Made by a program: the position numbers and the translations under genes. Source: a virus (taxonomy: Duplodnaviria > Heunggongvirae > Uroviricota > Caudoviricetes). From it: a stretch of DNA of 36,827 nt. The stretch is taken from the IMG/VR virus record IMGVR_UViG_2663763339_000003. The stretch is one strand, 5' to 3'. The notes under the pieces were generated by a model that saw only the letters and a list, made by a program, of their open reading frames with translations, ran no database searches and was not told the DNA's origin. This document shows positions 1-36,827 of the stretch, piece by piece; position 1 is the stretch's first letter, and each line of letters opens with the position of its first letter.

Positions 1-258
1 ATGCAAACCGTTATTTTTGGTCGTTCGGGTTGCCCTTACTGTGTGCGTGCAAAAGATCTGGCTGAGAAATTGAGCAATGAACGCGATGATTTTCAGTATC
101 AGTATGTAGATATTCGTGCGGAAGGGATCACTAAAGAAGATCTACAACAAAAGGCAGGTAAACCCGTAGAAACCGTGCCGCAGATTTTTGTCGATCAGCA
201 ACATATCGGCGGCTATACCGATTTTGCTGCATGGGTGAAAGAAAATCTGGACGCCTGA
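1..258 (+). CDS. grxA: glutaredoxin 1
   Basis: 85-aa ORF with CPYC active-site motif (SGCPYC) near the N-terminus; recognised as enterobacterial GrxA. Confidence 0.9.
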   Translation: MQTVIFGRSGCPYCVRAKDLAEKLSNERDDFQYQYVDIRAEGITKEDLQQKAGKPVETVPQIFVDQQHIGGYTDFAAWVKENLDA

Positions 259-267
259 TCGTCTGAC

Positions 268-300
268 AAGCCCTCGCGTTGAGGGCTTTACTGATTTTTT
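268..300. terminator. putative bidirectional terminator between convergent grxA and ybjM
   Basis: inverted repeat aagccctc / gagggctt with 5-nt loop (268-288), T-run at 295-300. Confidence 0.35.
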
Positions 301-665
301 CTGTGCTGTGGTTTAAACAAACTACTGATAAATAAGAAACACAGTGCCCCCAGCGCACACCAGAACACCGCGCTTAGTAACCATGCCAGCTCTTGCCAGA
401 ATGAGCGCGTCGGTGAAAAAAACAGCCGCATAATGAGCATTGAACAGGGTGCCGCCAGCATTGCGCCAAATAGAGGTTTCAGGACTTCTCTACGCTGTGA
501 AAAGAAGCTGGCGACTGCTCCAGGAAGAATGAAAAATAGCAAGCCGATTTCAGGATGCCCGGCAGCCCGAAAAGCGCCTTTCATGTGCGTCGCCAGAAAA
601 AGGCACACCACAATGAAGAGGACAAAACAGCAGATTGCCCCCGCCCAACGTTGTTTATGTTTCAC
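288..665 (-). CDS. ybjM: inner membrane protein YbjM
   Basis: 125-aa ORF with several hydrophobic segments; position between grxA and ybjL matches the E. coli grxA-ybjM-ybjL neighbourhood. Confidence 0.75.
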   Translation of the reverse strand: MKHKQRWAGAICCFVLFIVVCLFLATHMKGAFRAAGHPEIGLLFFILPGAVASFFSQRREVLKPLFGAMLAAPCSMLIMRLFFSPTRSFWQELAWLLSAVFWCALGALCFLFISSLFKPQHRKNQ

Positions 666-934
666 TCGTTCCTCCTGACACTGCGTCTATCGAACACATT
701 TTTCGCCAGTGTGGCGTTCAGTAAGATAAAGCCGCTTCGCATTCCATGCTAATATAGGCCAACGCAATTCATATAGCCGTTGATACCCAATGTGATTACA
801 CTAGTAAAATATATTGTTACTTTACTATCGTTTAGGTGCGCTGAATGAATCTGCGCCCTGAATTCTGGTAAAAAACATTATCGTAAATTACCATTTCTTT
901 CAACAGCTTACTAGTAAACAAGAAGTTAGCCTCC

Positions 935-2620
935 GTGAATATAAACGTCGCCGAATTGTTAAATGGGAATTACATTCTGTTATTATTTGTGGTCCTCGCG
1001 CTTGGGCTATGTCTCGGAAAGTTACGACTTGGTTCGATCCAACTGGGTAATTCCATTGGCGTTTTAGTCGTATCGCTGTTATTAGGCCAACAACATTTCA
1101 GCATTAACACCGATGCGCTTAATCTTGGCTTTATGCTGTTTATTTTCTGCGTCGGGGTCGAAGCCGGACCGAACTTTTTTTCCATTTTTTTTCGCGATGG
1201 GAAAAATTACCTAATGTTAGCACTGGTGATGGTTGGCAGTGCGCTGGTGATCGCCTTAGGGTTAGGTAAGCTGTTTGGCTGGGATATTGGCCTGACGGCC
1301 GGTATGTTAGCAGGCTCTATGACGTCGACACCGGTTCTGGTCGGTGCTGGCGATACACTGCGTCATTCCGGCATGGAAAGCAGGCAGCTCTCACTGGCAC
1401 TGGATAATCTGAGCCTCGGGTATGCCTTAACCTATTTAATCGGTCTGGTGAGTTTGATTGTTGGTGCGCGTTACTTGCCGAAATTGCAGCATCAGGACTT
1501 ACAGACCAGCGCCCAGCAAATCGCCCGCGAACGTGGCCTGGACACTGATGCCAACCGTAAGGTTTATTTACCGGTGATCCGCGCCTATCGCGTCGGCCCG
1601 GAGCTGGTGGCCTGGACCGACGGCAAAAATCTGCGTGAACTGGGTATTTATCGACAAACCGGCTGCTACATTGAACGTATTCGACGTAACGGGATTCTGG
1701 CAAATCCAGACGGTGATGCCGTGCTACAAATGGGCGATGAAATAGCGTTGGTAGGCTATCCCGACGCCCATGCCCGACTCGATCCCAGCTTCCGTAACGG
1801 TAAAGAAGTTTTCGATCGTGACCTTCTCGACATGCGTATCGTCACTGAAGAAGTGGTCGTTAAAAACCATAACGCTGTAGGTAAACGTCTCGCACAACTG
1901 AAGTTGACCGATCACGGTTGCTTCCTTAACCGCGTCATTCGTAGCCAGATTGAGATGCCGATAGATGACAACGTCGTGCTTAACAAAGGTGACGTTTTAC
2001 AAGTCAGCGGTGATGCCCGTCGCGTAAAAACCATCGCCGATCGCATCGGCTTTATCTCGATTCACAGCCAGGTCACTGACCTGCTGGCATTTTGCGCCTT
2101 CTTTGTTATTGGGCTGATGATCGGGATGATCACCTTCCAGTTCAGCACATTCAGTTTCGGCATGGGGAACGCTGCCGGGTTGTTATTCGCCGGAATTATG
2201 CTGGGCTTTATGCGTGCTAACCACCCGACCTTCGGTTACATTCCGCAAGGTGCATTAAGCATGGTGAAAGAGTTCGGCTTGATGGTGTTTATGGCAGGCG
2301 TTGGTCTGAGCGCCGGTAGCGGTATTAATAACGGCCTGGGCGCGATTGGCGGTCAGATGTTGATTGCCGGATTAATTGTCAGTCTTGTGCCCGTGGTTAT
2401 CTGTTTCTTGTTCGGTGCTTATGTATTGCGAATGAACCGCGCACTGTTGTTCGGCGCAATGATGGGCGCACGCACCTGCGCGCCGGCAATGGAGATCATC
2501 AGTGATACAGCTCGCAGTAACATCCCTGCGCTGGGCTATGCGGGCACCTACGCAATCGCCAACGTCCTGCTGACGCTGGCAGGGACAATCATCGTCATGG
2601 TATGGCCAGGATTAGGATAA
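935..2620 (+). CDS. ybjL: putative AAE-family transport protein YbjL
   Basis: 561-aa ORF with duplicated multi-helix membrane domains flanking a central soluble region; recognised as YbjL. Confidence 0.85.
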
Positions 2621-2732
2621 AACTGAAGTTGCCCTGAAAATGAAATTTTTTTGCACAACCGCAGAACTTTTCCGCAGGGCATCAGTCTTAATTAATGCCA
2701 CTGCTTTTCTTTGATGTCCCCATTTTGTGGAG

Positions 2733-2776
2733 CCCATCAACCCCGCCATTTCGGTTCAAGGTTGATGGGTTTTTTG
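2733..2776 (+). terminator. rho-independent terminator downstream of ybjL
   Basis: stem cccatcaacc ... ggttgatggg followed by tttttt (2770-2775). Confidence 0.5.
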
Positions 2777-2833
2777 TTGTCTGAAATTTATGCCTTTTAA
2801 AATCACGATGTTAGAAGCACTGCTTTTTAACGA

Positions 2834-2855
2834 TGGCGACAAAATGGCGGCAGCG
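2834..2855. repeat. att core copy (ogr-proximal prophage junction)
   Basis: tggcgacaaaatggcggcagcg; matches 36788-36809 (tggcgacaaagtggcggcagcg) at 21/22, directly adjacent to the ogr stop codon. Confidence 0.6.
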
Positions 2856-3074
2856 TCAAAGAGAGAGCGCCACCTGTCCTGATTTCATTGGATGCGGCTG
2901 AACCGGATTTGACTCTTTTGGCGTTGCAATCGAACGAACAAAAGTTTCATGGGTAACAAAAGTATGGCTGCAGTTAATGTTCTGGCACTGGTTGTAACGC
3001 TCTTTGGTCAATGAAGATACCTGAAAACTGCTGCGAGTATGGGCGGCACTTCCACACAGTGGGCAAATCATCAT
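2856..3074 (-). CDS. ogr: Ogr/B-type zinc-finger late gene activator
   Basis: ORF contains CPLCG...C-x2-C zinc-finger pattern (MMICPLCGSAAHTRSS...YNQCQNINCSHTF) typical of P2 Ogr / 186 B; start taken at internal Met (ORF track extends to 3107). Confidence 0.8.
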   Translation of the reverse strand: MMICPLCGSAAHTRSSFQVSSLTKERYNQCQNINCSHTFVTHETFVRSIATPKESNPVQPHPMKSGQVALSL

Positions 3075-3164
3075 TTTTCGAGTTCTCCCCATTTTTGCTA
3101 AATTCACAATAATGATACCGTATTATTCCATTTTGCAAACTTAAAAGTTCTCCATTGCGAAGAA

Positions 3165-4265
3165 TCATTCCATTTCGAAATCATCAATCTTCACTTCGAG
3201 TTCAATACTGGTTGTAAAACCGTTATCCGGGCTGACAGTATGTGTCAGAGTCGTAATAGTCCATTCCGCATCATCTATCGGCTGTTTAAAGCCACTGACT
3301 TTCACTGGCATTTCCGTGTAGAGATCTGCCCGCCCTTCCGCCAGTTGTAGCGAGAATGACGCAACGCCGCGTTGCAGGCGTTCCCACTGCATTTTTGCCG
3401 CTCGTTCGGCGTTGCTCCGGTTGGCATAAGTGCGATTAAGTACCAGCACGTTTTCATCCGTCCCCACCAGGTAATCGCCCTGCTTCGCTTCCGGCTCTTT
3501 CTTCTGCTTCTTAGTCCTGCGCTTACGCTTCACCGTAGTGCTTTCTTTCTTCGCGGGTTCGCGGGTATGCAACCAGCTGGCAATTACCCCCGTGTAAGCT
3601 CCGCGATCTGCCAGGGTAAAGCGGTGACTGTCGCCGTCCTTACGTGTGATAGTGATCACCGGTAGTGGTTTACCGCTGGCGCTTTTGCCCTGTCCCTGCC
3701 GGATGAATAACAGATTGCCATTTTTCACCGATGCAATGGCACCGTACTGGCGCGCCAGCCGCATCAAAAAACTGCCGTCACTCTCATTAGTCTGGTCTAT
3801 ATGATCCACGGGTTTATCCGACAGGTCTTTACCCAGTGCCATCTTCAGTTTGTGACGCGCAGCTATTTCCTTCACCACTTCCCCGACCGTAGTCTTGTGC
3901 CACGACTTTTCACGGCGGGTATTCAGCGTTTCACGAAAATCAGCACTTCGCGCCCGGATAGTCAGGCGGTCCGGTGCGCCAGTGTGTTCAATCTCGTCCA
4001 CCGTGAATGCCCCTTTCGGGAAAAGCGGCTGCCCTTTCCAGCCCAGCGCCAGCGTAATGGCCGCACCACGGCGCGGCAGCACGATTTTTCCGTCGGCGTC
4101 GTCCAGCTCCAGATCAAGCTGGTCTGCTTCAAAGCCCCGATTGTCCGTCAGCGTCAGACTCATCAGGCGATTATCCAGGACAGTGGTGATATCCCTGCCC
4201 TCAATACTGATGCTGAATGCGGGAGTTTTGTTGCCTTTGTTAAGCAGTTCAGAGCTGAAATTCAC
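3165..4265 (-). CDS. D: tail protein D
   Basis: 366-aa ORF recognised as P2 gpD; sits at the end of the tail operon next to ogr. Confidence 0.85.
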   Translation of the reverse strand: MNFSSELLNKGNKTPAFSISIEGRDITTVLDNRLMSLTLTDNRGFEADQLDLELDDADGKIVLPRRGAAITLALGWKGQPLFPKGAFTVDEIEHTGAPDRLTIRARSADFRETLNTRREKSWHKTTVGEVVKEIAARHKLKMALGKDLSDKPVDHIDQTNESDGSFLMRLARQYGAIASVKNGNLLFIRQGQGKSASGKPLPVITITRKDGDSHRFTLADRGAYTGVIASWLHTREPAKKESTTVKRKRRTKKQKKEPEAKQGDYLVGTDENVLVLNRTYANRSNAERAAKMQWERLQRGVASFSLQLAEGRADLYTEMPVKVSGFKQPIDDAEWTITTLTHTVSPDNGFTTSIELEVKIDDFEME

Positions 4266-4747
4266 GACAGCAGCCCTCCCACCGTTTTACTGATATCGCT
4301 TAAAGCAGATGTTGCCGTTTCCTGCAGATTATTCAGTTGCGCACTGAGATCACCGAACATATCGGACAGGGATTCATCCACTCGTTTGAGCGACAGGGTG
4401 AACTCAATCCGGCGCGGCATACCGTCGCGGAAAAACTCCGTTTTAGTCTGATTCAGTCCCTCAATCACATACATGCCGTAAATCGTGCCACTGCCTTCAA
4501 TCAGGGGCCATGCTTTCCCCTGTTCTGCCATCTGTTCCAGTGCCAGCAACGACAGCCTGCCGCCTGTTATCTCCGGCATAAGAACACCGGAAAGCGTCAG
4601 CATGTCGTTTTCCGGTCCCAGAAACTGCGTGGACGGACGTCGGTTTACCCGGCTGTTTGCCGCATGTCGCCAGCTGCGTTGATACTGCAGTTCCTGATAC
4701 GGCACAGTGCGCAGCATAAACACGTACAATCCCAGCACCATCATCAT
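4262..4747 (-). CDS. U: tail protein U
   Basis: 161-aa ORF, 4-nt overlap with D, P2 gpU position and size. Confidence 0.85.
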   Translation of the reverse strand: MMMVLGLYVFMLRTVPYQELQYQRSWRHAANSRVNRRPSTQFLGPENDMLTLSGVLMPEITGGRLSLLALEQMAEQGKAWPLIEGSGTIYGMYVIEGLNQTKTEFFRDGMPRRIEFTLSLKRVDESLSDMFGDLSAQLNNLQETATSALSDISKTVGGLLS

Positions 4748-7700
4748 GCGTCGTATCCCCCCTGATCGCTGTAGTTACTCCTGGCTTTTGCCTTCAGCCT
4801 GCGTTCACGTTCATCAAGCTGGCGGGCCACCTCCCGAGCAATATCCTGCGCACTTTGTCCTGGCTGCGTCTGAATGATGATCTGCGTCGGTGCCTCAATC
4901 CGCTGAACGGGCGGCACAGTGGCTGCACGACTCACCATCGCTTCGCCGCCTTTCGCGGGAAATGCCAAAGGATGCAACGGTGGAAGCTCTGCAGGCGCGG
5001 CAGTAACGCCCATCATTCCGGCAACAACGGCAGCCAGTGCAGCTGTATTTCTCCGGCTGGTCACATTTGCCGGGCCGTTAACAATTTCCGGCCCGTTTTC
5101 ACCGACGATGCCAAACTGCCCGCGCGGGATATAGCCGCCGCTGTCATACATCCCCGCAAAGCCATATCCCCATGACGGCAAACCACCCGATGGCATCATC
5201 ACTTTACCATCCGCATTCACCGTCGCAGGTTGCTGACGCGTCACGCTTTCCGGCAGTTTCGCCTTTGCAGCCTCTTTACTGACAATGCCGAGTTTCTCCA
5301 GCAACCAGGAAACGCCGGATTTCAGGGAGTCCAGCGGATGCATGACCATATTCAGCCCTTCTGCCAGTGCCTCCCCGAATCGTCGCCCCATTGCCGCTGC
5401 GCTCTGCAGTTCGGCAGAGGTTGACTTAACGGGCGTCAGCAGATCAGTAAACCAGCCCCACAGCGCCTGCACTTTGTCGCCAATCCACTGAAACACAGGC
5501 TTAAGTGGTTCGAATGCTTCACTGATGGGACCTGCCGCCGCTTTGAATCCTTCCACCACGCCACCGAGAAATGCAGTGATGGGTTGCCAGTATTTCCAGA
5601 CAACCAGTGCCACGCCCGCCAGTGCAGTAACCACAAGACCTATCGGACTGAGCAGAGCACCTAACAGGCCAGATACGGCATACAGAGCAACGCGCAGCAT
5701 CGCCAGCGGACCGGATGCCAGTACTCGCAGCACCGCGCCTGCGGCAGCCAGTCCACCGCGTAGTGCTGCCAGTGGATTCATAAACATCACAGCAACAGCA
5801 CGTAAACCGGATAATCCAGACCGCAACAGTGCAACCGGCACACCTGCTACAGTTTTCAGGACATTCCCCGTCAGTGATGCCGTGCGGCGCAAAGACGACA
5901 ACGGCGCAGTAAGTAAACCCGCTGCGTTGCCCGATGAAGCAAGCCCGCGTCGCAGCAGTGCCAGTGGAGCGCCAGCTAACCAGGACAACGCGCTGCTGGT
6001 TCGTGTTACTGCTGCCGTAACGGAAGGTAACGTTTTGATGCCCAGCACAGAGAATCCCAGACGGATGACTGCCAGCGGCCCCAGCACTGCAGCCAGCGCC
6101 ACAGCCAAGGTGCCGAGGCCTACGGTAACCGCAGCCACAATAGCAGCTACTTTCATCAGTGTGCCCGTCAGTTCCGGGTTAGCTTCCACCCAGCGACGCA
6201 ACGCCCCCGTGACGCTTTTCACCGTGTACAGAATATCCATCAGCGGCTGGCGCAGCGTTTCGCCCAGGCTGCTGAAGGTATTCTGCGCTCCGGTTTTAAC
6301 CAGCAACCACTGAGCAGAAAGTGAGTCCTTGTTGATGTCGGATTCTTTCTGCATGGAACCGAGCGCATCATTGCCCGCTGTCAGTTTTAGCTGGCGCTGC
6401 AGTTCCGGAAGGTTGTTTGCCAGTTTCGCCGCGTCATCACCAAACTCTTTACCAAACAACATGGTCATGGCAGACAGACGCTTGTCCTGCGGCAGTGCGT
6501 TCACCTTCTCCAGCACACGCTGGATAGTTCCCATCGCATCCTTCGTCATCTGCTTTTCAATCACTTCAGGATTGAGTTTCAGCAGATTCATCCCTTCAAA
6601 GAAACTCTTGCTTTGCATGGTGGCAATGGACAATTCACGCACCATCGCGTTTGCTGCACTGGCTGCAACCTCCGGCGCAGCGCCCAGTGTCAGAAAGGTG
6701 GAACCCAGTGCCGCCGCTTTACGATAATCCAGACGGTCAGCCACACCGCCCAGACGTTGCATCACATCAATGATGTCCGCCCCTTTCGACATGGCGTTAT
6801 CATCCAGATAGTTCAGCGCATCGCCGAGCTGTTCAATATTGCGGGTAGGTATTTTGTAGAGCTGGGCGATTTTCCCCAGACTTTCTGACAGTTCATCCGC
6901 TGGCAGCTCAAAGGCTGTTGCCGCCTTTGCTGCCGTACTGGCGAAGGCCAGCAGGTCACGTTTCTGGTCTTCCCAGCTGTCGTCAGGGTTTGCGACGTTC
7001 ATGCGCGCACCACCTTCAACCAGTGCAGCGAAATCCACCGCACCTTTTTCCATCGGCAACTGTTCGCTGGCAGCCTTGATGGCATCCTGCATTTCATAAA
7101 AACGTGCAGTGCGGTTGCCATTATCGTCACGCAGACCATTGACCTGCTTTGCCACACCTTTCATGGCATCTTCCATGCTGGTATAGCTTTTTACTGCCGC
7201 CATCACTGGCGCACCCATTGCCAGCCCTGCAGCCGTGGTAGTGGCTCCGGCTCCTGCAATACGATCACGCACCTCCAGCGAACGGGCATAACTGGCACGC
7301 GCCGCATTCATCCTGCGCTGAGCTTCCCCCAGTCGCTTCAGCCGCGCCTCTTGTTTCGAAAGTTCCTGGTTATAACGTGATGTTTCACGGGCTAAACGGG
7401 CAGTTGCTCCCGCATCATCTTTCGCAGAAATTCCCGCCCGGTACAGTTCTGCACGCACAAGCGCCGTTTGCTTCTGCAAATATTTTTGTTGTTCTTCCAG
7501 GCGTTGGACTGCCAGCGTTTGCCGACCTAAAGCCACAAGATGCCTTTGTGATGGTTGTTCCATCGCTTCCAGCTCAGAACTAAGCAAATTTGCCTTCTGT
7601 CTGGCATAGTTCAGCCTGTCGCCTAACTTTTTGTTATCGGCCTGCAGCTTGCGAAATTTTTCCAGGCTGTTACCCGCCTGATTGAGTTGCTTTAATGCGT

Positions 7701-7821
7701 CACGGGAGTTTCTGATTGCGCCAGCCAGCTCTTTCGAACTGGCCTGTGCAGCACGGAATGGGCGGGTGAGTTTGTCAACCGCATTAAGAATGACCTGCAG
7801 GCGCAGGTTATTATCACTCAT
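4744..7821 (-). CDS. T: tail tape measure protein T
   Basis: 1025-aa Ala/Leu-rich ORF with coiled-coil N-terminus and hydrophobic central segments, downstream of E/E'. Confidence 0.9.
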   Translation of the reverse strand: MSDNNLRLQVILNAVDKLTRPFRAAQASSKELAGAIRNSRDALKQLNQAGNSLEKFRKLQADNKKLGDRLNYARQKANLLSSELEAMEQPSQRHLVALGRQTLAVQRLEEQQKYLQKQTALVRAELYRAGISAKDDAGATARLARETSRYNQELSKQEARLKRLGEAQRRMNAARASYARSLEVRDRIAGAGATTTAAGLAMGAPVMAAVKSYTSMEDAMKGVAKQVNGLRDDNGNRTARFYEMQDAIKAASEQLPMEKGAVDFAALVEGGARMNVANPDDSWEDQKRDLLAFASTAAKAATAFELPADELSESLGKIAQLYKIPTRNIEQLGDALNYLDDNAMSKGADIIDVMQRLGGVADRLDYRKAAALGSTFLTLGAAPEVAASAANAMVRELSIATMQSKSFFEGMNLLKLNPEVIEKQMTKDAMGTIQRVLEKVNALPQDKRLSAMTMLFGKEFGDDAAKLANNLPELQRQLKLTAGNDALGSMQKESDINKDSLSAQWLLVKTGAQNTFSSLGETLRQPLMDILYTVKSVTGALRRWVEANPELTGTLMKVAAIVAAVTVGLGTLAVALAAVLGPLAVIRLGFSVLGIKTLPSVTAAVTRTSSALSWLAGAPLALLRRGLASSGNAAGLLTAPLSSLRRTASLTGNVLKTVAGVPVALLRSGLSGLRAVAVMFMNPLAALRGGLAAAGAVLRVLASGPLAMLRVALYAVSGLLGALLSPIGLVVTALAGVALVVWKYWQPITAFLGGVVEGFKAAAGPISEAFEPLKPVFQWIGDKVQALWGWFTDLLTPVKSTSAELQSAAAMGRRFGEALAEGLNMVMHPLDSLKSGVSWLLEKLGIVSKEAAKAKLPESVTRQQPATVNADGKVMMPSGGLPSWGYGFAGMYDSGGYIPRGQFGIVGENGPEIVNGPANVTSRRNTAALAAVVAGMMGVTAAPAELPPLHPLAFPAKGGEAMVSRAATVPPVQRIEAPTQIIIQTQPGQSAQDIAREVARQLDERERRLKAKARSNYSDQGGYDA

Positions 7822-8250
7822 CGTTGGCCCCGCTTCTCTGAATCGCTTTATACCGCCATTCCAGCACTTCGGTCAGCGGCATAACGTCAGTAACGGATGG
7901 CGGCCAGTGAAAGATGGTGGCGATATCAGCCACCAGATCGTCAACCGTCAGGCTGTCGGTAAACCGGCAAGCACCGACTTCTTCAACAAAAAAGTGACAA
8001 CCTCAACCGACATGGCAGTGAGATCTGCCGGGTCCATCTCTGCAATTTCCTGTGCAGTCAGTGCCGGACTGGAGATGCGGGGGATCACGGTCATCATCGC
8101 ATTCACATCCATATCCATAATGGCCTGCAGGCGTGTACCGCGCAGCGCACCGGACTGCGGTTTACGCAGCACAATTTCGGTAATTTCTGTTTTACCGCGC
8201 TTGATAGGGGTATCCAGTTGAATGGTCTTTTCAGTCTGCTTATCGCTCAT
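7814..8250 (-). CDS. tail assembly chaperone E+E' (-1 programmed frameshift product)
   Basis: slippery heptamer TTTTTTG on the minus strand (plus coordinates 7987-7993); the -1 frame stays open to a TGA overlapping the T start (stop at 7814-7816). Confidence 0.7.
7948..8250 (-). CDS. E: tail assembly chaperone E
   Basis: 100-aa ORF upstream of T; ends shortly after a TTTTTTG slippery site. Confidence 0.8.
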   Translation of the reverse strand: MSDKQTEKTIQLDTPIKRGKTEITEIVLRKPQSGALRGTRLQAIMDMDVNAMMTVIPRISSPALTAQEIAEMDPADLTAMSVEVVTFLLKKSVLAGLPTA

Positions 8251-8304
8251 TTTGTTGTCCTGTAAATTGGGTTCTGGCGCGGCATTCCGCGCCGTTCAGA
8301 TACA

Positions 8305-8820
8305 TCAGAGGCCGAGAGCGTTGCGGTGCGCTTCCATCAGGTCCACACCGTCCACAATTTCCACCATGTTGATAAGGTCCACTTCATAGAGCACCTCACC
8401 ATTGATGGTCAGCTTCGCGTAGCTGTTGGTACTGGTCACTTTGGTGGTGTTGCTTTCGCCCGTCTTCCACTCACCGGAATCCACTTCTTTGTGACGTCCA
8501 CGCACCACAAGCTCCACGGCCTGCACTTCCCCGGTATCGTCACGCTGGATAGAGCCGGTAAAGCGCAACTGGATGCCATCCACCGTGGCTTTGCCCATCT
8601 GCTTAAACAGCAGCAGTTCAGTACCACCAATGGAAAATTCTGTGTCCAGCGCACTGTCATCAAGCCCCAGATCCACATCCACTGCCCCCGGCATTCCGCC
8701 GCCGCGATACTTCTCATATTTGCGGGTGAATTTCGGCAGCGTCAGCGACTCAACGATCCCCTGCCAGTTGTTCCCGTCGTTAAACAGGTTCAGGTGTTTT
8801 AATTTGCGTGGTAAAGCCAT
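8305..8820 (-). CDS. FII: tail tube protein FII
   Basis: 171-aa ORF, P2 gpFII size and position. Confidence 0.85.
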   Translation of the reverse strand: MALPRKLKHLNLFNDGNNWQGIVESLTLPKFTRKYEKYRGGGMPGAVDVDLGLDDSALDTEFSIGGTELLLFKQMGKATVDGIQLRFTGSIQRDDTGEVQAVELVVRGRHKEVDSGEWKTGESNTTKVTSTNSYAKLTINGEVLYEVDLINMVEIVDGVDLMEAHRNALGL

Positions 8821-8829
8821 GTTGTCCCC

Positions 8830-10002
8830 TTACGCGCTGACCTGGCTGGCAAAATTCACCAGGTACTGATCGGTGATGCGCTGACGCAACATCAGGTTTT
8901 CAAGTGGCGGCACTGGCGTGTAGTCGTAGTCGATGGTGAGTTTTCCGGCTTTCAGAGTGTCTTTGTCGTTCACCGACTCGTCCAGCCAGCAATCACCACC
9001 AATGAGATACCCCTGACTGACCAGGCTGCGCATTTTGGCGCGGATGCCCTCGATAATGTCGCGCGCCAGTGACGGGTTCAGCGGCTTGTCCACTGCCCAC
9101 ATGTGCGCTTCTGCCATTGTGTCCGTCAGCACCTGCGCCGTGCGGGTGTAGTTTTCGAAGGCAAAGAGCGGGTCATCACTCAGGCAGCGGGAACCCCAGA
9201 AGCGGAAACCGTCTTTACGCACAAGCGTGGTGACGTCGTTCTGGTTCAGCAGACCTGCATCGGTTGCCGGGTCCTGCAGATCCCAGAACACATCTGCAGA
9301 AATTCCGGTAACACCGTTCACGCCCACGTTGGACAGGCTTTTGTGCCACCCAGTCTGCTCATCAATTTTGGCACGCAGACCAAGCGCACGGGCGGTGGCA
9401 TATGCCGTTGCTTCGGCATTCAGCACCGTGTCCCAGCCAGTAAAATCGGGCCAGATCAGCATTCCTTCGCGCTGGTTGAAGTTTTCACGGTAAGTGATCG
9501 CCTCCTGCACCGTCTTGCAGCCATACGCTGACAAGTAAGCAAACCCACGCAGGCTTTGCGCCACACTCAGCAACTCAGTAGCAACGGCTTTGTTATCGTG
9601 ACCTGGCACGCCGAGAATGCGCGGTTTAACGCCGAGCTGTGTCTGGGCAGATAACAGGGCTTTCATGCCTGTTTTTTTACCTTCAGCAGTCACTGCGCCG
9701 ATGATATTGGTCGTGGTTTCTTCTTCCGTTTCACCCTGCGGCACACGCACAACAACGGTCACGGGTTTTGCCTGGTCAGCGATGGCATCCAGCGAACGGG
9801 CCAGCGTACCGGACTCACCCGCTTTACCGCTGGCAGTAAGCACATCAGTGATCAGCACGGGTTTATTAAGAGGGAACATTTTTGCATCGGCATCATCGCC
9901 CGTGCAGACCATGCCCACGATGGCGGTGCTCACCGTAGTAATGGATCGAGTGCCTTCGTTGACTTCAACAACGCGCACCCCGTGGTGGTAATCCTGAGCC
10001 AT
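8830..10002 (-). CDS. FI: contractile tail sheath protein FI
   Basis: 390-aa ORF, P2 gpFI size and position. Confidence 0.9.
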
Positions 10003-10077
10003 AGTGGCGAACCTCCTGATTGGATTAGGCTTCGCCCTATGTTGAAGTGATTGTGCCTGACAAACAGCTAAGCGCAG

Positions 10078-10095
10078 TTGTACCGTTATTCACAC
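10078..10095. promoter_or_regulatory. late-promoter activator site (TGT-N12-ACA) upstream of FI
   Basis: TGTaccgttattcacACA, centre ~84 nt upstream of the FI ATG; flanking sequence resembles the site at 21738-21755. Confidence 0.5.
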
Positions 10096-10144
10096 AAAAT
10101 GACGGTATTTGTCTGCTTTCAGGGATAATCAAAATAAAGCTGAT

Positions 10145-10711
10145 TCAGGGAGATTCATTGCTCTTATTTGCCGGAAATTTTCTATAAATGGTAGAAACGC
10201 CTACATCAAAAATCAGTGCAATACGCTGTCTTGATTCTCCGGCCTCGAGTAAACGCCCAATCTGTGCCCACTGTTCGGTGGTCAACTTAGGACGGCGTCC
10301 ACCTACTCTGCCTTTGGCACGAGCTGCAGCCAGCCCTGCCCTGGTACGTTCAACTATCAGTTCGCGTTCCATTTCAGCAAGGGCACCCATGACATGAAAA
10401 AAGAAACGGCCCATTGGGGTACTGGTATCAATACTGTCAGTCAGGCTTCGGAAATTCACGCCTCGCTGACGCAACTCTTCTATCAGCGTAACAAGATGCC
10501 GCATACTGCGCCCCAACCTGTCCAGCTTCCAGACAACCAGCGTGTCTCCTGCCGATAGTGTCCTGAGCAGTTTTTTCAACCCTGGTCTGTCGGACTTAGT
10601 GCCACTGATTTTATCCTCAAAAATCCGCTCACATCCCGCGCAGTTCAGTGCATTACGTTGCAAATCAGTGTTCTGGTCATTTGTTGACACGCGTACATAG
10701 CCAATAAGCAT
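10145..10711 (-). CDS. serine DNA invertase (Hin/Gin/Pin/Cin family)
   Basis: N-terminal MLIGYVRVSTNDQ with catalytic Ser, resolvase-type core and C-terminal HTH; start taken at the internal ATG (ORF track extends to 10828). Confidence 0.9.
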   Translation of the reverse strand: MLIGYVRVSTNDQNTDLQRNALNCAGCERIFEDKISGTKSDRPGLKKLLRTLSAGDTLVVWKLDRLGRSMRHLVTLIEELRQRGVNFRSLTDSIDTSTPMGRFFFHVMGALAEMERELIVERTRAGLAAARAKGRVGGRRPKLTTEQWAQIGRLLEAGESRQRIALIFDVGVSTIYRKFPANKSNESP

Positions 10712-10765
10712 GATCACCCCCCTGAATAAAAACCGGAGATGATGCCAGTTAGCCGTTATCTCTGC

Positions 10766-10791
10766 ATTTTCATAAACGTTGGTTTGGGAGA
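10766..10791. repeat. inversion crossover site (hix/gix-like), left
   Basis: TTTTCATAAACGTTGGTTTGGGAGAA fits the 26-bp TTnTCnnAAACCnnGGTTTnnGAnAA pattern; central TT at 10778-10779. Confidence 0.65.
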
Positions 10792-11146
10792 AGCGGCAAA
10801 ACGGAATGTAGGTAACGGGCAAAACCAAATTCCGGATATGGCGGCGTTTGCCAGTTCACTTTCATCAACGGGTTTTCAAAAACTACCTTCGGGTCTGATT
10901 ATTCAGTGGGGTATTGTCAGTGGAGCATCAAACTATACGGTGACTTACCCGGTAACATTCCCAAATCGTTCACTTGCGCTGTTGGCTGTACCACATACAA
11001 CGTCGGTGGCGGGTATATCTGCAATGGGCATAGCGAACTGTTCTGATATCAGCAAATCACAGTTCTATATAATTGTTGGCGGTATATCTCAGGGAGAAAT
11101 TGTCAAATATGAAAGGTCCTGTTTTTGGGTAGCAATCGGTGTATAG
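10779..11146 (+). CDS. alternative tail-fibre C-terminal cassette (silent orientation, promoterless)
   Basis: reading frame continues from the crossover site; LGEAAKRNVGNGQNQIPDMAAF is paralogous to [22 protein letters not shown] in the expressed tail fibre. Confidence 0.7.
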
Positions 11147-11154
11147 GTATATCT

Positions 11155-11550
11155 ATGATTTATTTCTCAAAATCGACTAATGGTTTTTTCTTTGATGGTA
11201 TAAACAGCGACATGCCTGCTGACATTGTTGAGATAAGTACAGACTTATACAATGAATTAATTGCCGGACAGCAGGAAGGGGGTAAATTAATTACGTCAGA
11301 TGAAAATGGTTTACCGGTACTGAAATCCCCGGTGATTGATTATGTCGCACGTGCGGAAAATCAGCGAATGCAGTTACTTTCTCATGCCGATAATGTCACA
11401 GCTGACTGGCGAGTGGAATTAATGCTTGGTGATATTAGCAGTACAGATAAAGAAAAACTATCCGCCTGGATGTACTACAAAAAAGAAGTAAAAGCCGTCG
11501 ACACTTCGACGGCTCCTGAGATTAGCTGGCCTGAGTTACCGGAGGTGTAG
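11155..11550 (+). CDS. alternative tail-fibre assembly chaperone (silent orientation)
   Basis: MIYFSKSTNGFFFDG... N-terminus typical of Tfa/gpG-like chaperones; converges on and overlaps the expressed chaperone gene at its 3' end. Confidence 0.7.
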   Translation: MIYFSKSTNGFFFDGINSDMPADIVEISTDLYNELIAGQQEGGKLITSDENGLPVLKSPVIDYVARAENQRMQLLSHADNVTADWRVELMLGDISSTDKEKLSAWMYYKKEVKAVDTSTAPEISWPELPEV

Positions 11551-11941
11551 GCCATTCAATATCTGGCGCACCGGAAGTATCGATCAGCTCCAGTGCGTCC
11601 AGATAATCCAGCCACAAATTATATTGCGCCAGTTCCTCACCTTTCAGACGACCAATAGCTGCTTTACCAGGCCATTGTTTACTGTCCATATAATCGTTGG
11701 CCTGTTCAATAAGTATATTTTTCATTCCCTCCGCTTCAGCTATTTCCTGTTCCTGTGTCTTCGCTGGATATTCAGTAAGCACAGGGTAGTTATCCGGGCT
11801 ATTGATAATAATTTTCCCCGTACTCTGACCATTCATAAGTTCATAATAAAGAGCATCTTCAATATCGAAAGCATCATCGGGAATATCGCTGTTGTTTTCA
11901 GAGAAAAATCCCTGAACAGATGGGGACCATTTCATTTTCAT
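11522..11941 (-). CDS. tail-fibre assembly chaperone (expressed orientation)
   Basis: 139-aa ORF with ATGA overlap to the H stop; Tfa-like N-terminus. Confidence 0.8.
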
Positions 11942-13359
11942 AATTTCCCAATTCCTAAAATGTGGACATCATCAGCCTTACGGGCATTCCAGGTGACAAT
12001 TACATCGGTAGAGTGACGATTAACTGAGATTGCGTATGCTTCGTTAGTCGAGCCAGAAACTTTTGTGGCAAACACAGCAAACAGGACACCAAATGACTGG
12101 GGCCATTTATAGCCTGACAGCTGATAATTACCATTATTCAGTGTTACAGCTTTGGCTGCTGCACTTGATGGAATCGTCAGCCACTGGAGTATCAACCCTC
12201 CTGGCAAAAGTTGTTTTCCGTAATAATCCCTCACCCCACTAAATGAAACCATGTCCGGTATCTGATTTTCCCCTGTGCCCACATCCCGTTTTGCCGCCTC
12301 TCCCAAACCAAGGTATGTGAGAAGACCAGCTACATCCTTTCCACTCAAATTAGTCAGCGTATTGTCCAGCGGTTGTTTACCTGCCAGCGCATTAAGCATT
12401 GTCGTGGCAAAGTTCGGGTCATTCCCCAGCGCCGCCGCCAGTTCATTCAGTGTATCCAGTGCCGCAGGTGCAGAACCCACCATTGCCGCAATCGCCGATT
12501 TCACAAATGCCGTGGTGGCAATCTGTGTATTGTTAACCGACTGTGCCGCAGTGGGGGCTGTTGGCGTTCCGGTAAGTGCCGGACTCGACAGCGGCGCTTT
12601 CAGTGCCAGCGCATTGTTAATGGTGGTACTGAATTTCGGGTCATTGTTTATGGCTGCGGCAATTTCTTTCAGCGTATCCAGCGTGGCTGGCGCACCATTA
12701 ATCAGGGTCGTCAGTGCCGCCTGAACAAACGCGGTGGTCGCAAGTTGCGTGGTATTATTCCCCGCCACTGGCGTTGGAGCTTTGGGTGTCCCGGTAAACG
12801 TAGGACTTTCTTTCTGAGCATACTGTGAATGCGGGTCCGGTGCGGCAAGATGTTTTGCCATCTGATCATCCGCGTACACCTTCAGCTCCAGTACCTTATC
12901 ATCCACATACTTGCGGGTTGCCAGCACTACGGCAGGGTCGATTTTCAGGGTGATATTGTCCGTGCTGCTGGTAATCAACACCATACGCACGGTCTGGGTA
13001 CGCCCGCTGCCTTCAGCCAGTTGCGGCTTATAGCTTTCCGGGCAGTTGCCCACGGCAATCAATGCCCCGGACTCATCAAACAGGCCCACTTCACGTATCC
13101 ACCAACCGCCCTCGTTTTCAGGGATCACCTGTTCAGCAATAATCTGGCTGCTGTTCTGCGGGTCGATATAGAGCATATTCAGCGCAGCCCGGCGTTTCTC
13201 ATTTACTAATGCTGTCTGCTTTGCGTCCGGCGTTGGCAATGTTCCGCCGCCATCGCCTACCGCCATATGGGTAATTTTTAACGGCACACCGAGCGCGGCG
13301 GCGCTGGCAAGTTTCGCCGCGCCAATATCCGTCAGCAGGGTATAAAATTTTGTGCTCAT
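11938..13359 (-). CDS. H: tail fibre protein H (constant N-terminus fused to invertible C-terminal cassette)
   Basis: 473-aa ORF; N-terminus [18 protein letters not shown] is P2 gpH-like; the crossover site lies inside the coding sequence at the GLGEAAKR codons. Confidence 0.85.
12298..12323. repeat. inversion crossover site (hix/gix-like), right, inside H
   Basis: CTCTCCCAAACCAAGGTATGTGAGAA; its reverse complement shares GGTTTGGGAGA with the left site; central AA at 12310-12311. Confidence 0.65.
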
Positions 13360-13961
13360 GGATTCACTCTCATTGTGTCAATAACATGGACCGCCCCGCC
13401 TTCATGCGCGGTGCCACCGGAAATAATCGTTTCGTTGATATACGGATAGATCGTGATTTCTTCGCCAAGATAGCTGGCGACTCCCACCCAATGCGGGCCG
13501 CTGGTCTGCAGGTTGATGGACATGCCGATCATGTGACGGCTACATGGTTTGGCATCGCTTATCAGTCGCTCAAGTTCCAGATAGGTATCTTCAGTGATAC
13601 CCTGGTCCTGCACGCCGATATCCAGGCGAAACGTGCCCGGTGTTTCTCCGGTCTGCCACCACTCAATAATGCGGATCAGAAAGCCGAACGGCTCCACCAC
13701 CCGCCGCACGGCACTGGTGGTCCCTTTATGCTGATGAATATAAAAAGCATCCTTCACCACCTGGCGCTTGACGCTTTCTGTCCAGCCCTCGTCCCAGCGA
13801 TCCACAGAGAACGCCCAGGCGAGATAAGGCAGGAAACTGACCGGACAGGTTGCCGGATTCCACAAGTCACGCAGCGGCACTTGCAGATCAGAAATCCCGC
13901 TGCAGGTTTGCGCCAGTCGTCGCTCCAGTGAAGTTGAACCCGGTGGCAGCAGACTATTCAT
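13356..13961 (-). CDS. I: baseplate assembly protein I
   Basis: 201-aa ORF, P2 gpI position between H and J. Confidence 0.8.
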
Positions 13962-14862
13962 CCGTTCCTCCGTTGGTCACGCTCCACTGCGTACATGATG
14001 CCGCCTGCGTTTTGTTCAGAACCACATCCGCCAGCGGAGAAGCCAGTTCCACACGTTGAACACCCTCAACATGCAACGCGGCAAAAATAGCACTACGGCG
14101 AATATCCCGACCGAGCCGCGTCTGACTGGCGATGTACCTCTGCAGACTGACTTTTGCCGCTGCCATTACCGGCTCTGCTTCCGGTCCCGGATAAAGAAAA
14201 ATGGTGGCTTCCACACGGTACGGGATGATTTCTGCGCTGCGAACCGTAAGACGGTCAGCCACCGGGCGGACGTTCTCACTGTTCAGAGCTTTTTCCACCA
14301 CGTCCAGCAGGTCTTTTTCTGCAGTTCCATCGCCTTCGCGGCTAAGGACAGTCAGCACCACCTCTGCAGGTGCCGGACTGGTTGCACTGGCATCCGCCAC
14401 CCGACCGTCGGCGCTTCGGGCATGAAATTCATAAGCGGCAGTTGGCCCCGCAACAGAAAGCCCTTCAAAGGCTGCGGGCACACGCAGGCGTAACGCTTCA
14501 TCGCTTTCCATCACAGCCGCAACGGGTGGCACAGCGTCATTATCAGCAGGCGTCACCGTCAGGCGTTTCACGTTGTAGTTGGCAGCGAGCTGGTCAAGAT
14601 CGCCGCCCATCGCGTAAGCCACCATCACCGCCTGCGCGGCTTCGTTAATGCGCTGGCGCAGAAGCAACTCACGGTAAGCGTTCTCCTGCAGCAATTTGGT
14701 GACGGGTTCAGATTCCAGTTCCAGCGTGCGGATCACGGCTTCCTGCTCATCTTTCGGATGAAGCGCAACAAATTCGGCCTTGCGTTCGGCAAGCAGCGTC
14801 TCAAAGTCCGGCACATCGACAATCTGCGGCGCAGGCAACTGCGAAAGGTCAATCACTGCCAT
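13954..14862 (-). CDS. J: baseplate protein J
   Basis: P2 gpJ-like; start taken at MAVIDLSQLP (ORF track extends to 14901). Confidence 0.8.
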   Translation of the reverse strand: MAVIDLSQLPAPQIVDVPDFETLLAERKAEFVALHPKDEQEAVIRTLELESEPVTKLLQENAYRELLLRQRINEAAQAVMVAYAMGGDLDQLAANYNVKRLTVTPADNDAVPPVAAVMESDEALRLRVPAAFEGLSVAGPTAAYEFHARSADGRVADASATSPAPAEVVLTVLSREGDGTAEKDLLDVVEKALNSENVRPVADRLTVRSAEIIPYRVEATIFLYPGPEAEPVMAAAKVSLQRYIASQTRLGRDIRRSAIFAALHVEGVQRVELASPLADVVLNKTQAASCTQWSVTNGGTDE

Positions 14863-15208
14863 TCTCTGCTCCTGTTGATACGGAAAGGGAAACAGGCACA
14901 CCGTTATTACGCCGCCCGGTCAGCCCCACCACCATTGAACCGTCAAAATTGCTGTTAATGGTGATGGAATCTAGCGTCAGCCGTGGCTCCCAGCGACTCA
15001 GCGCCACATACACTGCCGACATGAACTGCAGGCGTAATGCCGGATTTTGTGGCTGGTCTATCAGTGCCGACAGCAGGGAACCATATTCCCGACGGGCAAT
15101 GCGGCTACCCTGCGGCGTCAGCAAAATGTCCCGCACCGACTGGCGCAGATGGTCAATATCAGTAATGACTTTGCCGCTGGTATTGTTCATCCCGCTATAA
15201 AGCGTCAT
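14849..15208 (-). CDS. W: baseplate protein W
   Basis: 119-aa ORF between V and J. Confidence 0.8.
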   Translation of the reverse strand: MTLYSGMNNTSGKVITDIDHLRQSVRDILLTPQGSRIARREYGSLLSALIDQPQNPALRLQFMSAVYVALSRWEPRLTLDSITINSNFDGSMVVGLTGRRNNGVPVSLSVSTGAENGSD

Positions 15209-15783
15209 ACCGGGCCTCCGGTTGTATCGCCGCCTTTCAGGACGCCAGTATGCTGATGCGCATCAACCACGATCCCGTTAGAACTCATCGCTCCGCCGCC
15301 CTGGGTAACGCCACCATTGATCACCACTTCGCTGTTAATGCGCGTGCGGTCAGCCTCCAGTACAAACTCACTGGTTTTCATGGTGATGTTGTCAGCGGCC
15401 TCAATGACCATTGATTTGATGCCCCTGACATACCAGCGCCCAGTGGCGGGTTCGTATTCAAACCAGCCACCGTCAGGATGTTCTGTCACGCAGGCGTCCG
15501 CCGACGTCGACGGTGGTGCGAACTGATTCGAATAGATGGCGGGCAGCGCAAACGCGGTTTCCAGATTGCCGCCCAGACTCAGCAGCACCACCTGCTCACC
15601 TTCCGATGGTTTCCACCATGTGCGGGCATCACCCGCGCGCAGCGTCAGCCAGTTAATCCAGTTGGTTTCAAGGTCGCCCGTTTTCACCCGACAAAGCCAG
15701 TTTTCCCGGTCCACTTCGGTGACTACACCTGTGCGGATCAGATTGGTGATAAGGCGCATGATTTCGGTTAATTGTGCGTTCAT
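15205..15783 (-). CDS. V: baseplate spike protein V
   Basis: 192-aa ORF, first gene after a late-promoter site. Confidence 0.8.
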   Translation of the reverse strand: MNAQLTEIMRLITNLIRTGVVTEVDRENWLCRVKTGDLETNWINWLTLRAGDARTWWKPSEGEQVVLLSLGGNLETAFALPAIYSNQFAPPSTSADACVTEHPDGGWFEYEPATGRWYVRGIKSMVIEAADNITMKTSEFVLEADRTRINSEVVINGGVTQGGGAMSSNGIVVDAHQHTGVLKGGDTTGGPV

Positions 15784-15830
15784 AGGGAAAGGTTGCCATC
15801 AGGGGAAGAAAGGCGGCAGTGCTGCAACTT

Positions 15831-15848
15831 GTATCAGTGCTGATACAA
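15831..15848. promoter_or_regulatory. late-promoter activator site (TGT-N12-ACA) upstream of V
   Basis: TGTatcagtgctgatACA in the S-V intergenic region, centre ~56 nt upstream of the V ATG. Confidence 0.5.
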
Positions 15849-15851
15849 AGA

Positions 15852-16298
15852 TCACCCCGCCAGCCATTGCAGAATCATGTCGCGGGTCATTGCCTCAACA
15901 TCATCATTTACACCCAGCAGGCGGCGCTCTGCGTAACGGACCTCCGGTCCTTTGCGACTGACGCGATCACGCAGGCCGTAATGGTGAACACGGGCAATAC
16001 GCTGCACCTTGCCTTCAAACTGTACGCTGGCAGAGTCGGCGCTGGCGGAAGTTTTCAGGTATTTTGTGGTGCGCAGCTTTGCAAACATCTGCCGTTTGAT
16101 ACGGCCTTTTTTACTGCGTGCTGTTACCCTGCGCGGTTCATAACTGCTGCCATCTGGATTGCGCTGCATCCTGATATTCTGCTGCTGTGTCCGGCGCAGT
16201 TCCTGCGCCAGCTGGCGCATCATTCGGCTTCTTGCGGCTGGTTCCAGATTCGCCAGCAAAGCACTCAGCCAGTCGTCCACCTTCTGCAGTTCAGCCAC
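15852..16298 (-). CDS. S: tail completion protein S
   Basis: 148-aa ORF, P2 gpS size and position. Confidence 0.8.
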   Translation of the reverse strand: MAELQKVDDWLSALLANLEPAARSRMMRQLAQELRRTQQQNIRMQRNPDGSSYEPRRVTARSKKGRIKRQMFAKLRTTKYLKTSASADSASVQFEGKVQRIARVHHYGLRDRVSRKGPEVRYAERRLLGVNDDVEAMTRDMILQWLAG

Positions 16299-16743
16299 GT
16301 TTCACCGTCCACATTTCTTCAGGTTCATCGGGTTCCGCTACAGCTTCAACGCTCGACACACTGCCGTCAGTGCTGACCAGCACACGCTCCGTCAGCTGCA
16401 GGTTCAGGCTGATATCACAGACATCGTTGCGCAGAATATCCACCTCAAAGGTGAATAGCTTTTCCCGTAACGTCGGGTTATTGATGGCATCAGGCTGGTT
16501 ATCCCGCAGCCACAGAAAAACCGGGGCCATCAGCAGATTCTGGTCGCCGCTGAAATCTTCAATCACCACGTTCAGGGTGTAGCGGTACTCCCATGACATG
16601 GAGCTGGCCCCGGTGGCAACCAGCGAACCGTTATCCACAAACAGATGCAGTTTGTCCGGGTTATTACGGACATAAGGCACTGCTTTATTGAGGGCGTGGC
16701 GCAGGGATCGTGGTTTGTTCACTGTTTCGCTCCTGACACGCAA
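16291..16743 (-). CDS. R: tail completion protein R
   Basis: P2 gpR-like ORF overlapping the S start; true start may be a few codons downstream of 16743. Confidence 0.75.
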   Translation of the reverse strand: MRVRSETVNKPRSLRHALNKAVPYVRNNPDKLHLFVDNGSLVATGASSMSWEYRYTLNVVIEDFSGDQNLLMAPVFLWLRDNQPDAINNPTLREKLFTFEVDILRNDVCDISLNLQLTERVLVSTDGSVSSVEAVAEPDEPEEMWTVKRG

Positions 16744-16975
16744 TAATCATGTCCACTTTGTCTGCACAGACCGCCCAGGCGGCCTCCGTTTCATCCAGTA
16801 ATGCGTTCAGATCACCGTTATTGTGTGGCGCTGCCTGATCCAGCTGACACGGCGTCACTCGCGGACAACCACTGACGGTAAGCTGCACCTCCGGTGAGTG
16901 CCGGACGTTCCCGCAGCCGGATAATGTCAGCAGGCAAATGAGTATTAGCCCAGCGGCGTAAATCCTCGTTCTCAC
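16685..16975 (-). CDS. lysC: o-spanin lipoprotein (LysC / Rz1-like)
   Basis: N-terminal signal with lipobox LSGC, Pro-rich; starts inside lysB in another frame. Confidence 0.7.
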   Translation of the reverse strand: MRTRIYAAGLILICLLTLSGCGNVRHSPEVQLTVSGCPRVTPCQLDQAAPHNNGDLNALLDETEAAWAVCADKVDMIIACQERNSEQTTIPAPRPQ

Positions 16976-17225
16976 GTTTCAGTTCCTCAATCCGATGTTG
17001 TCGTTGTCTCAGCAGCGCGCTGGTCTGTTCTGCTTCGGCATAGAGCCGCGCCTGCTCCCGGTTATTGGTTTCAGTCAGAATGGACAGGCTGATAAGCTGG
17101 CTGTTGCTCTTTGCCAGTGCCTGACTTTTGCTGCGCAGCTCGTCTGCCTGCGTGCTGATGGTCTGGCTGGCATCAGCCAGCCGCCACGTCTGCCAGCCCA
17201 GCGACGCCAGTAATAACGCCAGCAC
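16818..17225 (-). CDS. lysB: i-spanin (LysB / Rz-like), N-terminus possibly disrupted
   Basis: coiled-coil periplasmic domain; ORF as called starts at GTG 17225; an upstream ATG overlapping the lysA stop is followed by an in-frame TAG. Confidence 0.7.
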   Translation of the reverse strand: MLALLLASLGWQTWRLADASQTISTQADELRSKSQALAKSNSQLISLSILTETNNREQARLYAEAEQTSALLRQRQHRIEELKRENEDLRRWANTHLPADIIRLRERPALTGGAAYRQWLSASDAVSAGSGSATQ

Positions 17226-17242
17226 AACCAGCAGCTACCGGT

Positions 17243-17620
17243 TCATGCTGCTACCTGTTGCGCCATCTGATTACGGGTGATCCAGAAGGCAATAACGGTC
17301 AGCAGATAAAAGACCAGGGTAATGGCCCACCCCGTCCAGGCGAGACTTACGATAATCAGCAATCGCATCACCCAACTGATAAATACGTTTTCTTTTCGGG
17401 TAATTGTCTTCAGCAAAGATGCCCTTAACTCCTGCCAGAGCGGGCCGTTCTTAATTAACGCAGCCAGTGCTACCGGAATTACCGCCCATGTCAGCAAACA
17501 GGCTACCCAAACGCCGGACGCTGCCAGTACCGGAAAAATCCCCTGCGGATACACCATTGCTGCGATTAACAGCGCCATCCATAACATCAGAAACAGTCCG
17601 CTGATTAATTTCTTTTTCAT
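17243..17620 (-). CDS. lysA: lysis regulatory membrane protein LysA
   Basis: multi-TM protein; start taken at MKKKLISGLF (ORF track extends to 17692, overlapping K). Confidence 0.7.
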   Translation of the reverse strand: MKKKLISGLFLMLWMALLIAAMVYPQGIFPVLAASGVWVACLLTWAVIPVALAALIKNGPLWQELRASLLKTITRKENVFISWVMRLLIIVSLAWTGWAITLVFYLLTVIAFWITRNQMAQQVAA

Positions 17621-17621
17621 T

Positions 17622-18134
17622 TCAGTTTGCTCCCTGTAAACACCAGGCCATCTCCCGCGCACGGCGGTTATCCAGCCCCTGATTAAAAACACCTTTCACA
17701 TAAACCCAGCGCGGCAACTGTCGGCACGCATGTGCCCAGCGCCGCTGATTGAGTAATTTCACCAGCGTGGAACTGCAGGCATTGCCCGTTCCCACGTTGA
17801 AGGCAAACGACACCGCAGCGTCATACACCTTCTGCGGCGGCTGTTGCTTCACACACCTTTCCAGCGCCCGCTCGACACGCAGCACGTTGGAGATCAGCCC
17901 TTCTGCTGCCTGTCGCTCCGTAATGGTTTTGCCGGGAATGACGCCTGACGTATTACCAATGCCGTCGGTCCAGACACCCGCGCTGCACTGATACGGCTGC
18001 AGACGACAACCTTCGTAATCGGCAATCAGTTTCAGCCCCTCCACGGAGGTGTGAAGCTGCTGAAAACCCGGCAGCGTGGCAGCAATAGCCAGCACGGCCC
18101 CGACAAGGCAGCGTTTAACGATTGATGGATTCAT
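17622..18134 (-). CDS. K: endolysin (T4-lysozyme-type muramidase with signal-anchor-release-like N-terminus)
   Basis: hydrophobic N-terminus KRCLVGAVLAIAATLPGF followed by E...D...T catalytic pattern (VEGLKLIADYEG...GVWTDGIGNT). Confidence 0.8.
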   Translation of the reverse strand: MNPSIVKRCLVGAVLAIAATLPGFQQLHTSVEGLKLIADYEGCRLQPYQCSAGVWTDGIGNTSGVIPGKTITERQAAEGLISNVLRVERALERCVKQQPPQKVYDAAVSFAFNVGTGNACSSTLVKLLNQRRWAHACRQLPRWVYVKGVFNQGLDNRRAREMAWCLQGAN

Positions 18135-18330
18135 AGTCCTCCCGCGAGATCTGCCCGTCGCGCAGAAGCTGGTAGGCTTTGTGTTTGTAGTACCAGTTGA
18201 TAGCCAGCATCAGCACACCAATCATCAGGCCGCCCAGCGTTGAGGCATCCTTGATGGACAAATCGCCCAGCCAGGCCAGCACGACGGCGATGCAATACGT
18301 GATAAAGGCGCTGATTCGCTCAAGCGTCAT
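18115..18330 (-). CDS. Y: holin
   Basis: 71-aa protein with two hydrophobic helices and charged C-terminus, immediately upstream of the endolysin. Confidence 0.7.
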   Translation of the reverse strand: MTLERISAFITYCIAVVLAWLGDLSIKDASTLGGLMIGVLMLAINWYYKHKAYQLLRDGQISREDYESINR

Positions 18331-18333
18331 AAT

Positions 18334-18537
18334 TCAGTCCCATAGCTGGACGGTCTGCACGGTGGTGGTGGTCGGAATGTCCGGCAGCTCCACCTGCAGC
18401 CCGTGAGGTAAAAAGGGGCCGTATTCGGCAAGCCCCGGATTTGCCTTCAGTACCTGCTCCGTGACACCCTGCGTGCGCCCGTAATGACGCCAGCAAAGCG
18501 CGTCCACCGTGTCATACTGATGCGCACGCACTTTCAT
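18334..18537 (-). CDS. X: tail protein X
   Basis: 67-aa ORF, P2 gpX size and position. Confidence 0.75.
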   Translation of the reverse strand: MKVRAHQYDTVDALCWRHYGRTQGVTEQVLKANPGLAEYGPFLPHGLQVELPDIPTTTTVQTVQLWD

Positions 18538-19064
18538 CAGATAAGCTCCACTGTGCAGTGCGGCGCATCCTGCACCCGGCTGATGGCCCAGCGGGCGTCA
18601 CGCCACAAATCACCGCTGGCTTCTGCCAGTTCTTCGCCTCGCTTCACACCGGATGCCGTGGCGTCATAGTCCTGGTATCGTTCGTTGAGCATGGCGCGTG
18701 CCCAGCAGTAAACCGCGTTGAAATAGTGCTGAATGCGCTCACTTTTGCCGTCCAGCTGCTCCGCCGGAACCTCTGCCAGCGAGGCATATCCCAGCATCTG
18801 CTGGCGTCTGCGAAACTCATACAGCTCTGCGTTGACCTCCGAAATTGCCGACAGCGCAACCTGCTTTAAACGCGGCTGCGTCACCGTGCCGTCAGTGCGC
18901 ATGACACTGCGAAACTCCGACAGGTCCACATCAGGCCAGAACGGCGTGTTTCTGATGATTTCCGCCTGTTCCGGTGCCTGTTCTGGCGCAACAAACTTCA
19001 TGCTGCTTTCTCCTGAAATAGAGGGCGGTGGACGGGGTTTTGATGTGGCAGTGCCTTTCGCCAC
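18537..19064 (-). CDS. L: head completion protein L
   Basis: P2 gpL position between M and X; true start may be the internal Met at 19001. Confidence 0.75.
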   Translation of the reverse strand: MAKGTATSKPRPPPSISGESSMKFVAPEQAPEQAEIIRNTPFWPDVDLSEFRSVMRTDGTVTQPRLKQVALSAISEVNAELYEFRRRQQMLGYASLAEVPAEQLDGKSERIQHYFNAVYCWARAMLNERYQDYDATASGVKRGEELAEASGDLWRDARWAISRVQDAPHCTVELI

Positions 19065-19096
19065 CCCGTGCCGCCCGTGCGCGGGGGCACGTTCTG

Positions 19097-19747
19097 TCAG
19101 CGGCTGTCATTGCGCAGTCGGCGCTCCAGCTGCTGTTTGTCTTTTTTCACGCCACAGCGGGGATCGAGCTGTAACGCATGGTTGAGATGATTAAGGGCGG
19201 AAGCCGGGTTGCTTTTACTCAGGACAGCGCCAATCGCTTTATGCAGACGAGCCCGTGACTGGTCCGGCATATCCAGACCGTCTGTCAGCTCCAGCGTCTG
19301 CAGCAACAGATCGGCATCAAAGCCGGTGGCGGCAAGCATTGCGCTCTGCGCCGCGTCTGCCATTTCCTCTGCCAGCACGGTCTGCACATTGCGATTACCC
19401 AGCGGCATCACCCAACCATGACGCAGGGCATGACGCCCGATCTCCAGCGCCCCGGCATAATCTCCGGCATCAATGCGCCACAGCATCACGTACATCAGCA
19501 CGTCATCCTGTTGAGCGCCTCCGGCAGCCAGGACACCCTCTGCCCAGGCGACGTATTTCGGCAACAGCTCCACCTTGATTTCCGCTTTTTTGACCGTGGA
19601 CTGAACGCCCTTGAGACGGCGACGGTCTTCCGCCAGTTGCAGCAGCATCAGGTCATAGCCCGACGCGTGGCGAACACTGCCGCCCTCGCGGGCGGCCTGT
19701 TCAGCCTGAACGCGCAGGCGATGCTGCCGTGCGGGACTCAGGCTCAT
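19097..19747 (-). CDS. M: terminase endonuclease (small) subunit M
   Basis: 216-aa ORF between N and L. Confidence 0.8.
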   Translation of the reverse strand: MSLSPARQHRLRVQAEQAAREGGSVRHASGYDLMLLQLAEDRRRLKGVQSTVKKAEIKVELLPKYVAWAEGVLAAGGAQQDDVLMYVMLWRIDAGDYAGALEIGRHALRHGWVMPLGNRNVQTVLAEEMADAAQSAMLAATGFDADLLLQTLELTDGLDMPDQSRARLHKAIGAVLSKSNPASALNHLNHALQLDPRCGVKKDKQQLERRLRNDSR

Positions 19748-19750
19748 GGA

Positions 19751-20809
19751 TTACGCTCCGGTTTCTGCTGCGGCGGCGCTGAAGTCGCCAATCTGGATGT
19801 TTTCCACCAGTGCGGCGCAGCGGTAGTCCTCAACCACATAGGCTTCGTTAACGGATTCAAAGTTTTCAATCCGGTCACGTTTCGGGTTGTCGATAACTGA
19901 ACGGCGGCGAGAGTCTTCCTGCCAGTAGATGGACAGGTTATCCAGACGGGTGATCAGCAGCGCATTCGGCGGGAAGAACGGCGCACGCACGGCCTGCAGG
20001 CCACCCATGCGTTTCTGGCTGATGATCATATCGGCAGCCAGTTTTTCACTGTTTTCCTGCTCTTTGTTGACCAGCGGGAAATACTTGTCAGATAGCAGCT
20101 CACGACCGCAAATCACCACCAGCTCGTCATCGTCCTGGTAGACCACGTCGATAAGCTCATTGACGGCATCCATCACCACGGCGTCCAGGTTGGCATATTC
20201 GCCACCTTTACCGACTTTCACCGCACCCGGTGTGGTTTCACCGCCCGTGGTGGTGCTGCCCATGACGTGATCCGGTGCATCTTCACGGATTTTCTGCAGC
20301 CAGCCTTTGTTCACATCCTGCAGCAGCGGGTTTTCGCTACGGTTGGAGGTTTTCGCACGCTTCACGCCGTTAAAGCCGATCATGATGCGGTCCAGTGCCT
20401 GACGTTTTACGATGGCGTCACGGATACGCACCTGGAAATCCTGAAACTTCGCCCATAGGTCCAGCTTCGCGTAGGTCAGCACCGTGTCAAAGTTAGTCTG
20501 CTCGCATTTATATTCCACATCGACCATCAGCGTCGGATCGACAGGCTCACGCTCTTTAGCTGTGGTATCAGTGGTTCCGGCAATGGTGCTGCCAACCCCC
20601 AGCCCCAGCAACTGACCAGACTGCTCAGTCACTGGCGTGACGTTAATCAGCGTCAGGAATGCGGCGGACTGCTGGATCTGATCTTCCAGCGTCTGCTGCA
20701 CAGACGGCTCTACAGTGAACTTGCTGGACAGTTCTTCAACGGCCACACCGTTCAGACGCGCCAGTTGCTGCAGGTAAGCGTTAAAAGCAAAGCGGGTATT
20801 CTTCTTCAT
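19751..20809 (-). CDS. N: major capsid protein N
   Basis: 352-aa ORF, P2 gpN size and position. Confidence 0.9.
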   Translation of the reverse strand: MKKNTRFAFNAYLQQLARLNGVAVEELSSKFTVEPSVQQTLEDQIQQSAAFLTLINVTPVTEQSGQLLGLGVGSTIAGTTDTTAKEREPVDPTLMVDVEYKCEQTNFDTVLTYAKLDLWAKFQDFQVRIRDAIVKRQALDRIMIGFNGVKRAKTSNRSENPLLQDVNKGWLQKIREDAPDHVMGSTTTGGETTPGAVKVGKGGEYANLDAVVMDAVNELIDVVYQDDDELVVICGRELLSDKYFPLVNKEQENSEKLAADMIISQKRMGGLQAVRAPFFPPNALLITRLDNLSIYWQEDSRRRSVIDNPKRDRIENFESVNEAYVVEDYRCAALVENIQIGDFSAAAAETGA

Positions 20810-20825
20810 CAGGTTTTGTGCTCCA

Positions 20826-21659
20826 TCAGCAATTGGTCAGAGTGTCAGCGGGGGCGTTACCGCCTGTTGCACGCTGGCGGTAGTCCTGGCGGCTGTCTTC
20901 ATGGCTCAGCTTGTCCACCAGTTCGTTAAAGGCGGTCTGCTGTGCCTGCAGGGCAGTCTCCAGCTCAGACAGGCGTTCTTCCTGCTCAGACAGGGATTTT
21001 TCGGTGCGCGCACTCAGGTTCTGCTGCTCAGTGGCGACCAGTTCCACGGCCTTATGCACATCAGAGAACCGGGCGTCATCGGACTGCTCTTTTTTGGTGA
21101 ACAGCGCCGTGACACGGGCAAACAGGGACGGTTTGTCATCCTGGATTTCTTCCAGTTCGATCACCGTTTCCTCTGCAGCGGTAAAAAGATTGGCGGGATT
21201 CTGCTTGCGGTTTGCCAGCGGGTTATGGGCTGCACTGGCGCTGAATGTCAGCATTTCAGTGCCCAGACTGGCAGGGTCATCAGTGGCAGCCAGGCCGACC
21301 AGGTAGGCTTTGCCCGTATCAGCGAACTTCGGGCTGACTTCCATAGAGGTGAATAATTTCTGGCCTTTTTTCACCAGTTCCACCAGGGACTCCGTTGGCT
21401 CAACGTCGGCATACAGCGCCATCTTGCCTGCCAGCGGACCTTCCGTGATTTCTTCAGCAAACAGCGCAGTCACCTTGCCGTAGCGGTTAAAGGTGCTGTC
21501 CGGCAGATAAGACTTGATGTGCTCAAGGTTAATCAGCGCGGTATACACCGCCGGGTTGTAGCTGGCTGCCATCTGTTCCAGCCATTCACGCTGGATTTCG
21601 CGTCCGTCGGTGGTGGCACCTTCCACCCCGATGCGAAAACGCTTTGCTTTCACTGTCAT
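20826..21659 (-). CDS. O: capsid scaffolding protein O
   Basis: 277-aa ORF with acidic coiled-coil C-terminal half, divergent from P. Confidence 0.85.
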   Translation of the reverse strand: MTVKAKRFRIGVEGATTDGREIQREWLEQMAASYNPAVYTALINLEHIKSYLPDSTFNRYGKVTALFAEEITEGPLAGKMALYADVEPTESLVELVKKGQKLFTSMEVSPKFADTGKAYLVGLAATDDPASLGTEMLTFSASAAHNPLANRKQNPANLFTAAEETVIELEEIQDDKPSLFARVTALFTKKEQSDDARFSDVHKAVELVATEQQNLSARTEKSLSEQEERLSELETALQAQQTAFNELVDKLSHEDSRQDYRQRATGGNAPADTLTNC

Positions 21660-21737
21660 GAGCCGTGCTCCGTTAGAAAAAACTTACTGGAGCCTTATGG
21701 TTGCGGTGATGGGGGCAGTGAAACAATGCGCGGTATT

Positions 21738-21755
21738 TGTACCGACAACCACACA
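21738..21755. promoter_or_regulatory. late-promoter activator site (TGT-N12-ACA) in the O/P divergent region
   Basis: TGTaccgacaaccacACA, ~55 nt upstream of the P ATG; flanking sequence resembles the FI site. Confidence 0.5.
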
Positions 21756-21801
21756 AACCGCAGGCGGGGAAAGTCGTCATTCAAGGCTGTAGGTTTGTGC
21801 C

Positions 21802-23568
21802 ATGAACACCACACTGACACCCGCAGATCTCGATCCCCGTCGGCAGGCCATGCTGCTGTACTTTCAGGGATACCGCGTCGCCCGCATTGCTGAAATGCTG
21901 GGCGAGAAAGTTGCAACCGTTCACAGCTGGAAAAAACGCGACAAGTGGGGTGACTATGGGCCGCTGGATCAGATGCAGCTCACCACCGCCGCACGCTACT
22001 GCCAGCTCATTATGAAGGAGCACAAAGAAGGGAAAGATTTCAAAGAAATTGACCTGCTGGCACGCCAGTCTGAGCGCCACGCGCGGATCGGCAAGTTTAA
22101 CAATGGCGGCAACGAAGCCGACTTAAACCCTAACGTTGCCAACCGCAACAAAGGCCCACGTCGTCAGCCGGAAAAGAATGTTTTCACCGATGAACAGATT
22201 GAGAAACTGGAAGAAATCTTCCATTCCTCCATGTTCAACTACCAGCGCCACTGGTGGGAAGCCGGAAAAACCAACCGCATCCGCAACCTGCTGAAGTCAC
22301 GCCAGATCGGCGCGACCTTTTACTTTGCCCGTGAAGCCCTGATTGACGCCCTGCTGACCGGGCGTAACCAGATTTTCCTTTCTGCCAGCAAGGCTCAGGC
22401 CCACGTCTTTAAACAGTACATCATCGACTTTGCCAAAGAAGTGGAGGTGGAGCTGAAAGGCGATCCGATGGTGCTTCCTAACGGGGCCACGCTTTACTTC
22501 CTCGGCACCAATGCCCGCACGGCCCAGAGTTACCACGGCAACCTGTATCTGGATGAATATTTCTGGATACCGAAATTCCAGGAGCTGCGCAAAGTGGCTT
22601 CCGGTATGGCTATTCACAAAAAATGGCGACAAACCTATTTTTCCACGCCATCCAGTCTGACACACAGTGCTTATCCGTTCTGGTCCGGTGCGCTGTTCAA
22701 CCGTGGGCGCAACAAAGCCGATAAGGTGGACATCGACCTGTCCCACAGCAATCTGGCCCCCGGCCTGCTGTGCGCAGACGGGCAATACCGCCAGATAGTC
22801 ACCGTGGAAGATGCGGTGCGCGGCGGCTGTAACCTGTTCGACCTCGACCAGCTACGCATGGAGTACAGCCCGGACGAATACCAGAACCTGCTGATGTGCG
22901 AGTTTGTGGACGATCTCGCGTCCGTGTTTCCGCTCAGCGAGCTGCAGGCGTGCATGGTGGACAGTTGGGAAGTCTGGACCGACTTTCATGCACTGGCGCT
23001 GCGCCCGTTTGGCTGGCGCGAAGTGTGGATCGGTTATGACCCGGCAAAAGGTACGCAAAACGGCGACAGCGCTGGATGCGTGGTGGTGGCACCGCCAGCC
23101 GTGCCGGGTGGTAAGTTCCGCATTCTTGAGCGTCACCAGTGGCGCGGGATGGACTTCCGCGCCCAGGCTGACGCCATCAAAAAACTTACCGAACAGTACA
23201 ACGTGACCTATATCGGTATCGACTCAACCGGCGTTGGTCACGGGGTTTACGAGAACGTGAAAGCGTTCTTTCCTGCCGTCCGGGAGTTTGTCTACAACCC
23301 CAACGTTAAAAACGCCCTGGTACTCAAGGCCTACGACATTATCAGCCACCGCCGTCTGGAGTTTGACGCCGGGCACACCGACATTGCGCAGTCATTCATG
23401 GCAATCCGTCGCGCAACCACCGCCAGTGGCAACCGCCCAACCTATGAAGCCAGCCGCAGCGAAGAAGCCAGCCACGCCGATCTGGCCTGGGCAACAATGC
23501 ACGCACTGTTTAACGAACCACTGCAGGGCGAGTCCGCCAATACCAGTAATATTGTGGAGATTTTTTGA
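21802..23568 (+). CDS. P: terminase ATPase (large) subunit P
   Basis: 588-aa ORF, P2 gpP size and position. Confidence 0.9.
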   Translation: MNTTLTPADLDPRRQAMLLYFQGYRVARIAEMLGEKVATVHSWKKRDKWGDYGPLDQMQLTTAARYCQLIMKEHKEGKDFKEIDLLARQSERHARIGKFNNGGNEADLNPNVANRNKGPRRQPEKNVFTDEQIEKLEEIFHSSMFNYQRHWWEAGKTNRIRNLLKSRQIGATFYFAREALIDALLTGRNQIFLSASKAQAHVFKQYIIDFAKEVEVELKGDPMVLPNGATLYFLGTNARTAQSYHGNLYLDEYFWIPKFQELRKVASGMAIHKKWRQTYFSTPSSLTHSAYPFWSGALFNRGRNKADKVDIDLSHSNLAPGLLCADGQYRQIVTVEDAVRGGCNLFDLDQLRMEYSPDEYQNLLMCEFVDDLASVFPLSELQACMVDSWEVWTDFHALALRPFGWREVWIGYDPAKGTQNGDSAGCVVVAPPAVPGGKFRILERHQWRGMDFRAQADAIKKLTEQYNVTYIGIDSTGVGHGVYENVKAFFPAVREFVYNPNVKNALVLKAYDIISHRRLEFDAGHTDIAQSFMAIRRATTASGNRPTYEASRSEEASHADLAWATMHALFNEPLQGESANTSNIVEIF

Positions 23569-24593
23569 TGGGAAAGAGTAAGAAGAACCGCGCTGCGTCG
23601 ACGAACCAGATCCAGCATAAAAGTCAAACTACAGCCGAAGCATTCAGCTTCGGTGATCCCGTTCCTGTTCTGGACCGCCGCGAACTACTGGACTATGTGG
23701 AATGCGTACAGACAGATCGCTGGTATGAGCCGCCAGTAAGCTTTGACGGACTGGCGCGCACCTTCCGCGCCGCCGTGCATCACAGTTCACCAATTGCGGT
23801 GAAATGCAACATTCTGACCAGTACCTACATCCCCCACCCGCTGCTCAGCCAGCAGGCTTTTTCACGTTTTGTGCAGGACTATCTGGTATTTGGTAACGCC
23901 TACCTGGAGAAACGCACGAACCGCTTCGGTGAAGTTATCGCCCTTGAGCCTGCTCTGGCAAAATACACCCGACGCGGGTTAGACCTGGATACCTACTGGT
24001 TTGTGCAATACGGTATGACAACCCAGCCGTATCAGTTCACGAAAGACAGCATTTTTCATCTGATGGAACCGGACATTAACCAGGAGATCTACGGCCTGCC
24101 CGGCTATCTTTCTGCCATTCCGTCCGCCCTGCTCAATGAGTCCGCCACGCTGTTCCGACGCAAATATTACATCAACGGCAGCCATGCAGGCTTCATCATG
24201 TATATGACCGATGCCGCGCAGAATCAGGAGGATGTGAACAATCTCCGCAACGCGATGAAAAGTGCCAAAGGTCCTGGTAACTTCCGCAACCTGTTTATGT
24301 ACTCGCCTAATGGCAAAAAAGACGGGCTTCAGATCATCCCGTTGTCAGAAGTCGCAGCGAAGGATGAATTTCTGAACATCAAGAACGTGAGCCGGGACGA
24401 TATGATGGCGGCGCATCGTGTACCGCCACAGATGATGGGGATTATGCCGAATAATGTTGGGGGATTTGGGGATGTGGAGAAATCGGCTAAAGTATTTGTG
24501 CGAAATGAGTTATTGCCGTTGCAAAAACGATTAATAGAAATTAACTCGTGGGTAAATATGGAAATTATAAAATATACCGCATACAAATTATAA
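23565..24593 (+). CDS. Q: portal protein Q
   Basis: 342-aa ORF with ATGA overlap to P; the last ~25 codons are encoded by AT-rich DNA. Confidence 0.85.
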   Translation: MMGKSKKNRAASTNQIQHKSQTTAEAFSFGDPVPVLDRRELLDYVECVQTDRWYEPPVSFDGLARTFRAAVHHSSPIAVKCNILTSTYIPHPLLSQQAFSRFVQDYLVFGNAYLEKRTNRFGEVIALEPALAKYTRRGLDLDTYWFVQYGMTTQPYQFTKDSIFHLMEPDINQEIYGLPGYLSAIPSALLNESATLFRRKYYINGSHAGFIMYMTDAAQNQEDVNNLRNAMKSAKGPGNFRNLFMYSPNGKKDGLQIIPLSEVAAKDEFLNIKNVSRDDMMAAHRVPPQMMGIMPNNVGGFGDVEKSAKVFVRNELLPLQKRLIEINSWVNMEIIKYTAYKL

Positions 24594-24600
24594 CATTCAA

Positions 24601-24625
24601 AAGGATTGGCATAACACCAATCCTT
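24601..24625. terminator. putative bidirectional terminator between convergent Q and the SIR2-like gene
   Basis: hairpin aaggattgg - cataaca - ccaatcctt; no strong T-run. Confidence 0.35.
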
Positions 24626-24641
24626 CCATCATATAGATACG

Positions 24642-25514
24642 CTACCAATTCATGCTTTCTTTTAATTCAGTTCGCGCATTTTCAACAAGTTGTACTAACT
24701 CTTTAAGACTATCAGTTAACACTTGATGACTACCTTTATTTGTTCTATATGTTAACATATTTACATTTAATGTTTTTTCAATAACAGGAACCATATCTCT
24801 ATGAATACTTTTATCAGCCATAACCATATAATGTGGTTTAACAGCATTGTGCTTGAAAAAAGCATCTTCCAGAAGAAGCCTTATATCGGGGTCATTAGCC
24901 CCACAACCTATAAATAGAAATGTATGCGTTAAACCCAAGGCATTAAGAATCTCGTAAAAATCTCTGTACTGTGATCTTGCCTTTGCATAATCACTTCTTG
25001 AAAAAATCAAGTTTGACGTATTATCAATTGTGCCGTGAATTTTCAGGATAACACGACCACTATCCTTTATTGCACTTGCAATATCACTATCAAAATAATT
25101 TTTGACACTTACCGTGCCTTCTGTTTCTTTACTAACATATGTTTCATATATTTTATCAAAATTAGGCGTTACAACAATCCTGCAATCTAATTTAAAAAGA
25201 AACTCATGTATATCTGCTTTAGCATAATGTGGATTCAAGAATGCATTTTTTGCAATTTCATCGAACCTCCCTTTAGGAAGCTTTGCCTTAATTAATTCAC
25301 AAGCAGTCAAATAATCTTCGTTTTTAATCAATCGTTTAATTTGTAGCGATGACCCAGAACTGAGTTCTGGTAAACATCCTTCAAGAAATTGTTTCCAACT
25401 TGGAGGCCGTGAATTACCTTTACCAACACTGTTCATTGAGACGCCTGCCCCCAGAAATAAAATACATTTCCGTCTCGCTAAATCGGAGACTAAGCTTTTA
25501 TCCCAATTAATCAT
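24642..25514 (-). CDS. SIR2-like (SIR2_2-type) NAD-binding protein, putative NADase effector
   Basis: 290 aa; N-terminal LFLGAGVS glycine-rich Rossmann motif, VVTPNFD (cf. TTNYD) and KIHGT motifs; ATGA overlap with the upstream ATPase gene. Confidence 0.7.
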   Translation of the reverse strand: MINWDKSLVSDLARRKCILFLGAGVSMNSVGKGNSRPPSWKQFLEGCLPELSSGSSLQIKRLIKNEDYLTACELIKAKLPKGRFDEIAKNAFLNPHYAKADIHEFLFKLDCRIVVTPNFDKIYETYVSKETEGTVSVKNYFDSDIASAIKDSGRVILKIHGTIDNTSNLIFSRSDYAKARSQYRDFYEILNALGLTHTFLFIGCGANDPDIRLLLEDAFFKHNAVKPHYMVMADKSIHRDMVPVIEKTLNVNMLTYRTNKGSHQVLTDSLKELVQLVENARTELKESMNW

Positions 25515-26518
25515 GACTCACTCGCAGCAACATTATCAAGGATACGGGAACAAATACTTTCAAAAAGCTTCTTAGCATCGTTTACTTTTGAAAAGTGCGA
25601 TCCTACTACCCCATCTTTATTTTTAAGATTAAAAATTGGAGCATTTGCTAATTGAGACAATGGAATTAAGCTATTCATATTCTCAATTTGCCCTAAATCA
25701 AAATTCATATCTTGTTTTTTTGCGTAATTATTGATTATTTCTGCTTTCATTGCCTTAGGAATTTTAAGTGCAATTTTTTCATACGCATTAACTTTTACTT
25801 TCTCTCCCCTTACTGTTTTCCCTTTATATTGTTGCATCGCATACCCAAGAAACTTCAGTCTGCACTGTAAAGATGAGCCATCGATGATAAAATCTTCACC
25901 TTCATTTTTAGTATAGTTTTTCAGGCCATCAGATACACCTTCCATCCAGGCCTTTAGCGAAAGGTTAATATTATTAAGAGCTAAAAGACTAAACATATCA
26001 ACAGACATTGGAATAATGAAATAGTCACATGATATTATTATTGCTCTATTCAATGCACCTAATGAAGGACCTACATCATATAAAATAAAATCATAGTCTT
26101 TATACATGGAGGACAGATGTGAAAAAACAAATGTTGTTTGTATACCTCGAGGTTTCCCTGCCACAGCGGGGTCCCAATCAGATGCTAAAAAATCCTCACT
26201 CAACGCTAACTTGGGATCCCCAGGAATCAAGTCAAAACCAAACCTATCAGTTTTTATTGGAACTACACGAGTAGTTGCATATCCTTTTGCCCTCCGAACT
26301 GGGGTTAAGAAATTTTCAATTGTATTTCTCTTATCAGAACCATAAAGTTCATCAAGTTTTTTCTCTCCCAAACAATAAGATGTTGTGTTGCACTGAGGAT
26401 CGGCGTCAATAACCAACACTTTTTTGTGCATCTCAAGACTAAGATAAGCACCAACATTACACAACAATGTAGTTTTGCCAACGCCACCTTTATTATTGAA
26501 AAAAACTATACTGTTCAT
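25511..26518 (-). CDS. ParA/MinD-family P-loop ATPase with C-terminal extension
   Basis: 335 aa; deviant Walker A NNKGGVGKTT at residues 8-17 and an Asp-rich Walker B-like region (VLVIDADPQ). Confidence 0.8.
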   Translation of the reverse strand: MNSIVFFNNKGGVGKTTLLCNVGAYLSLEMHKKVLVIDADPQCNTTSYCLGEKKLDELYGSDKRNTIENFLTPVRRAKGYATTRVVPIKTDRFGFDLIPGDPKLALSEDFLASDWDPAVAGKPRGIQTTFVFSHLSSMYKDYDFILYDVGPSLGALNRAIIISCDYFIIPMSVDMFSLLALNNINLSLKAWMEGVSDGLKNYTKNEGEDFIIDGSSLQCRLKFLGYAMQQYKGKTVRGEKVKVNAYEKIALKIPKAMKAEIINNYAKKQDMNFDLGQIENMNSLIPLSQLANAPIFNLKNKDGVVGSHFSKVNDAKKLFESICSRILDNVAASES

Positions 26519-26557
26519 CTATAACATTGCTCATTTTATCACTCAAATTTCCTGAGA

Positions 26558-26587
26558 TTTATACATAAGATTAATCGCAATGTCCAA
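26558..26587 (-). promoter_or_regulatory. candidate sigma70 promoter for the ParA-SIR2 operon
   Basis: minus-strand TTGGAC - 18 nt - TATAAA about 40-70 nt upstream of the ParA-like ATG. Confidence 0.3.
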
Positions 26588-26664
26588 TCAGCTTTAACAT
26601 TAATTAACACCTCTTTTAAGATTAAAATTTTGTTAAGAAATGCACTCTAGCCCCATGGCGCGCG

Positions 26665-26683
26665 CTCGTATCCCCGCCACGCC
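26665..26683 (-). other. cos-like site (cohesive end region)
   Basis: minus-strand GGCGTGGCGGGGA... resembles the start of P2/186 cohesive ends as I recall them; GC-rich island in AT-rich surroundings. Confidence 0.4.
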
Positions 26684-26723
26684 TGCCCGCTTTATGTAGT
26701 GGTTTTCATGCAGGTGCATGATC

Positions 26724-26755
26724 TACGCAAAAGCCCGCCAGAACTGGCGGGCCTT
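26724..26755 (-). terminator. rho-independent terminator downstream of the lipoprotein gene
   Basis: minus-strand hairpin gcccgccag-ttc-tggcgggc followed by TTTTG. Confidence 0.55.
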
Positions 26756-26856
26756 AACACAAAAGATCCTCAAACGATCATGCGATCTCATGCAGCATAG
26801 ACATGCGCGTTTATGCAGAATGTGCAAAATCGTAACATACTCAGTAAGCGTGAAAC

Positions 26857-27534
26857 CTAGAACGTGACAGCCTTGTCAAAGCCAGAAATAATTGTATAAG
26901 AAATAGACGAGTTATCAGCCTTGTTCACTTTGAACTTGGCACCTTTGTAAGCGATAACATCACTTCCCTTAGAATCTACAGAAAAATCTGTTGTAAATGC
27001 TGCACGAGCCATATCGTTTGCAAATTCACGATAGGTGAACTTCATTACACCGCCTGCATTTCCATTGTATTCGATAGTCTTAACCAATGAATTACTCACT
27101 CGACACAGCCCATCAGGAACACGTTTGATAGAAATTTCTGATGCAGTATAAGAAGTGCCATTTGGCGGTGATATCTCATTTTTTGCAGCATCGTAACTAA
27201 CATAATCAACATAGTTACCGATTTGCCCATAGAGATTTTTTAACGCAACAGCTTGAGGGTTATGATAATTGCGGTAAATTCCATTCCCCTCACTGCAATA
27301 TGTACCAGCAGCGATAGAAGACAATGCACCATTAGCCGCACCAAGTTCTAGTACGTCCGTTTTAAATCCAGTAGCAGATGTGATAATGGGATCGCCCATG
27401 TAGGCGGTAGCACTTTGCCCAATAGCTGGCTTCACCACTTCAATAGCAGTGATATTTCGGTTAGAAGCATGTGGCACGCAACCAGTTAGGATTACAGCAA
27501 GAGATATTGGTAACGCTACATTATTAATTTTCAT
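26857..27534 (-). CDS. lipoprotein of unknown function (cargo gene)
   Basis: start at MKINNVALPISLAVILTGC with lipobox LTGC (ORF track extends to 27588); AT-rich. Confidence 0.65.
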   Translation of the reverse strand: MKINNVALPISLAVILTGCVPHASNRNITAIEVVKPAIGQSATAYMGDPIITSATGFKTDVLELGAANGALSSIAAGTYCSEGNGIYRNYHNPQAVALKNLYGQIGNYVDYVSYDAAKNEISPPNGTSYTASEISIKRVPDGLCRVSNSLVKTIEYNGNAGGVMKFTYREFANDMARAAFTTDFSVDSKGSDVIAYKGAKFKVNKADNSSISYTIISGFDKAVTF

Positions 27535-27558
27535 TTTTAGCCTATTATTCTTTTCTTG

Positions 27559-27593
27559 ACAAAAAACAAGGCGATATCTGATTGACATCGCCT
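27559..27593 (-). terminator. rho-independent terminator downstream of the DinI-like gene
   Basis: minus-strand hairpin ggcgatgtcaatcagatatcgcc followed by TTGTTTTTTG. Confidence 0.5.
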
Positions 27594-27647
27594 CTCACTC
27601 ATATGTAACCCTTTTTGATTAGTAAAAACAAGCGTCTATTGACAAAA

Positions 27648-27881
27648 TCAATGCAGCCAGCTGTCGTCTTCCCACACCTTCTGCAAAATTTTCATCACTT
27701 GTTTTCTTTCTTCGTCCAGTTGCAGTCCGGTCAGTTCCACACCGTTAGAGCTACCTTTACGGATACGGATTACCGTTTTGGGATACAGGGGGCGCAGATT
27801 GCGGTAAAGCTCGGATTCAAGGGCGTCCAGGGTAGACTGGCTAATCTTCTGCTCTTTATCGATCATTATTTCAATGCGCAT
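27648..27881 (-). CDS. DinI-family protein
   Basis: MRIEIMIDKEQKISQSTLDALESEL...QKVWEDDSWLH resembles DinI; start taken at the internal Met (ORF track extends to 27953). Confidence 0.7.
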   Translation of the reverse strand: MRIEIMIDKEQKISQSTLDALESELYRNLRPLYPKTVIRIRKGSSNGVELTGLQLDEERKQVMKILQKVWEDDSWLH

Positions 27882-27891
27882 AAAAGTCACC

Positions 27892-28080
27892 TCAACTGAT
27901 GACATCCATTGAGCGGTTGTATTCGTGGGTTCTGATTTTTGCCATGAGTTCATCAGTCAATTCAGAAACCCACTGCAGAGCCAGCCCCTTCTCTTCATCA
28001 CTACACTCACTAGCCGCTACAAGCTTAAGAAAAAAATCAATGCGCTGGAGCTTCAAAGACTCCAAAAAATAGTCCTGCAT
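27892..28080 (-). CDS. small hypothetical protein, first gene of the LexA-box transcript (possible Tum-like antirepressor)
   Basis: GGAGG ribosome-binding site 5 nt upstream of ATG at 28080; LexA box just upstream. Confidence 0.45.
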   Translation of the reverse strand: MQDYFLESLKLQRIDFFLKLVAASECSDEEKGLALQWVSELTDELMAKIRTHEYNRSMDVIS

Positions 28081-28119
28081 CTTTCCTCCTATGACACCAA
28101 AGCAATACTGTATATACAA

Positions 28120-28139
28120 CCACTGTTTATATTTACAGT
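28120..28139 (-). promoter_or_regulatory. LexA (SOS) box overlapping a candidate promoter
   Basis: CTGT-N8-ACAG: minus strand TACTGTAAATATAAACAGTG; preceded by TTTACA -35-like hexamer. Confidence 0.6.
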
Positions 28140-28232
28140 ATATAATAATCTTACTGATGTAAAACGTTTTTTTACGTTCATCGGCCTGATATGCCTGGTA
28201 TTATTAAGAGCACGAATTGTTAACCCGCGTAA

Positions 28233-30647
28233 TTAATACAGGTTCCGCCACTTATCATCTTCCTTCAGACGCTGGTTCCGATAGAAGATACGCAAGCCTG
28301 CTCCTGACGGAATACTGCCGCCGCGAAGGAGTAAATCGACCTCTTTCTCGCTGCCATCAAATCCTCTGGACTTCAGTTCATAGACGAGCTGCTGTCGTTG
28401 ATGGTCTGTAATTCGCTGTTTGTAGTCTCTACGCCGTTTCGGTTTAACCAGACGTAACCTTGCAGCCAGTTCCCGGCGCTCTTTTTTGTTCATACTGTGC
28501 AGGTAATCGTGCAACTCCTTGTCATCCATGCAGGTAATATCCGTTCTGGTGTCCCCATCAGCTGATTTATCTTTCTCCTGTTGGTTCAAATTTTCAGCAA
28601 GGGGACAGTTATTGCCACGAGTCCAAGGGGCGCAAGCGCCCTGGTCGGCTGCCGCCTCCTGAACGTCAACGGCCTTACGAACCATTTTCCACTTCACCGC
28701 ATGAGTGCAGATCTTGCCCTCTGCAATGGGTGACCAGATGCCATAAATACGAATGCCGTGATCGCCATAGGCGGTCGGCTCTTCGTTAATTTCATAAGCA
28801 GTTCTGATGAGGTGATATTTGCGGGGAACCAGTACGCCGCCCTGCTTCATGATGTAAGTGGCAAAACAACCAGCATCAGCAGCAGCCAGGATTGCATCAA
28901 GGCGCGGGTTATCCAGTACCGGCGCACCTGCTTTTTTGTCCCCCTGTTGCCTTGCCGCCTGACCAGCCAGCAATCGCAGTTCACGGTAAGCCTGACGCCC
29001 CGGAATGCCAAAGAAGCGGAATTGCTGAACACGATGCAAAGACGCCCAGGCATTCACGTATTCAGCGTTATCACGCAGAGATTTACCCGTTTCCTTGCTG
29101 ATCTCGCCAGCCAGACCACGCCCGTCAATGTTCTTGCTGATATATTTCGCGATGTAGCTTGTCGGCGTTCCTTTGCGCGGGTTAATCAACTCAGACTTAA
29201 ATCGTGGTCCCGTGTTATTCCCCAGCTCCTCGCGGTCTTCACGAATGGCAAACTTACGCAATAAAGCAGTAATGGCGCGGCGATCTTTTTTGCGCATAAA
29301 ACACAACAGGTGCCAGTGAACTGTACCGTCATGATGCGGCTCAGCCACCCGCACGCCATACCAGCGCAATCCGGCTTTGTGCATCGCCTTACGAAATGCA
29401 GCAAACATGCCGACCAGATAATCACTGCTTTGTCTTACCGTTGCATTTGTCCAGGTCGGGTTGGGCCTGCCGTTATTTAGCGTGGAATGGAAACGTGACG
29501 GACAGGTGATGGTGTAGAAAACGGCGCAGTCACCGCGCATTTCCGCGATAAGCTCCAGGCCTTTAACACAGGCCATCATCTCATTGCGGCGATGCGCAGG
29601 GTTGCTGCTGCTGGCGTTTACCACATCCTCCATGTCCAGCGTATCGCCGTCTTCGTTCACCAGTTCATGAGAACGAAAAAACTCCAGCGACTTACGGCGC
29701 TGCTCACGTTTATGCATCACGGCTTCATAGCTGACATAAGGAGATGCTTTTTTGCTAACCAGGCAGACAGCGCGCAACTGCTCTTCCCGCCATTCGCAAC
29801 GCATCTTCCATAATTTCCGATACCACCAGTCGGCGCACAACATACGCGCCAGCGAACCCGGAATGAGTTCATAGGGCACGGGTTTACGGCGGTTTCTTTT
29901 CCGGCGGAGTTGCTCAAACGCAGGAGGAATGACACCCAGACGCAGGGTTTCCGCCGCCACCCTTTCCCATGTCTTGCGGATTTCTTCTGGCTTAACGTCA
30001 TCGGTGGCATACAAATCGCCACAAGCTGCATCAAGACACATGCTCATATGCGCAGCAACAAGGGTGGACAGGCGTTTCACCTGATCCTGACTCATTTCAG
30101 GCAGGATCAGCAGGCCGTCCAGCCCTTCATGGCTTGCCATAAAGCGAAAAGAAGTGGATAGCTGACAGTCGCGTACATGCTCCAGTCGTTCCAGACATGG
30201 CTTAATCGTCTCACGCAAATAGCGGGAATAAGCCTTTGGCCTGCCCAGGCTGCTGAAGTATTCGATACGTTGCATCAGCGGCTTGCTGATATGGGAAGGC
30301 TGGGCATTGACGTCCGCCAGAATGACCATATCTGGATTAAAACGCTGCTGCTCATGCGCCAGCTTTGCCCGGCTAATGAGCTTATCCTGCTCCATTTCGC
30401 GTTGGACAGGATCACGGGATTCATTAAAGAAATAACGCTCCCAGACCTGATCACTTAGTGCCTCGCGACGCAGTTGTTCCTGCTCATTATCGACAGCGTA
30501 CAGAGTGATCAGGTTTGAAAGCGCAGAAACCGGCGCAACTTCCGCCAGGTCCAGATAAGGGTTAATGGCCTTTTTCGGGCTGTTCCATGAGAATGCTGCG
30601 GCGACCTCGTTAAAGCCGCTGCAGTTGTTCATATCATCATGGCTCAT
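28233..30647 (-). CDS. A: replication initiation endonuclease A (rolling-circle type)
   Basis: 804-aa ORF recognised as P2 gpA-like. Confidence 0.9.
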
Positions 30648-31501
30648 GCACGCACTCCGTACATGGCAGAACTATCCATGCCACGCGAAGGATCAAATTC
30701 CACCCAGCAGCGCGCCCCGGAAACAGCAATGATTTCTGTTGCAGATTTACTCTCGCCAGCCGACACGCCGATGCTGCGTTTTGCCTTGATGTAGTGGTGA
30801 GTGAAATTGCGATACAGCGAACGAATCAGGGATGTGTCACTGTTAGAAACAATGACCGGATGACCTTCAGATGATCGATGTTCAAGAACAGATGCCAGGT
30901 GATACTGGTCATCTTCAGTGAAGCCATCAGTGTGATAGCCGGAAAACGTACCGTCATAAGGCGGATCGCAATACACCACATCCCCCACCTTCAACATCGC
31001 CAGCGTTTCATCAAAGCTGGCGCAGATAAACGTTGCCCGCTGGGCTTTCTCTGCAAATGCGCGAATTTCTTTTTCAGGGAAATACGGATTTTTATAATTA
31101 CCGTAGGGAATGTTGAAATACCCGCTCTTGTTATAGCGACATAACCCACGGTAACCATGACGATTGAGATACAGAAAATATACCGCTTTCATGAAATCAG
31201 TAATTTCAGTGGAGTAATTAAACTCCTGCCTTATGTTGTAATAAGCCACCTCCCTGTTTGCTTCCTCAAATAAAGCTCTGGCACGAGATATAAACGCCTC
31301 ACAATCAGCAGCAACCTTTTTATAGAGGTTGATTAAATCAGGATTAATATCCGCAACAAGATAGCTAGGGTAATCCGTCTCCATCATCACTGCACAGGAA
31401 CCCGCGAAAGGTTCAACCAGTCGCGGGCCAGCAGGAAGGTGTTTTTTCAGTTCGGAAATAATGGCGGTTTTATTTCCCGCCCATTTCAGGATGGTGCTCA
31501 T
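30644..31501 (-). CDS. Dam-family DNA adenine methyltransferase
   Basis: SAM-binding motif VEPFAGS and catalytic DPPY; start taken at [11 protein letters not shown] (ORF track extends to 31561); ATGA overlap with A. Confidence 0.85.
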
Positions 31502-31725
31502 ACAGCACCTCCGTTGTAATGTTTGCCTTTCAGCTCTGCAATTTCCTGGCAGGTAATGCAAAGCTGCACACCCGGAATGGCACGGCGGCGTGCTGGCGGA
31601 ATTGGCGCTTCACACTCAATGCAAAGCACGCGAGACACGCCCGGTGTTTTGGCACGGGCAGCACGGATATGGCGCTGGCGTTCTTCTTCAACGCGCTGCT
31701 GTACGAGATCCATTGCATCAGCCAT
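31498..31725 (-). CDS. TraR/DksA-family C4 zinc-finger protein
   Basis: CIECEAPI ... CITCQ four-cysteine motif in a 75-aa protein. Confidence 0.7.
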   Translation of the reverse strand: MADAMDLVQQRVEEERQRHIRAARAKTPGVSRVLCIECEAPIPPARRRAIPGVQLCITCQEIAELKGKHYNGGAV

Positions 31726-31964
31726 TAGTGGATCTCCTGCGCTTCGTTCTGGATTGCTTCAGCAGTCACACGCAGCAGTTCTGCCGCTTCCACGTGGTTT
31801 AGCTGACGGGATGAGATATGACACGCCAGGCTATCAAGGCGAGCTGCCATTGCTTCAGCCCTTGCCCGGCGTTCTTCCAGACGAGCCTCTGTCAGTAAAA
31901 TATTAAGCCCTGCATCATCCGGTCCGGTTTTAGTCGTGAGGATTTCAATATTACGCATAATCAA
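31725..31964 (-). CDS. hypothetical early-operon protein
   Basis: 79-aa ORF tightly packed in the early operon. Confidence 0.5.
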   Translation of the reverse strand: MIMRNIEILTTKTGPDDAGLNILLTEARLEERRARAEAMAARLDSLACHISSRQLNHVEAAELLRVTAEAIQNEAQEIH

Positions 31965-32025
31965 TTCTCCTGAATTTAGATAAAGGGATGCTCGGCGGGT
32001 TTACGCCATTAATTTCATTAGTTGG

Positions 32026-32367
32026 TTAATTCGGCATGGTTAGCCGTCTGGGAAATAAGCTCACCACTGCACGAAAATGATTCATTGCTTTAATCAACTC
32101 CCGCTTTTCGTCAGTGGTCAGCTCATTGATGCTGATGCTATGACGTTCAGCCGGAATTTTTGCCATAAAGAATATGGCTGCCAGTGCTCGTTTATTTTGT
32201 TCGTTATTGATATCCCGTGGATCACGCATATCTTTAATAAACCGCTCAAGCTCTGACTCAATATTCAGGCCAAAAACTTTCGCCCTTAATTCCGCTATGT
32301 GATTAAGTCCATTCAGGCGTTCACCGGGGCTTAATGGAACAGTAGCCGCAGCGCCTTCAATAGCCAT
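32026..32367 (-). CDS. hypothetical early-operon protein
   Basis: 113-aa ORF in the early operon. Confidence 0.5.
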   Translation of the reverse strand: MAIEGAAATVPLSPGERLNGLNHIAELRAKVFGLNIESELERFIKDMRDPRDINNEQNKRALAAIFFMAKIPAERHSISINELTTDEKRELIKAMNHFRAVVSLFPRRLTMPN

Positions 32368-32531
32368 TTGTTCCCCCGTTTTTTCGTAGATAGTTCTGCC
32401 AGCAATTCATCTTGTGAACGGCACGGATGCCAGCGTTTACCATCCTCACCCATGATCCAGCCGTGACCGTAGTGCATTGCCGGGCTTTGTTTTACCAGCA
32501 GCGATGCAAATGATGGTTCTTTCGTCAGCAT
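32331..32531 (-). CDS. hypothetical small early protein
   Basis: ORF immediately downstream of CII; start taken at the internal Met (ORF track extends to 32561). Confidence 0.4.
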   Translation of the reverse strand: MLTKEPSFASLLVKQSPAMHYGHGWIMGEDGKRWHPCRSQDELLAELSTKKRGNKWLLKALRLLFH

Positions 32532-32538
32532 AAGCACC

Positions 32539-33051
32539 TCACAGCAAACCGAATGAAGCACCGAGGCCAGTCACGGTATCAACTGCACTCGCCATCGCAG
32601 GATTAGCCTGTAAACGGGCCTGCAATGAAACAGCAGCCAGCGCCATCAGTCGTGTTACAGAGTTAATGCTGCTGATAGCATCACGACGACCAGCACTGGT
32701 TTTTACATCACCAGATACCGCACCTGCTGCAACACGTCCGATCTCTGCAGTTGCGCTCATGACGTAATGCGGCAGTTTCTCCTTTGCAACCTCATTAATC
32801 GGTACACATGGCAGGCAGTGAATCTGTGCCAGAAAACCATCTACCAGGGTTGAATCTTCAGTCAGATCGGTAAGCAGCCAGATTTCTGGTGCGGTTAATA
32901 AATGAGGTTGAGATGGGTTCAGCTTGTTCCGCAGAATCTGCACATTCATGCCAGCACGTTCTGCCAGTTGCACCAGGTTGTGGCGCAATGCGAATGCACG
33001 ACAGGCTTCATCAAAATGTGGATGTTTGGAAACTTGGTAATCAAACATGGT
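32539..33051 (-). CDS. cII: CII-type lysogeny establishment activator (phage 186 CII-like)
   Basis: [20 protein letters not shown]...[23 protein letters not shown] closely resembles 186 CII as I recall it; start at the internal Met. Confidence 0.8.
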
Positions 33052-33080
33052 CGACACCCCTGATGTATCCCAAAATGGAA

Positions 33081-33302
33081 CTAGTTGAATACAACATTGC
33101 AATCAGTAAGTGCATCAACGGTAAGAGCAGCAAGGTTGATCATCACCTTTTCTCTTTTCTTGTCTTTCCGAAGGCGATGCCGAGGGATGCGACCGTCAGC
33201 CAGCATATCGTTAATTGTGTCGATTGAAAGACCAGTAAGTTCGCTATAACGCTCAATTGTGACATGTGGCGTATTCAGAGTTATTGAAATGTTAGGGGTC
33301 AT
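33081..33302 (-). CDS. apl: Apl/Cox-type excisionase and repressor
   Basis: [43 protein letters not shown], divergent from cI; start at the internal Met. Confidence 0.75.
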
Positions 33303-33397
33303 GATGCAACATCTCCTATTGGCTTGTGGTGAGCCTGTAGTAATCGTGACAAGTACCCAAATGGGGACAAAACTGATACTAGGATCGCAAAAGAGAT

Positions 33398-33994
33398 ATG
33401 TCAACATCAAAGTACCCAAGTGAGATCAAAATAAATCCCAATAAAGGTGGTAAGGCTGCGATTGAGCGATTAGTCGAAGCTTATGGCTTTACGACACGAC
33501 AGGCTTTAGCTGATCACTTGGAAGTATCAAAAAGCACTCTGGCGAACAGGTATTTGCGGGATACGTTTCCTGCAGACTGGATAATCCAATGTGCTCTTGA
33601 AACAGGAACCTCACTGAAATGGTTAACCACCGGGCAAGGACTTAAGCAAAGCTCGCTGACAGTAGCCACAGAAGAGCTTCCCAAGTTTCGCCTTACCGCA
33701 GGCAAAATGATTGAAGATGGTTCATATGTATTCGATTCATCATTTCTTCCTGCAAATCTTTCATCACCAATTGTTATTCAGGATGGGCTTGTCACATACA
33801 TTTGTGATCAAAAATTTTCTGAAGTACTTGATGGACACTGGTTAATCAACATCGACGGAACCTATTCCATTCGAAAAATCACAAAGCTTCCAAAAGGTAT
33901 GATTAAAATTACAACTACAGAGAATAGCTTTGAATGTGCATTTTCTGATATTGAAGTGGTTGCTTGTATAAGAAGTACAATAGTTTCAAATTGA
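33398..33994 (+). CDS. cI: CI immunity repressor (186-type)
   Basis: 198-aa ORF; N-terminal HTH region resembles 186 CI (AYGF...LANRY...CALETG); divergent from apl. Confidence 0.8.
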   Translation: MSTSKYPSEIKINPNKGGKAAIERLVEAYGFTTRQALADHLEVSKSTLANRYLRDTFPADWIIQCALETGTSLKWLTTGQGLKQSSLTVATEELPKFRLTAGKMIEDGSYVFDSSFLPANLSSPIVIQDGLVTYICDQKFSEVLDGHWLINIDGTYSIRKITKLPKGMIKITTTENSFECAFSDIEVVACIRSTIVSN

Positions 33995-34014
33995 TATAGT
34001 AAAAGGATTTAAAA

Positions 34015-35691
34015 ATGAATTCATTTTCCATCGTTATATTCTTATTAGCATTTCTCGCCCCTGTTCTAGCTATAATATTATTTAAGCAAAGTAAAGAACA
34101 CAAAGCCGCCATAGATAACCTGACGGCTAACAACATAGCCCTTTCCAGCCAACTGAGTGAAAATCAAGAAAAGTTAGCACAGACTGCTCGAGATCTATCA
34201 GAGCTTGAAGGGCGAGCAGCACCATTATGGCAATACGAAGAATTGCACAGCGCAGTGATGGAGGCAGAGAATAAGATAAAAAATGCAGACTCAATAGCTA
34301 GGCAAAAAATAGAAGAAGCCCAAATAAAGGCAGCTAAGACAGTAAACGAAGCAAGTTATCAAGCTCAGATAACAATAAGCAACGCTAATAGCGAAGCTAT
34401 AGCAATCACCAAAGACGCTCGCGATGCACGCCTGAAAGCCAAAGAACGTCTTGATAATGCCAACAGTAAAGCAAATGAGCTGATCTCAAATGCTAATGAC
34501 AACGCAGTAAAAATTATTTCCGATGCAGAAGAAAGAGCAAAAGAGATTGCTGGTTCAGCATATGAAGCTAAAGAGTTTGCAGAAAAATATGAAGCAGTTG
34601 CCAAATCAATGAAAAATAAAATTGAAGGTTATGGCGATGAATGGATCATCCCTAACCGTAGTGTACTTGATGAATTGGCAGAAAATTATGAGTTTACAGA
34701 TGCAGGCAAGGAATTACAAAAAGCCAGGGAGTTAACAAAATCATTAATAAAAACTAATAAAGCAGCTTCGTGTGATTATGTTGAGCAAAACAGGCGTAAT
34801 ACTGCTATCAACTTTGTTTTGGATGCCTTCAATGGAAGAGTTGACAGTATTTTATCAAAAGTCAAACACAACAATTTTGGAAAACTTTCCCAAGAAATAA
34901 AAGATGCATTTCAACTTGTAAATTATAATGGCTCTGCTTTTAGATCCGCAAAAATAAGTGACATCTATCTTCAGGCACGACTCAACGAGCTAAAATGGGG
35001 AGTTGCAGTTAATGAAATTATGCTCGAAGAAAAAGAGGAGCAAAGAAGGATTAAAGAACAACTTCGTGAAGAGGAAAGAGCTCGTAGAGAGTATGAAAAA
35101 GCGATAAAAGAAGCCGAAAAAGAAGAGAAAGCTATTCAGCAAGCTATAAATAAAGCAACGAAAGAGCTTATGCTTGCAAATGAAGAACAACGCTTAGCTT
35201 TAGAGCAAAAAATAGCTGAACTACAGTTAAAATATGAAGAAGCTGAAGCTAAAAACCAACGAGCTATTTCTATGGCTCAACAAACTAGATCAGGCCATGT
35301 TTATATAATTAGCAATATTGGCTCATTTGGCGAAGATGTATATAAAATTGGAATGACACGCCGCCTTGAACCACTTGATCGTGTTCGTGAACTTGGGGAT
35401 GCTAGTGTTCCTTTTTCGTTCGATGTTCATGCGATGATTTATAGTGATGATGCACCGTCATTAGAAAATCATCTGCATAAAGTCTTCAACGAAAAGCAGG
35501 TCAATAAAATTAACTCACGAAAAGAGTTTTTTAACGTAAATATTAAAGAAATTAAATCGGTTATTGAAGATATGAACATCAATGCCCACTGGACAATGTT
35601 TGCAGAGGCGAAAGAATATAGAGAGTCACTAGCTATTGAGCAGGAACGCAAAGCAGCCACTTCCGCCAACGATGAACTACATGTTGCTTAG
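34015..35691 (+). CDS. membrane-anchored coiled-coil protein with C-terminal T5orf172 (GIY-YIG-like) domain, cargo gene
   Basis: 558 aa; N-terminal TM helix (FSIVIFLLAFLAPVLAIILF), Ala/Glu/Lys-rich coiled coil, C-terminal GHVYIISN...YKIGMTRRLEPLDRVREL motif block; 20 nt after the cI stop. Confidence 0.55.
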   Translation: MNSFSIVIFLLAFLAPVLAIILFKQSKEHKAAIDNLTANNIALSSQLSENQEKLAQTARDLSELEGRAAPLWQYEELHSAVMEAENKIKNADSIARQKIEEAQIKAAKTVNEASYQAQITISNANSEAIAITKDARDARLKAKERLDNANSKANELISNANDNAVKIISDAEERAKEIAGSAYEAKEFAEKYEAVAKSMKNKIEGYGDEWIIPNRSVLDELAENYEFTDAGKELQKARELTKSLIKTNKAASCDYVEQNRRNTAINFVLDAFNGRVDSILSKVKHNNFGKLSQEIKDAFQLVNYNGSAFRSAKISDIYLQARLNELKWGVAVNEIMLEEKEEQRRIKEQLREEERARREYEKAIKEAEKEEKAIQQAINKATKELMLANEEQRLALEQKIAELQLKYEEAEAKNQRAISMAQQTRSGHVYIISNIGSFGEDVYKIGMTRRLEPLDRVRELGDASVPFSFDVHAMIYSDDAPSLENHLHKVFNEKQVNKINSRKEFFNVNIKEIKSVIEDMNINAHWTMFAEAKEYRESLAIEQERKAATSANDELHVA

Positions 35692-35749
35692 CAATGTATG
35701 TTTCATAGCAATCACACATTGATTACTGGTTGTATATACAGTTAAATTT

Positions 35750-35774
35750 AGCCCTCTGATATGAGGGCTTTTTT
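35750..35774 (+). terminator. rho-independent terminator between the cargo gene and int
   Basis: agccctc-tgatat-gagggct followed by ttttt, ending at the int ATG. Confidence 0.55.
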
Positions 35775-36827
35775 ATGGCAGTACGAAAACTCACCACAGG
35801 AAAATGGCTTTGCGAATGTTACCCCGCCGGACGTAGTGGACGTCGTGTGCGTAAACAATTCGCCACCAAAGGCGAAGCACTGGCTTTTGAGCGTCACACG
35901 ATGGAAGAAACCGAAGCAAAGCCCTGGCTAGGTGAATCAGTGGATCGTCGAACACTGAAAGACGTGGTTGAGCTATGGTTCAAACTACATGGTAAATCAC
36001 TGACAGCTGGGCAGCATGTCTATGACAAATTGCTGCTGATGGTTGACGCTCTGGGCAATCCCCTTGCAACTGATCTAACCTCTAAAATGTTTGCCCACTA
36101 TCGAGATAAACGCCTGACAGGTGAGATCTACTTCAGCGAGAAATGGAAGAAAGGAGCAAGCCCGGTCACCATTAACCTGGAGCAAAGCTATCTAAGTAGT
36201 GTTTTTAGCGAACTATCCCGCCTGGGCGAATGGTCGTATCCGAACCCACTGGAGAACATGCGAAAATTCACCATCGCAGAAAAAGAGATGGCATGGCTTA
36301 CCCATGAGCAGATTGTTGAATTACTGGCTGATTGCAAACGTCAGGACCCAATTCTGGCACTGGTAGTTAAGATATGCTTAAGCACAGGCGCACGCTGGCG
36401 AGAAGCCGTAAATCTTACTCGTTCACAGGTGACCAAATACCGAATTACCTTTGTAAGAACGAAGGGGAAGAAAAACAGAAGCATCCCTATCAGTAAAGAG
36501 CTTTACGAAGAGATCATGGCGCTTGATGGGTTCAATTTCTTCACAGACTGCTATTTTCAATTTTTATCCGTGATGGAAAAAACGTCTATCGTGCTCCCTC
36601 GCGGTCAACTCACACACGTTCTGCGCCATACGTTTGCGGCACACTTCATGATGTCGGGTGGAAACATTCTGGCCTTACAAAAAATTCTCGGACACCACGA
36701 TATAAAAATGACTATGCGTTACGCACATCTGGCACCGGATCATCTGGAAACGGCGCTCCGTTTCAATCCTCTGGCAACGCTGCCAAGTGGCGACAAAGTG
36801 GCGGCAGCGGTTGGCATTACCCCGTAA
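35775..36827 (+). CDS. int: tyrosine integrase (P2/186 family)
   Basis: 350-aa ORF with C-terminal R...HxxR...Y catalytic motif region (VLRHTFAAHF...MTMRYAHL); the att core repeat lies in the last codons. Confidence 0.9.
   Translation: MAVRKLTTGKWLCECYPAGRSGRRVRKQFATKGEALAFERHTMEETEAKPWLGESVDRRTLKDVVELWFKLHGKSLTAGQHVYDKLLLMVDALGNPLATDLTSKMFAHYRDKRLTGEIYFSEKWKKGASPVTINLEQSYLSSVFSELSRLGEWSYPNPLENMRKFTIAEKEMAWLTHEQIVELLADCKRQDPILALVVKICLSTGARWREAVNLTRSQVTKYRITFVRTKGKKNRSIPISKELYEEIMALDGFNFFTDCYFQFLSVMEKTSIVLPRGQLTHVLRHTFAAHFMMSGGNILALQKILGHHDIKMTMRYAHLAPDHLETALRFNPLATLPSGDKVAAAVGITP
36788..36809. repeat. att core copy (int-proximal prophage junction)
   Basis: tggcgacaaagtggcggcagcg, 21/22 identical to 2834-2855. 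Confidence 0.6.

Follow-up and report, generated by a model that had tools for sequence, protein, structure and literature searches.

We describe a site-specific inversion switch of Gin/Cin/Pin type within the tail-fibre operon of an Escherichia coli prophage that resembles Fels-2 and 186, a reading to which we assign a probability of about 0.9. The window (the whole 36,827-nt stretch of DNA that was analysed) is, judging from its sequence, an E. coli prophage of P2/Fels-2 type, with a Fels-2/186-like backbone that belongs to the P2 family (Peduoviridae). The RefSeq annotation of a 99.9%-identical copy shows the P2 late gene order and hallmark proteins, namely ogr/Delta, D, U, T, E/E′, FII, FI, H, I, J, W and V, together with capsid, terminase and portal proteins and with CI, CII, Fil and Int. 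Pfam searches of the window itself detect Tail_P2_I and sheath domains. In the region of the module, the window is 97% identical to phage Cartapus, which is already deposited with its invertase annotated. Cartapus is a phage of the Crohn's-associated strain LF82; it produces virions, and no indicator strain was found for it (PMC9928086). Since the order in P2 is H, G, terminator, fun(Z), pF, FI, with the invertase absent, the invertase/fibre module takes the place of fun(Z). This comparison of gene orders upholds the earlier note on this DNA, which had put the module in place of the P2 Z/fun locus and had set it apart from prototype P2 with its fixed H/G genes.

The module contains one complete fibre gene and a second, parked end for it. 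The full tail-fibre gene in its present state (11938–13359, minus strand) encodes 473 amino acids and holds the right crossover site. Its constant N-terminal part, a homologue of P2 gpH comprising residues 1–350 (12310–13359, minus strand), contains a Phage_tail_fib domain over residues 1–150 (E = 3e-65) and shares 81% DNA identity with Fels-2 H. The expressed variable C terminus, tip A (123 amino acids; 11938–12309, minus strand), matches PHROG 2557 (E = 3e-34) and gives a sub-threshold hit to Gp53-like_C (E = 0.0025). The parked C terminus, tip B (121 amino acids; 10781–11146, plus strand), is currently unexpressed and matches both Gp53-like_C (E = 2e-15) and PHROG 2557 (E = 7e-35). The tips therefore fall into one PHROG; both open with GLGEAAKR, and they are 63% identical over their first 43 residues and completely divergent after that.

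Each tip is paired with a gene for a tail-fibre assembly chaperone. Chaperone A, which is expressed (139 amino acids; 11522–11941, minus strand; Pfam Caudo_TAP, E = 1e-21), is 47% identical to TfaP of e14, and the parked chaperone B (131 amino acids; 11155–11550, plus strand; Caudo_TAP, E = 2e-23; PHROG 188) is 31% identical to chaperone A. The two genes are convergent, with 3′ ends that overlap by 29 bp. A second C terminus with the same junction peptide and a second, converging chaperone gene had been noticed before, and both are present at the positions given here. Inverting the segment in silico exchanges tip A and chaperone A for tip B and chaperone B, and the new fusion is in frame, giving a fibre of 471 amino acids. 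Sequence searches against solved structures weakly matched tip B to PDB 4MTM (E = 7e-5) and chaperone B to Mu U (PDB 5YVQ, E = 0.009); they returned no match for tip A or chaperone A, and they allowed no assignment of a receptor to either tip.

The segment is bounded by two 26-bp crossover sites that are inverted relative to each other and have the central dinucleotide TT/AA in common. In a symmetric 12+2+12 register, the invertase-proximal site lies at 10767–10792 (TTTTCATAAACG TT GGTTTGGGAGAA; core 10779–10780) and the fibre-gene site at 12298–12323 (CTCTCCCAAACC AA GGTATGTGAGAA; core 12310–12311), with a 1,529-bp segment between the cores. The right site had been given these same coordinates earlier; the left one, put at 10766–10791, was one base off. 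The sites belong to an inverted repeat of 75 nt (10767–10841 versus 12249–12323) that is 80% complementary. The fibre-side core forms positions 2–3 of the Leu350 codon, directly before GLGEAAKR (residues 351–358), so the right site does lie at the GLGEAAKR codons of the expressed fibre gene, as first reported.

A scan of both strands of the 36.8-kb window with a 20-position consensus (threshold 15), drawn partly from the window's own sites, returned only these two sites; with mononucleotide-shuffled sequence it made 5 hits over 30 shuffles. Applied to Mu (the G boundaries), P1 (cixL/cixR), e14 and Fels-2, it recovers exactly their curated or annotated sites, which supports the consensus independently. 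With their matching cores, the two candidate sites fit the gix/cix/pix pattern, and the original comparison with hix, gix and cix holds. The invertase-proximal site equals the pinE-proximal site of e14 at all 26 bp. In the inner half of the fibre-side site, the outermost base is C and not T; a functional e14 site has the same base.

The gene next to the segment (10145–10711, minus strand) encodes a 188-amino-acid DNA invertase, a small serine recombinase, which confirms that a serine invertase adjoins the fibre segment. The invertible segment does not include this gene, whose 5′ end points toward it. The protein is within the 180–195 or so amino acids usual for such invertases, contains the Pfam domains Resolvase (N-terminal and catalytic; E = 2e-53) and HTH_7 (C-terminal; E = 1e-15), matches PHROG 125, ‘DNA invertase’ (E = 9e-101), and is 74% identical to Mu Gin, 84% to e14 PinE and 84% to Fels-2 Fin. 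It aligns without gaps to the Gin structure PDB 3UJ3 over 184 residues (E = 8e-93), and Y5, R7, S9 (the nucleophilic serine), R42, D64, R65 and R68 are the same in the window invertase, Gin and PinE. The residues that are uniquely conserved among Fis/enhancer-dependent invertases are, in Hin, the basic K47, R/K48 and R/K51 of helix B, and Q151, R154 and L155 of helix 1 of the DNA-binding domain (PMC3798978). The equivalents of Hin K47/R48/K51 and Q151/R154/L155 are kept in the window invertase as K46/K47/R50 and Q150/R153/L154, numbered as in Gin (Hin minus 1). By these sequence features, the recombinase is assigned to the Gin/Cin/Pin/Hin (Din) subfamily.

A 227-amino-acid open reading frame (ORF) starting at 10828 was rejected as the mechanical longest ORF; the true start is ATG 10711, in agreement with how RefSeq annotates 99.9%-identical genomes. 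A sigma-70 scan found no convincing promoter for the invertase. Between the crossover site and the invertase start codon, TGGCAT(C/G)AT is invariant in the window, e14, Mu and Fels-2, and we conjecture that it may be an extended −10 element.

A putative recombinational (Fis) enhancer lies inside the invertase gene at 10622–10693, or gene nt 19–90. The assignment draws on homology to P1, in whose record cin nt 19–90 is curated as the ‘enhancer of Cin-mediated C-segment inversion’; the window matches this region at 57 of 72 positions (79%). Fis-like motifs with a spacing of 48 bp, centred on gene nt 30 and 78, occur at the same positions in the window invertase gene, pinE, gin and fin, and are weak, with 2–3 mismatches each to a degenerate consensus. 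The strict Fis consensus GNNYAWWWWWTRNNC has zero matches in the whole window, and a relaxed one yields many weak candidates there. A second Fis-like pair with 48-bp spacing, at nt 90/138, also turns up under the relaxed consensus, so the motif test does not discriminate. An enhancer at this second pair was favoured first and was dropped because the curated P1 enhancer covers cin nt 19–90, which fits the pair at nt 30/78.

From this arrangement we infer the reaction chemistry, its dependence on Fis and a change of host range as its outcome. Invertase dimers would bind the two inverted 26-bp sites, and Fis would occupy the enhancer in the 5′ part of the invertase gene. Both sites would be cut at the central TT/AA and the strands exchanged by subunit rotation, inverting the 1,529 bp between the cores. 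With the outer site in fibre codon 350, the constant 350-residue N terminus, expressed from the late V operon, would be joined either to tip A (123 amino acids, the present state) or to tip B (121 amino acids), and the cognate chaperone gene would stand directly downstream in either state. Given these two alternative fusions, a lysogen population would release virions with two fibre tips, most likely with two receptor specificities; the switching of receptor specificity that the earlier note proposed would be a probable consequence.

The two states may differ in how transcription ends. A consensus scan detected a terminator-like hairpin, with a 12-bp stem and a T-run behind it (11490–11517, minus strand), just past the stop codon of chaperone A, and the same scan found no counterpart for the flipped state. 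It is conceivable, and in our view unlikely, that the switch is asymmetric and coupled to transcription, with this strong intrinsic terminator (11517–11490 in the direction of reading) standing only behind chaperone A in the A orientation and with read-through to the invertase in the B state. Late transcripts in the B state could then cross the parked cassette in antisense and continue into the invertase gene, which points the same way as they do, and hence the invertase level and the switching rate would depend on the fibre state.

The inversion proposed here is seen in natural genomes, which contain both orientations. Contiguous full-length matches of 3.4 kb in complete E. coli genomes have the window arrangement in 13 cases and the flipped one in 6; the junctions, counted among complete E. 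coli genomes, are fibre-to-A in 23 and fibre-to-B in 50. Over 15.4 kb, isolates N17 and N24 differ only by one single-nucleotide polymorphism and an exact inversion, the outer exchange limit of which is at the core dinucleotide. The Combat13F7 assembly holds the same chromosomal region of a sibling prophage twice, 99.8% identical and with the segment in opposite orientations. Moreover, the invertase protein of the window matches, at 100% identity, the allele that the unflipped LF82 and GPEC709 and the flipped FDAARGOS_1372 and G3 carry. The presence of both orientations in close relatives with an identical invertase allele supports the switching that the earlier note had proposed. The segment inverts in these relatives, and the window itself is one sequence in one orientation. 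The flipped relatives are 96–97% identical to the window, and the genomes that are 99.9% identical to it are in the window's orientation in 5 of 5 cases.

This last count could also be read as the mark of a prophage that has the right anatomy and no longer inverts, through site polymorphism or poor invertase expression, so that its fibre is fixed in the A state. Such a frozen state would further agree with the outermost base at which the fibre-side inner half-site differs from the other inner half, and with the result of the sigma-70-type scan, which no invertase promoter passed. We nevertheless regard it as very unlikely. The full-length invertase matches, at 100% identity, an allele present with both orientations, the cores of the two sites match, and the deviating base is also found in a functional e14 site. 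Furthermore, with about 68% of relatives unflipped (13/19), finding 6 of 6 unflipped has a chance probability of about 10%.

Less likely again is that the switch serves mainly the lysogen, with fibre fragments at the cell surface blocking the adsorption of other phages. Such a role has been described for the e14 P segment, by StfE2 after PinQ-mediated inversion (PMC12529663). In the window, a start codon beyond the segment boundary (ATG 10739/10742), with GGAG upstream, opens an ORF that runs across the proximal site into either tip, depending on which one is parked, and is annotated by PGAP. However, the prophage has a full set of P2-type genes for structure, lysis and replication, its 97%-identical relative Cartapus makes virions (PMC9928086), neither state disrupts the fibre gene, and a scan detected no promoter for the parked ORF. 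As a separate possibility, by analogy with StfE2 of e14, lysogens may express the parked tip from this ORF, to act as a decoy at the surface.

The exchange point was placed in a 26–27-bp interval that begins at the core, and is not resolved to the dinucleotide; narrowing it below 26 bp by means of arm polymorphisms did not succeed, since the two arms agree over 24 bp inside the core in every flipped relative. Homologous recombination by RecA between the 75-bp inverted repeats, in place of the invertase, is the least probable source of the inversions: the arms of the N17/N24 lineage are indeed perfectly identical over 26–27 bp, within which the exchange point is not resolvable, but this stretch is at the lower limit for efficient RecA recombination, inversion has recurred in several lineages and within one culture, an intact, conserved invertase and canonical sites are adjacent, and the outer exchange limit is the core in each flipped genome that was examined.

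Ever since Mu, P1 and e14, fibre segments that Din invertases turn round have belonged to textbook knowledge, and our finding adds nothing new in principle. Nor is the arrangement new for P2-family phages; it is already documented in Fels-2 (Fin) and in P2-like prophages of enteropathogenic E. coli (EPEC). In practice, annotation pipelines name the parked tip as a gene of its own (‘gp53-like domain-containing protein’ or ‘hypothetical protein’), and an assembler can report the other orientation as an additional, artefactual replicon, such as pCombat13F7-1. For phages of this group that have no known indicator strain, Cartapus being an example, both fibre states are relevant to host-range tests.

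The likeness to the Mu G, P1 C and e14 P segments that was pointed out earlier is found in the annotated records, whose layout matches that of the window. In Mu, P1 and e14 alike, a constant fibre N terminus is followed by a variable C terminus and chaperone, which face a second chaperone and C terminus, and then by the invertase. Fels-2 of Salmonella Typhimurium LT2 shares with the window both the backbone and the order FI sheath, invertase, parked H′ C terminus, G′, G, H, I; its Fin is 84% identical, the constant part of H is 81% identical at the DNA level, and its 26-bp (fix) sites are at the same two positions. It differs in having a segment of about 2.7 kb, compared with 1.5 kb here, a TC/GA core in place of TT/AA, long tips (the parked H′ ORF has 359 amino acids) that are unrelated to those of the window save for 33% identity to tip B, and chaperone genes without overlap. 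A passage in PMC3535392, citing Kutsukake 2006, reports Fin and the 2.7-kb invertible segment of Fels-2.

The cryptic prophage e14 of E. coli K-12 (PinE; P segment stfP-tfaP / tfaE-stfE) has the TT/AA core in common with the window, along with the 84%-identical invertase, the proximal site (26/26 bp), convergent chaperone genes that overlap by 29 bp, and TfaP, 47% identical to chaperone A. The P segment inverts experimentally (PMC4272514). Unlike the window, which is an apparently complete P2-family prophage with an intact 473-amino-acid fibre, e14 is a defective lambdoid element in which the fibre gene is a remnant, and its fibre tips have no detectable similarity to those of the window. In Mu G and P1 C, too, the constant part of the fibre meets the variable part at a conserved (Y/N)LGL motif, whose Leu codon holds the core; two cassettes, each a tip with its chaperone, point toward one another, and the invertase, with its internal enhancer, is outside. 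Their segments are longer, however (3–4.2 kb, with long variable parts), and the phage backbones are unrelated; moreover, Mu has the core TC/GA, and in P1 the 3′ end of cin points toward the segment.

By their published description, the P2-like prophages of EPEC E2348/69 are similar, with an invertase and inverted repeats that give rise to alternative fibre C termini, and coexisting orientations were found at these loci by sequencing and PCR (Goldberg et al. 2014, PMC4272514). One of these loci has three repeats and four variants (PMC4272514), whereas the window has only two sites. Prototype P2 shares the late order V W J I H G ... FI FII E T U D, but has neither an invertase nor a second cassette, and its G–FI interval holds fun(Z). 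At the corresponding codons of its H gene, IEYLGLQE, a relic gix-like sequence is present.

This is an ordinary Din-type invertible tail-fibre module, of a kind already on record, in a Fels-2-like prophage; Din denotes the Gin/Cin/Pin/Hin subfamily of small serine recombinases. The observation in the earlier note is confirmed, and its interpretation, a switch by which the prophage could alternate between two receptor specificities, is supported. All features between 10145 and 13359 were verified against the raw sequence and the ORF list. ORFs, Pfam domains and sequence agree on a serine invertase gene (10145-10711, minus strand, 188 aa, Pfam Resolvase and HTH_7) beside a segment with inverted 26-bp sites, a 55-bp spacer separating the gene from the proximal site. 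The fibre-side site was correctly placed at 12298-12323, within the fibre gene; the proximal site lies at 10767-10792, one base from where it had been put. The fibre gene itself (11938-13359, minus strand, 473 aa, residues 1-150 matching Pfam Phage_tail_fib) is directly followed by the gene for chaperone A (11522-11941, minus strand, 139 aa, Pfam Caudo_TAP). The second fibre C-terminus and second chaperone gene reported within the segment are present as plus-strand ORFs: the parked tip B (10781-11146, opening with an 11-residue stretch, Pfam Gp53-like_C) and chaperone B (11155-11550, 131 aa, Pfam Caudo_TAP). G+C content is 43.6% in the invertible segment and 54.4% in the constant region of the fibre gene, a difference that exchangeable cassettes would be expected to show.

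The recombinase shares 74% identity with Mu Gin and 84% with both e14 PinE and Fels-2 Fin, aligns gap-free with the sequences of the Gin crystal structures (E=8e-93) and retains the catalytic Ser9 with its neighbouring Tyr and Arg residues. Residues exclusive to Fis/enhancer-dependent invertases are, in Hin numbering, K47, R/K48 and R/K51 of helix B and Q151, R154 and L155 of the DNA-binding domain (McLean et al., PMC3798978); all six are found here, as K46, K47, R50, Q150, R153 and L154. In the curated P1 record the Cin enhancer spans cin nt 19-90, and 10622-10693 is homologous to that stretch (57/72 identical). This putative enhancer has weak Fis-like motifs at gene nt 30 and 78, with centres 48 bp apart, as do gin, pinE and fin. 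Because the motif is degenerate and a second, equally spaced pair lies farther downstream, we grade the enhancer as plausible on homology and keep it as putative. In the otherwise non-conserved spacer that leads from the crossover site to the start codon of the invertase, an alignment shows the motif TGGCAT(C/G)AT (window region 10731-10760) unchanged across the window, e14, Mu and Fels-2; it may serve the invertase promoter as an extended -10 element.

The crossover sites sit in the arms of a 75-nt inverted repeat (80% complementarity in a repeat search) and, in a symmetric 12+2+12 register, read TTTTCATAAACG-TT-GGTTTGGGAGAA and CTCTCCCAAACC-AA-GGTATGTGAGAA; they are mutually inverted and have the same central dinucleotide. 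When every 26-mer of the window was scored on both strands against the 20-position consensus TTCTCNNAAACCNNGGTTTNNGAGAA, only these two reached the threshold of at least 15 (18 each; next best 13), and 30 mononucleotide shuffles gave five matches altogether; the consensus derives partly from the sites themselves, and the independent check is its performance on other systems. The identical scan returned exactly two sites in each of the Mu, P1, e14 and Fels-2 loci, coinciding in Mu with the annotated G-segment boundaries and in P1 exactly with the curated cixL and cixR, where the curated crossover is the central dinucleotide in the register used here. The window and e14 have the same proximal site, base for base, and PinQ acts in trans on the e14 segment (PMC12529663); other Din invertases of the same cell could thus also flip the segment, which would supplement the action of the adjacent invertase and not replace it.

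As the earlier note had it, the fibre-side site falls at the GLGEAAKR codons: its core occupies positions 2-3 of the Leu350 codon, directly ahead of them. In-silico inversion of 10781-12309 puts the plus-strand C-terminus in frame behind fibre residues 1-350, giving a 471-aa fibre directly followed by chaperone B. Tip B (121 aa) and tip A, the 123-aa C-terminus now joined to the fibre, are 63% identical over their first 43 residues, with no detectable similarity beyond. Both belong to PHROG 2557 (E ~1e-34). For tip B there are also matches to Gp53-like_C and PDB 4MTM; the match of tip A to Gp53-like_C is below threshold. The two chaperones are 31% identical. Host-range switching would be the expected consequence of inversion. 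A role in host defence, by analogy with e14 StfE2, is conceivable but finds no support here.

An ATG at 10739/10742, preceded by GGAG and outside the invertible segment, opens an ORF (10739-11146, plus strand) that runs through the proximal site and on into the tip parked there at the time; according to orientation, RefSeq calls it 'gp53-like domain-containing protein' or 'hypothetical protein', and it is probably an annotation artefact. A strong terminator-like hairpin (11490-11517, minus strand; 12-bp stem, then a T-run) directly follows the chaperone A gene, within the 3′ end of parked chaperone B. No equivalent was found for the flipped state, so late-operon termination may depend on orientation.

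Both orientations occur in nature. Five complete E. coli genomes are 99.9% identical to the window in this region, and phage Cartapus (strain LF82) is 97% identical. A constructed flipped sequence, used as query, aligned in one unbroken piece of 3,381 bp to six complete genomes (96-97% identity); the window's arrangement is found at full length in 13. With 301-bp junction queries, 23 genomes proved to carry the fibre-to-A fusion and 50 the fibre-to-B fusion. Isolates N17 and N24, from the same source type, with chromosome sizes 723 bp apart and the prophage in the same position, differ across 15.4 kb only by one SNP and the exact inversion. The 45-kb 'plasmid' pCombat13F7-1 (NZ_CP019246.1) duplicates the ybjL-prophage region of the Combat13F7 chromosome (NZ_CP019245.1) at 99.8% identity, with the fibre segment in the opposite orientation; on the simplest reading, the two copies reflect a mixed population within one sequenced culture. 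This record, which holds the chromosomal genes rimK, nfsA, grxA, ybjM and ybjL, is most likely a redundant contig from that culture and not a replicon.

All flipped genomes examined retain the non-identical outer half-sites where they were, with only the inner sequences exchanged, which sets the outer limit of exchange at the core dinucleotide; the inner limit lies 24 bp inward of the core, at the first difference between the arms. Within these 26-27 bp of identity the comparative data are formally compatible with RecA-mediated exchange, but the inversion recurs and an intact invertase adjoins, making this route unlikely. That this exact molecule no longer inverts is very improbable: 5/5 near-identical genomes are in its orientation, but the invertase protein (100% identical to the allele in unflipped LF82 and GPEC709 and flipped FDAARGOS_1372 and G3) and the sites are intact, and the sole site polymorphism, in which the inner half-site has C as its outermost base, is present in a functional e14 site.

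Invertase-driven switching of this kind has precedents. Fels-2 carries Fin and a 2.7-kb invertible fragment, with cross-complementation of Hin (Kutsukake et al. 2006, as related in PMC3535392), and coexisting orientations were detected by sequencing and PCR in two P2-like prophages of EPEC, and also in e14 (Goldberg et al., PMC4272514). Cartapus has been called Fels-2-like, with no mention of an invertase or inversion, and no indicator strain was found for it (PMC9928086). From this literature, the kind of element, its position in the phage lineage and its activity are all on record. Particular to this copy is its pair of short gp53-like tips, and these too are widespread among sequenced E. 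coli.

The RefSeq annotation of a 99.9%-identical copy describes a complete P2-family prophage beside ybjL, whose ogr/Delta, CII, Fil and DinI-like genes identify it as 186/Fels-2-like. Gene order in the Fels-2 record matches the window (sheath, invertase, parked H′ C-terminus, G′, G, H, I). In prototype P2, H and G are followed by a terminator, fun(Z) on the other strand, the pF promoter and FI. Measured against P2, the invertase and the parked cassettes thus take the place of fun(Z), as had been proposed. P2, which lacks the invertase, carries in gene H (L006:858-883, our P2 locus) a relic gix-like 26-mer, TTATCGAATATCTCGGTTTACAGGAA, with 15/20 consensus positions, at the IEYLGLQE codons, the position of the crossover site in the window and Mu. 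Just downstream of the invertase gene, ~85 bp before the sheath gene begins, lies a TGT-N12-ACA dyad (10079-10096) that has an equivalent at the same position in Fels-2; it is likely the site through which Ogr/Delta activates the late F promoter.

Elsewhere in the prophage, a 558-aa gene (34015-35691, plus strand) between the CI repressor (33398-33994) and integrase (35775-36827) genes matches the anti-phage system PD-Lambda-1 (PADLOC E=7e-120; Pfam DUF4041 and T5orf172/MUG113) and appears to be a defence moron sited at the prophage's immunity end. A moron cassette (24642-27588, minus strand), between the portal and replication genes, encodes a SIR2_2-domain protein (24642-25514) with weak PADLOC matches to ThsA, LmuA and Dsr SIR2 modules, a ParA/AAA_31-type ATPase (25511-26518) and a 243-aa protein (26857-27588) for which Pfam gave no match; it may be an uncharacterised SIR2-based defence pair. 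The same slot holds AIPR and ComF in sibling prophage 30EVA1 and a retron St85 reverse transcriptase in Combat13F7.

Follow-up and report, generated by a model that had tools for sequence, protein, structure and literature searches.

A ParA/MinD-type ATPase gene coupled to a SIR2 gene in the Q-cos slot of a P2-like prophage, a candidate two-gene anti-phage module

Introduction

SIR2 NADases are a major effector class in bacterial immunity, and what varies between the systems that use them is the sensing of infection. Control of such an effector by a ParA-type ATPase would constitute a new principle of sensing or gating. The question raised by the present locus is whether two genes carried by a prophage, one for a ParA/MinD-type ATPase and one for a SIR2 protein, form a system of this kind. 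The genes lie in a viral DNA of 36,827 nucleotides (IMG/VR record IMGVR_UViG_2663763339_000003), and this whole stretch is called the window in this study. An initial annotation, made from the sequence of the window, proposed that they are an undescribed anti-phage system. Overall, our comparison of sequences and structural models suggests a prophage-borne cargo module of two genes, self-contained and horizontally mobile, that would act against phages by abortive infection; we assign this reading a probability of about 0.6.

Results and Discussion

Gene layout and boundaries of the cassette

In the list of open reading frames both genes are on the minus strand, with the ParA/MinD-type ATPase gene (25511-26518; 335 aa) upstream of the SIR2_2 gene (24642-25514; 290 aa). 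The junction reads ...GAG TCA TGA TTA AT..., and the TGA stop of the ParA-like gene and the ATG start of the SIR2 gene share the ATGA read at 25511-25514 on the minus strand, an overlap that couples the two genes. The reading frames and the junction sequence are thus in agreement with the 4-nt overlap described in the initial annotation.

The host element of the cassette is a P2/Fels-2-like prophage, and the slot is located between portal gene Q and a cos-like site, as annotated earlier. The stop codon of Q is at 24593; homology with other E. coli genomes and with Fels-2-like phages ends near this stop and resumes at 26658. The GC content is 0.33-0.37 over 24501-26500 compared with 0.50-0.59 in the flanking phage genes, consistent with the AT-rich nature already noted for the locus. 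The GC profile and the homology breakpoints delimit a cargo cassette of low GC content, about 2.06 kb long (24594-26657), in the Q-cos slot. The cos-like site is a GC-rich segment at approximately 26666-26685 (minus strand, GGCGTGGCGGGGATACGAGC), placed by eye and by the Fels-2-like homology breakpoint; judging from its resemblance to the 186-type cos, it is the putative cos of this prophage. A search of the whole window for the P2 cos sequence (GGCGAGGCGGGGAAAGCAC), allowing up to three mismatches, gave no match.

A sigma-70-like promoter candidate, TGGACA-17 nt-TATAAA (26558-26586, minus strand), was identified by eye some 40 nt ahead of the start codon of the ParA-like gene and represents a consensus match only. 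Genes Q and SIR2 are convergent, and a hairpin (GGATTGG-CATAACA-CCAATCC; 24603-24623) lies in the sequence that separates them; it is terminator-like since TTTT follows it on the minus strand. Scanning with consensus promoter and terminator patterns revealed matches no commoner than in shuffled sequence, and neither candidate found by eye appeared in the output; the promoter candidate was missed because the scan accepts only T as the sixth base of the -10 hexamer.

The SIR2 protein

Analysis of the 290-aa protein revealed the motifs ILFLGAGVS, VVTPNFD and KIHGT and a match to Pfam SIR2_2 (PF13289) with an E-value of 1.6e-23 (83.8 bits; cutoff 24.5), so that the SIR2-type domain recognized earlier from LFLGAGVS, TPNFD and IHGT is well founded. 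The initial annotation had also called for a structural check of the fold, and the AF2 model (pLDDT 90.8) found its best matches in DSR2, ThsA and KomC with a TM-score of about 0.75 (range 0.72-0.76 for DSR2 and ThsA). The predicted catalytic residues are N118 in TPNFD and H160 in KIHGT, the latter aligned to H146 of KomC. Both residues are invariant in 44 homologs; among 56 diverse pairs N118 is present in 55 and H160 in all 56. The nearest solved relatives, KomC, ThsA and DSR2, are all defence NADases, and the PADLOC matches of the protein are confined to the SIR2 domain in ThsA, LmuA and Dsr. The protein is a bare, stand-alone SIR2 domain without a sensor domain and, from its sequence and model, is predicted to be an NAD+ hydrolase effector.

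A 665-aa homolog, P0254, was considered as a ParA-SIR2 fusion and rejected, since the part joined to SIR2 is a fragment of a DNA methylase.

The ParA/MinD-type ATPase

The 335-aa protein carries NNKGGVGKTT, a deviant Walker A motif with the signature lysine. Pfam matches to AAA_31 (E=2e-29) and CbiA (E=7e-14) were found in addition, and the ParA/MinD type assigned initially from KGGVGKTT is thereby upheld. The motif residues, namely K10 and K15 of the deviant Walker A, D38 and D40 of Walker A' and D148 of Walker B, are invariant in 45 homologs and are kept in 54-56 of 56 diverse pairs. One part of the initial description did not stand: a C-terminal extension of about 130 aa had been regarded as an added part, but no separate domain was found there, and the alignment with Soj/ParA takes in the entire AF2 model (pLDDT 92; Foldseek E ~1e-12). 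The extra residues are accommodated, in the same manner as in PDB 3pg5, by internal insertions (~45-95 and 207-243) together with a long helix at the C-terminus. Conserved motifs specific to this clade are found in the C-terminal part at 229-231 (QQY), 288-289 (SQ) and 302-306 (DGVVG).

The best PDB relative of the ATPase is 3pg5, which matches over the full length by sequence (E=9e-49) and by structure (Foldseek E=1e-19, TM 0.71-0.76). This entry is DIP2308 from Corynebacterium diphtheriae, an uncharacterised structural-genomics entry. Judged by these alignments and the model, the 335-aa protein is a ParA/MinD-type (SIMIBI) ATPase of a 3pg5-like clade.

Conservation and genomic context of the pair

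Comparison across genomes revealed the SIR2 gene directly downstream of the ParA-like gene in all 55 assessable loci. The pair occurs in Proteobacteria, Firmicutes, Actinobacteria, Bacteroidota, Cyanobacteria, Planctomycetota, Acidobacteriota and Myxococcota. The intergenic gap in the 55 other genomes is -4 in 20, -8 in seven and -1 in six, and most of the others are within about 10-25 nt; larger negative values are an artefact of ORF calling. At least 19 IMG/VR phage contigs show the same gene order, mostly with overlaps of 1-8 nt, and the adjacency was found in all IMG/VR contigs with enough flank. Among the 56 diverse pairs the pairwise identities of the ATPase and of the SIR2 protein are correlated (r=0.67). 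The ParA-like and SIR2 genes are a conserved unit that is co-inherited. The cassette is rare; among complete E. coli genomes it is present in 12 of 5426, always at the same P2 Q-cos site; homologs were found in none of 50,697 GenBank phage records.

A frameshifted ParA-like gene beside an intact SIR2 gene was noticed in one IMG/VR contig (L165/L091) and set aside; the sequence is of draft quality, with an N and homopolymer indels, and hence allows no inference on an antitoxin role.

Recurrence of the pair elsewhere, a check proposed in the initial annotation, was observed at sites where prophages carry cargo, in integrase-bounded elements, and next to genes for restriction enzymes and methylases. 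One pair adjoins a Type ISP restriction enzyme, one follows a DNA methyltransferase, one lies inside a lambdoid prophage and one belongs to an element bounded by an integrase. The pair also occurs as two-gene islets amid housekeeping genes, and its contexts in Serratia and K. aerogenes are not defence islands. In strain NCTC9008 the Q-cos slot is occupied instead by a cassette of a hypothetical gene and a TIR gene.

Comparison with known systems

In SIR2-HerA (Nezha) the ATPase controls SIR2 via assembly. This system resembles the window pair in consisting of two genes, an ASCE-fold ATPase and a SIR2_2 NADase effector, and in occurring in the same P2/P4 hotspots, for which 'SIR2_2 + DUF87' is listed in Table S5A of Rousset 2022 (PMC9122126). 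The ATPases differ in class, HerA being a HerA/FtsK-type hexameric translocase whereas the window partner is a SIMIBI-class ParA/MinD dimer-switch ATPase. The order of ATPase then SIR2, and the bare 290-aa SIR2 domain, also set the window pair apart. No HerA/DUF87 partner was detected at the locus with Pfam, NCBIfam or PADLOC, and the ATPase matched ParA-type families only.

KomC of Kongming is the closest solved relative of the SIR2 protein by sequence (E=1e-12) and is likewise a small stand-alone SIR2 protein with aligned catalytic Asn and His. According to PDB titles and to Zeng et al. 2025 as summarized in a citing paper, KomC requires a nucleotide-binding partner protein and forms filaments upon activation. 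The two proteins share only ~22% identity in the structural alignment, and the partner in the window is of ParA type; neither KomA nor KomB was found in the two-gene cassette, judging by its reading frames and by the Pfam families of the two genes.

In structure, the SIR2 domains of DSR2 and ThsA match the full 290-aa protein best and share its catalytic residues. DSR2 has its own sensor region of ~700 aa, which is absent from the 290-aa protein. The single-protein format of DSR1/DSR2 (~1000-1250 aa) is far longer than 290 aa, and the NCBIfam Dsr2 model scored 25.6 bits against a cutoff of 1400. Thoeris ThsA has a SLOG domain and depends on the TIR protein ThsB, whereas the window SIR2 protein has no SLOG domain and the cassette no TIR gene; the ThsA models align over positions 12-228 of 478 only. 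For Lamassu, the PADLOC LmuA match (E=2.6e-20) does not extend beyond the SIR2 domain, and no LmuB-like SMC partner is present in the window region.

The ParABS ATPases (Soj/ParA, SopA and ParF) and MinD share with the window ATPase the fold, the deviant Walker A lysine, Walker A' and Walker B. Unlike them, the window ATPase is accompanied by no ParB, MinE or centromere, shows ~18-21% identity to Soj and has insertions of its own clade; its partner in the assessed pairs is always SIR2.

With respect to novelty, PADLOC-DB 2.0 and NCBIfam 20.0 hold no model for the pair, and these collections and PHROGs gave generic domain matches only. Running PADLOC on the locus, as the initial annotation had advised, returned only generic SIR2 domain matches and no named system, and a search of open-access papers and bioRxiv found no work naming or testing a ParA-like + SIR2 pair. 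The exact arrangement (WP_044069624 + WP_044069625) is found in Table S5A of Rousset 2022 (PMC9122126), where it was neither named nor tested. Hence the claim of an undescribed system holds in so far as the pair is unnamed in PADLOC-DB 2.0, NCBIfam 20.0 and the literature, but the arrangement itself had already been listed. A 334-aa E. coli 'ParA family protein' is a predicted novel defence gene in the DefensePredictor supplement, and its link to the window ATPase is putative. AhCobQ, a ParA-family 'lysine deacetylase' (PMC11856932), was considered and set aside by its description (264 aa, no stated link to SIR2_2).

Proposed mechanism

We infer an anti-phage function, NADase activity, an ATPase-SIR2 complex, the identity of the trigger and the direction of control, with the ATPase as repressor or activator. 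In the proposed scheme the ParA-type ATPase would bind the SIR2 protein, and its ATP-driven monomer/dimer switch would keep SIR2 inactive. An infection cue, for which phage DNA, phage proteins and nucleotide changes are candidates, would shift this switch; the SIR2 protein would then assemble into an active oligomer that hydrolyses and depletes NAD+. Depletion of NAD+ would halt phage replication, and the cell would be sacrificed. ParA proteins are dimer switches that are normally driven by DNA and short partner peptides, which makes the system tractable for finding the cue that is read.

Related cassettes with other effectors

Homologous ParA-like ATPases were found tightly coupled to RelA_SpoT genes in 15 phage contigs, to a HEPN gene, and to SLFN_AlbA_2 (Schlafen/AlbA_2) genes in 20 genomes. 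An untested 'ParA/AAA_31 | RelA_SpoT' cassette of the P2 hotspot is listed as Table S5B #110 in Rousset 2022 (PMC9122126). It shares the hotspot and the gene order with the window cassette, and its ATPase is homologous, with 29% identity over 333 aa in an alignment that extends into the C-terminal part; the difference lies in the effector, a small toxSAS-like RelA_SpoT protein in place of SIR2. Taken with the HEPN and Schlafen/AlbA_2 partners, this pairing suggests that the ATPase is a regulator common to several toxic effectors that can replace one another.

Tentatively, and with somewhat more doubt than belief, we suggest that 3pg5-like ParA/MinD ATPases may be a widespread and unrecognised immunity hub, in which a SIMIBI dimer switch would act as sensor or regulator for interchangeable effectors (SIR2 NADase, toxSAS-type RelA_SpoT, HEPN RNase, Schlafen/AlbA_2), with the modules lying in hotspots of prophages and on small mobile islets in various bacterial phyla. 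If this is true, a new NTPase class would stand beside the STAND, AAA+, ABC/SMC, HerA, KAP, McrB and dynamin-like proteins in defence, and the ParA family would gain a role unrelated to the positioning of cargo. A small E. coli cassette could then open up a whole family of modules, and a function could be given to the orphan 3pg5 and to many 'ParA family protein' genes that prophage and plasmid annotation may have mistaken for partition genes. The match of 3pg5 to an AlbA_2-linked member of the ATPase family (E=8e-33) is somewhat weaker than its match to the window ATPase.

Alternative explanations

A toxin-antitoxin or addiction role, which overlaps with abortive infection, would produce the same genomic signature. 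In such a module the SIR2 protein would be an NADase with constitutive toxicity that the ParA-like ATPase counteracts as antitoxin, and the pair would serve to stabilise the prophage or island more than to fend off phages. The bicistronic, overlapping and mobile two-gene architecture is like that of toxin-antitoxin loci, the RelA_SpoT enzymes paired with ParA-like relatives are of the toxSAS toxin type (Jimmy et al. 2020, PMC7229694), and the swapping of partners is reminiscent of hyperpromiscuous antitoxins (Ernits et al. 2023, PMC10440598). Nevertheless, no ParA-type antitoxin is among those in PMC7229694 or PMC10440598, and a partner of 335 aa with all ATPase motifs conserved would be unusual for a simple neutralising antitoxin. 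Moreover, the expectation of a constitutive toxin does not fit the nearest defence relatives, which are latent enzymes. The SIR2 proteins of ThsA, DSR2, SIR2-HerA and KomBC are activated through oligomerisation. We therefore consider a toxin-antitoxin role unlikely.

SIR2 domains can also be deacylases or ADP-ribosyltransferases. With such an activity the protein would modify one particular substrate, perhaps the ATPase itself or else a protein of host or phage, and modulate prophage or host physiology outside immunity, as the annotation of some homologs as 'NAD-dependent protein deacylase' (P0051) may indicate. Membership of SIR2_2 (PF13289) and not of the classical sirtuins, the defence NADases that make up all of the nearest neighbours in sequence and structure, and a patchy, mobile, low-GC distribution that fits accessory conflict genes render non-immune regulation distinctly improbable.

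The initial annotation had judged a partition module unlikely, and we find it very hard to sustain that the ParA-like ATPase segregates or positions a plasmid-like prophage or cellular cargo with SIR2 as an accessory, in spite of the ParA/Soj fold with its deviant Walker A, the PHROGs family label 'ParA-like partition protein' and the putative StbA-type partition system found in the hotspot of about one quarter of P2-like phages (Rousset 2022, PMC9122126). The window contains no ParB or adaptor ORF and only two-copy chance repeats, with no iterated array, and no ParB or centromere partner was seen in the other examined contexts of the pair. The constancy of SIR2 as partner, the occurrence of the pair as chromosomal islets and its rarity on plasmids (8 of 72,556) also argue against partition. 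Plasmid pVPon1, which carries the pair, has a separate, bona fide ParA-ParB operon; its true ParA scores 36 bits against the window ATPase, whereas its SIR2-linked ATPase scores 317 bits.

Organization of the cassette in the prophage

The window is a P2/Fels-2-like prophage. Next after the plus-strand genes for terminase P (21802-23568) and portal Q (23565-24593), two minus-strand genes encode a 335-aa ParA-like ATPase (25511-26518) and a 290-aa SIR2 protein (24642-25514). The junction sequence GAG TCA TGA TTA places the ATPase stop and the SIR2 ATG in a shared ATGA at 25511-25514, in agreement with the overlap described in the initial annotation. The AT-richness described there was also found, with a GC content of 0.33-0.37 over 24501-26500 compared with 0.50-0.59 for the phage genes that flank this stretch. 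A GC-rich, cos-like site lies 5' of the ATPase gene (~26666-26685; minus strand GGCGTGGCGGGGATACGAGC), which we take to resemble the 186-type cos. Megablast homology to other P2-like elements ends just past Q and restarts at 26658, which delimits the cassette to ~24594-26657, a slot for cargo that separates Q from cos. In E. coli NCTC9008 (locus L103, 2739-4087) the same slot is filled by another minus-strand pair, a hypothetical protein and a TIR-domain protein, indicating that the slot is a site of cargo exchange. Inspection by eye suggested a candidate promoter (TGGACA-17-TATAAA, 26586-26558, minus strand) that a consensus scan did not report and a candidate hairpin (GGATTGG/CCAATCC, 24603-24623), with TTTT next to it when read along the minus strand, that was likewise not reported by the scan.

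The SIR2 protein

The 290-aa protein matched Pfam SIR2_2 (E=1.6e-23), and its PADLOC matches were only to the SIR2 parts of ThsA, LmuA, Dsr1/2, Avs5 and some candidate systems. Its closest solved relatives by sequence are KomC (Kongming), ThsA and DSR2. Residues N118 (TPNFD) and H160 (KIHGT) align with catalytic residues, H160 corresponding to H146 of KomC. The AF2 model (pLDDT 90.8) superposed on the DSR2 SIR2 domain, ThsA and KomC with TM values of 0.72-0.76 over essentially all 290 residues; HMM match and superposition both bear out the SIR2-type domain proposed earlier. The protein is therefore a bare effector domain without a sensor domain. An exhaustive profile-free search (E<=1e-30), clustered at 50% identity, yielded 127 representatives of this ~285-293-aa SIR2 type.

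Two homologs deserve separate mention. At locus L004 (NZ_CP069692.1, 6243-7115) RefSeq/PGAP starts the SIR2 protein at an internal ATG, making it 264 aa long and leaving 74 nt between it and the ParA-like gene; the full 290-aa ORF, which overlaps at ATGA, is intact there and its length agrees with the 287-293 aa of the homologs, so the annotated start site is probably wrong. In protein P0254 (665 aa) a small-SIR2 homolog continues, by fusion or readthrough, into part of a DNA methylase (N6_N4_Mtase), which hints at an adjacent restriction-modification gene in its metagenomic contig.

The ParA-like ATPase

The 335-aa protein matched AAA_31, CbiA and related ParA-type Pfam families and carries KGGVGKTT with the signature lysine K10, as expected from the deviant Walker A of ParA/MinD type noted in the initial annotation. 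The best match of its AF2 model (pLDDT 92) was PDB 3pg5 (DIP2308, an uncharacterised structural-genomics target; sequence match E=9e-49), followed by Soj and ParA structures. Alignments to Soj cover the whole chain; the ~130-aa C-terminal extension assigned to this protein, the one observed detail of the initial annotation that was not upheld, consists of internal insertions and a long terminal helix. Among 45 homologs the ATPase motifs are invariant, and so, in the last third of the protein, are many residues specific to the clade (QQY 229-231, K234, SQ 288-289 and DGVVG 302-306). In one phage record (L165/L091, IMGVR_UViG_2609460219_000011) the ParA-like gene is apparently broken into two ORFs. 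Relative to the window, this record has an N inserted behind a run of A, lacks one nucleotide in a run of G, has another N for a base and carries one T/C substitution; this split was rejected as a natural ParA-like knockout because the N and homopolymer-type differences indicate draft-sequence error.

Conservation and genomic settings of the pair

Each protein has hundreds of homologs, co-occurring on the same contigs. Scanning one genome per species with a ParA-like alignment gave 80 loci, and pairing was counted over the 55 assessable loci with an ATPase of at least 196 bits. A SIR2 homolog lies directly downstream on the same strand in all 55, with gene overlaps of 4, 8 or 1 nt in most. These loci belong to Alpha-, Beta-, Gamma- and Deltaproteobacteria, Firmicutes, Actinobacteria, Bacteroidota, Cyanobacteria, Planctomycetota, Acidobacteriota and Myxococcota. 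Of 56 pairs, 54-56 keep the catalytic residues, and across these 56 pairs the pairwise identities of the ATPase and of the SIR2 protein are correlated (r=0.67).

Recurrence of the pair, a point raised in the initial annotation, was found near restriction/methyltransferase genes and in prophage and integrase settings. In Myroides its neighbour is a Type ISP restriction enzyme, and in Salmonella it follows a DNA methyltransferase. The Halomonas pair lies within a lambdoid prophage, the Vibrio pair abuts an integrase of phage type, and the pairs of Serratia and Klebsiella aerogenes each form a two-gene islet amid housekeeping genes. The cassette is present in 12 of 5426 complete E. coli genomes, every time adjoining the portal gene, and the pair in at least 19 IMG/VR phage contigs, one of which likewise has it immediately behind a P2-type portal gene.

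Other partners of the ATPase clade

Remoter clade members align full length at 26-36% identity and are coupled equally tightly to other genes. In 20 of the 24 genome loci of a sister clade (L063-L083, e.g. L069:3769-4986 and 4983-6002), which have no SIR2 gene, the gene for a ~400-aa SLFN_AlbA_2 + HATPase_c_4 protein (Schlafen-like plus wHTH) lies directly upstream and overlaps, so that the two genes make up a further conserved module. In 15 IMG/VR phage contigs (L152, L154-L157, L160-L164, L166, L168, L169, L173 and L177; e.g. L154:5001-6110 and 6113-6769) a small RelA_SpoT (toxSAS-like) gene lies directly downstream of a ~365-aa ParA-like ATPase gene, in L162 after a P2-type portal gene. This cassette is also entry #110 of Table S5B in Rousset et al. 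2022 (PMC9122126), located in the E. coli P2 hotspot; the ATPase of that entry shares 29% identity over 333 aa with that of the window. A HEPN_RiboL-PSP gene follows the ParA-like gene in one phage contig (L158:2710-3774 and 3781-4383). On one contig (L138:3755-8293) the gene order is AlbA_2, ParA-like and then a gene for a 771-aa protein whose PglZ match is weak (24.6 bits, E=2.8e-5, just under the Pfam cutoff of 25). An unpaired member (L062:4917-8803) lies directly upstream of complete Lamassu LmuA (Cap4-nuclease type) and LmuB genes. RelA_SpoT toxSAS enzymes, HEPN RNases and SIR2 NADases are established toxic effectors in toxin-antitoxin and defence systems. Since such effectors are among the partners, the ATPase appears to act like an unchanging regulatory unit whose effectors can be exchanged, and this combination is the most interesting lead of the analysis.

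In one phage-contig lineage (L125-L136) the ParA-like gene (~4992-5990) lies between ORFs of 93 and 95 aa, neither with a Pfam match, and this locus may represent genuine partition and not defence.

Previous descriptions

The initial annotation recognised no named system with this pairing, and our searches concur. PADLOC-DB 2.0 holds no model for the pair and none for the ATPase except a Walker-A-only match to PDC-M28B, neither protein reaches any NCBIfam 20.0 (June 2026) family, and no paper naming or testing a ParA + SIR2 system was found in full-text literature (open-access papers, bioRxiv). Rousset et al. 2022 (PMC9122126) do catalogue the arrangement in Table S5A (WP_044069624 + WP_044069625); the available rows of their curated Table S5B contain no ParA + SIR2 entry, and their text has no description of testing or naming. 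Among the predicted novel defence genes of the DefensePredictor supplement is one for a 334-aa E. coli 'ParA family protein', which may be a homolog of the window ATPase. The toxSAS (PMC7229694) and NetFlax (PMC10440598) papers include no ParA-type partner. The pair is catalogued, not characterised, and so far as these searches reach the ATPase appears to be a class of SIR2 partner new to defence.

Proposed function

Defence SIR2 domains (ThsA, DSR2, SIR2-HerA, SIR2-APAZ/pAgo, KomBC) are latent NADases that become active by oligomerisation when a sensor part recognises infection. ParA/MinD ATPases switch between monomers and ATP-bound sandwich dimers. In the dimeric form they attach to DNA or membrane and to partner proteins, and their ATP hydrolysis is boosted by partner peptides. 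Every computational test available favoured the earlier interpretation, and we consider a defence system, namely SIR2-based abortive infection with a ParA-type partner, the probable function (probability about 0.6), based on the intact P-loop dimer-switch ATPase, the intact bare SIR2 domain, tight gene coupling, mobility, the lack of partition partners and relatives with other toxic effectors. In a specific gating scheme, which we regard as much less probable, the ATPase would bind SIR2 and make the assembly of SIR2 depend on its own nucleotide and dimer state. Phage DNA, a phage protein or a change in nucleotides would be the cue of infection that shifts this state, whereupon NAD+ would be depleted and infection aborted. 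The ATPase could either repress or activate SIR2.

The architecture also fits a toxin-antitoxin or addiction module, a reading that overlaps with abortive infection and that we regard as rather improbable. A non-immune deacylase or ADP-ribosyltransferase is disfavoured by the family and neighbours of the SIR2 protein and is quite unlikely. Partition is ruled out as far as sequence analysis goes, since plasmid pVPon1 has a genuine ParA (399 aa)-ParB operon 3.6 kb from the pair, its true ParA scoring 36 bits against the window ATPase and its SIR2-linked ATPase 317 bits; the pair occurs in only 8 of 72,556 plasmids, and the window holds no ParB-like ORF or iterated repeats, as stated in the initial annotation.

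Genes beyond cos

Past cos lie genes for a 243-aa lipoprotein-like protein, a DinI homolog (27648-27953), a 75-aa ORF (phrog_698) and replication gene A, with a second cargo slot between cos and gene A (26857-28119) that holds the first three of these. The lipoprotein-like protein (signal LAVILTGC; phrog_1353, function unknown) has no Pfam or PADLOC match. A KAP-family P-loop NTPase takes the place of its gene in E. coli MIN6.

What the first reader, a model, noticed from the sequence alone, without database searches (positions are those of the whole stretch)
26857..27534. AT-rich lipoprotein cargo gene in the cos-to-A variable locus (P2 old/tin position)
Seen: a 225-aa ORF with a lipoprotein signal peptide (lipobox LTGC), its own terminator downstream (26724-26755) and a terminator separating it from the upstream DinI-like gene. 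Established: the A-to-cos region is the old/tin variable locus of P2 and a known defence hotspot, and prophage lipoproteins such as T5 Llp and phi80 Cor block receptors to exclude superinfecting phages. Inference: a candidate receptor-masking or envelope-modifying exclusion factor. I could not recognise the mature domain.
Basis: partly seen in the sequence, partly recalled or inferred. Interest (0 to 1): 0.5.

Follow-up and report, generated by a model that had tools for sequence, protein, structure and literature searches.

The report
Prophage lipoprotein in SOS operon
The gene is real and encodes an outer-membrane-type lipoprotein of unknown function; it is the last gene of the prophage's DNA-damage-inducible (LexA/Tum) operon, in the slot where phage 186 carries an unrelated infection-blocking gene, so it is a reasonable but untested exclusion-factor candidate.

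Summary
Observation confirmed. A 225-aa ORF (26857-27534, minus strand) has a lipoprotein signal peptide (lipobox LTGC, Cys19), is AT-rich (40.7% vs 54.5% GC) and is flanked by two strong hairpin terminators.

Interpretation partly supported.
- The gene is not an autonomous cargo unit. It is the third gene of a 186-type SOS operon: LexA box/promoter, TumA-like ORF, DinI/TumB, terminator, lipoprotein, terminator, cos.
- In phage 186 the same slot holds orf97, annotated "expression from plasmid blocks 186 infection". Orf97 is not homologous.
- The 99%-identical Fels-2 gene STM2726 lies in an operon that was induced by a DNA-damaging mutagen.
- The hypervariable cargo (here ParA-like ATPase + SIR2) lies on the other side of cos. 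Homology among 50 or more related prophages stops just past cos.

Distant relatives sit directly upstream of the tape-measure gene of siphoviruses, the slot of the HK97 gp15 exclusion gene. Best guess, at about 40%: an SOS-timed envelope exclusion factor.

The parts
28123..28163 (-). p95-like SOS promoter: -35 TTTACA (28163-28158), 17-nt spacer, -10 TACTGT (28140-28135), overlapped by a perfect LexA box CTGTAAATATAAACAG (28138-28123)
   Evidence: It is the only CTGT-N8-ACAG match in the 36.8-kb window. The sequence was read. Phage 186 has the same -10/LexA overlap at p95. The box is kept at the same distance in nearly all related viral loci.
27892..28080 (-). TumA-like small ORF (62 aa) with a strong AGGAGG ribosome-binding site
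   Evidence: phrog_698, E = 7e-38. It is in the same position as PsP3 tumA, which is annotated 'similar to 5' end 186 tum; UV induction of prophage'.
27648..27881 (-). TumB / DinI-like gene (77 aa), the DinI-like half of a split 186-type Tum antirepressor
   Evidence: Pfam DinI E = 9e-23 and phrog_189 E = 1e-30. It is 76.6% identical to PsP3 TumB and 42.7% identical to the C-terminus of 186 Tum.
27560..27594 (-). Intrinsic terminator between tumB and the lipoprotein gene (t95a equivalent): 11-bp stem followed by U6
   Evidence: Found by the terminator scan. Fold energy -17.5 kcal/mol, z = -3.69. The 186 record calls the equivalent element a partial terminator of the p95 transcript.
26857..27534 (-). 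Lipoprotein gene, 225 aa. Signal peptide is residues 1-18, lipobox LTGC, lipidated Cys19 (27480-27478), Val at +2. The mature part is all-beta, with a variable middle (65-145) and a conserved C-terminal domain (150-219). Cys80 and Cys144 are invariant in the close clade.
   Evidence: phrog_1353, E = 3e-105 over the full length. No Pfam, PADLOC or NCBIfam family.
26726..26755 (-). Intrinsic terminator ending the operon (t95b equivalent)
   Evidence: 11-bp GC-rich stem followed by UUUU; -26.3 kcal/mol, z = -4.45. It aligns with the t95b region of phage 186.
26665..26683 (-). Probable cos cohesive-end sequence GGCGTGGCGGGGATACGAG. It marks the border between the conserved right genome end (with the lipoprotein) and the hypervariable cos-to-Q slot.
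   Evidence: The window aligns with the right end of the linear 186 record up to ...AAAGCGGGCA at 26684. Similarity to the related viral loci stops about 199 nt after the stop codon, at about 26658. Assignment of the 19-mer as cos rests on my own knowledge of the P2/186 cos sequences.

Best explanation
The gene encodes a lipoprotein that is sorted to the outer membrane. It is the distal gene of the prophage's LexA-controlled Tum operon.

Shown: the layout is LexA box/promoter, TumA-like ORF, DinI/TumB, hairpin terminator, lipoprotein gene, terminator, cos. This is the layout of the phage 186 SOS operon (p95-tum-t95a-orf97-t95b).

Inferred:
- In a quiet lysogen LexA keeps the operon low.
- After DNA damage the operon is derepressed.
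- A fraction of transcripts read through the internal terminator, and the lipoprotein is made as the prophage switches to lytic growth.
- The protein acts alone on the cell envelope as an exclusion factor. It would block a step of infection by other phages, more likely at or after adsorption or during DNA entry than by masking the phage's own receptor. It would do this by binding a conserved envelope component through its conserved C-terminal domain.

This would protect the induced cell, and to some degree the lysogen through basal expression, from superinfection.
For: Lipoprotein and outer-membrane sorting:
- Lipobox and Cys19 are conserved in 99% of 146 relatives, and none of 133 has Asp at +2.
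- Paired conserved cysteines suggest a periplasmic disulfide.

SOS operon:
- The only perfect LexA box in the window overlaps a TACTGT -10 element 43 nt upstream of the TumA-like ATG.
- The layout is identical to the annotated 186 SOS operon.
- No promoter better than chance lies between the terminator and the ATG.
- In Salmonella, operon STM2726-STM2727-STM2728 had all three genes induced by the mutagen MX (14.8-fold down to 2.6-fold, all p at most 0.01). STM2726 is 99.1% identical to this protein (PMC2225428).
- Wherever flanks are available, related viral loci keep the TumA-DinI-lipoprotein order, and nearly all keep the LexA box.
- A 54%-identical homologue in a non-P2 context also follows a perfect LexA box and a small ORF.

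Exclusion role (by analogy only):
- The 186 gene in the same slot, orf97, is annotated 'expression from plasmid blocks 186 infection'.
- Other occupants of the slot include SieB and a KAP NTPase.
- The distant clade lies directly upstream of the tape-measure gene in 25 of 32 diverse viral loci. That is the slot of the HK97 gp15 exclusion moron (PMC3594210).
- Family members are single-gene cargo, with no conserved partner, on varied prophages and integrative elements.
Against: - No experiment bears on the function of this family.
- There is no homology to 186 Orf97 (BLASTP E = 4.5; hhalign probability 0.5%) or to Llp, Cor, TraT, Bor or any PADLOC model.
- Positional analogy is weak evidence. 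These slots also hold genes with other roles.
- MX may have induced the whole Fels-2 prophage, so the microarray does not prove LexA-dependent read-through.
- The internal terminator looks strong (11 bp + U6), and read-through was not measured.
- Some relatives are chromosomal and outside any recognisable mobile element.
Confidence: 0.4

Rival explanations
1. Llp/Cor-type receptor masking. The lipoprotein binds and inactivates the outer-membrane receptor used by this phage itself. This prevents superinfection and stops progeny being lost on cell debris.
For: It is an outer-membrane-type lipoprotein made at induction. That is the timing at which T5 Llp acts (T5 timing is my own knowledge). 186 orf97 in the same slot blocks 186 itself.
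Against: - No sequence or fold similarity to Llp or Cor.
- The gene is about 13 kb from tail-fibre gene H and does not co-vary with it. Phage Cartapus has a 97.7% identical full-length fibre but no lipoprotein.
- Fels-2, RE2010 and 4LV2017 carry a 99-100% identical lipoprotein, yet their fibres match only over the N-terminal 70-76% or at 78% identity.
- The identical protein occurs in phages of Salmonella, E. coli and Klebsiella.
- P2 and 186 adsorb to the LPS core, not to a protein receptor (own knowledge).
Confidence: 0.1
2. Host-fitness or virulence conversion factor. The lipoprotein would be an envelope protein that helps the lysogen (serum or complement resistance, adhesion, stress tolerance), as lambda Bor or plasmid TraT do, with no role in phage-phage conflict.
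For: It is single-gene, AT-rich cargo that is widespread on prophages and islands of many Proteobacteria, including pathogens. Some copies are chromosomal. The exact sequence occurs on at least 1000 contigs.
Against: - No similarity to Bor or TraT.
- Placement behind a LexA-repressed promoter and a terminator predicts low expression in healthy lysogens, which fits a constitutive host benefit poorly.
- It recurs in slots known for exclusion genes.
Confidence: 0.2
3. A helper for the phage's own induced lytic cycle. The SOS-induced lipoprotein would remodel the envelope to aid lysis, release or vesiculation. The operon layout resembles colicin operons: SOS promoter, main gene, partial terminator, lysis lipoprotein.
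For: SOS control and the position after a leaky terminator resemble the layout of colicin operons (the colicin layout is my own knowledge).
Against: - Colicin lysis proteins are mature peptides of about 30 aa. This is a 206-aa folded beta protein.
- The prophage has a full P2-type late gene set.
- Most 186/PsP3-type phages lack this gene and carry unrelated genes in the slot, so it is not needed for the lytic cycle.
- Relatives on non-phage islands have no lytic cycle to assist.
Confidence: 0.12
4. An autonomous moron expressed constitutively in the lysogen from its own promoter. On this view the nearness to the SOS operon is incidental.
For: A strong hairpin terminator separates it from tumB. 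Its GC content differs from its neighbours. A weak promoter-like TTGTCA-16-ACTAAT lies upstream of the hairpin (read).
Against: - That candidate lacks the conserved A at position 2 of the -10 element and lies upstream of the terminator.
- The promoter scan finds nothing above chance (12 sites found vs 13.4 expected).
- The 186 record documents read-through of the equivalent terminator.
- All three STM2726-2728 genes were induced together.
- A second, independent LexA-box association exists in L157.
Confidence: 0.15

Closest known systems
orf97 of the coliphage 186 SOS operon (p95-tum-t95a-orf97-t95b; Brumby et al. 1996, as annotated in NC_001317)
   Same: - Same genomic slot: last gene before the right cos end, after tum and an internal terminator, and followed by a terminator.
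- Same LexA box overlapping a TACTGT -10 element.
- Both products are envelope-targeted.
- The longest possible reading of the window gene is 243 codons, the same as orf97.
   Different: - No detectable homology (BLASTP E = 4.5; hhalign probability 0.5%).
- Orf97 has an N-terminal transmembrane segment and no lipobox. This protein is a lipoprotein with an all-beta mature domain.
- Here Tum is split into TumA and TumB, as in PsP3.
T5 Llp and phi80/N15 Cor (receptor-blocking exclusion lipoproteins)
   Same: A phage-encoded lipoprotein with a classical lipobox, predicted to go to the outer membrane and to act alone.
   Different: - No sequence or structural similarity.
- About three times larger than Llp (Llp size is my own knowledge).
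- Not linked to, and not co-varying with, the receptor-binding protein gene.
HK97 gp15 moron (inner-membrane superinfection-exclusion protein between the tail chaperone and tape-measure genes)
   Same: Distant members of this lipoprotein family occupy the same slot, directly upstream of the tape-measure gene, in 25 of 32 diverse siphovirus contigs and in annotated Acinetobacter and Klebsiella prophages (PMC3594210).
   Different: - gp15 is a small inner-membrane protein of the YebO family, not a lipoprotein. No Pfam family matches here.
- The window gene itself is in a P2-like myovirus and is not next to a tape-measure gene.
P2 old and tin (exclusion genes at the right end of P2)
   Same: Same broad region between gene A and cos in a P2-family phage, a recognised defence hotspot.
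   Different: Old and Tin are cytoplasmic proteins acting on DNA or on replication proteins (own knowledge). There is no similarity. This gene belongs to the tum operon, which P2 lacks.

Membership tests
Bacterial lipoproteins (Lgt/LspA/Lnt pathway, Lol-sorted to the outer membrane) | N-terminal signal peptide ending in a lipobox [LVI][ASTVI][GAS]C | tested here: met
   MKINNVALPISLAVILTGC. Cys19 is kept in 99% of 146 relatives, and 133 of 146 have a canonical lipobox.
Bacterial lipoproteins (Lgt/LspA/Lnt pathway, Lol-sorted to the outer membrane) | No Asp at position +2 (the inner-membrane retention signal in Enterobacteriaceae) | tested here: met
   Val20 in this protein. None of the 133 relatives has Asp at +2.
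Bacterial lipoproteins (Lgt/LspA/Lnt pathway, Lol-sorted to the outer membrane) | Actual lipidation and outer-membrane localisation | not testable with these tools
   Needs globomycin or palmitate labelling and membrane fractionation.
phrog_1353 (phage protein family of unknown function) | Full-length match to the family profile | tested here: met
   E = 3.1e-105, residues 1-223 against profile positions 1-230 of 230.
186-type SOS (tum) operon | LexA box overlapping the -10 element of the operon promoter | tested here: met
   CTGTAAATATAAACAG at 28138-28123 overlaps TACTGT. It is the only perfect box in the window and matches the 186 p95 annotation.
186-type SOS (tum) operon | Tum antirepressor with a DinI-like C-terminal part as the first gene(s) | tested here: met
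   phrog_698 ORF followed by a DinI-domain ORF. This is the split TumA/TumB form of PsP3.
186-type SOS (tum) operon | Internal partial terminator, then a distal gene, then a terminator, then cos | tested here: met
   Both hairpins are present and the region aligns with the 186 right end. Whether the internal terminator is partial was not measured. Co-induction of STM2726-2728 supports read-through.
186-type SOS (tum) operon | Distal gene homologous to 186 orf97 | tested here: not met
   BLASTP E = 4.5; hhalign probability 0.5%.
Llp / Cor receptor-blocking lipoproteins | Sequence or fold homology to Llp or Cor | tested here: not met
Llp / Cor receptor-blocking lipoproteins | Genetic linkage and co-variation with the phage's receptor-binding protein | tested here: not met
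   The same tail fibre occurs without the lipoprotein (Cartapus). The same lipoprotein occurs with different fibre tips (Fels-2, RE2010, 4LV2017).
Llp / Cor receptor-blocking lipoproteins | Binds and inactivates an outer-membrane receptor and blocks adsorption | not testable with these tools
   Needs adsorption assays and pull-downs.
Moron (independent transcription unit added to a phage genome; Juhala/Hendrix definition, PMC3594210) | GC content different from the neighbouring genes | tested here: met
   40.7% GC against 47.9% for tumB, 52.5% for gene A and 54.5% for the structural genes.
Moron (independent transcription unit added to a phage genome; Juhala/Hendrix definition, PMC3594210) | Own promoter and own terminator | tested here: inconclusive
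   A terminator is present. No convincing promoter was found: only 33 nt lie between the upstream terminator and the ATG, and the scan is at chance level.
Known anti-phage defence systems (PADLOC-DB v2) | Match to any defence-protein model | tested here: not met
   0 families at E up to 0.01.

The most novel reading that the evidence does not exclude
This protein is the enterobacterial P2-type representative of a very large, unrecognised family of prophage-borne outer-membrane lipoproteins with a fold not yet seen in solved structures. On this reading the family is a new class of superinfection-exclusion proteins.

- The conserved C-terminal domain would dock on a conserved periplasmic or outer-membrane component. 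Alternatively it would engage the incoming tail tip or the tape-measure/peptidoglycan-hydrolase apparatus.
- The variable middle region would set specificity.
- In P2-like phages, expression would be timed by LexA to the moment of induction.

This would explain why the family recurs in two classic exclusion slots: tum-to-cos in 186-type phages and chaperone-to-tape-measure in siphoviruses.
Probability: 0.25. Interest if true: 0.6.

Novelty: new variant of a known kind. Interest (0 to 1): 0.4.

Why it matters
If the function is confirmed, it would give a role to a family found in thousands of prophages of Klebsiella, Salmonella, E. coli, Acinetobacter and many other Proteobacteria. The exact sequence alone occurs on at least 1000 contigs. 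It would add an envelope-level defence that is switched on by DNA damage, a regulatory logic so far documented in this slot only for 186 orf97.

For clinical Klebsiella and Salmonella lineages carrying this prophage it could affect susceptibility to therapeutic phages.

The result also refines the map of the P2 hotspot. The A-to-Q region is really two independent slots separated by cos, and only one of them lies in the LexA-controlled operon.

If the function is not confirmed, the gene remains an ordinary hypothetical prophage lipoprotein.

Tried and rejected
Tools and searches that gave nothing or were unavailable:
- Pfam, NCBIfam and PADLOC scans of the protein found no family. The one NCBIfam hit (polysaccharide lyase, E = 0.02, 13.9 bits against a cut-off of 366) was rejected as noise.
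- A Pfam scan of 62 diverse relatives found no shared family.
- A PDB sequence-profile search matched only a signal peptide (TrwH).
- The genome-contig scan failed with the diverse alignment and returned only one locus with the close alignment.
- The look-up of P0016 found no record.
- One literature search was spoiled because 'tum' matched 'tumour'. Searches for the accessions found no paper.
- The original Brumby et al. 1996 paper was not in the library, so the orf97 phenotype rests on the GenBank note.

Ideas considered and rejected:
- That the protein is a divergent Orf97.
- That it is the 'lipoprotein' defence hit of Vassallo et al. 2022. Those systems are in PADLOC and do not match.
- That the 243-aa start is used. 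It lies inside the terminator stem, and homologues and PGAP use the MK... start.
- That it is a toxin-immunity lipoprotein. No conserved partner gene appears in any context.

Full report
**1.

The minus strand carries an ORF from 27534 to 26857 (225 aa) that begins MKINNVALPISLAVILTGC.
- A longer reading from 27588 (243 aa) begins inside the stem of the upstream terminator. Homologues and the RefSeq annotation of E. coli ATCC 8739 use the 225-aa start.
- The lipobox LTGC places the lipidated cysteine at residue 19.
- The gene is 40.7% GC, against 54.5% for the structural genes and 52.5% for gene A.
The downstream one is an 11-bp GC-rich stem at 26755-26730 followed by UUUU (-26.3 kcal/mol, z = -4.45). 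The upstream one is 27594-27568 followed by U6 (-17.5 kcal/mol, z = -3.69). No shuffle folded as well as either.
- The upstream neighbour is DinI-like (Pfam E = 9e-23), and gene A lies beyond it (Phage_GPA E = 4e-128).

**2. The protein.**

No Pfam, NCBIfam or PADLOC family matches it. It matches phrog_1353, a family of unknown function, over its full length (E = 3e-105).

*Occurrence of close copies.*
- It is 100% identical in about two dozen Klebsiella P2-like prophage records.
- It is 99.1% identical in Fels-2 (STM2726) and 98.7% identical in Salmonella phage RE2010.
- It is present in 50 of 5426 complete E. coli genomes.
- The exact sequence occurs on at least 1000 contigs.

*The wider family.*
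- A profile search of 1.84 billion cluster representatives found 2434 relatives at E up to 0.001 and 1256 at E up to 1e-10. Nearly all are 210-245 aa.
- Where named, they come from Gamma-, Beta- and Deltaproteobacteria and are called 'hypothetical protein' or 'lipoprotein'.
- None of 62 diverse members has a shared Pfam domain.
- Of 146 aligned members, 133 have a canonical lipobox, most of the rest a near-canonical one, and none has Asp at +2. In Enterobacteriaceae this predicts sorting to the outer membrane (the +2 rule is established knowledge).
- The C-terminal 70 residues are much more conserved than the middle of the protein. The mean frequency of the commonest residue is 0.65 against 0.30.
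- Invariant or nearly invariant residues include Y156, G158, Y168, R169, E170, R177, D187, Y196, K197, N208 and Y213.
- Each clade keeps a pair of cysteines, which fits a periplasmic disulfide.

*Structure.*
- An AlphaFold model built on 146 sequences is confident (pLDDT 90.5, pTM 0.76) and all-beta.
- The fold therefore has no solved relative that could suggest a function. It is not related to Llp, Cor, TraT or Bor.

**3. The genomic setting changes the picture.**

The annotated record of coliphage 186 has this layout at the same place: p95 (SOS-dependent promoter with a LexA site over the -10), tum, t95a ('partial termination of p95 transcript'), orf97 ('expression from plasmid blocks 186 infection'), t95b, then the right cos end.

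The window has the same layout.
- A -35 TTTACA and a -10 TACTGT are overlapped by CTGTAAATATAAACAG (28138-28123). This is the only perfect LexA box in the 36.8 kb.
- A 62-aa ORF follows (phrog_698, the TumA position), then the DinI-like TumB. This is the split tum of PsP3.
- Then come the hairpin, the lipoprotein gene, the second hairpin, and a sequence that aligns to the very end of the linear 186 record, followed by GGCGTGGCGGGGATACGAG at 26683-26665.
- Only 33 nt separate the first terminator from the ATG, and the promoter scan finds nothing above chance.

The gene is therefore best read as the distal gene of the LexA-controlled operon, expressed by read-through, and not as a free-standing unit.

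Independent support comes from a microarray study of Salmonella carrying Fels-2. Operon STM2726-STM2727-STM2728 had all three genes induced by the DNA-damaging mutagen MX (14.8-fold for STM2727, at least 2.6-fold for the weakest, all p at most 0.01) (PMC2225428). The caveat is that MX may also induce the whole prophage.

A 54%-identical homologue in an unrelated context (L157) also lies behind a perfect LexA box and a 109-aa ORF.

**4. Which part is variable.**

I fetched 58 viral contigs carrying relatives of the protein.
- Wherever the flank is available, every copy with at least 79% identity follows the same A, TumA and TumB genes. The LexA box sits at a fixed distance in nearly all of them.
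- Similarity to the window stops about 199 nt after the stop codon, at about 26658, just past cos.
- The distance from there to the portal gene Q ranges from 381 to 3578 bp in many size classes.
- None of these contigs carries the window's ParA-like + SIR2 pair.
- Examples of what follows cos in phages with the same lipoprotein are a 565-aa protein in Fels-2, a retron in Klebsiella phage 4LV2017 and three hypothetical genes in E. coli ATCC 8739.

So the hypervariable slot is cos-to-Q, and the lipoprotein lies on the other side of cos.

The tum-to-cos slot is variable too, but on a longer timescale. It holds:
- Orf97 in 186;
- gp37/gp38 in PsP3;
- gp46 and a membrane-anchored gp47 in Cartapus;
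- an opposite-strand gene in SEN8;
- three small genes in Midge;
- a KAP NTPase in E. coli SFE8;
- SieB in some E. coli loci.

The lipoprotein is tightly linked to one TumB allele. About 28 of the 30 phage records whose TumB is 95-99% identical also carry it.

Rousset et al. list this protein (WP_000700647) only as 'hypothetical' in their table of P2 hotspot loci.

**5. Relation to known exclusion genes.**

186 Orf97 is the closest known thing by position and regulation, but it is not homologous (BLASTP E = 4.5; hhalign probability 0.5%). It has an N-terminal membrane helix rather than a lipobox.

Against an Llp/Cor-type mechanism, in which the lipoprotein masks the phage's own receptor and its gene travels with the receptor-binding protein gene:
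- The window's tail-fibre protein H is 97.7% identical over its full length to that of phage Cartapus, which lacks the lipoprotein.
- Fels-2 and RE2010, with a 99% identical lipoprotein, match only the N-terminal 70-72% of H.
- 4LV2017, with a 100% identical lipoprotein, matches H at 78% identity.
- The same protein therefore serves phages of three host genera with different fibre tips. Its target, if any, must be a conserved component.

**6. Contexts of distant relatives.**

- In Acinetobacter Vieuvirus phages, Moraxella phage Mcat28 and a Klebsiella aerogenes prophage, the gene sits among accessory genes in the tail module. In Ab1656-2 and the K. aerogenes prophage it lies just upstream of the annotated tape-measure gene.
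- In 25 of 32 diverse viral contigs of this clade, an 850-1750-aa ORF starts within about 2 kb downstream on the same strand. Of five such ORFs scanned against Pfam, two carry a tape-measure domain plus an SLT domain and a third carries an SLT domain alone.
- This is the slot of HK97 gene 15, the original 'moron'. It encodes a superinfection-exclusion protein that blocks DNA entry (PMC3594210).
- Other relatives lie next to an integrase or recombinase at the edge of integrative elements, in a prophage next to umuDC-like genes, or alone in the chromosome.
- No partner gene is conserved, so the protein probably acts alone.

**7. Most likely mechanism, and how sure.**

*Shown:* it is a lipoprotein with outer-membrane sorting signals; it is the third gene of a LexA-box operon of the 186 type; it lies on the conserved side of cos; it belongs to a huge uncharacterised family; it has no known fold relative.

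*Inferred:* it is expressed by read-through upon SOS induction, and it acts on the envelope to exclude other phages, more probably at a step after adsorption or via a conserved component than by masking its own receptor. I put this at about 0.4.

*Rivals:*
- a host-fitness factor of the Bor/TraT kind (0.2);
- a helper of the phage's own release (0.12);
- classical self-receptor masking (0.1);
- on regulation, an autonomous constitutive unit (0.15).

**8. Novelty and interest.**

The operon architecture is known from 186. The hotspot is known. The gene is in the databases as hypothetical. What is new is:
- the recognition that this widespread lipoprotein family occupies the orf97 slot under LexA control;
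- that its relatives occupy the gp15 slot;
- that it has no known fold relative.

That makes it a new variant of a known kind (an envelope-acting prophage accessory gene) and a good, cheap experimental target. It is not a surprise to a specialist. Interest 0.4.

Noticed in passing
window 24642-26518 (minus strand): Two overlapping genes (ATGA overlap), very AT-rich (34-35% GC), fill the hypervariable cos-to-Q slot. One encodes a ParA/MinD-like ATPase (335 aa; Pfam AAA_31 E = 2e-29). The other encodes a SIR2_2 protein (290 aa; E = 2e-23), with PADLOC hits only to the SIR2 parts of ThsA, LmuA and Dsr. No PADLOC model matches the ATPase beyond a weak hit to PDC-M28B (E = 8e-5). The pair occurs in 12 of 5426 complete E. 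coli genomes, always next to the portal gene in the one checked. In Rousset's table a similar ParA-like ATPase is paired with a RelA_SpoT protein instead. This is a candidate two-gene defence system with a swappable effector. Such pairs may be among the loci counted by Rousset et al. as 'putative plasmid partitioning systems'.
   Followed up: partly
window 26658-26683: Probable cos site (GGCGTGGCGGGGATACGAG, minus strand, 26683-26665). Similarity among the related viral contigs that reach this point breaks off a few bases past it. The P2 'A-to-Q hotspot' is thus two independent slots separated by cos, and they recombine independently.
   Followed up: yes
window 34015-35691 (plus strand): A 558-aa protein between the 186-type CI repressor (33398-33994) and the integrase (35775-end). 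It matches the known defence system PD-Lambda-1 (PADLOC E = 7e-120; Pfam DUF4041 + T5orf172/MUG113). It is a second defence cargo locus in the same prophage.
   Followed up: partly
window 10145-11550: A resolvase/invertase gene (10145-10828, minus strand) lies next to opposite-strand copies of a tail-fibre C-terminal segment (Gp53-like_C, 10739-11146) and a tail-fibre assembly gene (11125-11550). They sit beside the expressed H and G genes. This looks like an invertible host-range switch of the Mu Gin / P1 Cin type. The inverted repeats were not searched for.
   Followed up: no
L157: 5526-6654: A 54%-identical homologue of the lipoprotein in a non-P2 viral contig. It is preceded by a perfect LexA box (CTGTATATTCTTACAG, 5526) and a 109-aa ORF with no Pfam match (5567-5896). 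This is a second, independent link between this family and SOS control.
   Followed up: partly
L026-L105 (distant clade of the family): In 25 of 32 diverse viral contigs the homologue lies directly upstream of the tape-measure gene, whose product often carries an SLT peptidoglycan-hydrolase domain. This is the slot of the HK97 gp15 exclusion moron.
   Followed up: partly
protein cluster of window:26857-27534: The 90%-identity cluster that holds this protein in the large protein collection has a branched-chain amino acid transaminase as its representative and many such members. This looks like a clustering artefact, and it could hide the protein in searches that show only representatives.
   Followed up: no
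window 935-2620 (plus strand): An Asp-Al_Ex/TrkA_C permease gene, presumably a host gene. It would mark the end of the prophage between 2620 and about 3165. The window ends inside the integrase gene at the other end.
   Followed up: no
window 26857-27534 and L106-L163: The lipoprotein is 100% identical at the protein level across prophages whose gene A (87-98%) and portal (84-95%) proteins have diverged. This suggests recent horizontal exchange of the tum-lipoprotein module between P2-like backbones of Klebsiella, Salmonella and E. coli.
   Followed up: partly

Follow-up and report, generated by a model that had tools for sequence, protein, structure and literature searches.

PD-λ-1 came out of a functional screen for phage defence (Vassallo et al. 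2022, PMC9519451). [quoted passage not shown] 2026, PMC13190303). In the latter study, the E414A substitution and deletion of DUF4041 each caused loss of defence, deletion of the transmembrane (TM) helix made the protein toxic through cleavage of the chromosome, and DUF4041 bound both DNA and tape measure proteins, the tape measure protein also being the site of escape mutations. SNIPE restricts siphoviruses, not myoviruses or podoviruses, leaves prophage induction unaffected and, unlike the Abi control PD-λ-3, allows the cells that express it to survive infection at high multiplicity. It associates with ManYZ, and the association is assigned to the N-terminal region (model, Fig. 5g), a region that is highly variable across the family, carries a TM helix in 59-66% of the published homologues and is proposed to set phage specificity through its variability (all PMC13190303).

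Here we describe a cargo gene of a P2/186-like prophage, the product of which very probably belongs to the SNIPE (PD-λ-1) family. The window, by which we mean the whole stretch of DNA analysed (36,827 nt), holds on its plus strand the gene of a 186-type CI immunity repressor (198 aa; 33398..33994; Pfam Phage_CI_repr 8.4e-32, Phage_CI_C 2.5e-27), a spacer of 20 nt between the cI stop and the next start, as read directly from the sequence (33995..34014), an ATG-initiated ORF of 558 aa (34015..35691), an 83-nt element (35692..35774) and a tyrosine integrase gene (350 aa; 35775..36827; Pfam Int_N 3e-32, Phage_integrase 7e-22). A Shine-Dalgarno sequence, AAAGGA, lies at 34002-34007, 7 nt 5' of the ATG of the ORF. 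A first-pass annotation, made from the sequence, had reported the 558-aa ORF on the same strand as cI and 20 nt past its stop, and had called its DNA AT-rich relative to the phage backbone; the ORF call and the sequence confirm the former, and base composition bears out the latter, the GC content being 0.376 in the gene (GC3 0.283) versus 0.482 in int and 0.517 in the remainder of the prophage. A random reading frame is excluded by the length of the ORF (1677 nt in DNA of 38% GC) and by its matches to family profiles, with E-values from 1e-120 to 1e-132.

Phage 186 lacks any such cargo slot; its cI and int genes adjoin directly, and the annotation assigns both to a single lysogenic operon under the control of pL and pE. 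The reference SNIPE gene is likewise prophage-borne; its carrier is a lambdoid prophage, in which it has a promoter of its own and is read from the opposite strand, with ren on one side and the nin region on the other, whereas the gene described here sits inside the apparent cI-int operon of a P2/186-like myovirus, with cI as the putative first gene. Scanning the plus strand from the cI start to the start of the ORF, we found no promoter-like or terminator-like site, although a weak internal promoter would escape such a scan, and the same 20-nt cI-ORF spacing recurs at the orthologue loci of Klebsiella and Salmonella prophages. From this layout (same strand, spacing and absent consensus signals) we infer that the gene is co-transcribed with cI. 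The scan did not locate pL with confidence; the sole site to pass was a convergent pR-like one on the minus strand (TTGACA-N17-TAGTAT, 33404-33376).

The family assignment rests on several profiles. The PADLOC PD-Lambda-1 model PDLC03976 matched the 558-aa protein over nearly its full length (E=7.3e-120, 399 bits; aa 107-550 of the protein, positions 37-481 of the 491 in the model), PDLC03977 scored 387 bits and phrog_1847 matched with 3.8e-132; for comparison, the reference SNIPE of Escherichia coli ECOR26 (PD-λ-1; PhiR26_1 XSB42081.1 = RCP76574.1) scored 658 and 647 bits on the two PADLOC models, about 1e-198. Aligned directly by BLASTP, the two proteins share 49% identity across aa 265-555 (293 columns, E=1e-76), and a 99.9%-identical E. 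coli copy bears the RefSeq name “SNIPE associated domain-containing protein.” Every residue conserved at ≥90% in 132 diverse homologues is present. Conservation across the homologues falls from the nuclease (0.67) through DUF4041 (0.50) to the N-terminus (0.19), reproducing the gradient published for the SNIPE family (PMC13190303). The order of parts is also that of SNIPE: TM anchor, long helical region, DUF4041 (SNIPE) domain, long helix and GIY-YIG nuclease. The 558-aa protein thus displays every feature by which membership of the SNIPE / PD-λ-1 family, taken in the broad sense, can be tested from sequence. Its accession was not found in the supplementary files of the SNIPE paper that we examined (PMC13190303).

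The C-terminal block had been recognized in the first-pass annotation as a T5orf172/MUG113 GIY-YIG-like domain, and an HMM search for T5orf172 and DUF4041 had been suggested as a check; the search found both. T5orf172 covers aa 427-520 (codons 35293..35574, plus strand; 62.5 bits, 5.9e-17) and MUG113 covers aa 443-520 (70.7 bits, 1.6e-19), each above the curated Pfam cut-off. In the pairwise BLASTP alignment E484 (codon 35464-35466) falls opposite the catalytic E414 of SNIPE, and it is among the residues that are invariant in 100 diverse sequences (Y430, G436, G439, G446, T448, R449, R450, E459, E484 and N497), so that the protein has the GIY-YIG domain of the SNIPE family together with its predicted catalytic glutamate. 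A PDB search with the protein sequence returned nothing at E ≤ 1. An AlphaFold2 (AF2) model built on a diverse alignment of 100 sequences (pLDDT 84), which replaced an earlier run on 20 sequences of 81-97% identity in which the globular domains were unresolved (pLDDT 54), shows an elongated architecture ending in a nuclease domain of β-β-α-β-α topology. The top high-probability Foldseek matches to this model were the Slx1 GIY-YIG structures 4xm5, 7cq2 and 7cq4 (probability 0.89-0.98), with weak E-values (0.06-0.12) because the long helices dominate the query. The catalytic core is common to Slx1 and other GIY-YIG nucleases, but the 558-aa protein has neither the RING nor the Slx4-binding module of Slx1, and by analogy with SNIPE its specificity would come from membrane location and DUF4041 rather than from DNA structure, in contrast to Slx1.

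The core of DUF4041 was located by Pfam PF13250, which appears as “SNIPE” in the current precomputed Pfam matches, at aa 267-322 (codons 34813..34980, plus strand; 46.6 bits with the cut-off at 27, E=3.1e-12). In the AF2 model it belongs to a confidently folded region at ~217-306 (pLDDT 84-95), and the DUF4041 region carries eight K+R against five D+E. The protein therefore has the central DUF4041 of the family, both by profile and by fold. This region lies between long helices at 3-203 and 316-425, so the ~400-aa coiled coil described in the first-pass annotation stands as to the long helices and falls as to their forming a single stretch. Such helices also bear on the names under which identical or similar proteins have been deposited, an SMC-like “chromosome segregation ATPase” in the phage records KP12 and vB_EcoM-813R9 and V-ATPase subunit H in a JGI record. 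These names echo NCBIfam matches to DivIVA/Wag31 (24.5 bits, where the cut-off is 260), to SMC and to V-ATPase subunit E, but all of these lie far below their cut-offs and fall in the Ala/Glu/Lys-rich helices, whereas the specific domain matches are DUF4041 and GIY-YIG. No Walker A motif is present in the 558-aa protein, and the Pfam search returned no ATPase family. We consider the chance that the protein is such an ATPase negligible; the lack of any NTPase motif or domain refutes it (the SMC match itself reaches 15.5 bits, where the cut-off is 729), and the sub-threshold coiled-coil matches (DivIVA, SMC and V-ATPase E) explain the misleading names. Correction of the “chromosome segregation ATPase” label in the deposited phage records is of modest practical value.

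The N-terminal TM helix that had been proposed for the protein was also upheld. It is predicted at aa 4-23 (SIVIFLLAFLAPVLAIILF; codons 34024..34083, plus strand), the 19-residue hydrophobic peak, starting at residue 4 or 5, has a mean Kyte-Doolittle hydropathy of 2.99, lysines (K24, K27 and K30) flank the segment on its C-terminal side, and the segment is helical in the AF2 model. The reference SNIPE peaks in hydrophobicity at the corresponding position (3.37, starting at residue 6), and a comparable segment occurs within the first 120 residues of 114 of the 132 homologues, so the membrane-targeting element of the family is present here. The remainder of the N-terminal half tells a different subtype apart. 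BLASTP gave no significant alignment between aa 1-264 and aa 1-195 of SNIPE, the PADLOC match begins only at aa 107, and the protein is 58 residues longer than the 500-aa ECOR26 SNIPE. Such divergence agrees with the variability reported for this part of the family (PMC13190303). For lack of N-terminal homology to the ECOR26 protein, we class the 558-aa protein as a family member of another subtype and not as an orthologue; SNIPE sensu stricto, with an ECOR26-homologous, ManYZ-associated N-terminus, does not include it. Because aa 1-264 do not align with SNIPE, neither ManYZ association nor activity against λ can be assumed, and, as far as the sequences indicate, the membrane partner and the phage range probably differ from those of SNIPE. 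Residues W257, E223 and K305 of SNIPE, mutation of which changed tape-measure specificity, correspond to K327, S292 and Q375. The N-terminal module of TM helix and ~200-residue helix is itself conserved from enterobacterial prophages to homologues in a cyanophage and a Marinitoga virus. This subtype could reveal whether the variable N-terminus sets phage specificity.

By analogy with the ECOR26 protein, we infer an inner-membrane nuclease that acts on injected DNA and gives non-abortive defence. The bulk of the protein would be cytoplasmic, with the membrane tether keeping the nuclease off the chromosome; on genome injection, mainly by a siphovirus, DUF4041 would engage the tape measure protein together with the incoming DNA, which the nuclease would then cut, leaving the cell alive. 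Judging from the gene layout, transcription with cI from the lysogenic promoter would make the protection of lysogens constitutive. Harm to the carrier phage itself is not expected, given that SNIPE leaves the DNA of resident prophages alone and that the myoviruses tested against it went unrestricted. The earlier suggestion of a defence gene, possibly a membrane-tethered nuclease, is thus supported, insofar as the analogy holds, by the family features and by the defence-rich slot in which the gene lies, although the biology of the SNIPE family is already published and the defence-gene finding is not new; its interest is that such a gene was correctly recognized from the sequence alone.

The accompanying suggestion of an exclusion or abortive-infection function holds as far as defence is concerned but not for the abortive part, since SNIPE gives direct defence with cell survival. 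Genes placed in repressor operons do include classic Abi systems. A rex-like toxin, freed or activated on infection so that the nuclease destroys host and phage DNA and the cell dies to protect the population, would accord with the cleavage of the chromosome by SNIPE lacking its TM helix, a toxic activity that marks the nuclease as not sequence-specific. SNIPE-expressing cells, however, survive high multiplicity where PD-λ-3 cells do not, and the 558-aa protein retains the DUF4041-linker-nuclease unit in full (49% identical) as well as the TM anchor; we therefore give the abortive reading a small chance. To a protein that belongs to the SNIPE family but serves the phage, through superinfection exclusion of related P2-like competitors for the host and the attachment site, we assign a slight one. 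The gene adjoins an immunity gene and is linked to one immunity type, SNIPE acts at DNA entry as classical exclusion proteins do, and the divergent N-terminus leaves room for such a role, but P2-like phages are myoviruses, no tested myovirus was restricted by SNIPE, and the prophage here itself has sheath-type tail genes and a tape measure protein of 1025 aa. Direct, non-abortive defence of the lysogen, mainly against siphoviruses, is the reading that we retain.

Accessory genes that protect lysogens are a familiar property of temperate phages, and λ rexAB, sieB and P2 old, tin and fun would be the counterparts of the gene described here; a difference is that RexAB and Old come into play once the DNA is inside, several such systems being abortive, whereas proteins of the SNIPE type intervene as the DNA enters and let the cell live. 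An Old homologue occupies the very same cI-int slot in sister prophages. Using the integrase as an anchor, we surveyed 80 IMG/VR loci whose integrase is ≥99% identical and found at least 15 cargo (gap) classes, with gaps of 395-2621 nt and cargos that all lie on the plus strand with a GC content of 0.30-0.37. They include matches to Old (9e-235), PDC-S20 (KAP-NTPase; 2e-171 and 7e-78), PDC-M18A and M18B, PDC-M11A (1e-133) and M11B (2e-49), and an AriA-like AAA_15 ATPase; several classes had no match. The cI-cargo-int layout is also found in Klebsiella and Salmonella prophages. With differing cargos between the same conserved flanks and an enrichment in recognized defence genes, the cI-int slot is a defence hotspot, and hotspots of this kind are already in the literature: those of P2-like phages are likewise variable, AT-rich, defence-enriched and set between conserved phage genes (Rousset et al. 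2022, PMC9122126; NAR 2026, PMC13586616), and of the P2 defence systems in the 2026 survey, 8% map to the integrase-primase interval (PMC13586616). The two best-known E. coli P2 hotspots lie elsewhere, at gpA-gpQ (old/tin) and Z/fun, and the present slot differs from the known ones in belonging to the enterobacterial 186-type lineage, in its 83-nt right border and in co-varying with the cI allele. The cI-int junction of this lineage is thus a compact slot for defence cassettes, and its uncharacterized cargos, among them proteins of 488 aa, about 325 aa (at two loci) and 354 aa and a 349+201 aa pair in 4LV2017, could be mined for new systems.

The borders of the slot bear on one further explanation, that the gene is a selfish, free-standing GIY-YIG homing endonuclease which invaded the cI-int junction by cutting cargo-less alleles and brings the lysogen no benefit. 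GIY-YIG and T5orf172 domains are known in free-standing phage endonucleases, and the gene is AT-rich with sharp borders, homology to relatives with other cargos resuming at 35692-35713 (95-98% identity), 1-22 nt past the cargo stop. Homing endonucleases, however, lack both the TM anchor and DUF4041, and the gene does not range over many cI alleles: in all 13 SNIPE-type loci the cI allele is 96-100% identical to the present one, compared with 44-73% in the other cargo classes. Moreover, the alternative alleles of the slot are occupied by different defence genes instead of offering a vacant target, and the family was recovered through functional selection for phage defence. A homing endonuclease has in our view only a very slight chance of being correct, and we keep to the SNIPE-family defence gene.

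The 83-nt element (35692..35774, plus strand), recognized by homology across the classes and by folding, bounds the cargo slot on its right, where the border is fixed, and stands before int in every one of the 15 cargo classes, the near-empty class included. Within it lie an imperfect inverted repeat (ATGTATG...CACACAT), the promoter-like motif TTGATT (35719-35724)-N17-TTAAAT (35742-35747) and a hairpin (35750-35769) with a 7-bp stem, five pairs of which are G-C, followed by TTTTT (35770-35774) and then by the int ATG at 35775; the Shine-Dalgarno sequence of int, GAGGG, lies in the 3' arm of the hairpin. The terminator reported to end at the int ATG is therefore present as a hairpin and T-run, labelled terminator-like by our scan, but it is not specific to this cargo. 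Three versions of the stem occur with pairing kept, and single-sequence folding gave the hairpin in 15 of 15 classes, with ΔG values of -12 to -18 kcal/mol. RNAalifold did not recover it from the 15 elements, because MAFFT mis-registered the stem versions. A 99-nt region here folds with z = -2.2.

The hairpin and T-run probably end the cI-cargo transcript. If the element is an insulator, it would stop transcripts that run on from cI and the cargo and would mask the int ribosome-binding site, while a promoter starting inside the 5' arm of the hairpin would yield a translatable int mRNA. We tentatively combine this insulator with a protein whose own N-terminal module docks at an inner-membrane injection conduit other than ManYZ and so has a distinct phage range (possibly non-siphoviruses), a combination that we regard as possible but rather doubtful. 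The 558-aa subtype is carried by about 3% of complete E. coli genomes (165/5426).

The 558-aa open reading frame (ORF) between the repressor and integrase genes (34015..35691, + strand, ATG start) encodes a member of the known, mechanistically characterised SNIPE (PD-λ-1) defence family. Its ATG lies 20 nt past the cI stop codon, with an AAAGGA ribosome-binding site 7 nt before it; the 186-type CI repressor is encoded at 33398..33994 (+; Phage_CI_repr, 8e-32; Phage_CI_C, 2.5e-27), with a CII/CP76 homologue (Pfam) upstream in divergent orientation, and the tyrosine integrase gene, int, follows at 35775..36827 (+). The first-pass annotation had placed the ORF here, 20 nt after cI and before int, and had described it as AT rich relative to the phage, with an N-terminal transmembrane helix and a T5orf172 domain, all of which held. 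The gene has a GC content of 0.376 (GC3, 0.283), against 0.482 for int and 0.517 for the remaining prophage; the only strongly hydrophobic segment of the protein, residues 4-23 (mean Kyte-Doolittle score, 2.99), is followed by three lysines; and HMM searches exceeded the curated Pfam thresholds for DUF4041 (residues 267-322) as well as for T5orf172 and MUG113 (residues 427-520). The family is not new, the protein being already labelled SNIPE-type by PADLOC, Pfam and RefSeq: PADLOC matched PD-Lambda-1 near full length (residues 107-550, E=7.3e-120), PF13250 carries the name SNIPE in current Pfam, and the E. coli copy with 99.9% identity (WP_025649891.1) is entered in RefSeq as "SNIPE associated domain-containing protein". 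In PHROGs, phrog_1847 was matched (3.8e-132). Membership of this family supports the earlier interpretation of a defence gene, possibly for a membrane-tethered nuclease.

PD-λ-1 came from a functional selection as the 500-aa protein RCP76574.1 of E. coli ECOR26, with DUF4041 at residues 197-252 and T5orf172 at 357-448 (PMC9519451). As the reference SNIPE gene we used the one annotated PD-lambda-1 in phage PhiR26_1 (L002:3071-4573), whose length and domain coordinates agree with the publication. By BLASTP, residues 265-555 of the window protein were 49% identical to SNIPE residues 196-487 (E=1e-76), and E484 paired with SNIPE E414, the residue at which an E414A substitution abolishes defence (PMC13190303); residues 1-264 gave no alignment to the reference. 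An exhaustive profile search at E ≤ 1e-30 returned 1,405 clusters (50% identity), and many of these align over residues about 5 to 548, so the architecture of the window protein is a widespread subtype in itself. Homologues 53-55% identical and spanning most of the protein were found by tblastn in Synechococcus phages and Marinitoga viruses.

We aligned 132 diverse sequences, SNIPE among them, and found that the window protein keeps every position that is at least 90% conserved: Y430, G436, G439, K444, G446, T448, R449, R450, E459, D470, H472, E484, H488, N497, N500, E504 and F505-506. Mean conservation fell from the nuclease (0.67) through DUF4041 (0.50) to the N-terminus (0.19), and this pattern matches that published for 474 SNIPE homologues (PMC13190303). 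A hydrophobic 19-mer was present within the first 120 residues in 114 of the 132 sequences. An AF2 model built from 100 diverse sequences (mean pLDDT, 84) consists of a helix (residues 3-203), the folded DUF4041 region (217-306), a second helix (316-425) and a β-β-α-β-α domain (427-490) with more elements out to residue 519; its high-probability Foldseek matches were the GIY-YIG nuclease Slx1 (4xm5, 7cq2 and 7cq4; probability, 0.89-0.98; E, 0.06-0.12).

Some database names for this gene are misleading. GenBank phage records with an identical or 97%-identical gene, OM835953.1 (Klebsiella phage KP12) and ON470620.1 (Escherichia phage vB_EcoM-813R9), call it a "chromosome segregation ATPase", a name with no basis other than coiled-coil composition, and the "V-ATPase subunit H" or "vacuolar-type H+-ATPase subunit H" of JGI records is likewise a coiled-coil artefact. 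The 558-aa sequence has no NTPase motif and no Walker A motif.

ECOR26 SNIPE resides in the inner membrane, with its N-terminus in the periplasm and its body in the cytoplasm, and associates both with ManYZ and with the λ tape measure protein; when its transmembrane segment is deleted it binds the nucleoid via DUF4041 and the chromosome is cut (PMC13190303). In the BASEL set it restricted most siphoviruses and no myoviruses or podoviruses, and gain-of-function mutations map to DUF4041 and phage escape mutations to the tape measure protein (PMC13190303). By homology, the window protein would act as SNIPE does from DUF4041 onward. The role of the SNIPE N-terminus, however, is not transferable to the unrelated N-terminus of the window protein, and the specificity-changing SNIPE positions W257, E223 and K305 correspond in the BLASTP alignment to K327, S292 and Q375. 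The target range of the window protein therefore probably differs from that of SNIPE.

The interval between cI and int is a variable cargo slot, an already described kind of prophage hotspot: Rousset et al. noted a hotspot between cI and int among P2 relatives of the Vibrio K139 type (PMC9122126), and the integrase-primase interval holds 8% of P2 defence systems in a 2026 survey (PMC13586616). Phage 186, unlike the lineage of the window, has no such slot; there cI and int share one base and are annotated as a single lysogenic operon from pL and pE. Among 80 IMG/VR loci chosen for an integrase at least 99% identical, the cI-int distance fell into 15 classes (395-2621 nt), with every cargo on the + strand at a GC content of 0.30-0.37. 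Thirteen of the 80 loci carried a SNIPE-type gene, each with a cI 96-100% identical to that of the window; other cargos were an Old homologue (9e-235), KAP-NTPase PDC-S20, PDC-M18A/B, PDC-M11A/B and an AriA-like ATPase. Homology between classes is lost within or just past the cI N-terminal domain and returns 1-22 nt beyond the stop codon of the cargo, so the exchanged unit is a cI allele together with its cargo.

Several cargos had no PADLOC or Pfam assignment and are candidates for new defence genes: a 488-aa protein (L036:5445-6911), two coiled-coil and transmembrane proteins of ~325 aa (L079:4172-5161 and L043:5945-6919), a multi-transmembrane pair of 349 and 201 aa in Klebsiella phage 4LV2017 (L001:2268-3924; L067 has a variant with 42% identity) and a 354-aa protein encoded upstream of PDC-M11A (L072:4408-5472), with L078:4718-5500 as a further unassigned cargo. 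The commonest state, a 395-nt gap found in 41 of 80 loci, is nearly empty and still encodes a 63-aa protein (L005:6621-6812) whose N-terminus resembles a signal peptide and whose C-terminus is rich in Cys (MLGKVFFVVLSCSLLLNPLTTYARNYPCSGKKGG...); no family match was found for this protein. Its ORF also persists in L033 and L060, ahead of their KAP-NTPase cargos. The window CI has 198 aa; 4LV2017 encodes a CI of ~310 aa (L001:1324-2265), as do L011, L019, L040, L043 and L078 in similar form. With the motif GGKAAIERI..AYG..RQA...RY.RD.FPADW present twice, the longer CI seems to contain two tandem copies of the N-terminal helix-turn-helix module.

Common to all cargo classes is a conserved 83-nt element directly before int (35692-35774, +), shared with L001, L005, L011, L033, L034, L036, L040, L043, L060, L067, L072, L075, L078 and L079. 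It comprises an inverted repeat (ATGTATG...CATACAT), a promoter-like TTGAC(A/C)-N17-T(A/T)AAAT around a palindrome, ACTG..CAGT, that does not vary, and a hairpin (35750-35769; 7 bp, 5 of them G-C) followed by a T-run up to the int ATG, where the first-pass annotation had placed a terminator. The stem occurs in three versions that keep pairing (AGCCCTC/GAGGGCT, ATGCTCTCC/GGAGGGCAT and AGTCCTC/GAGGACT), and the int Shine-Dalgarno sequence lies within its 3' arm. Mis-registration of the alignment kept RNAalifold from finding the hairpin, and we claim no statistical covariation. We infer that the hairpin would end or occlude read-through of a presumed cI-cargo transcript. A separate start site for int may lie within the 5' arm, and the element as a whole could combine a terminator or insulator with an int promoter or operator.

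Host genes ybjM (288..665, -) and a ybjL-type Asp-Al_Ex/TrkA_C transporter gene (935..2620, +) occupy the left end of the window, and rcdA and ybjJ come after the identical prophage end in strain E7-1N7; the prophage is therefore a P2/186-like element of an E. coli-type chromosome, sitting between ybjL and rcdA. Over this region it is 99.8% identical to Klebsiella phage KP12. Near full-length copies of the 558-aa gene occur in 165 of 5426 complete E. coli genomes (about 3%), and Klebsiella and Salmonella prophages carry orthologues 82-85% identical in the same layout of cI, 20-nt gap, gene and int. Compared with sister prophages, about 245 nt are missing from the window at ~32367, beside a DUF5347 gene. 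The E7-1N7 prophage is nearly identical to that of the window (99.9% over the 558-aa gene), and there the fil gene adjacent to this site is a frameshifted pseudogene according to RefSeq (L003:4316-4517).

A second AT-rich island (24642-27588, -; GC, 0.33-0.41), flanked on one side by the portal gene (23565..24593) and on the other by replication endonuclease A (28233..30647), occupies the position of the old/tin hotspot that is classic for P2. Its products are a 290-aa SIR2_2 protein, for which PADLOC gave partial ThsA/LmuA-like matches, a 335-aa ATPase of the ParA/MinD-like AAA_31 type and a 243-aa protein for which no match was found. PADLOC recognised no named system in the island, which is possibly a SIR2-based defence module of an uncharacterised kind. 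Close to this hotspot lies a gene for a DinI-like protein (27648-27953, -); the Tum anti-repressor of phage 186 belongs to this family. Elsewhere, a Gin/Hin-type serine invertase gene (10145-10828, -) adjoins the tail-fibre region (10.5-12 kb), which is AT rich; this arrangement hints at a host-range segment that can be inverted.
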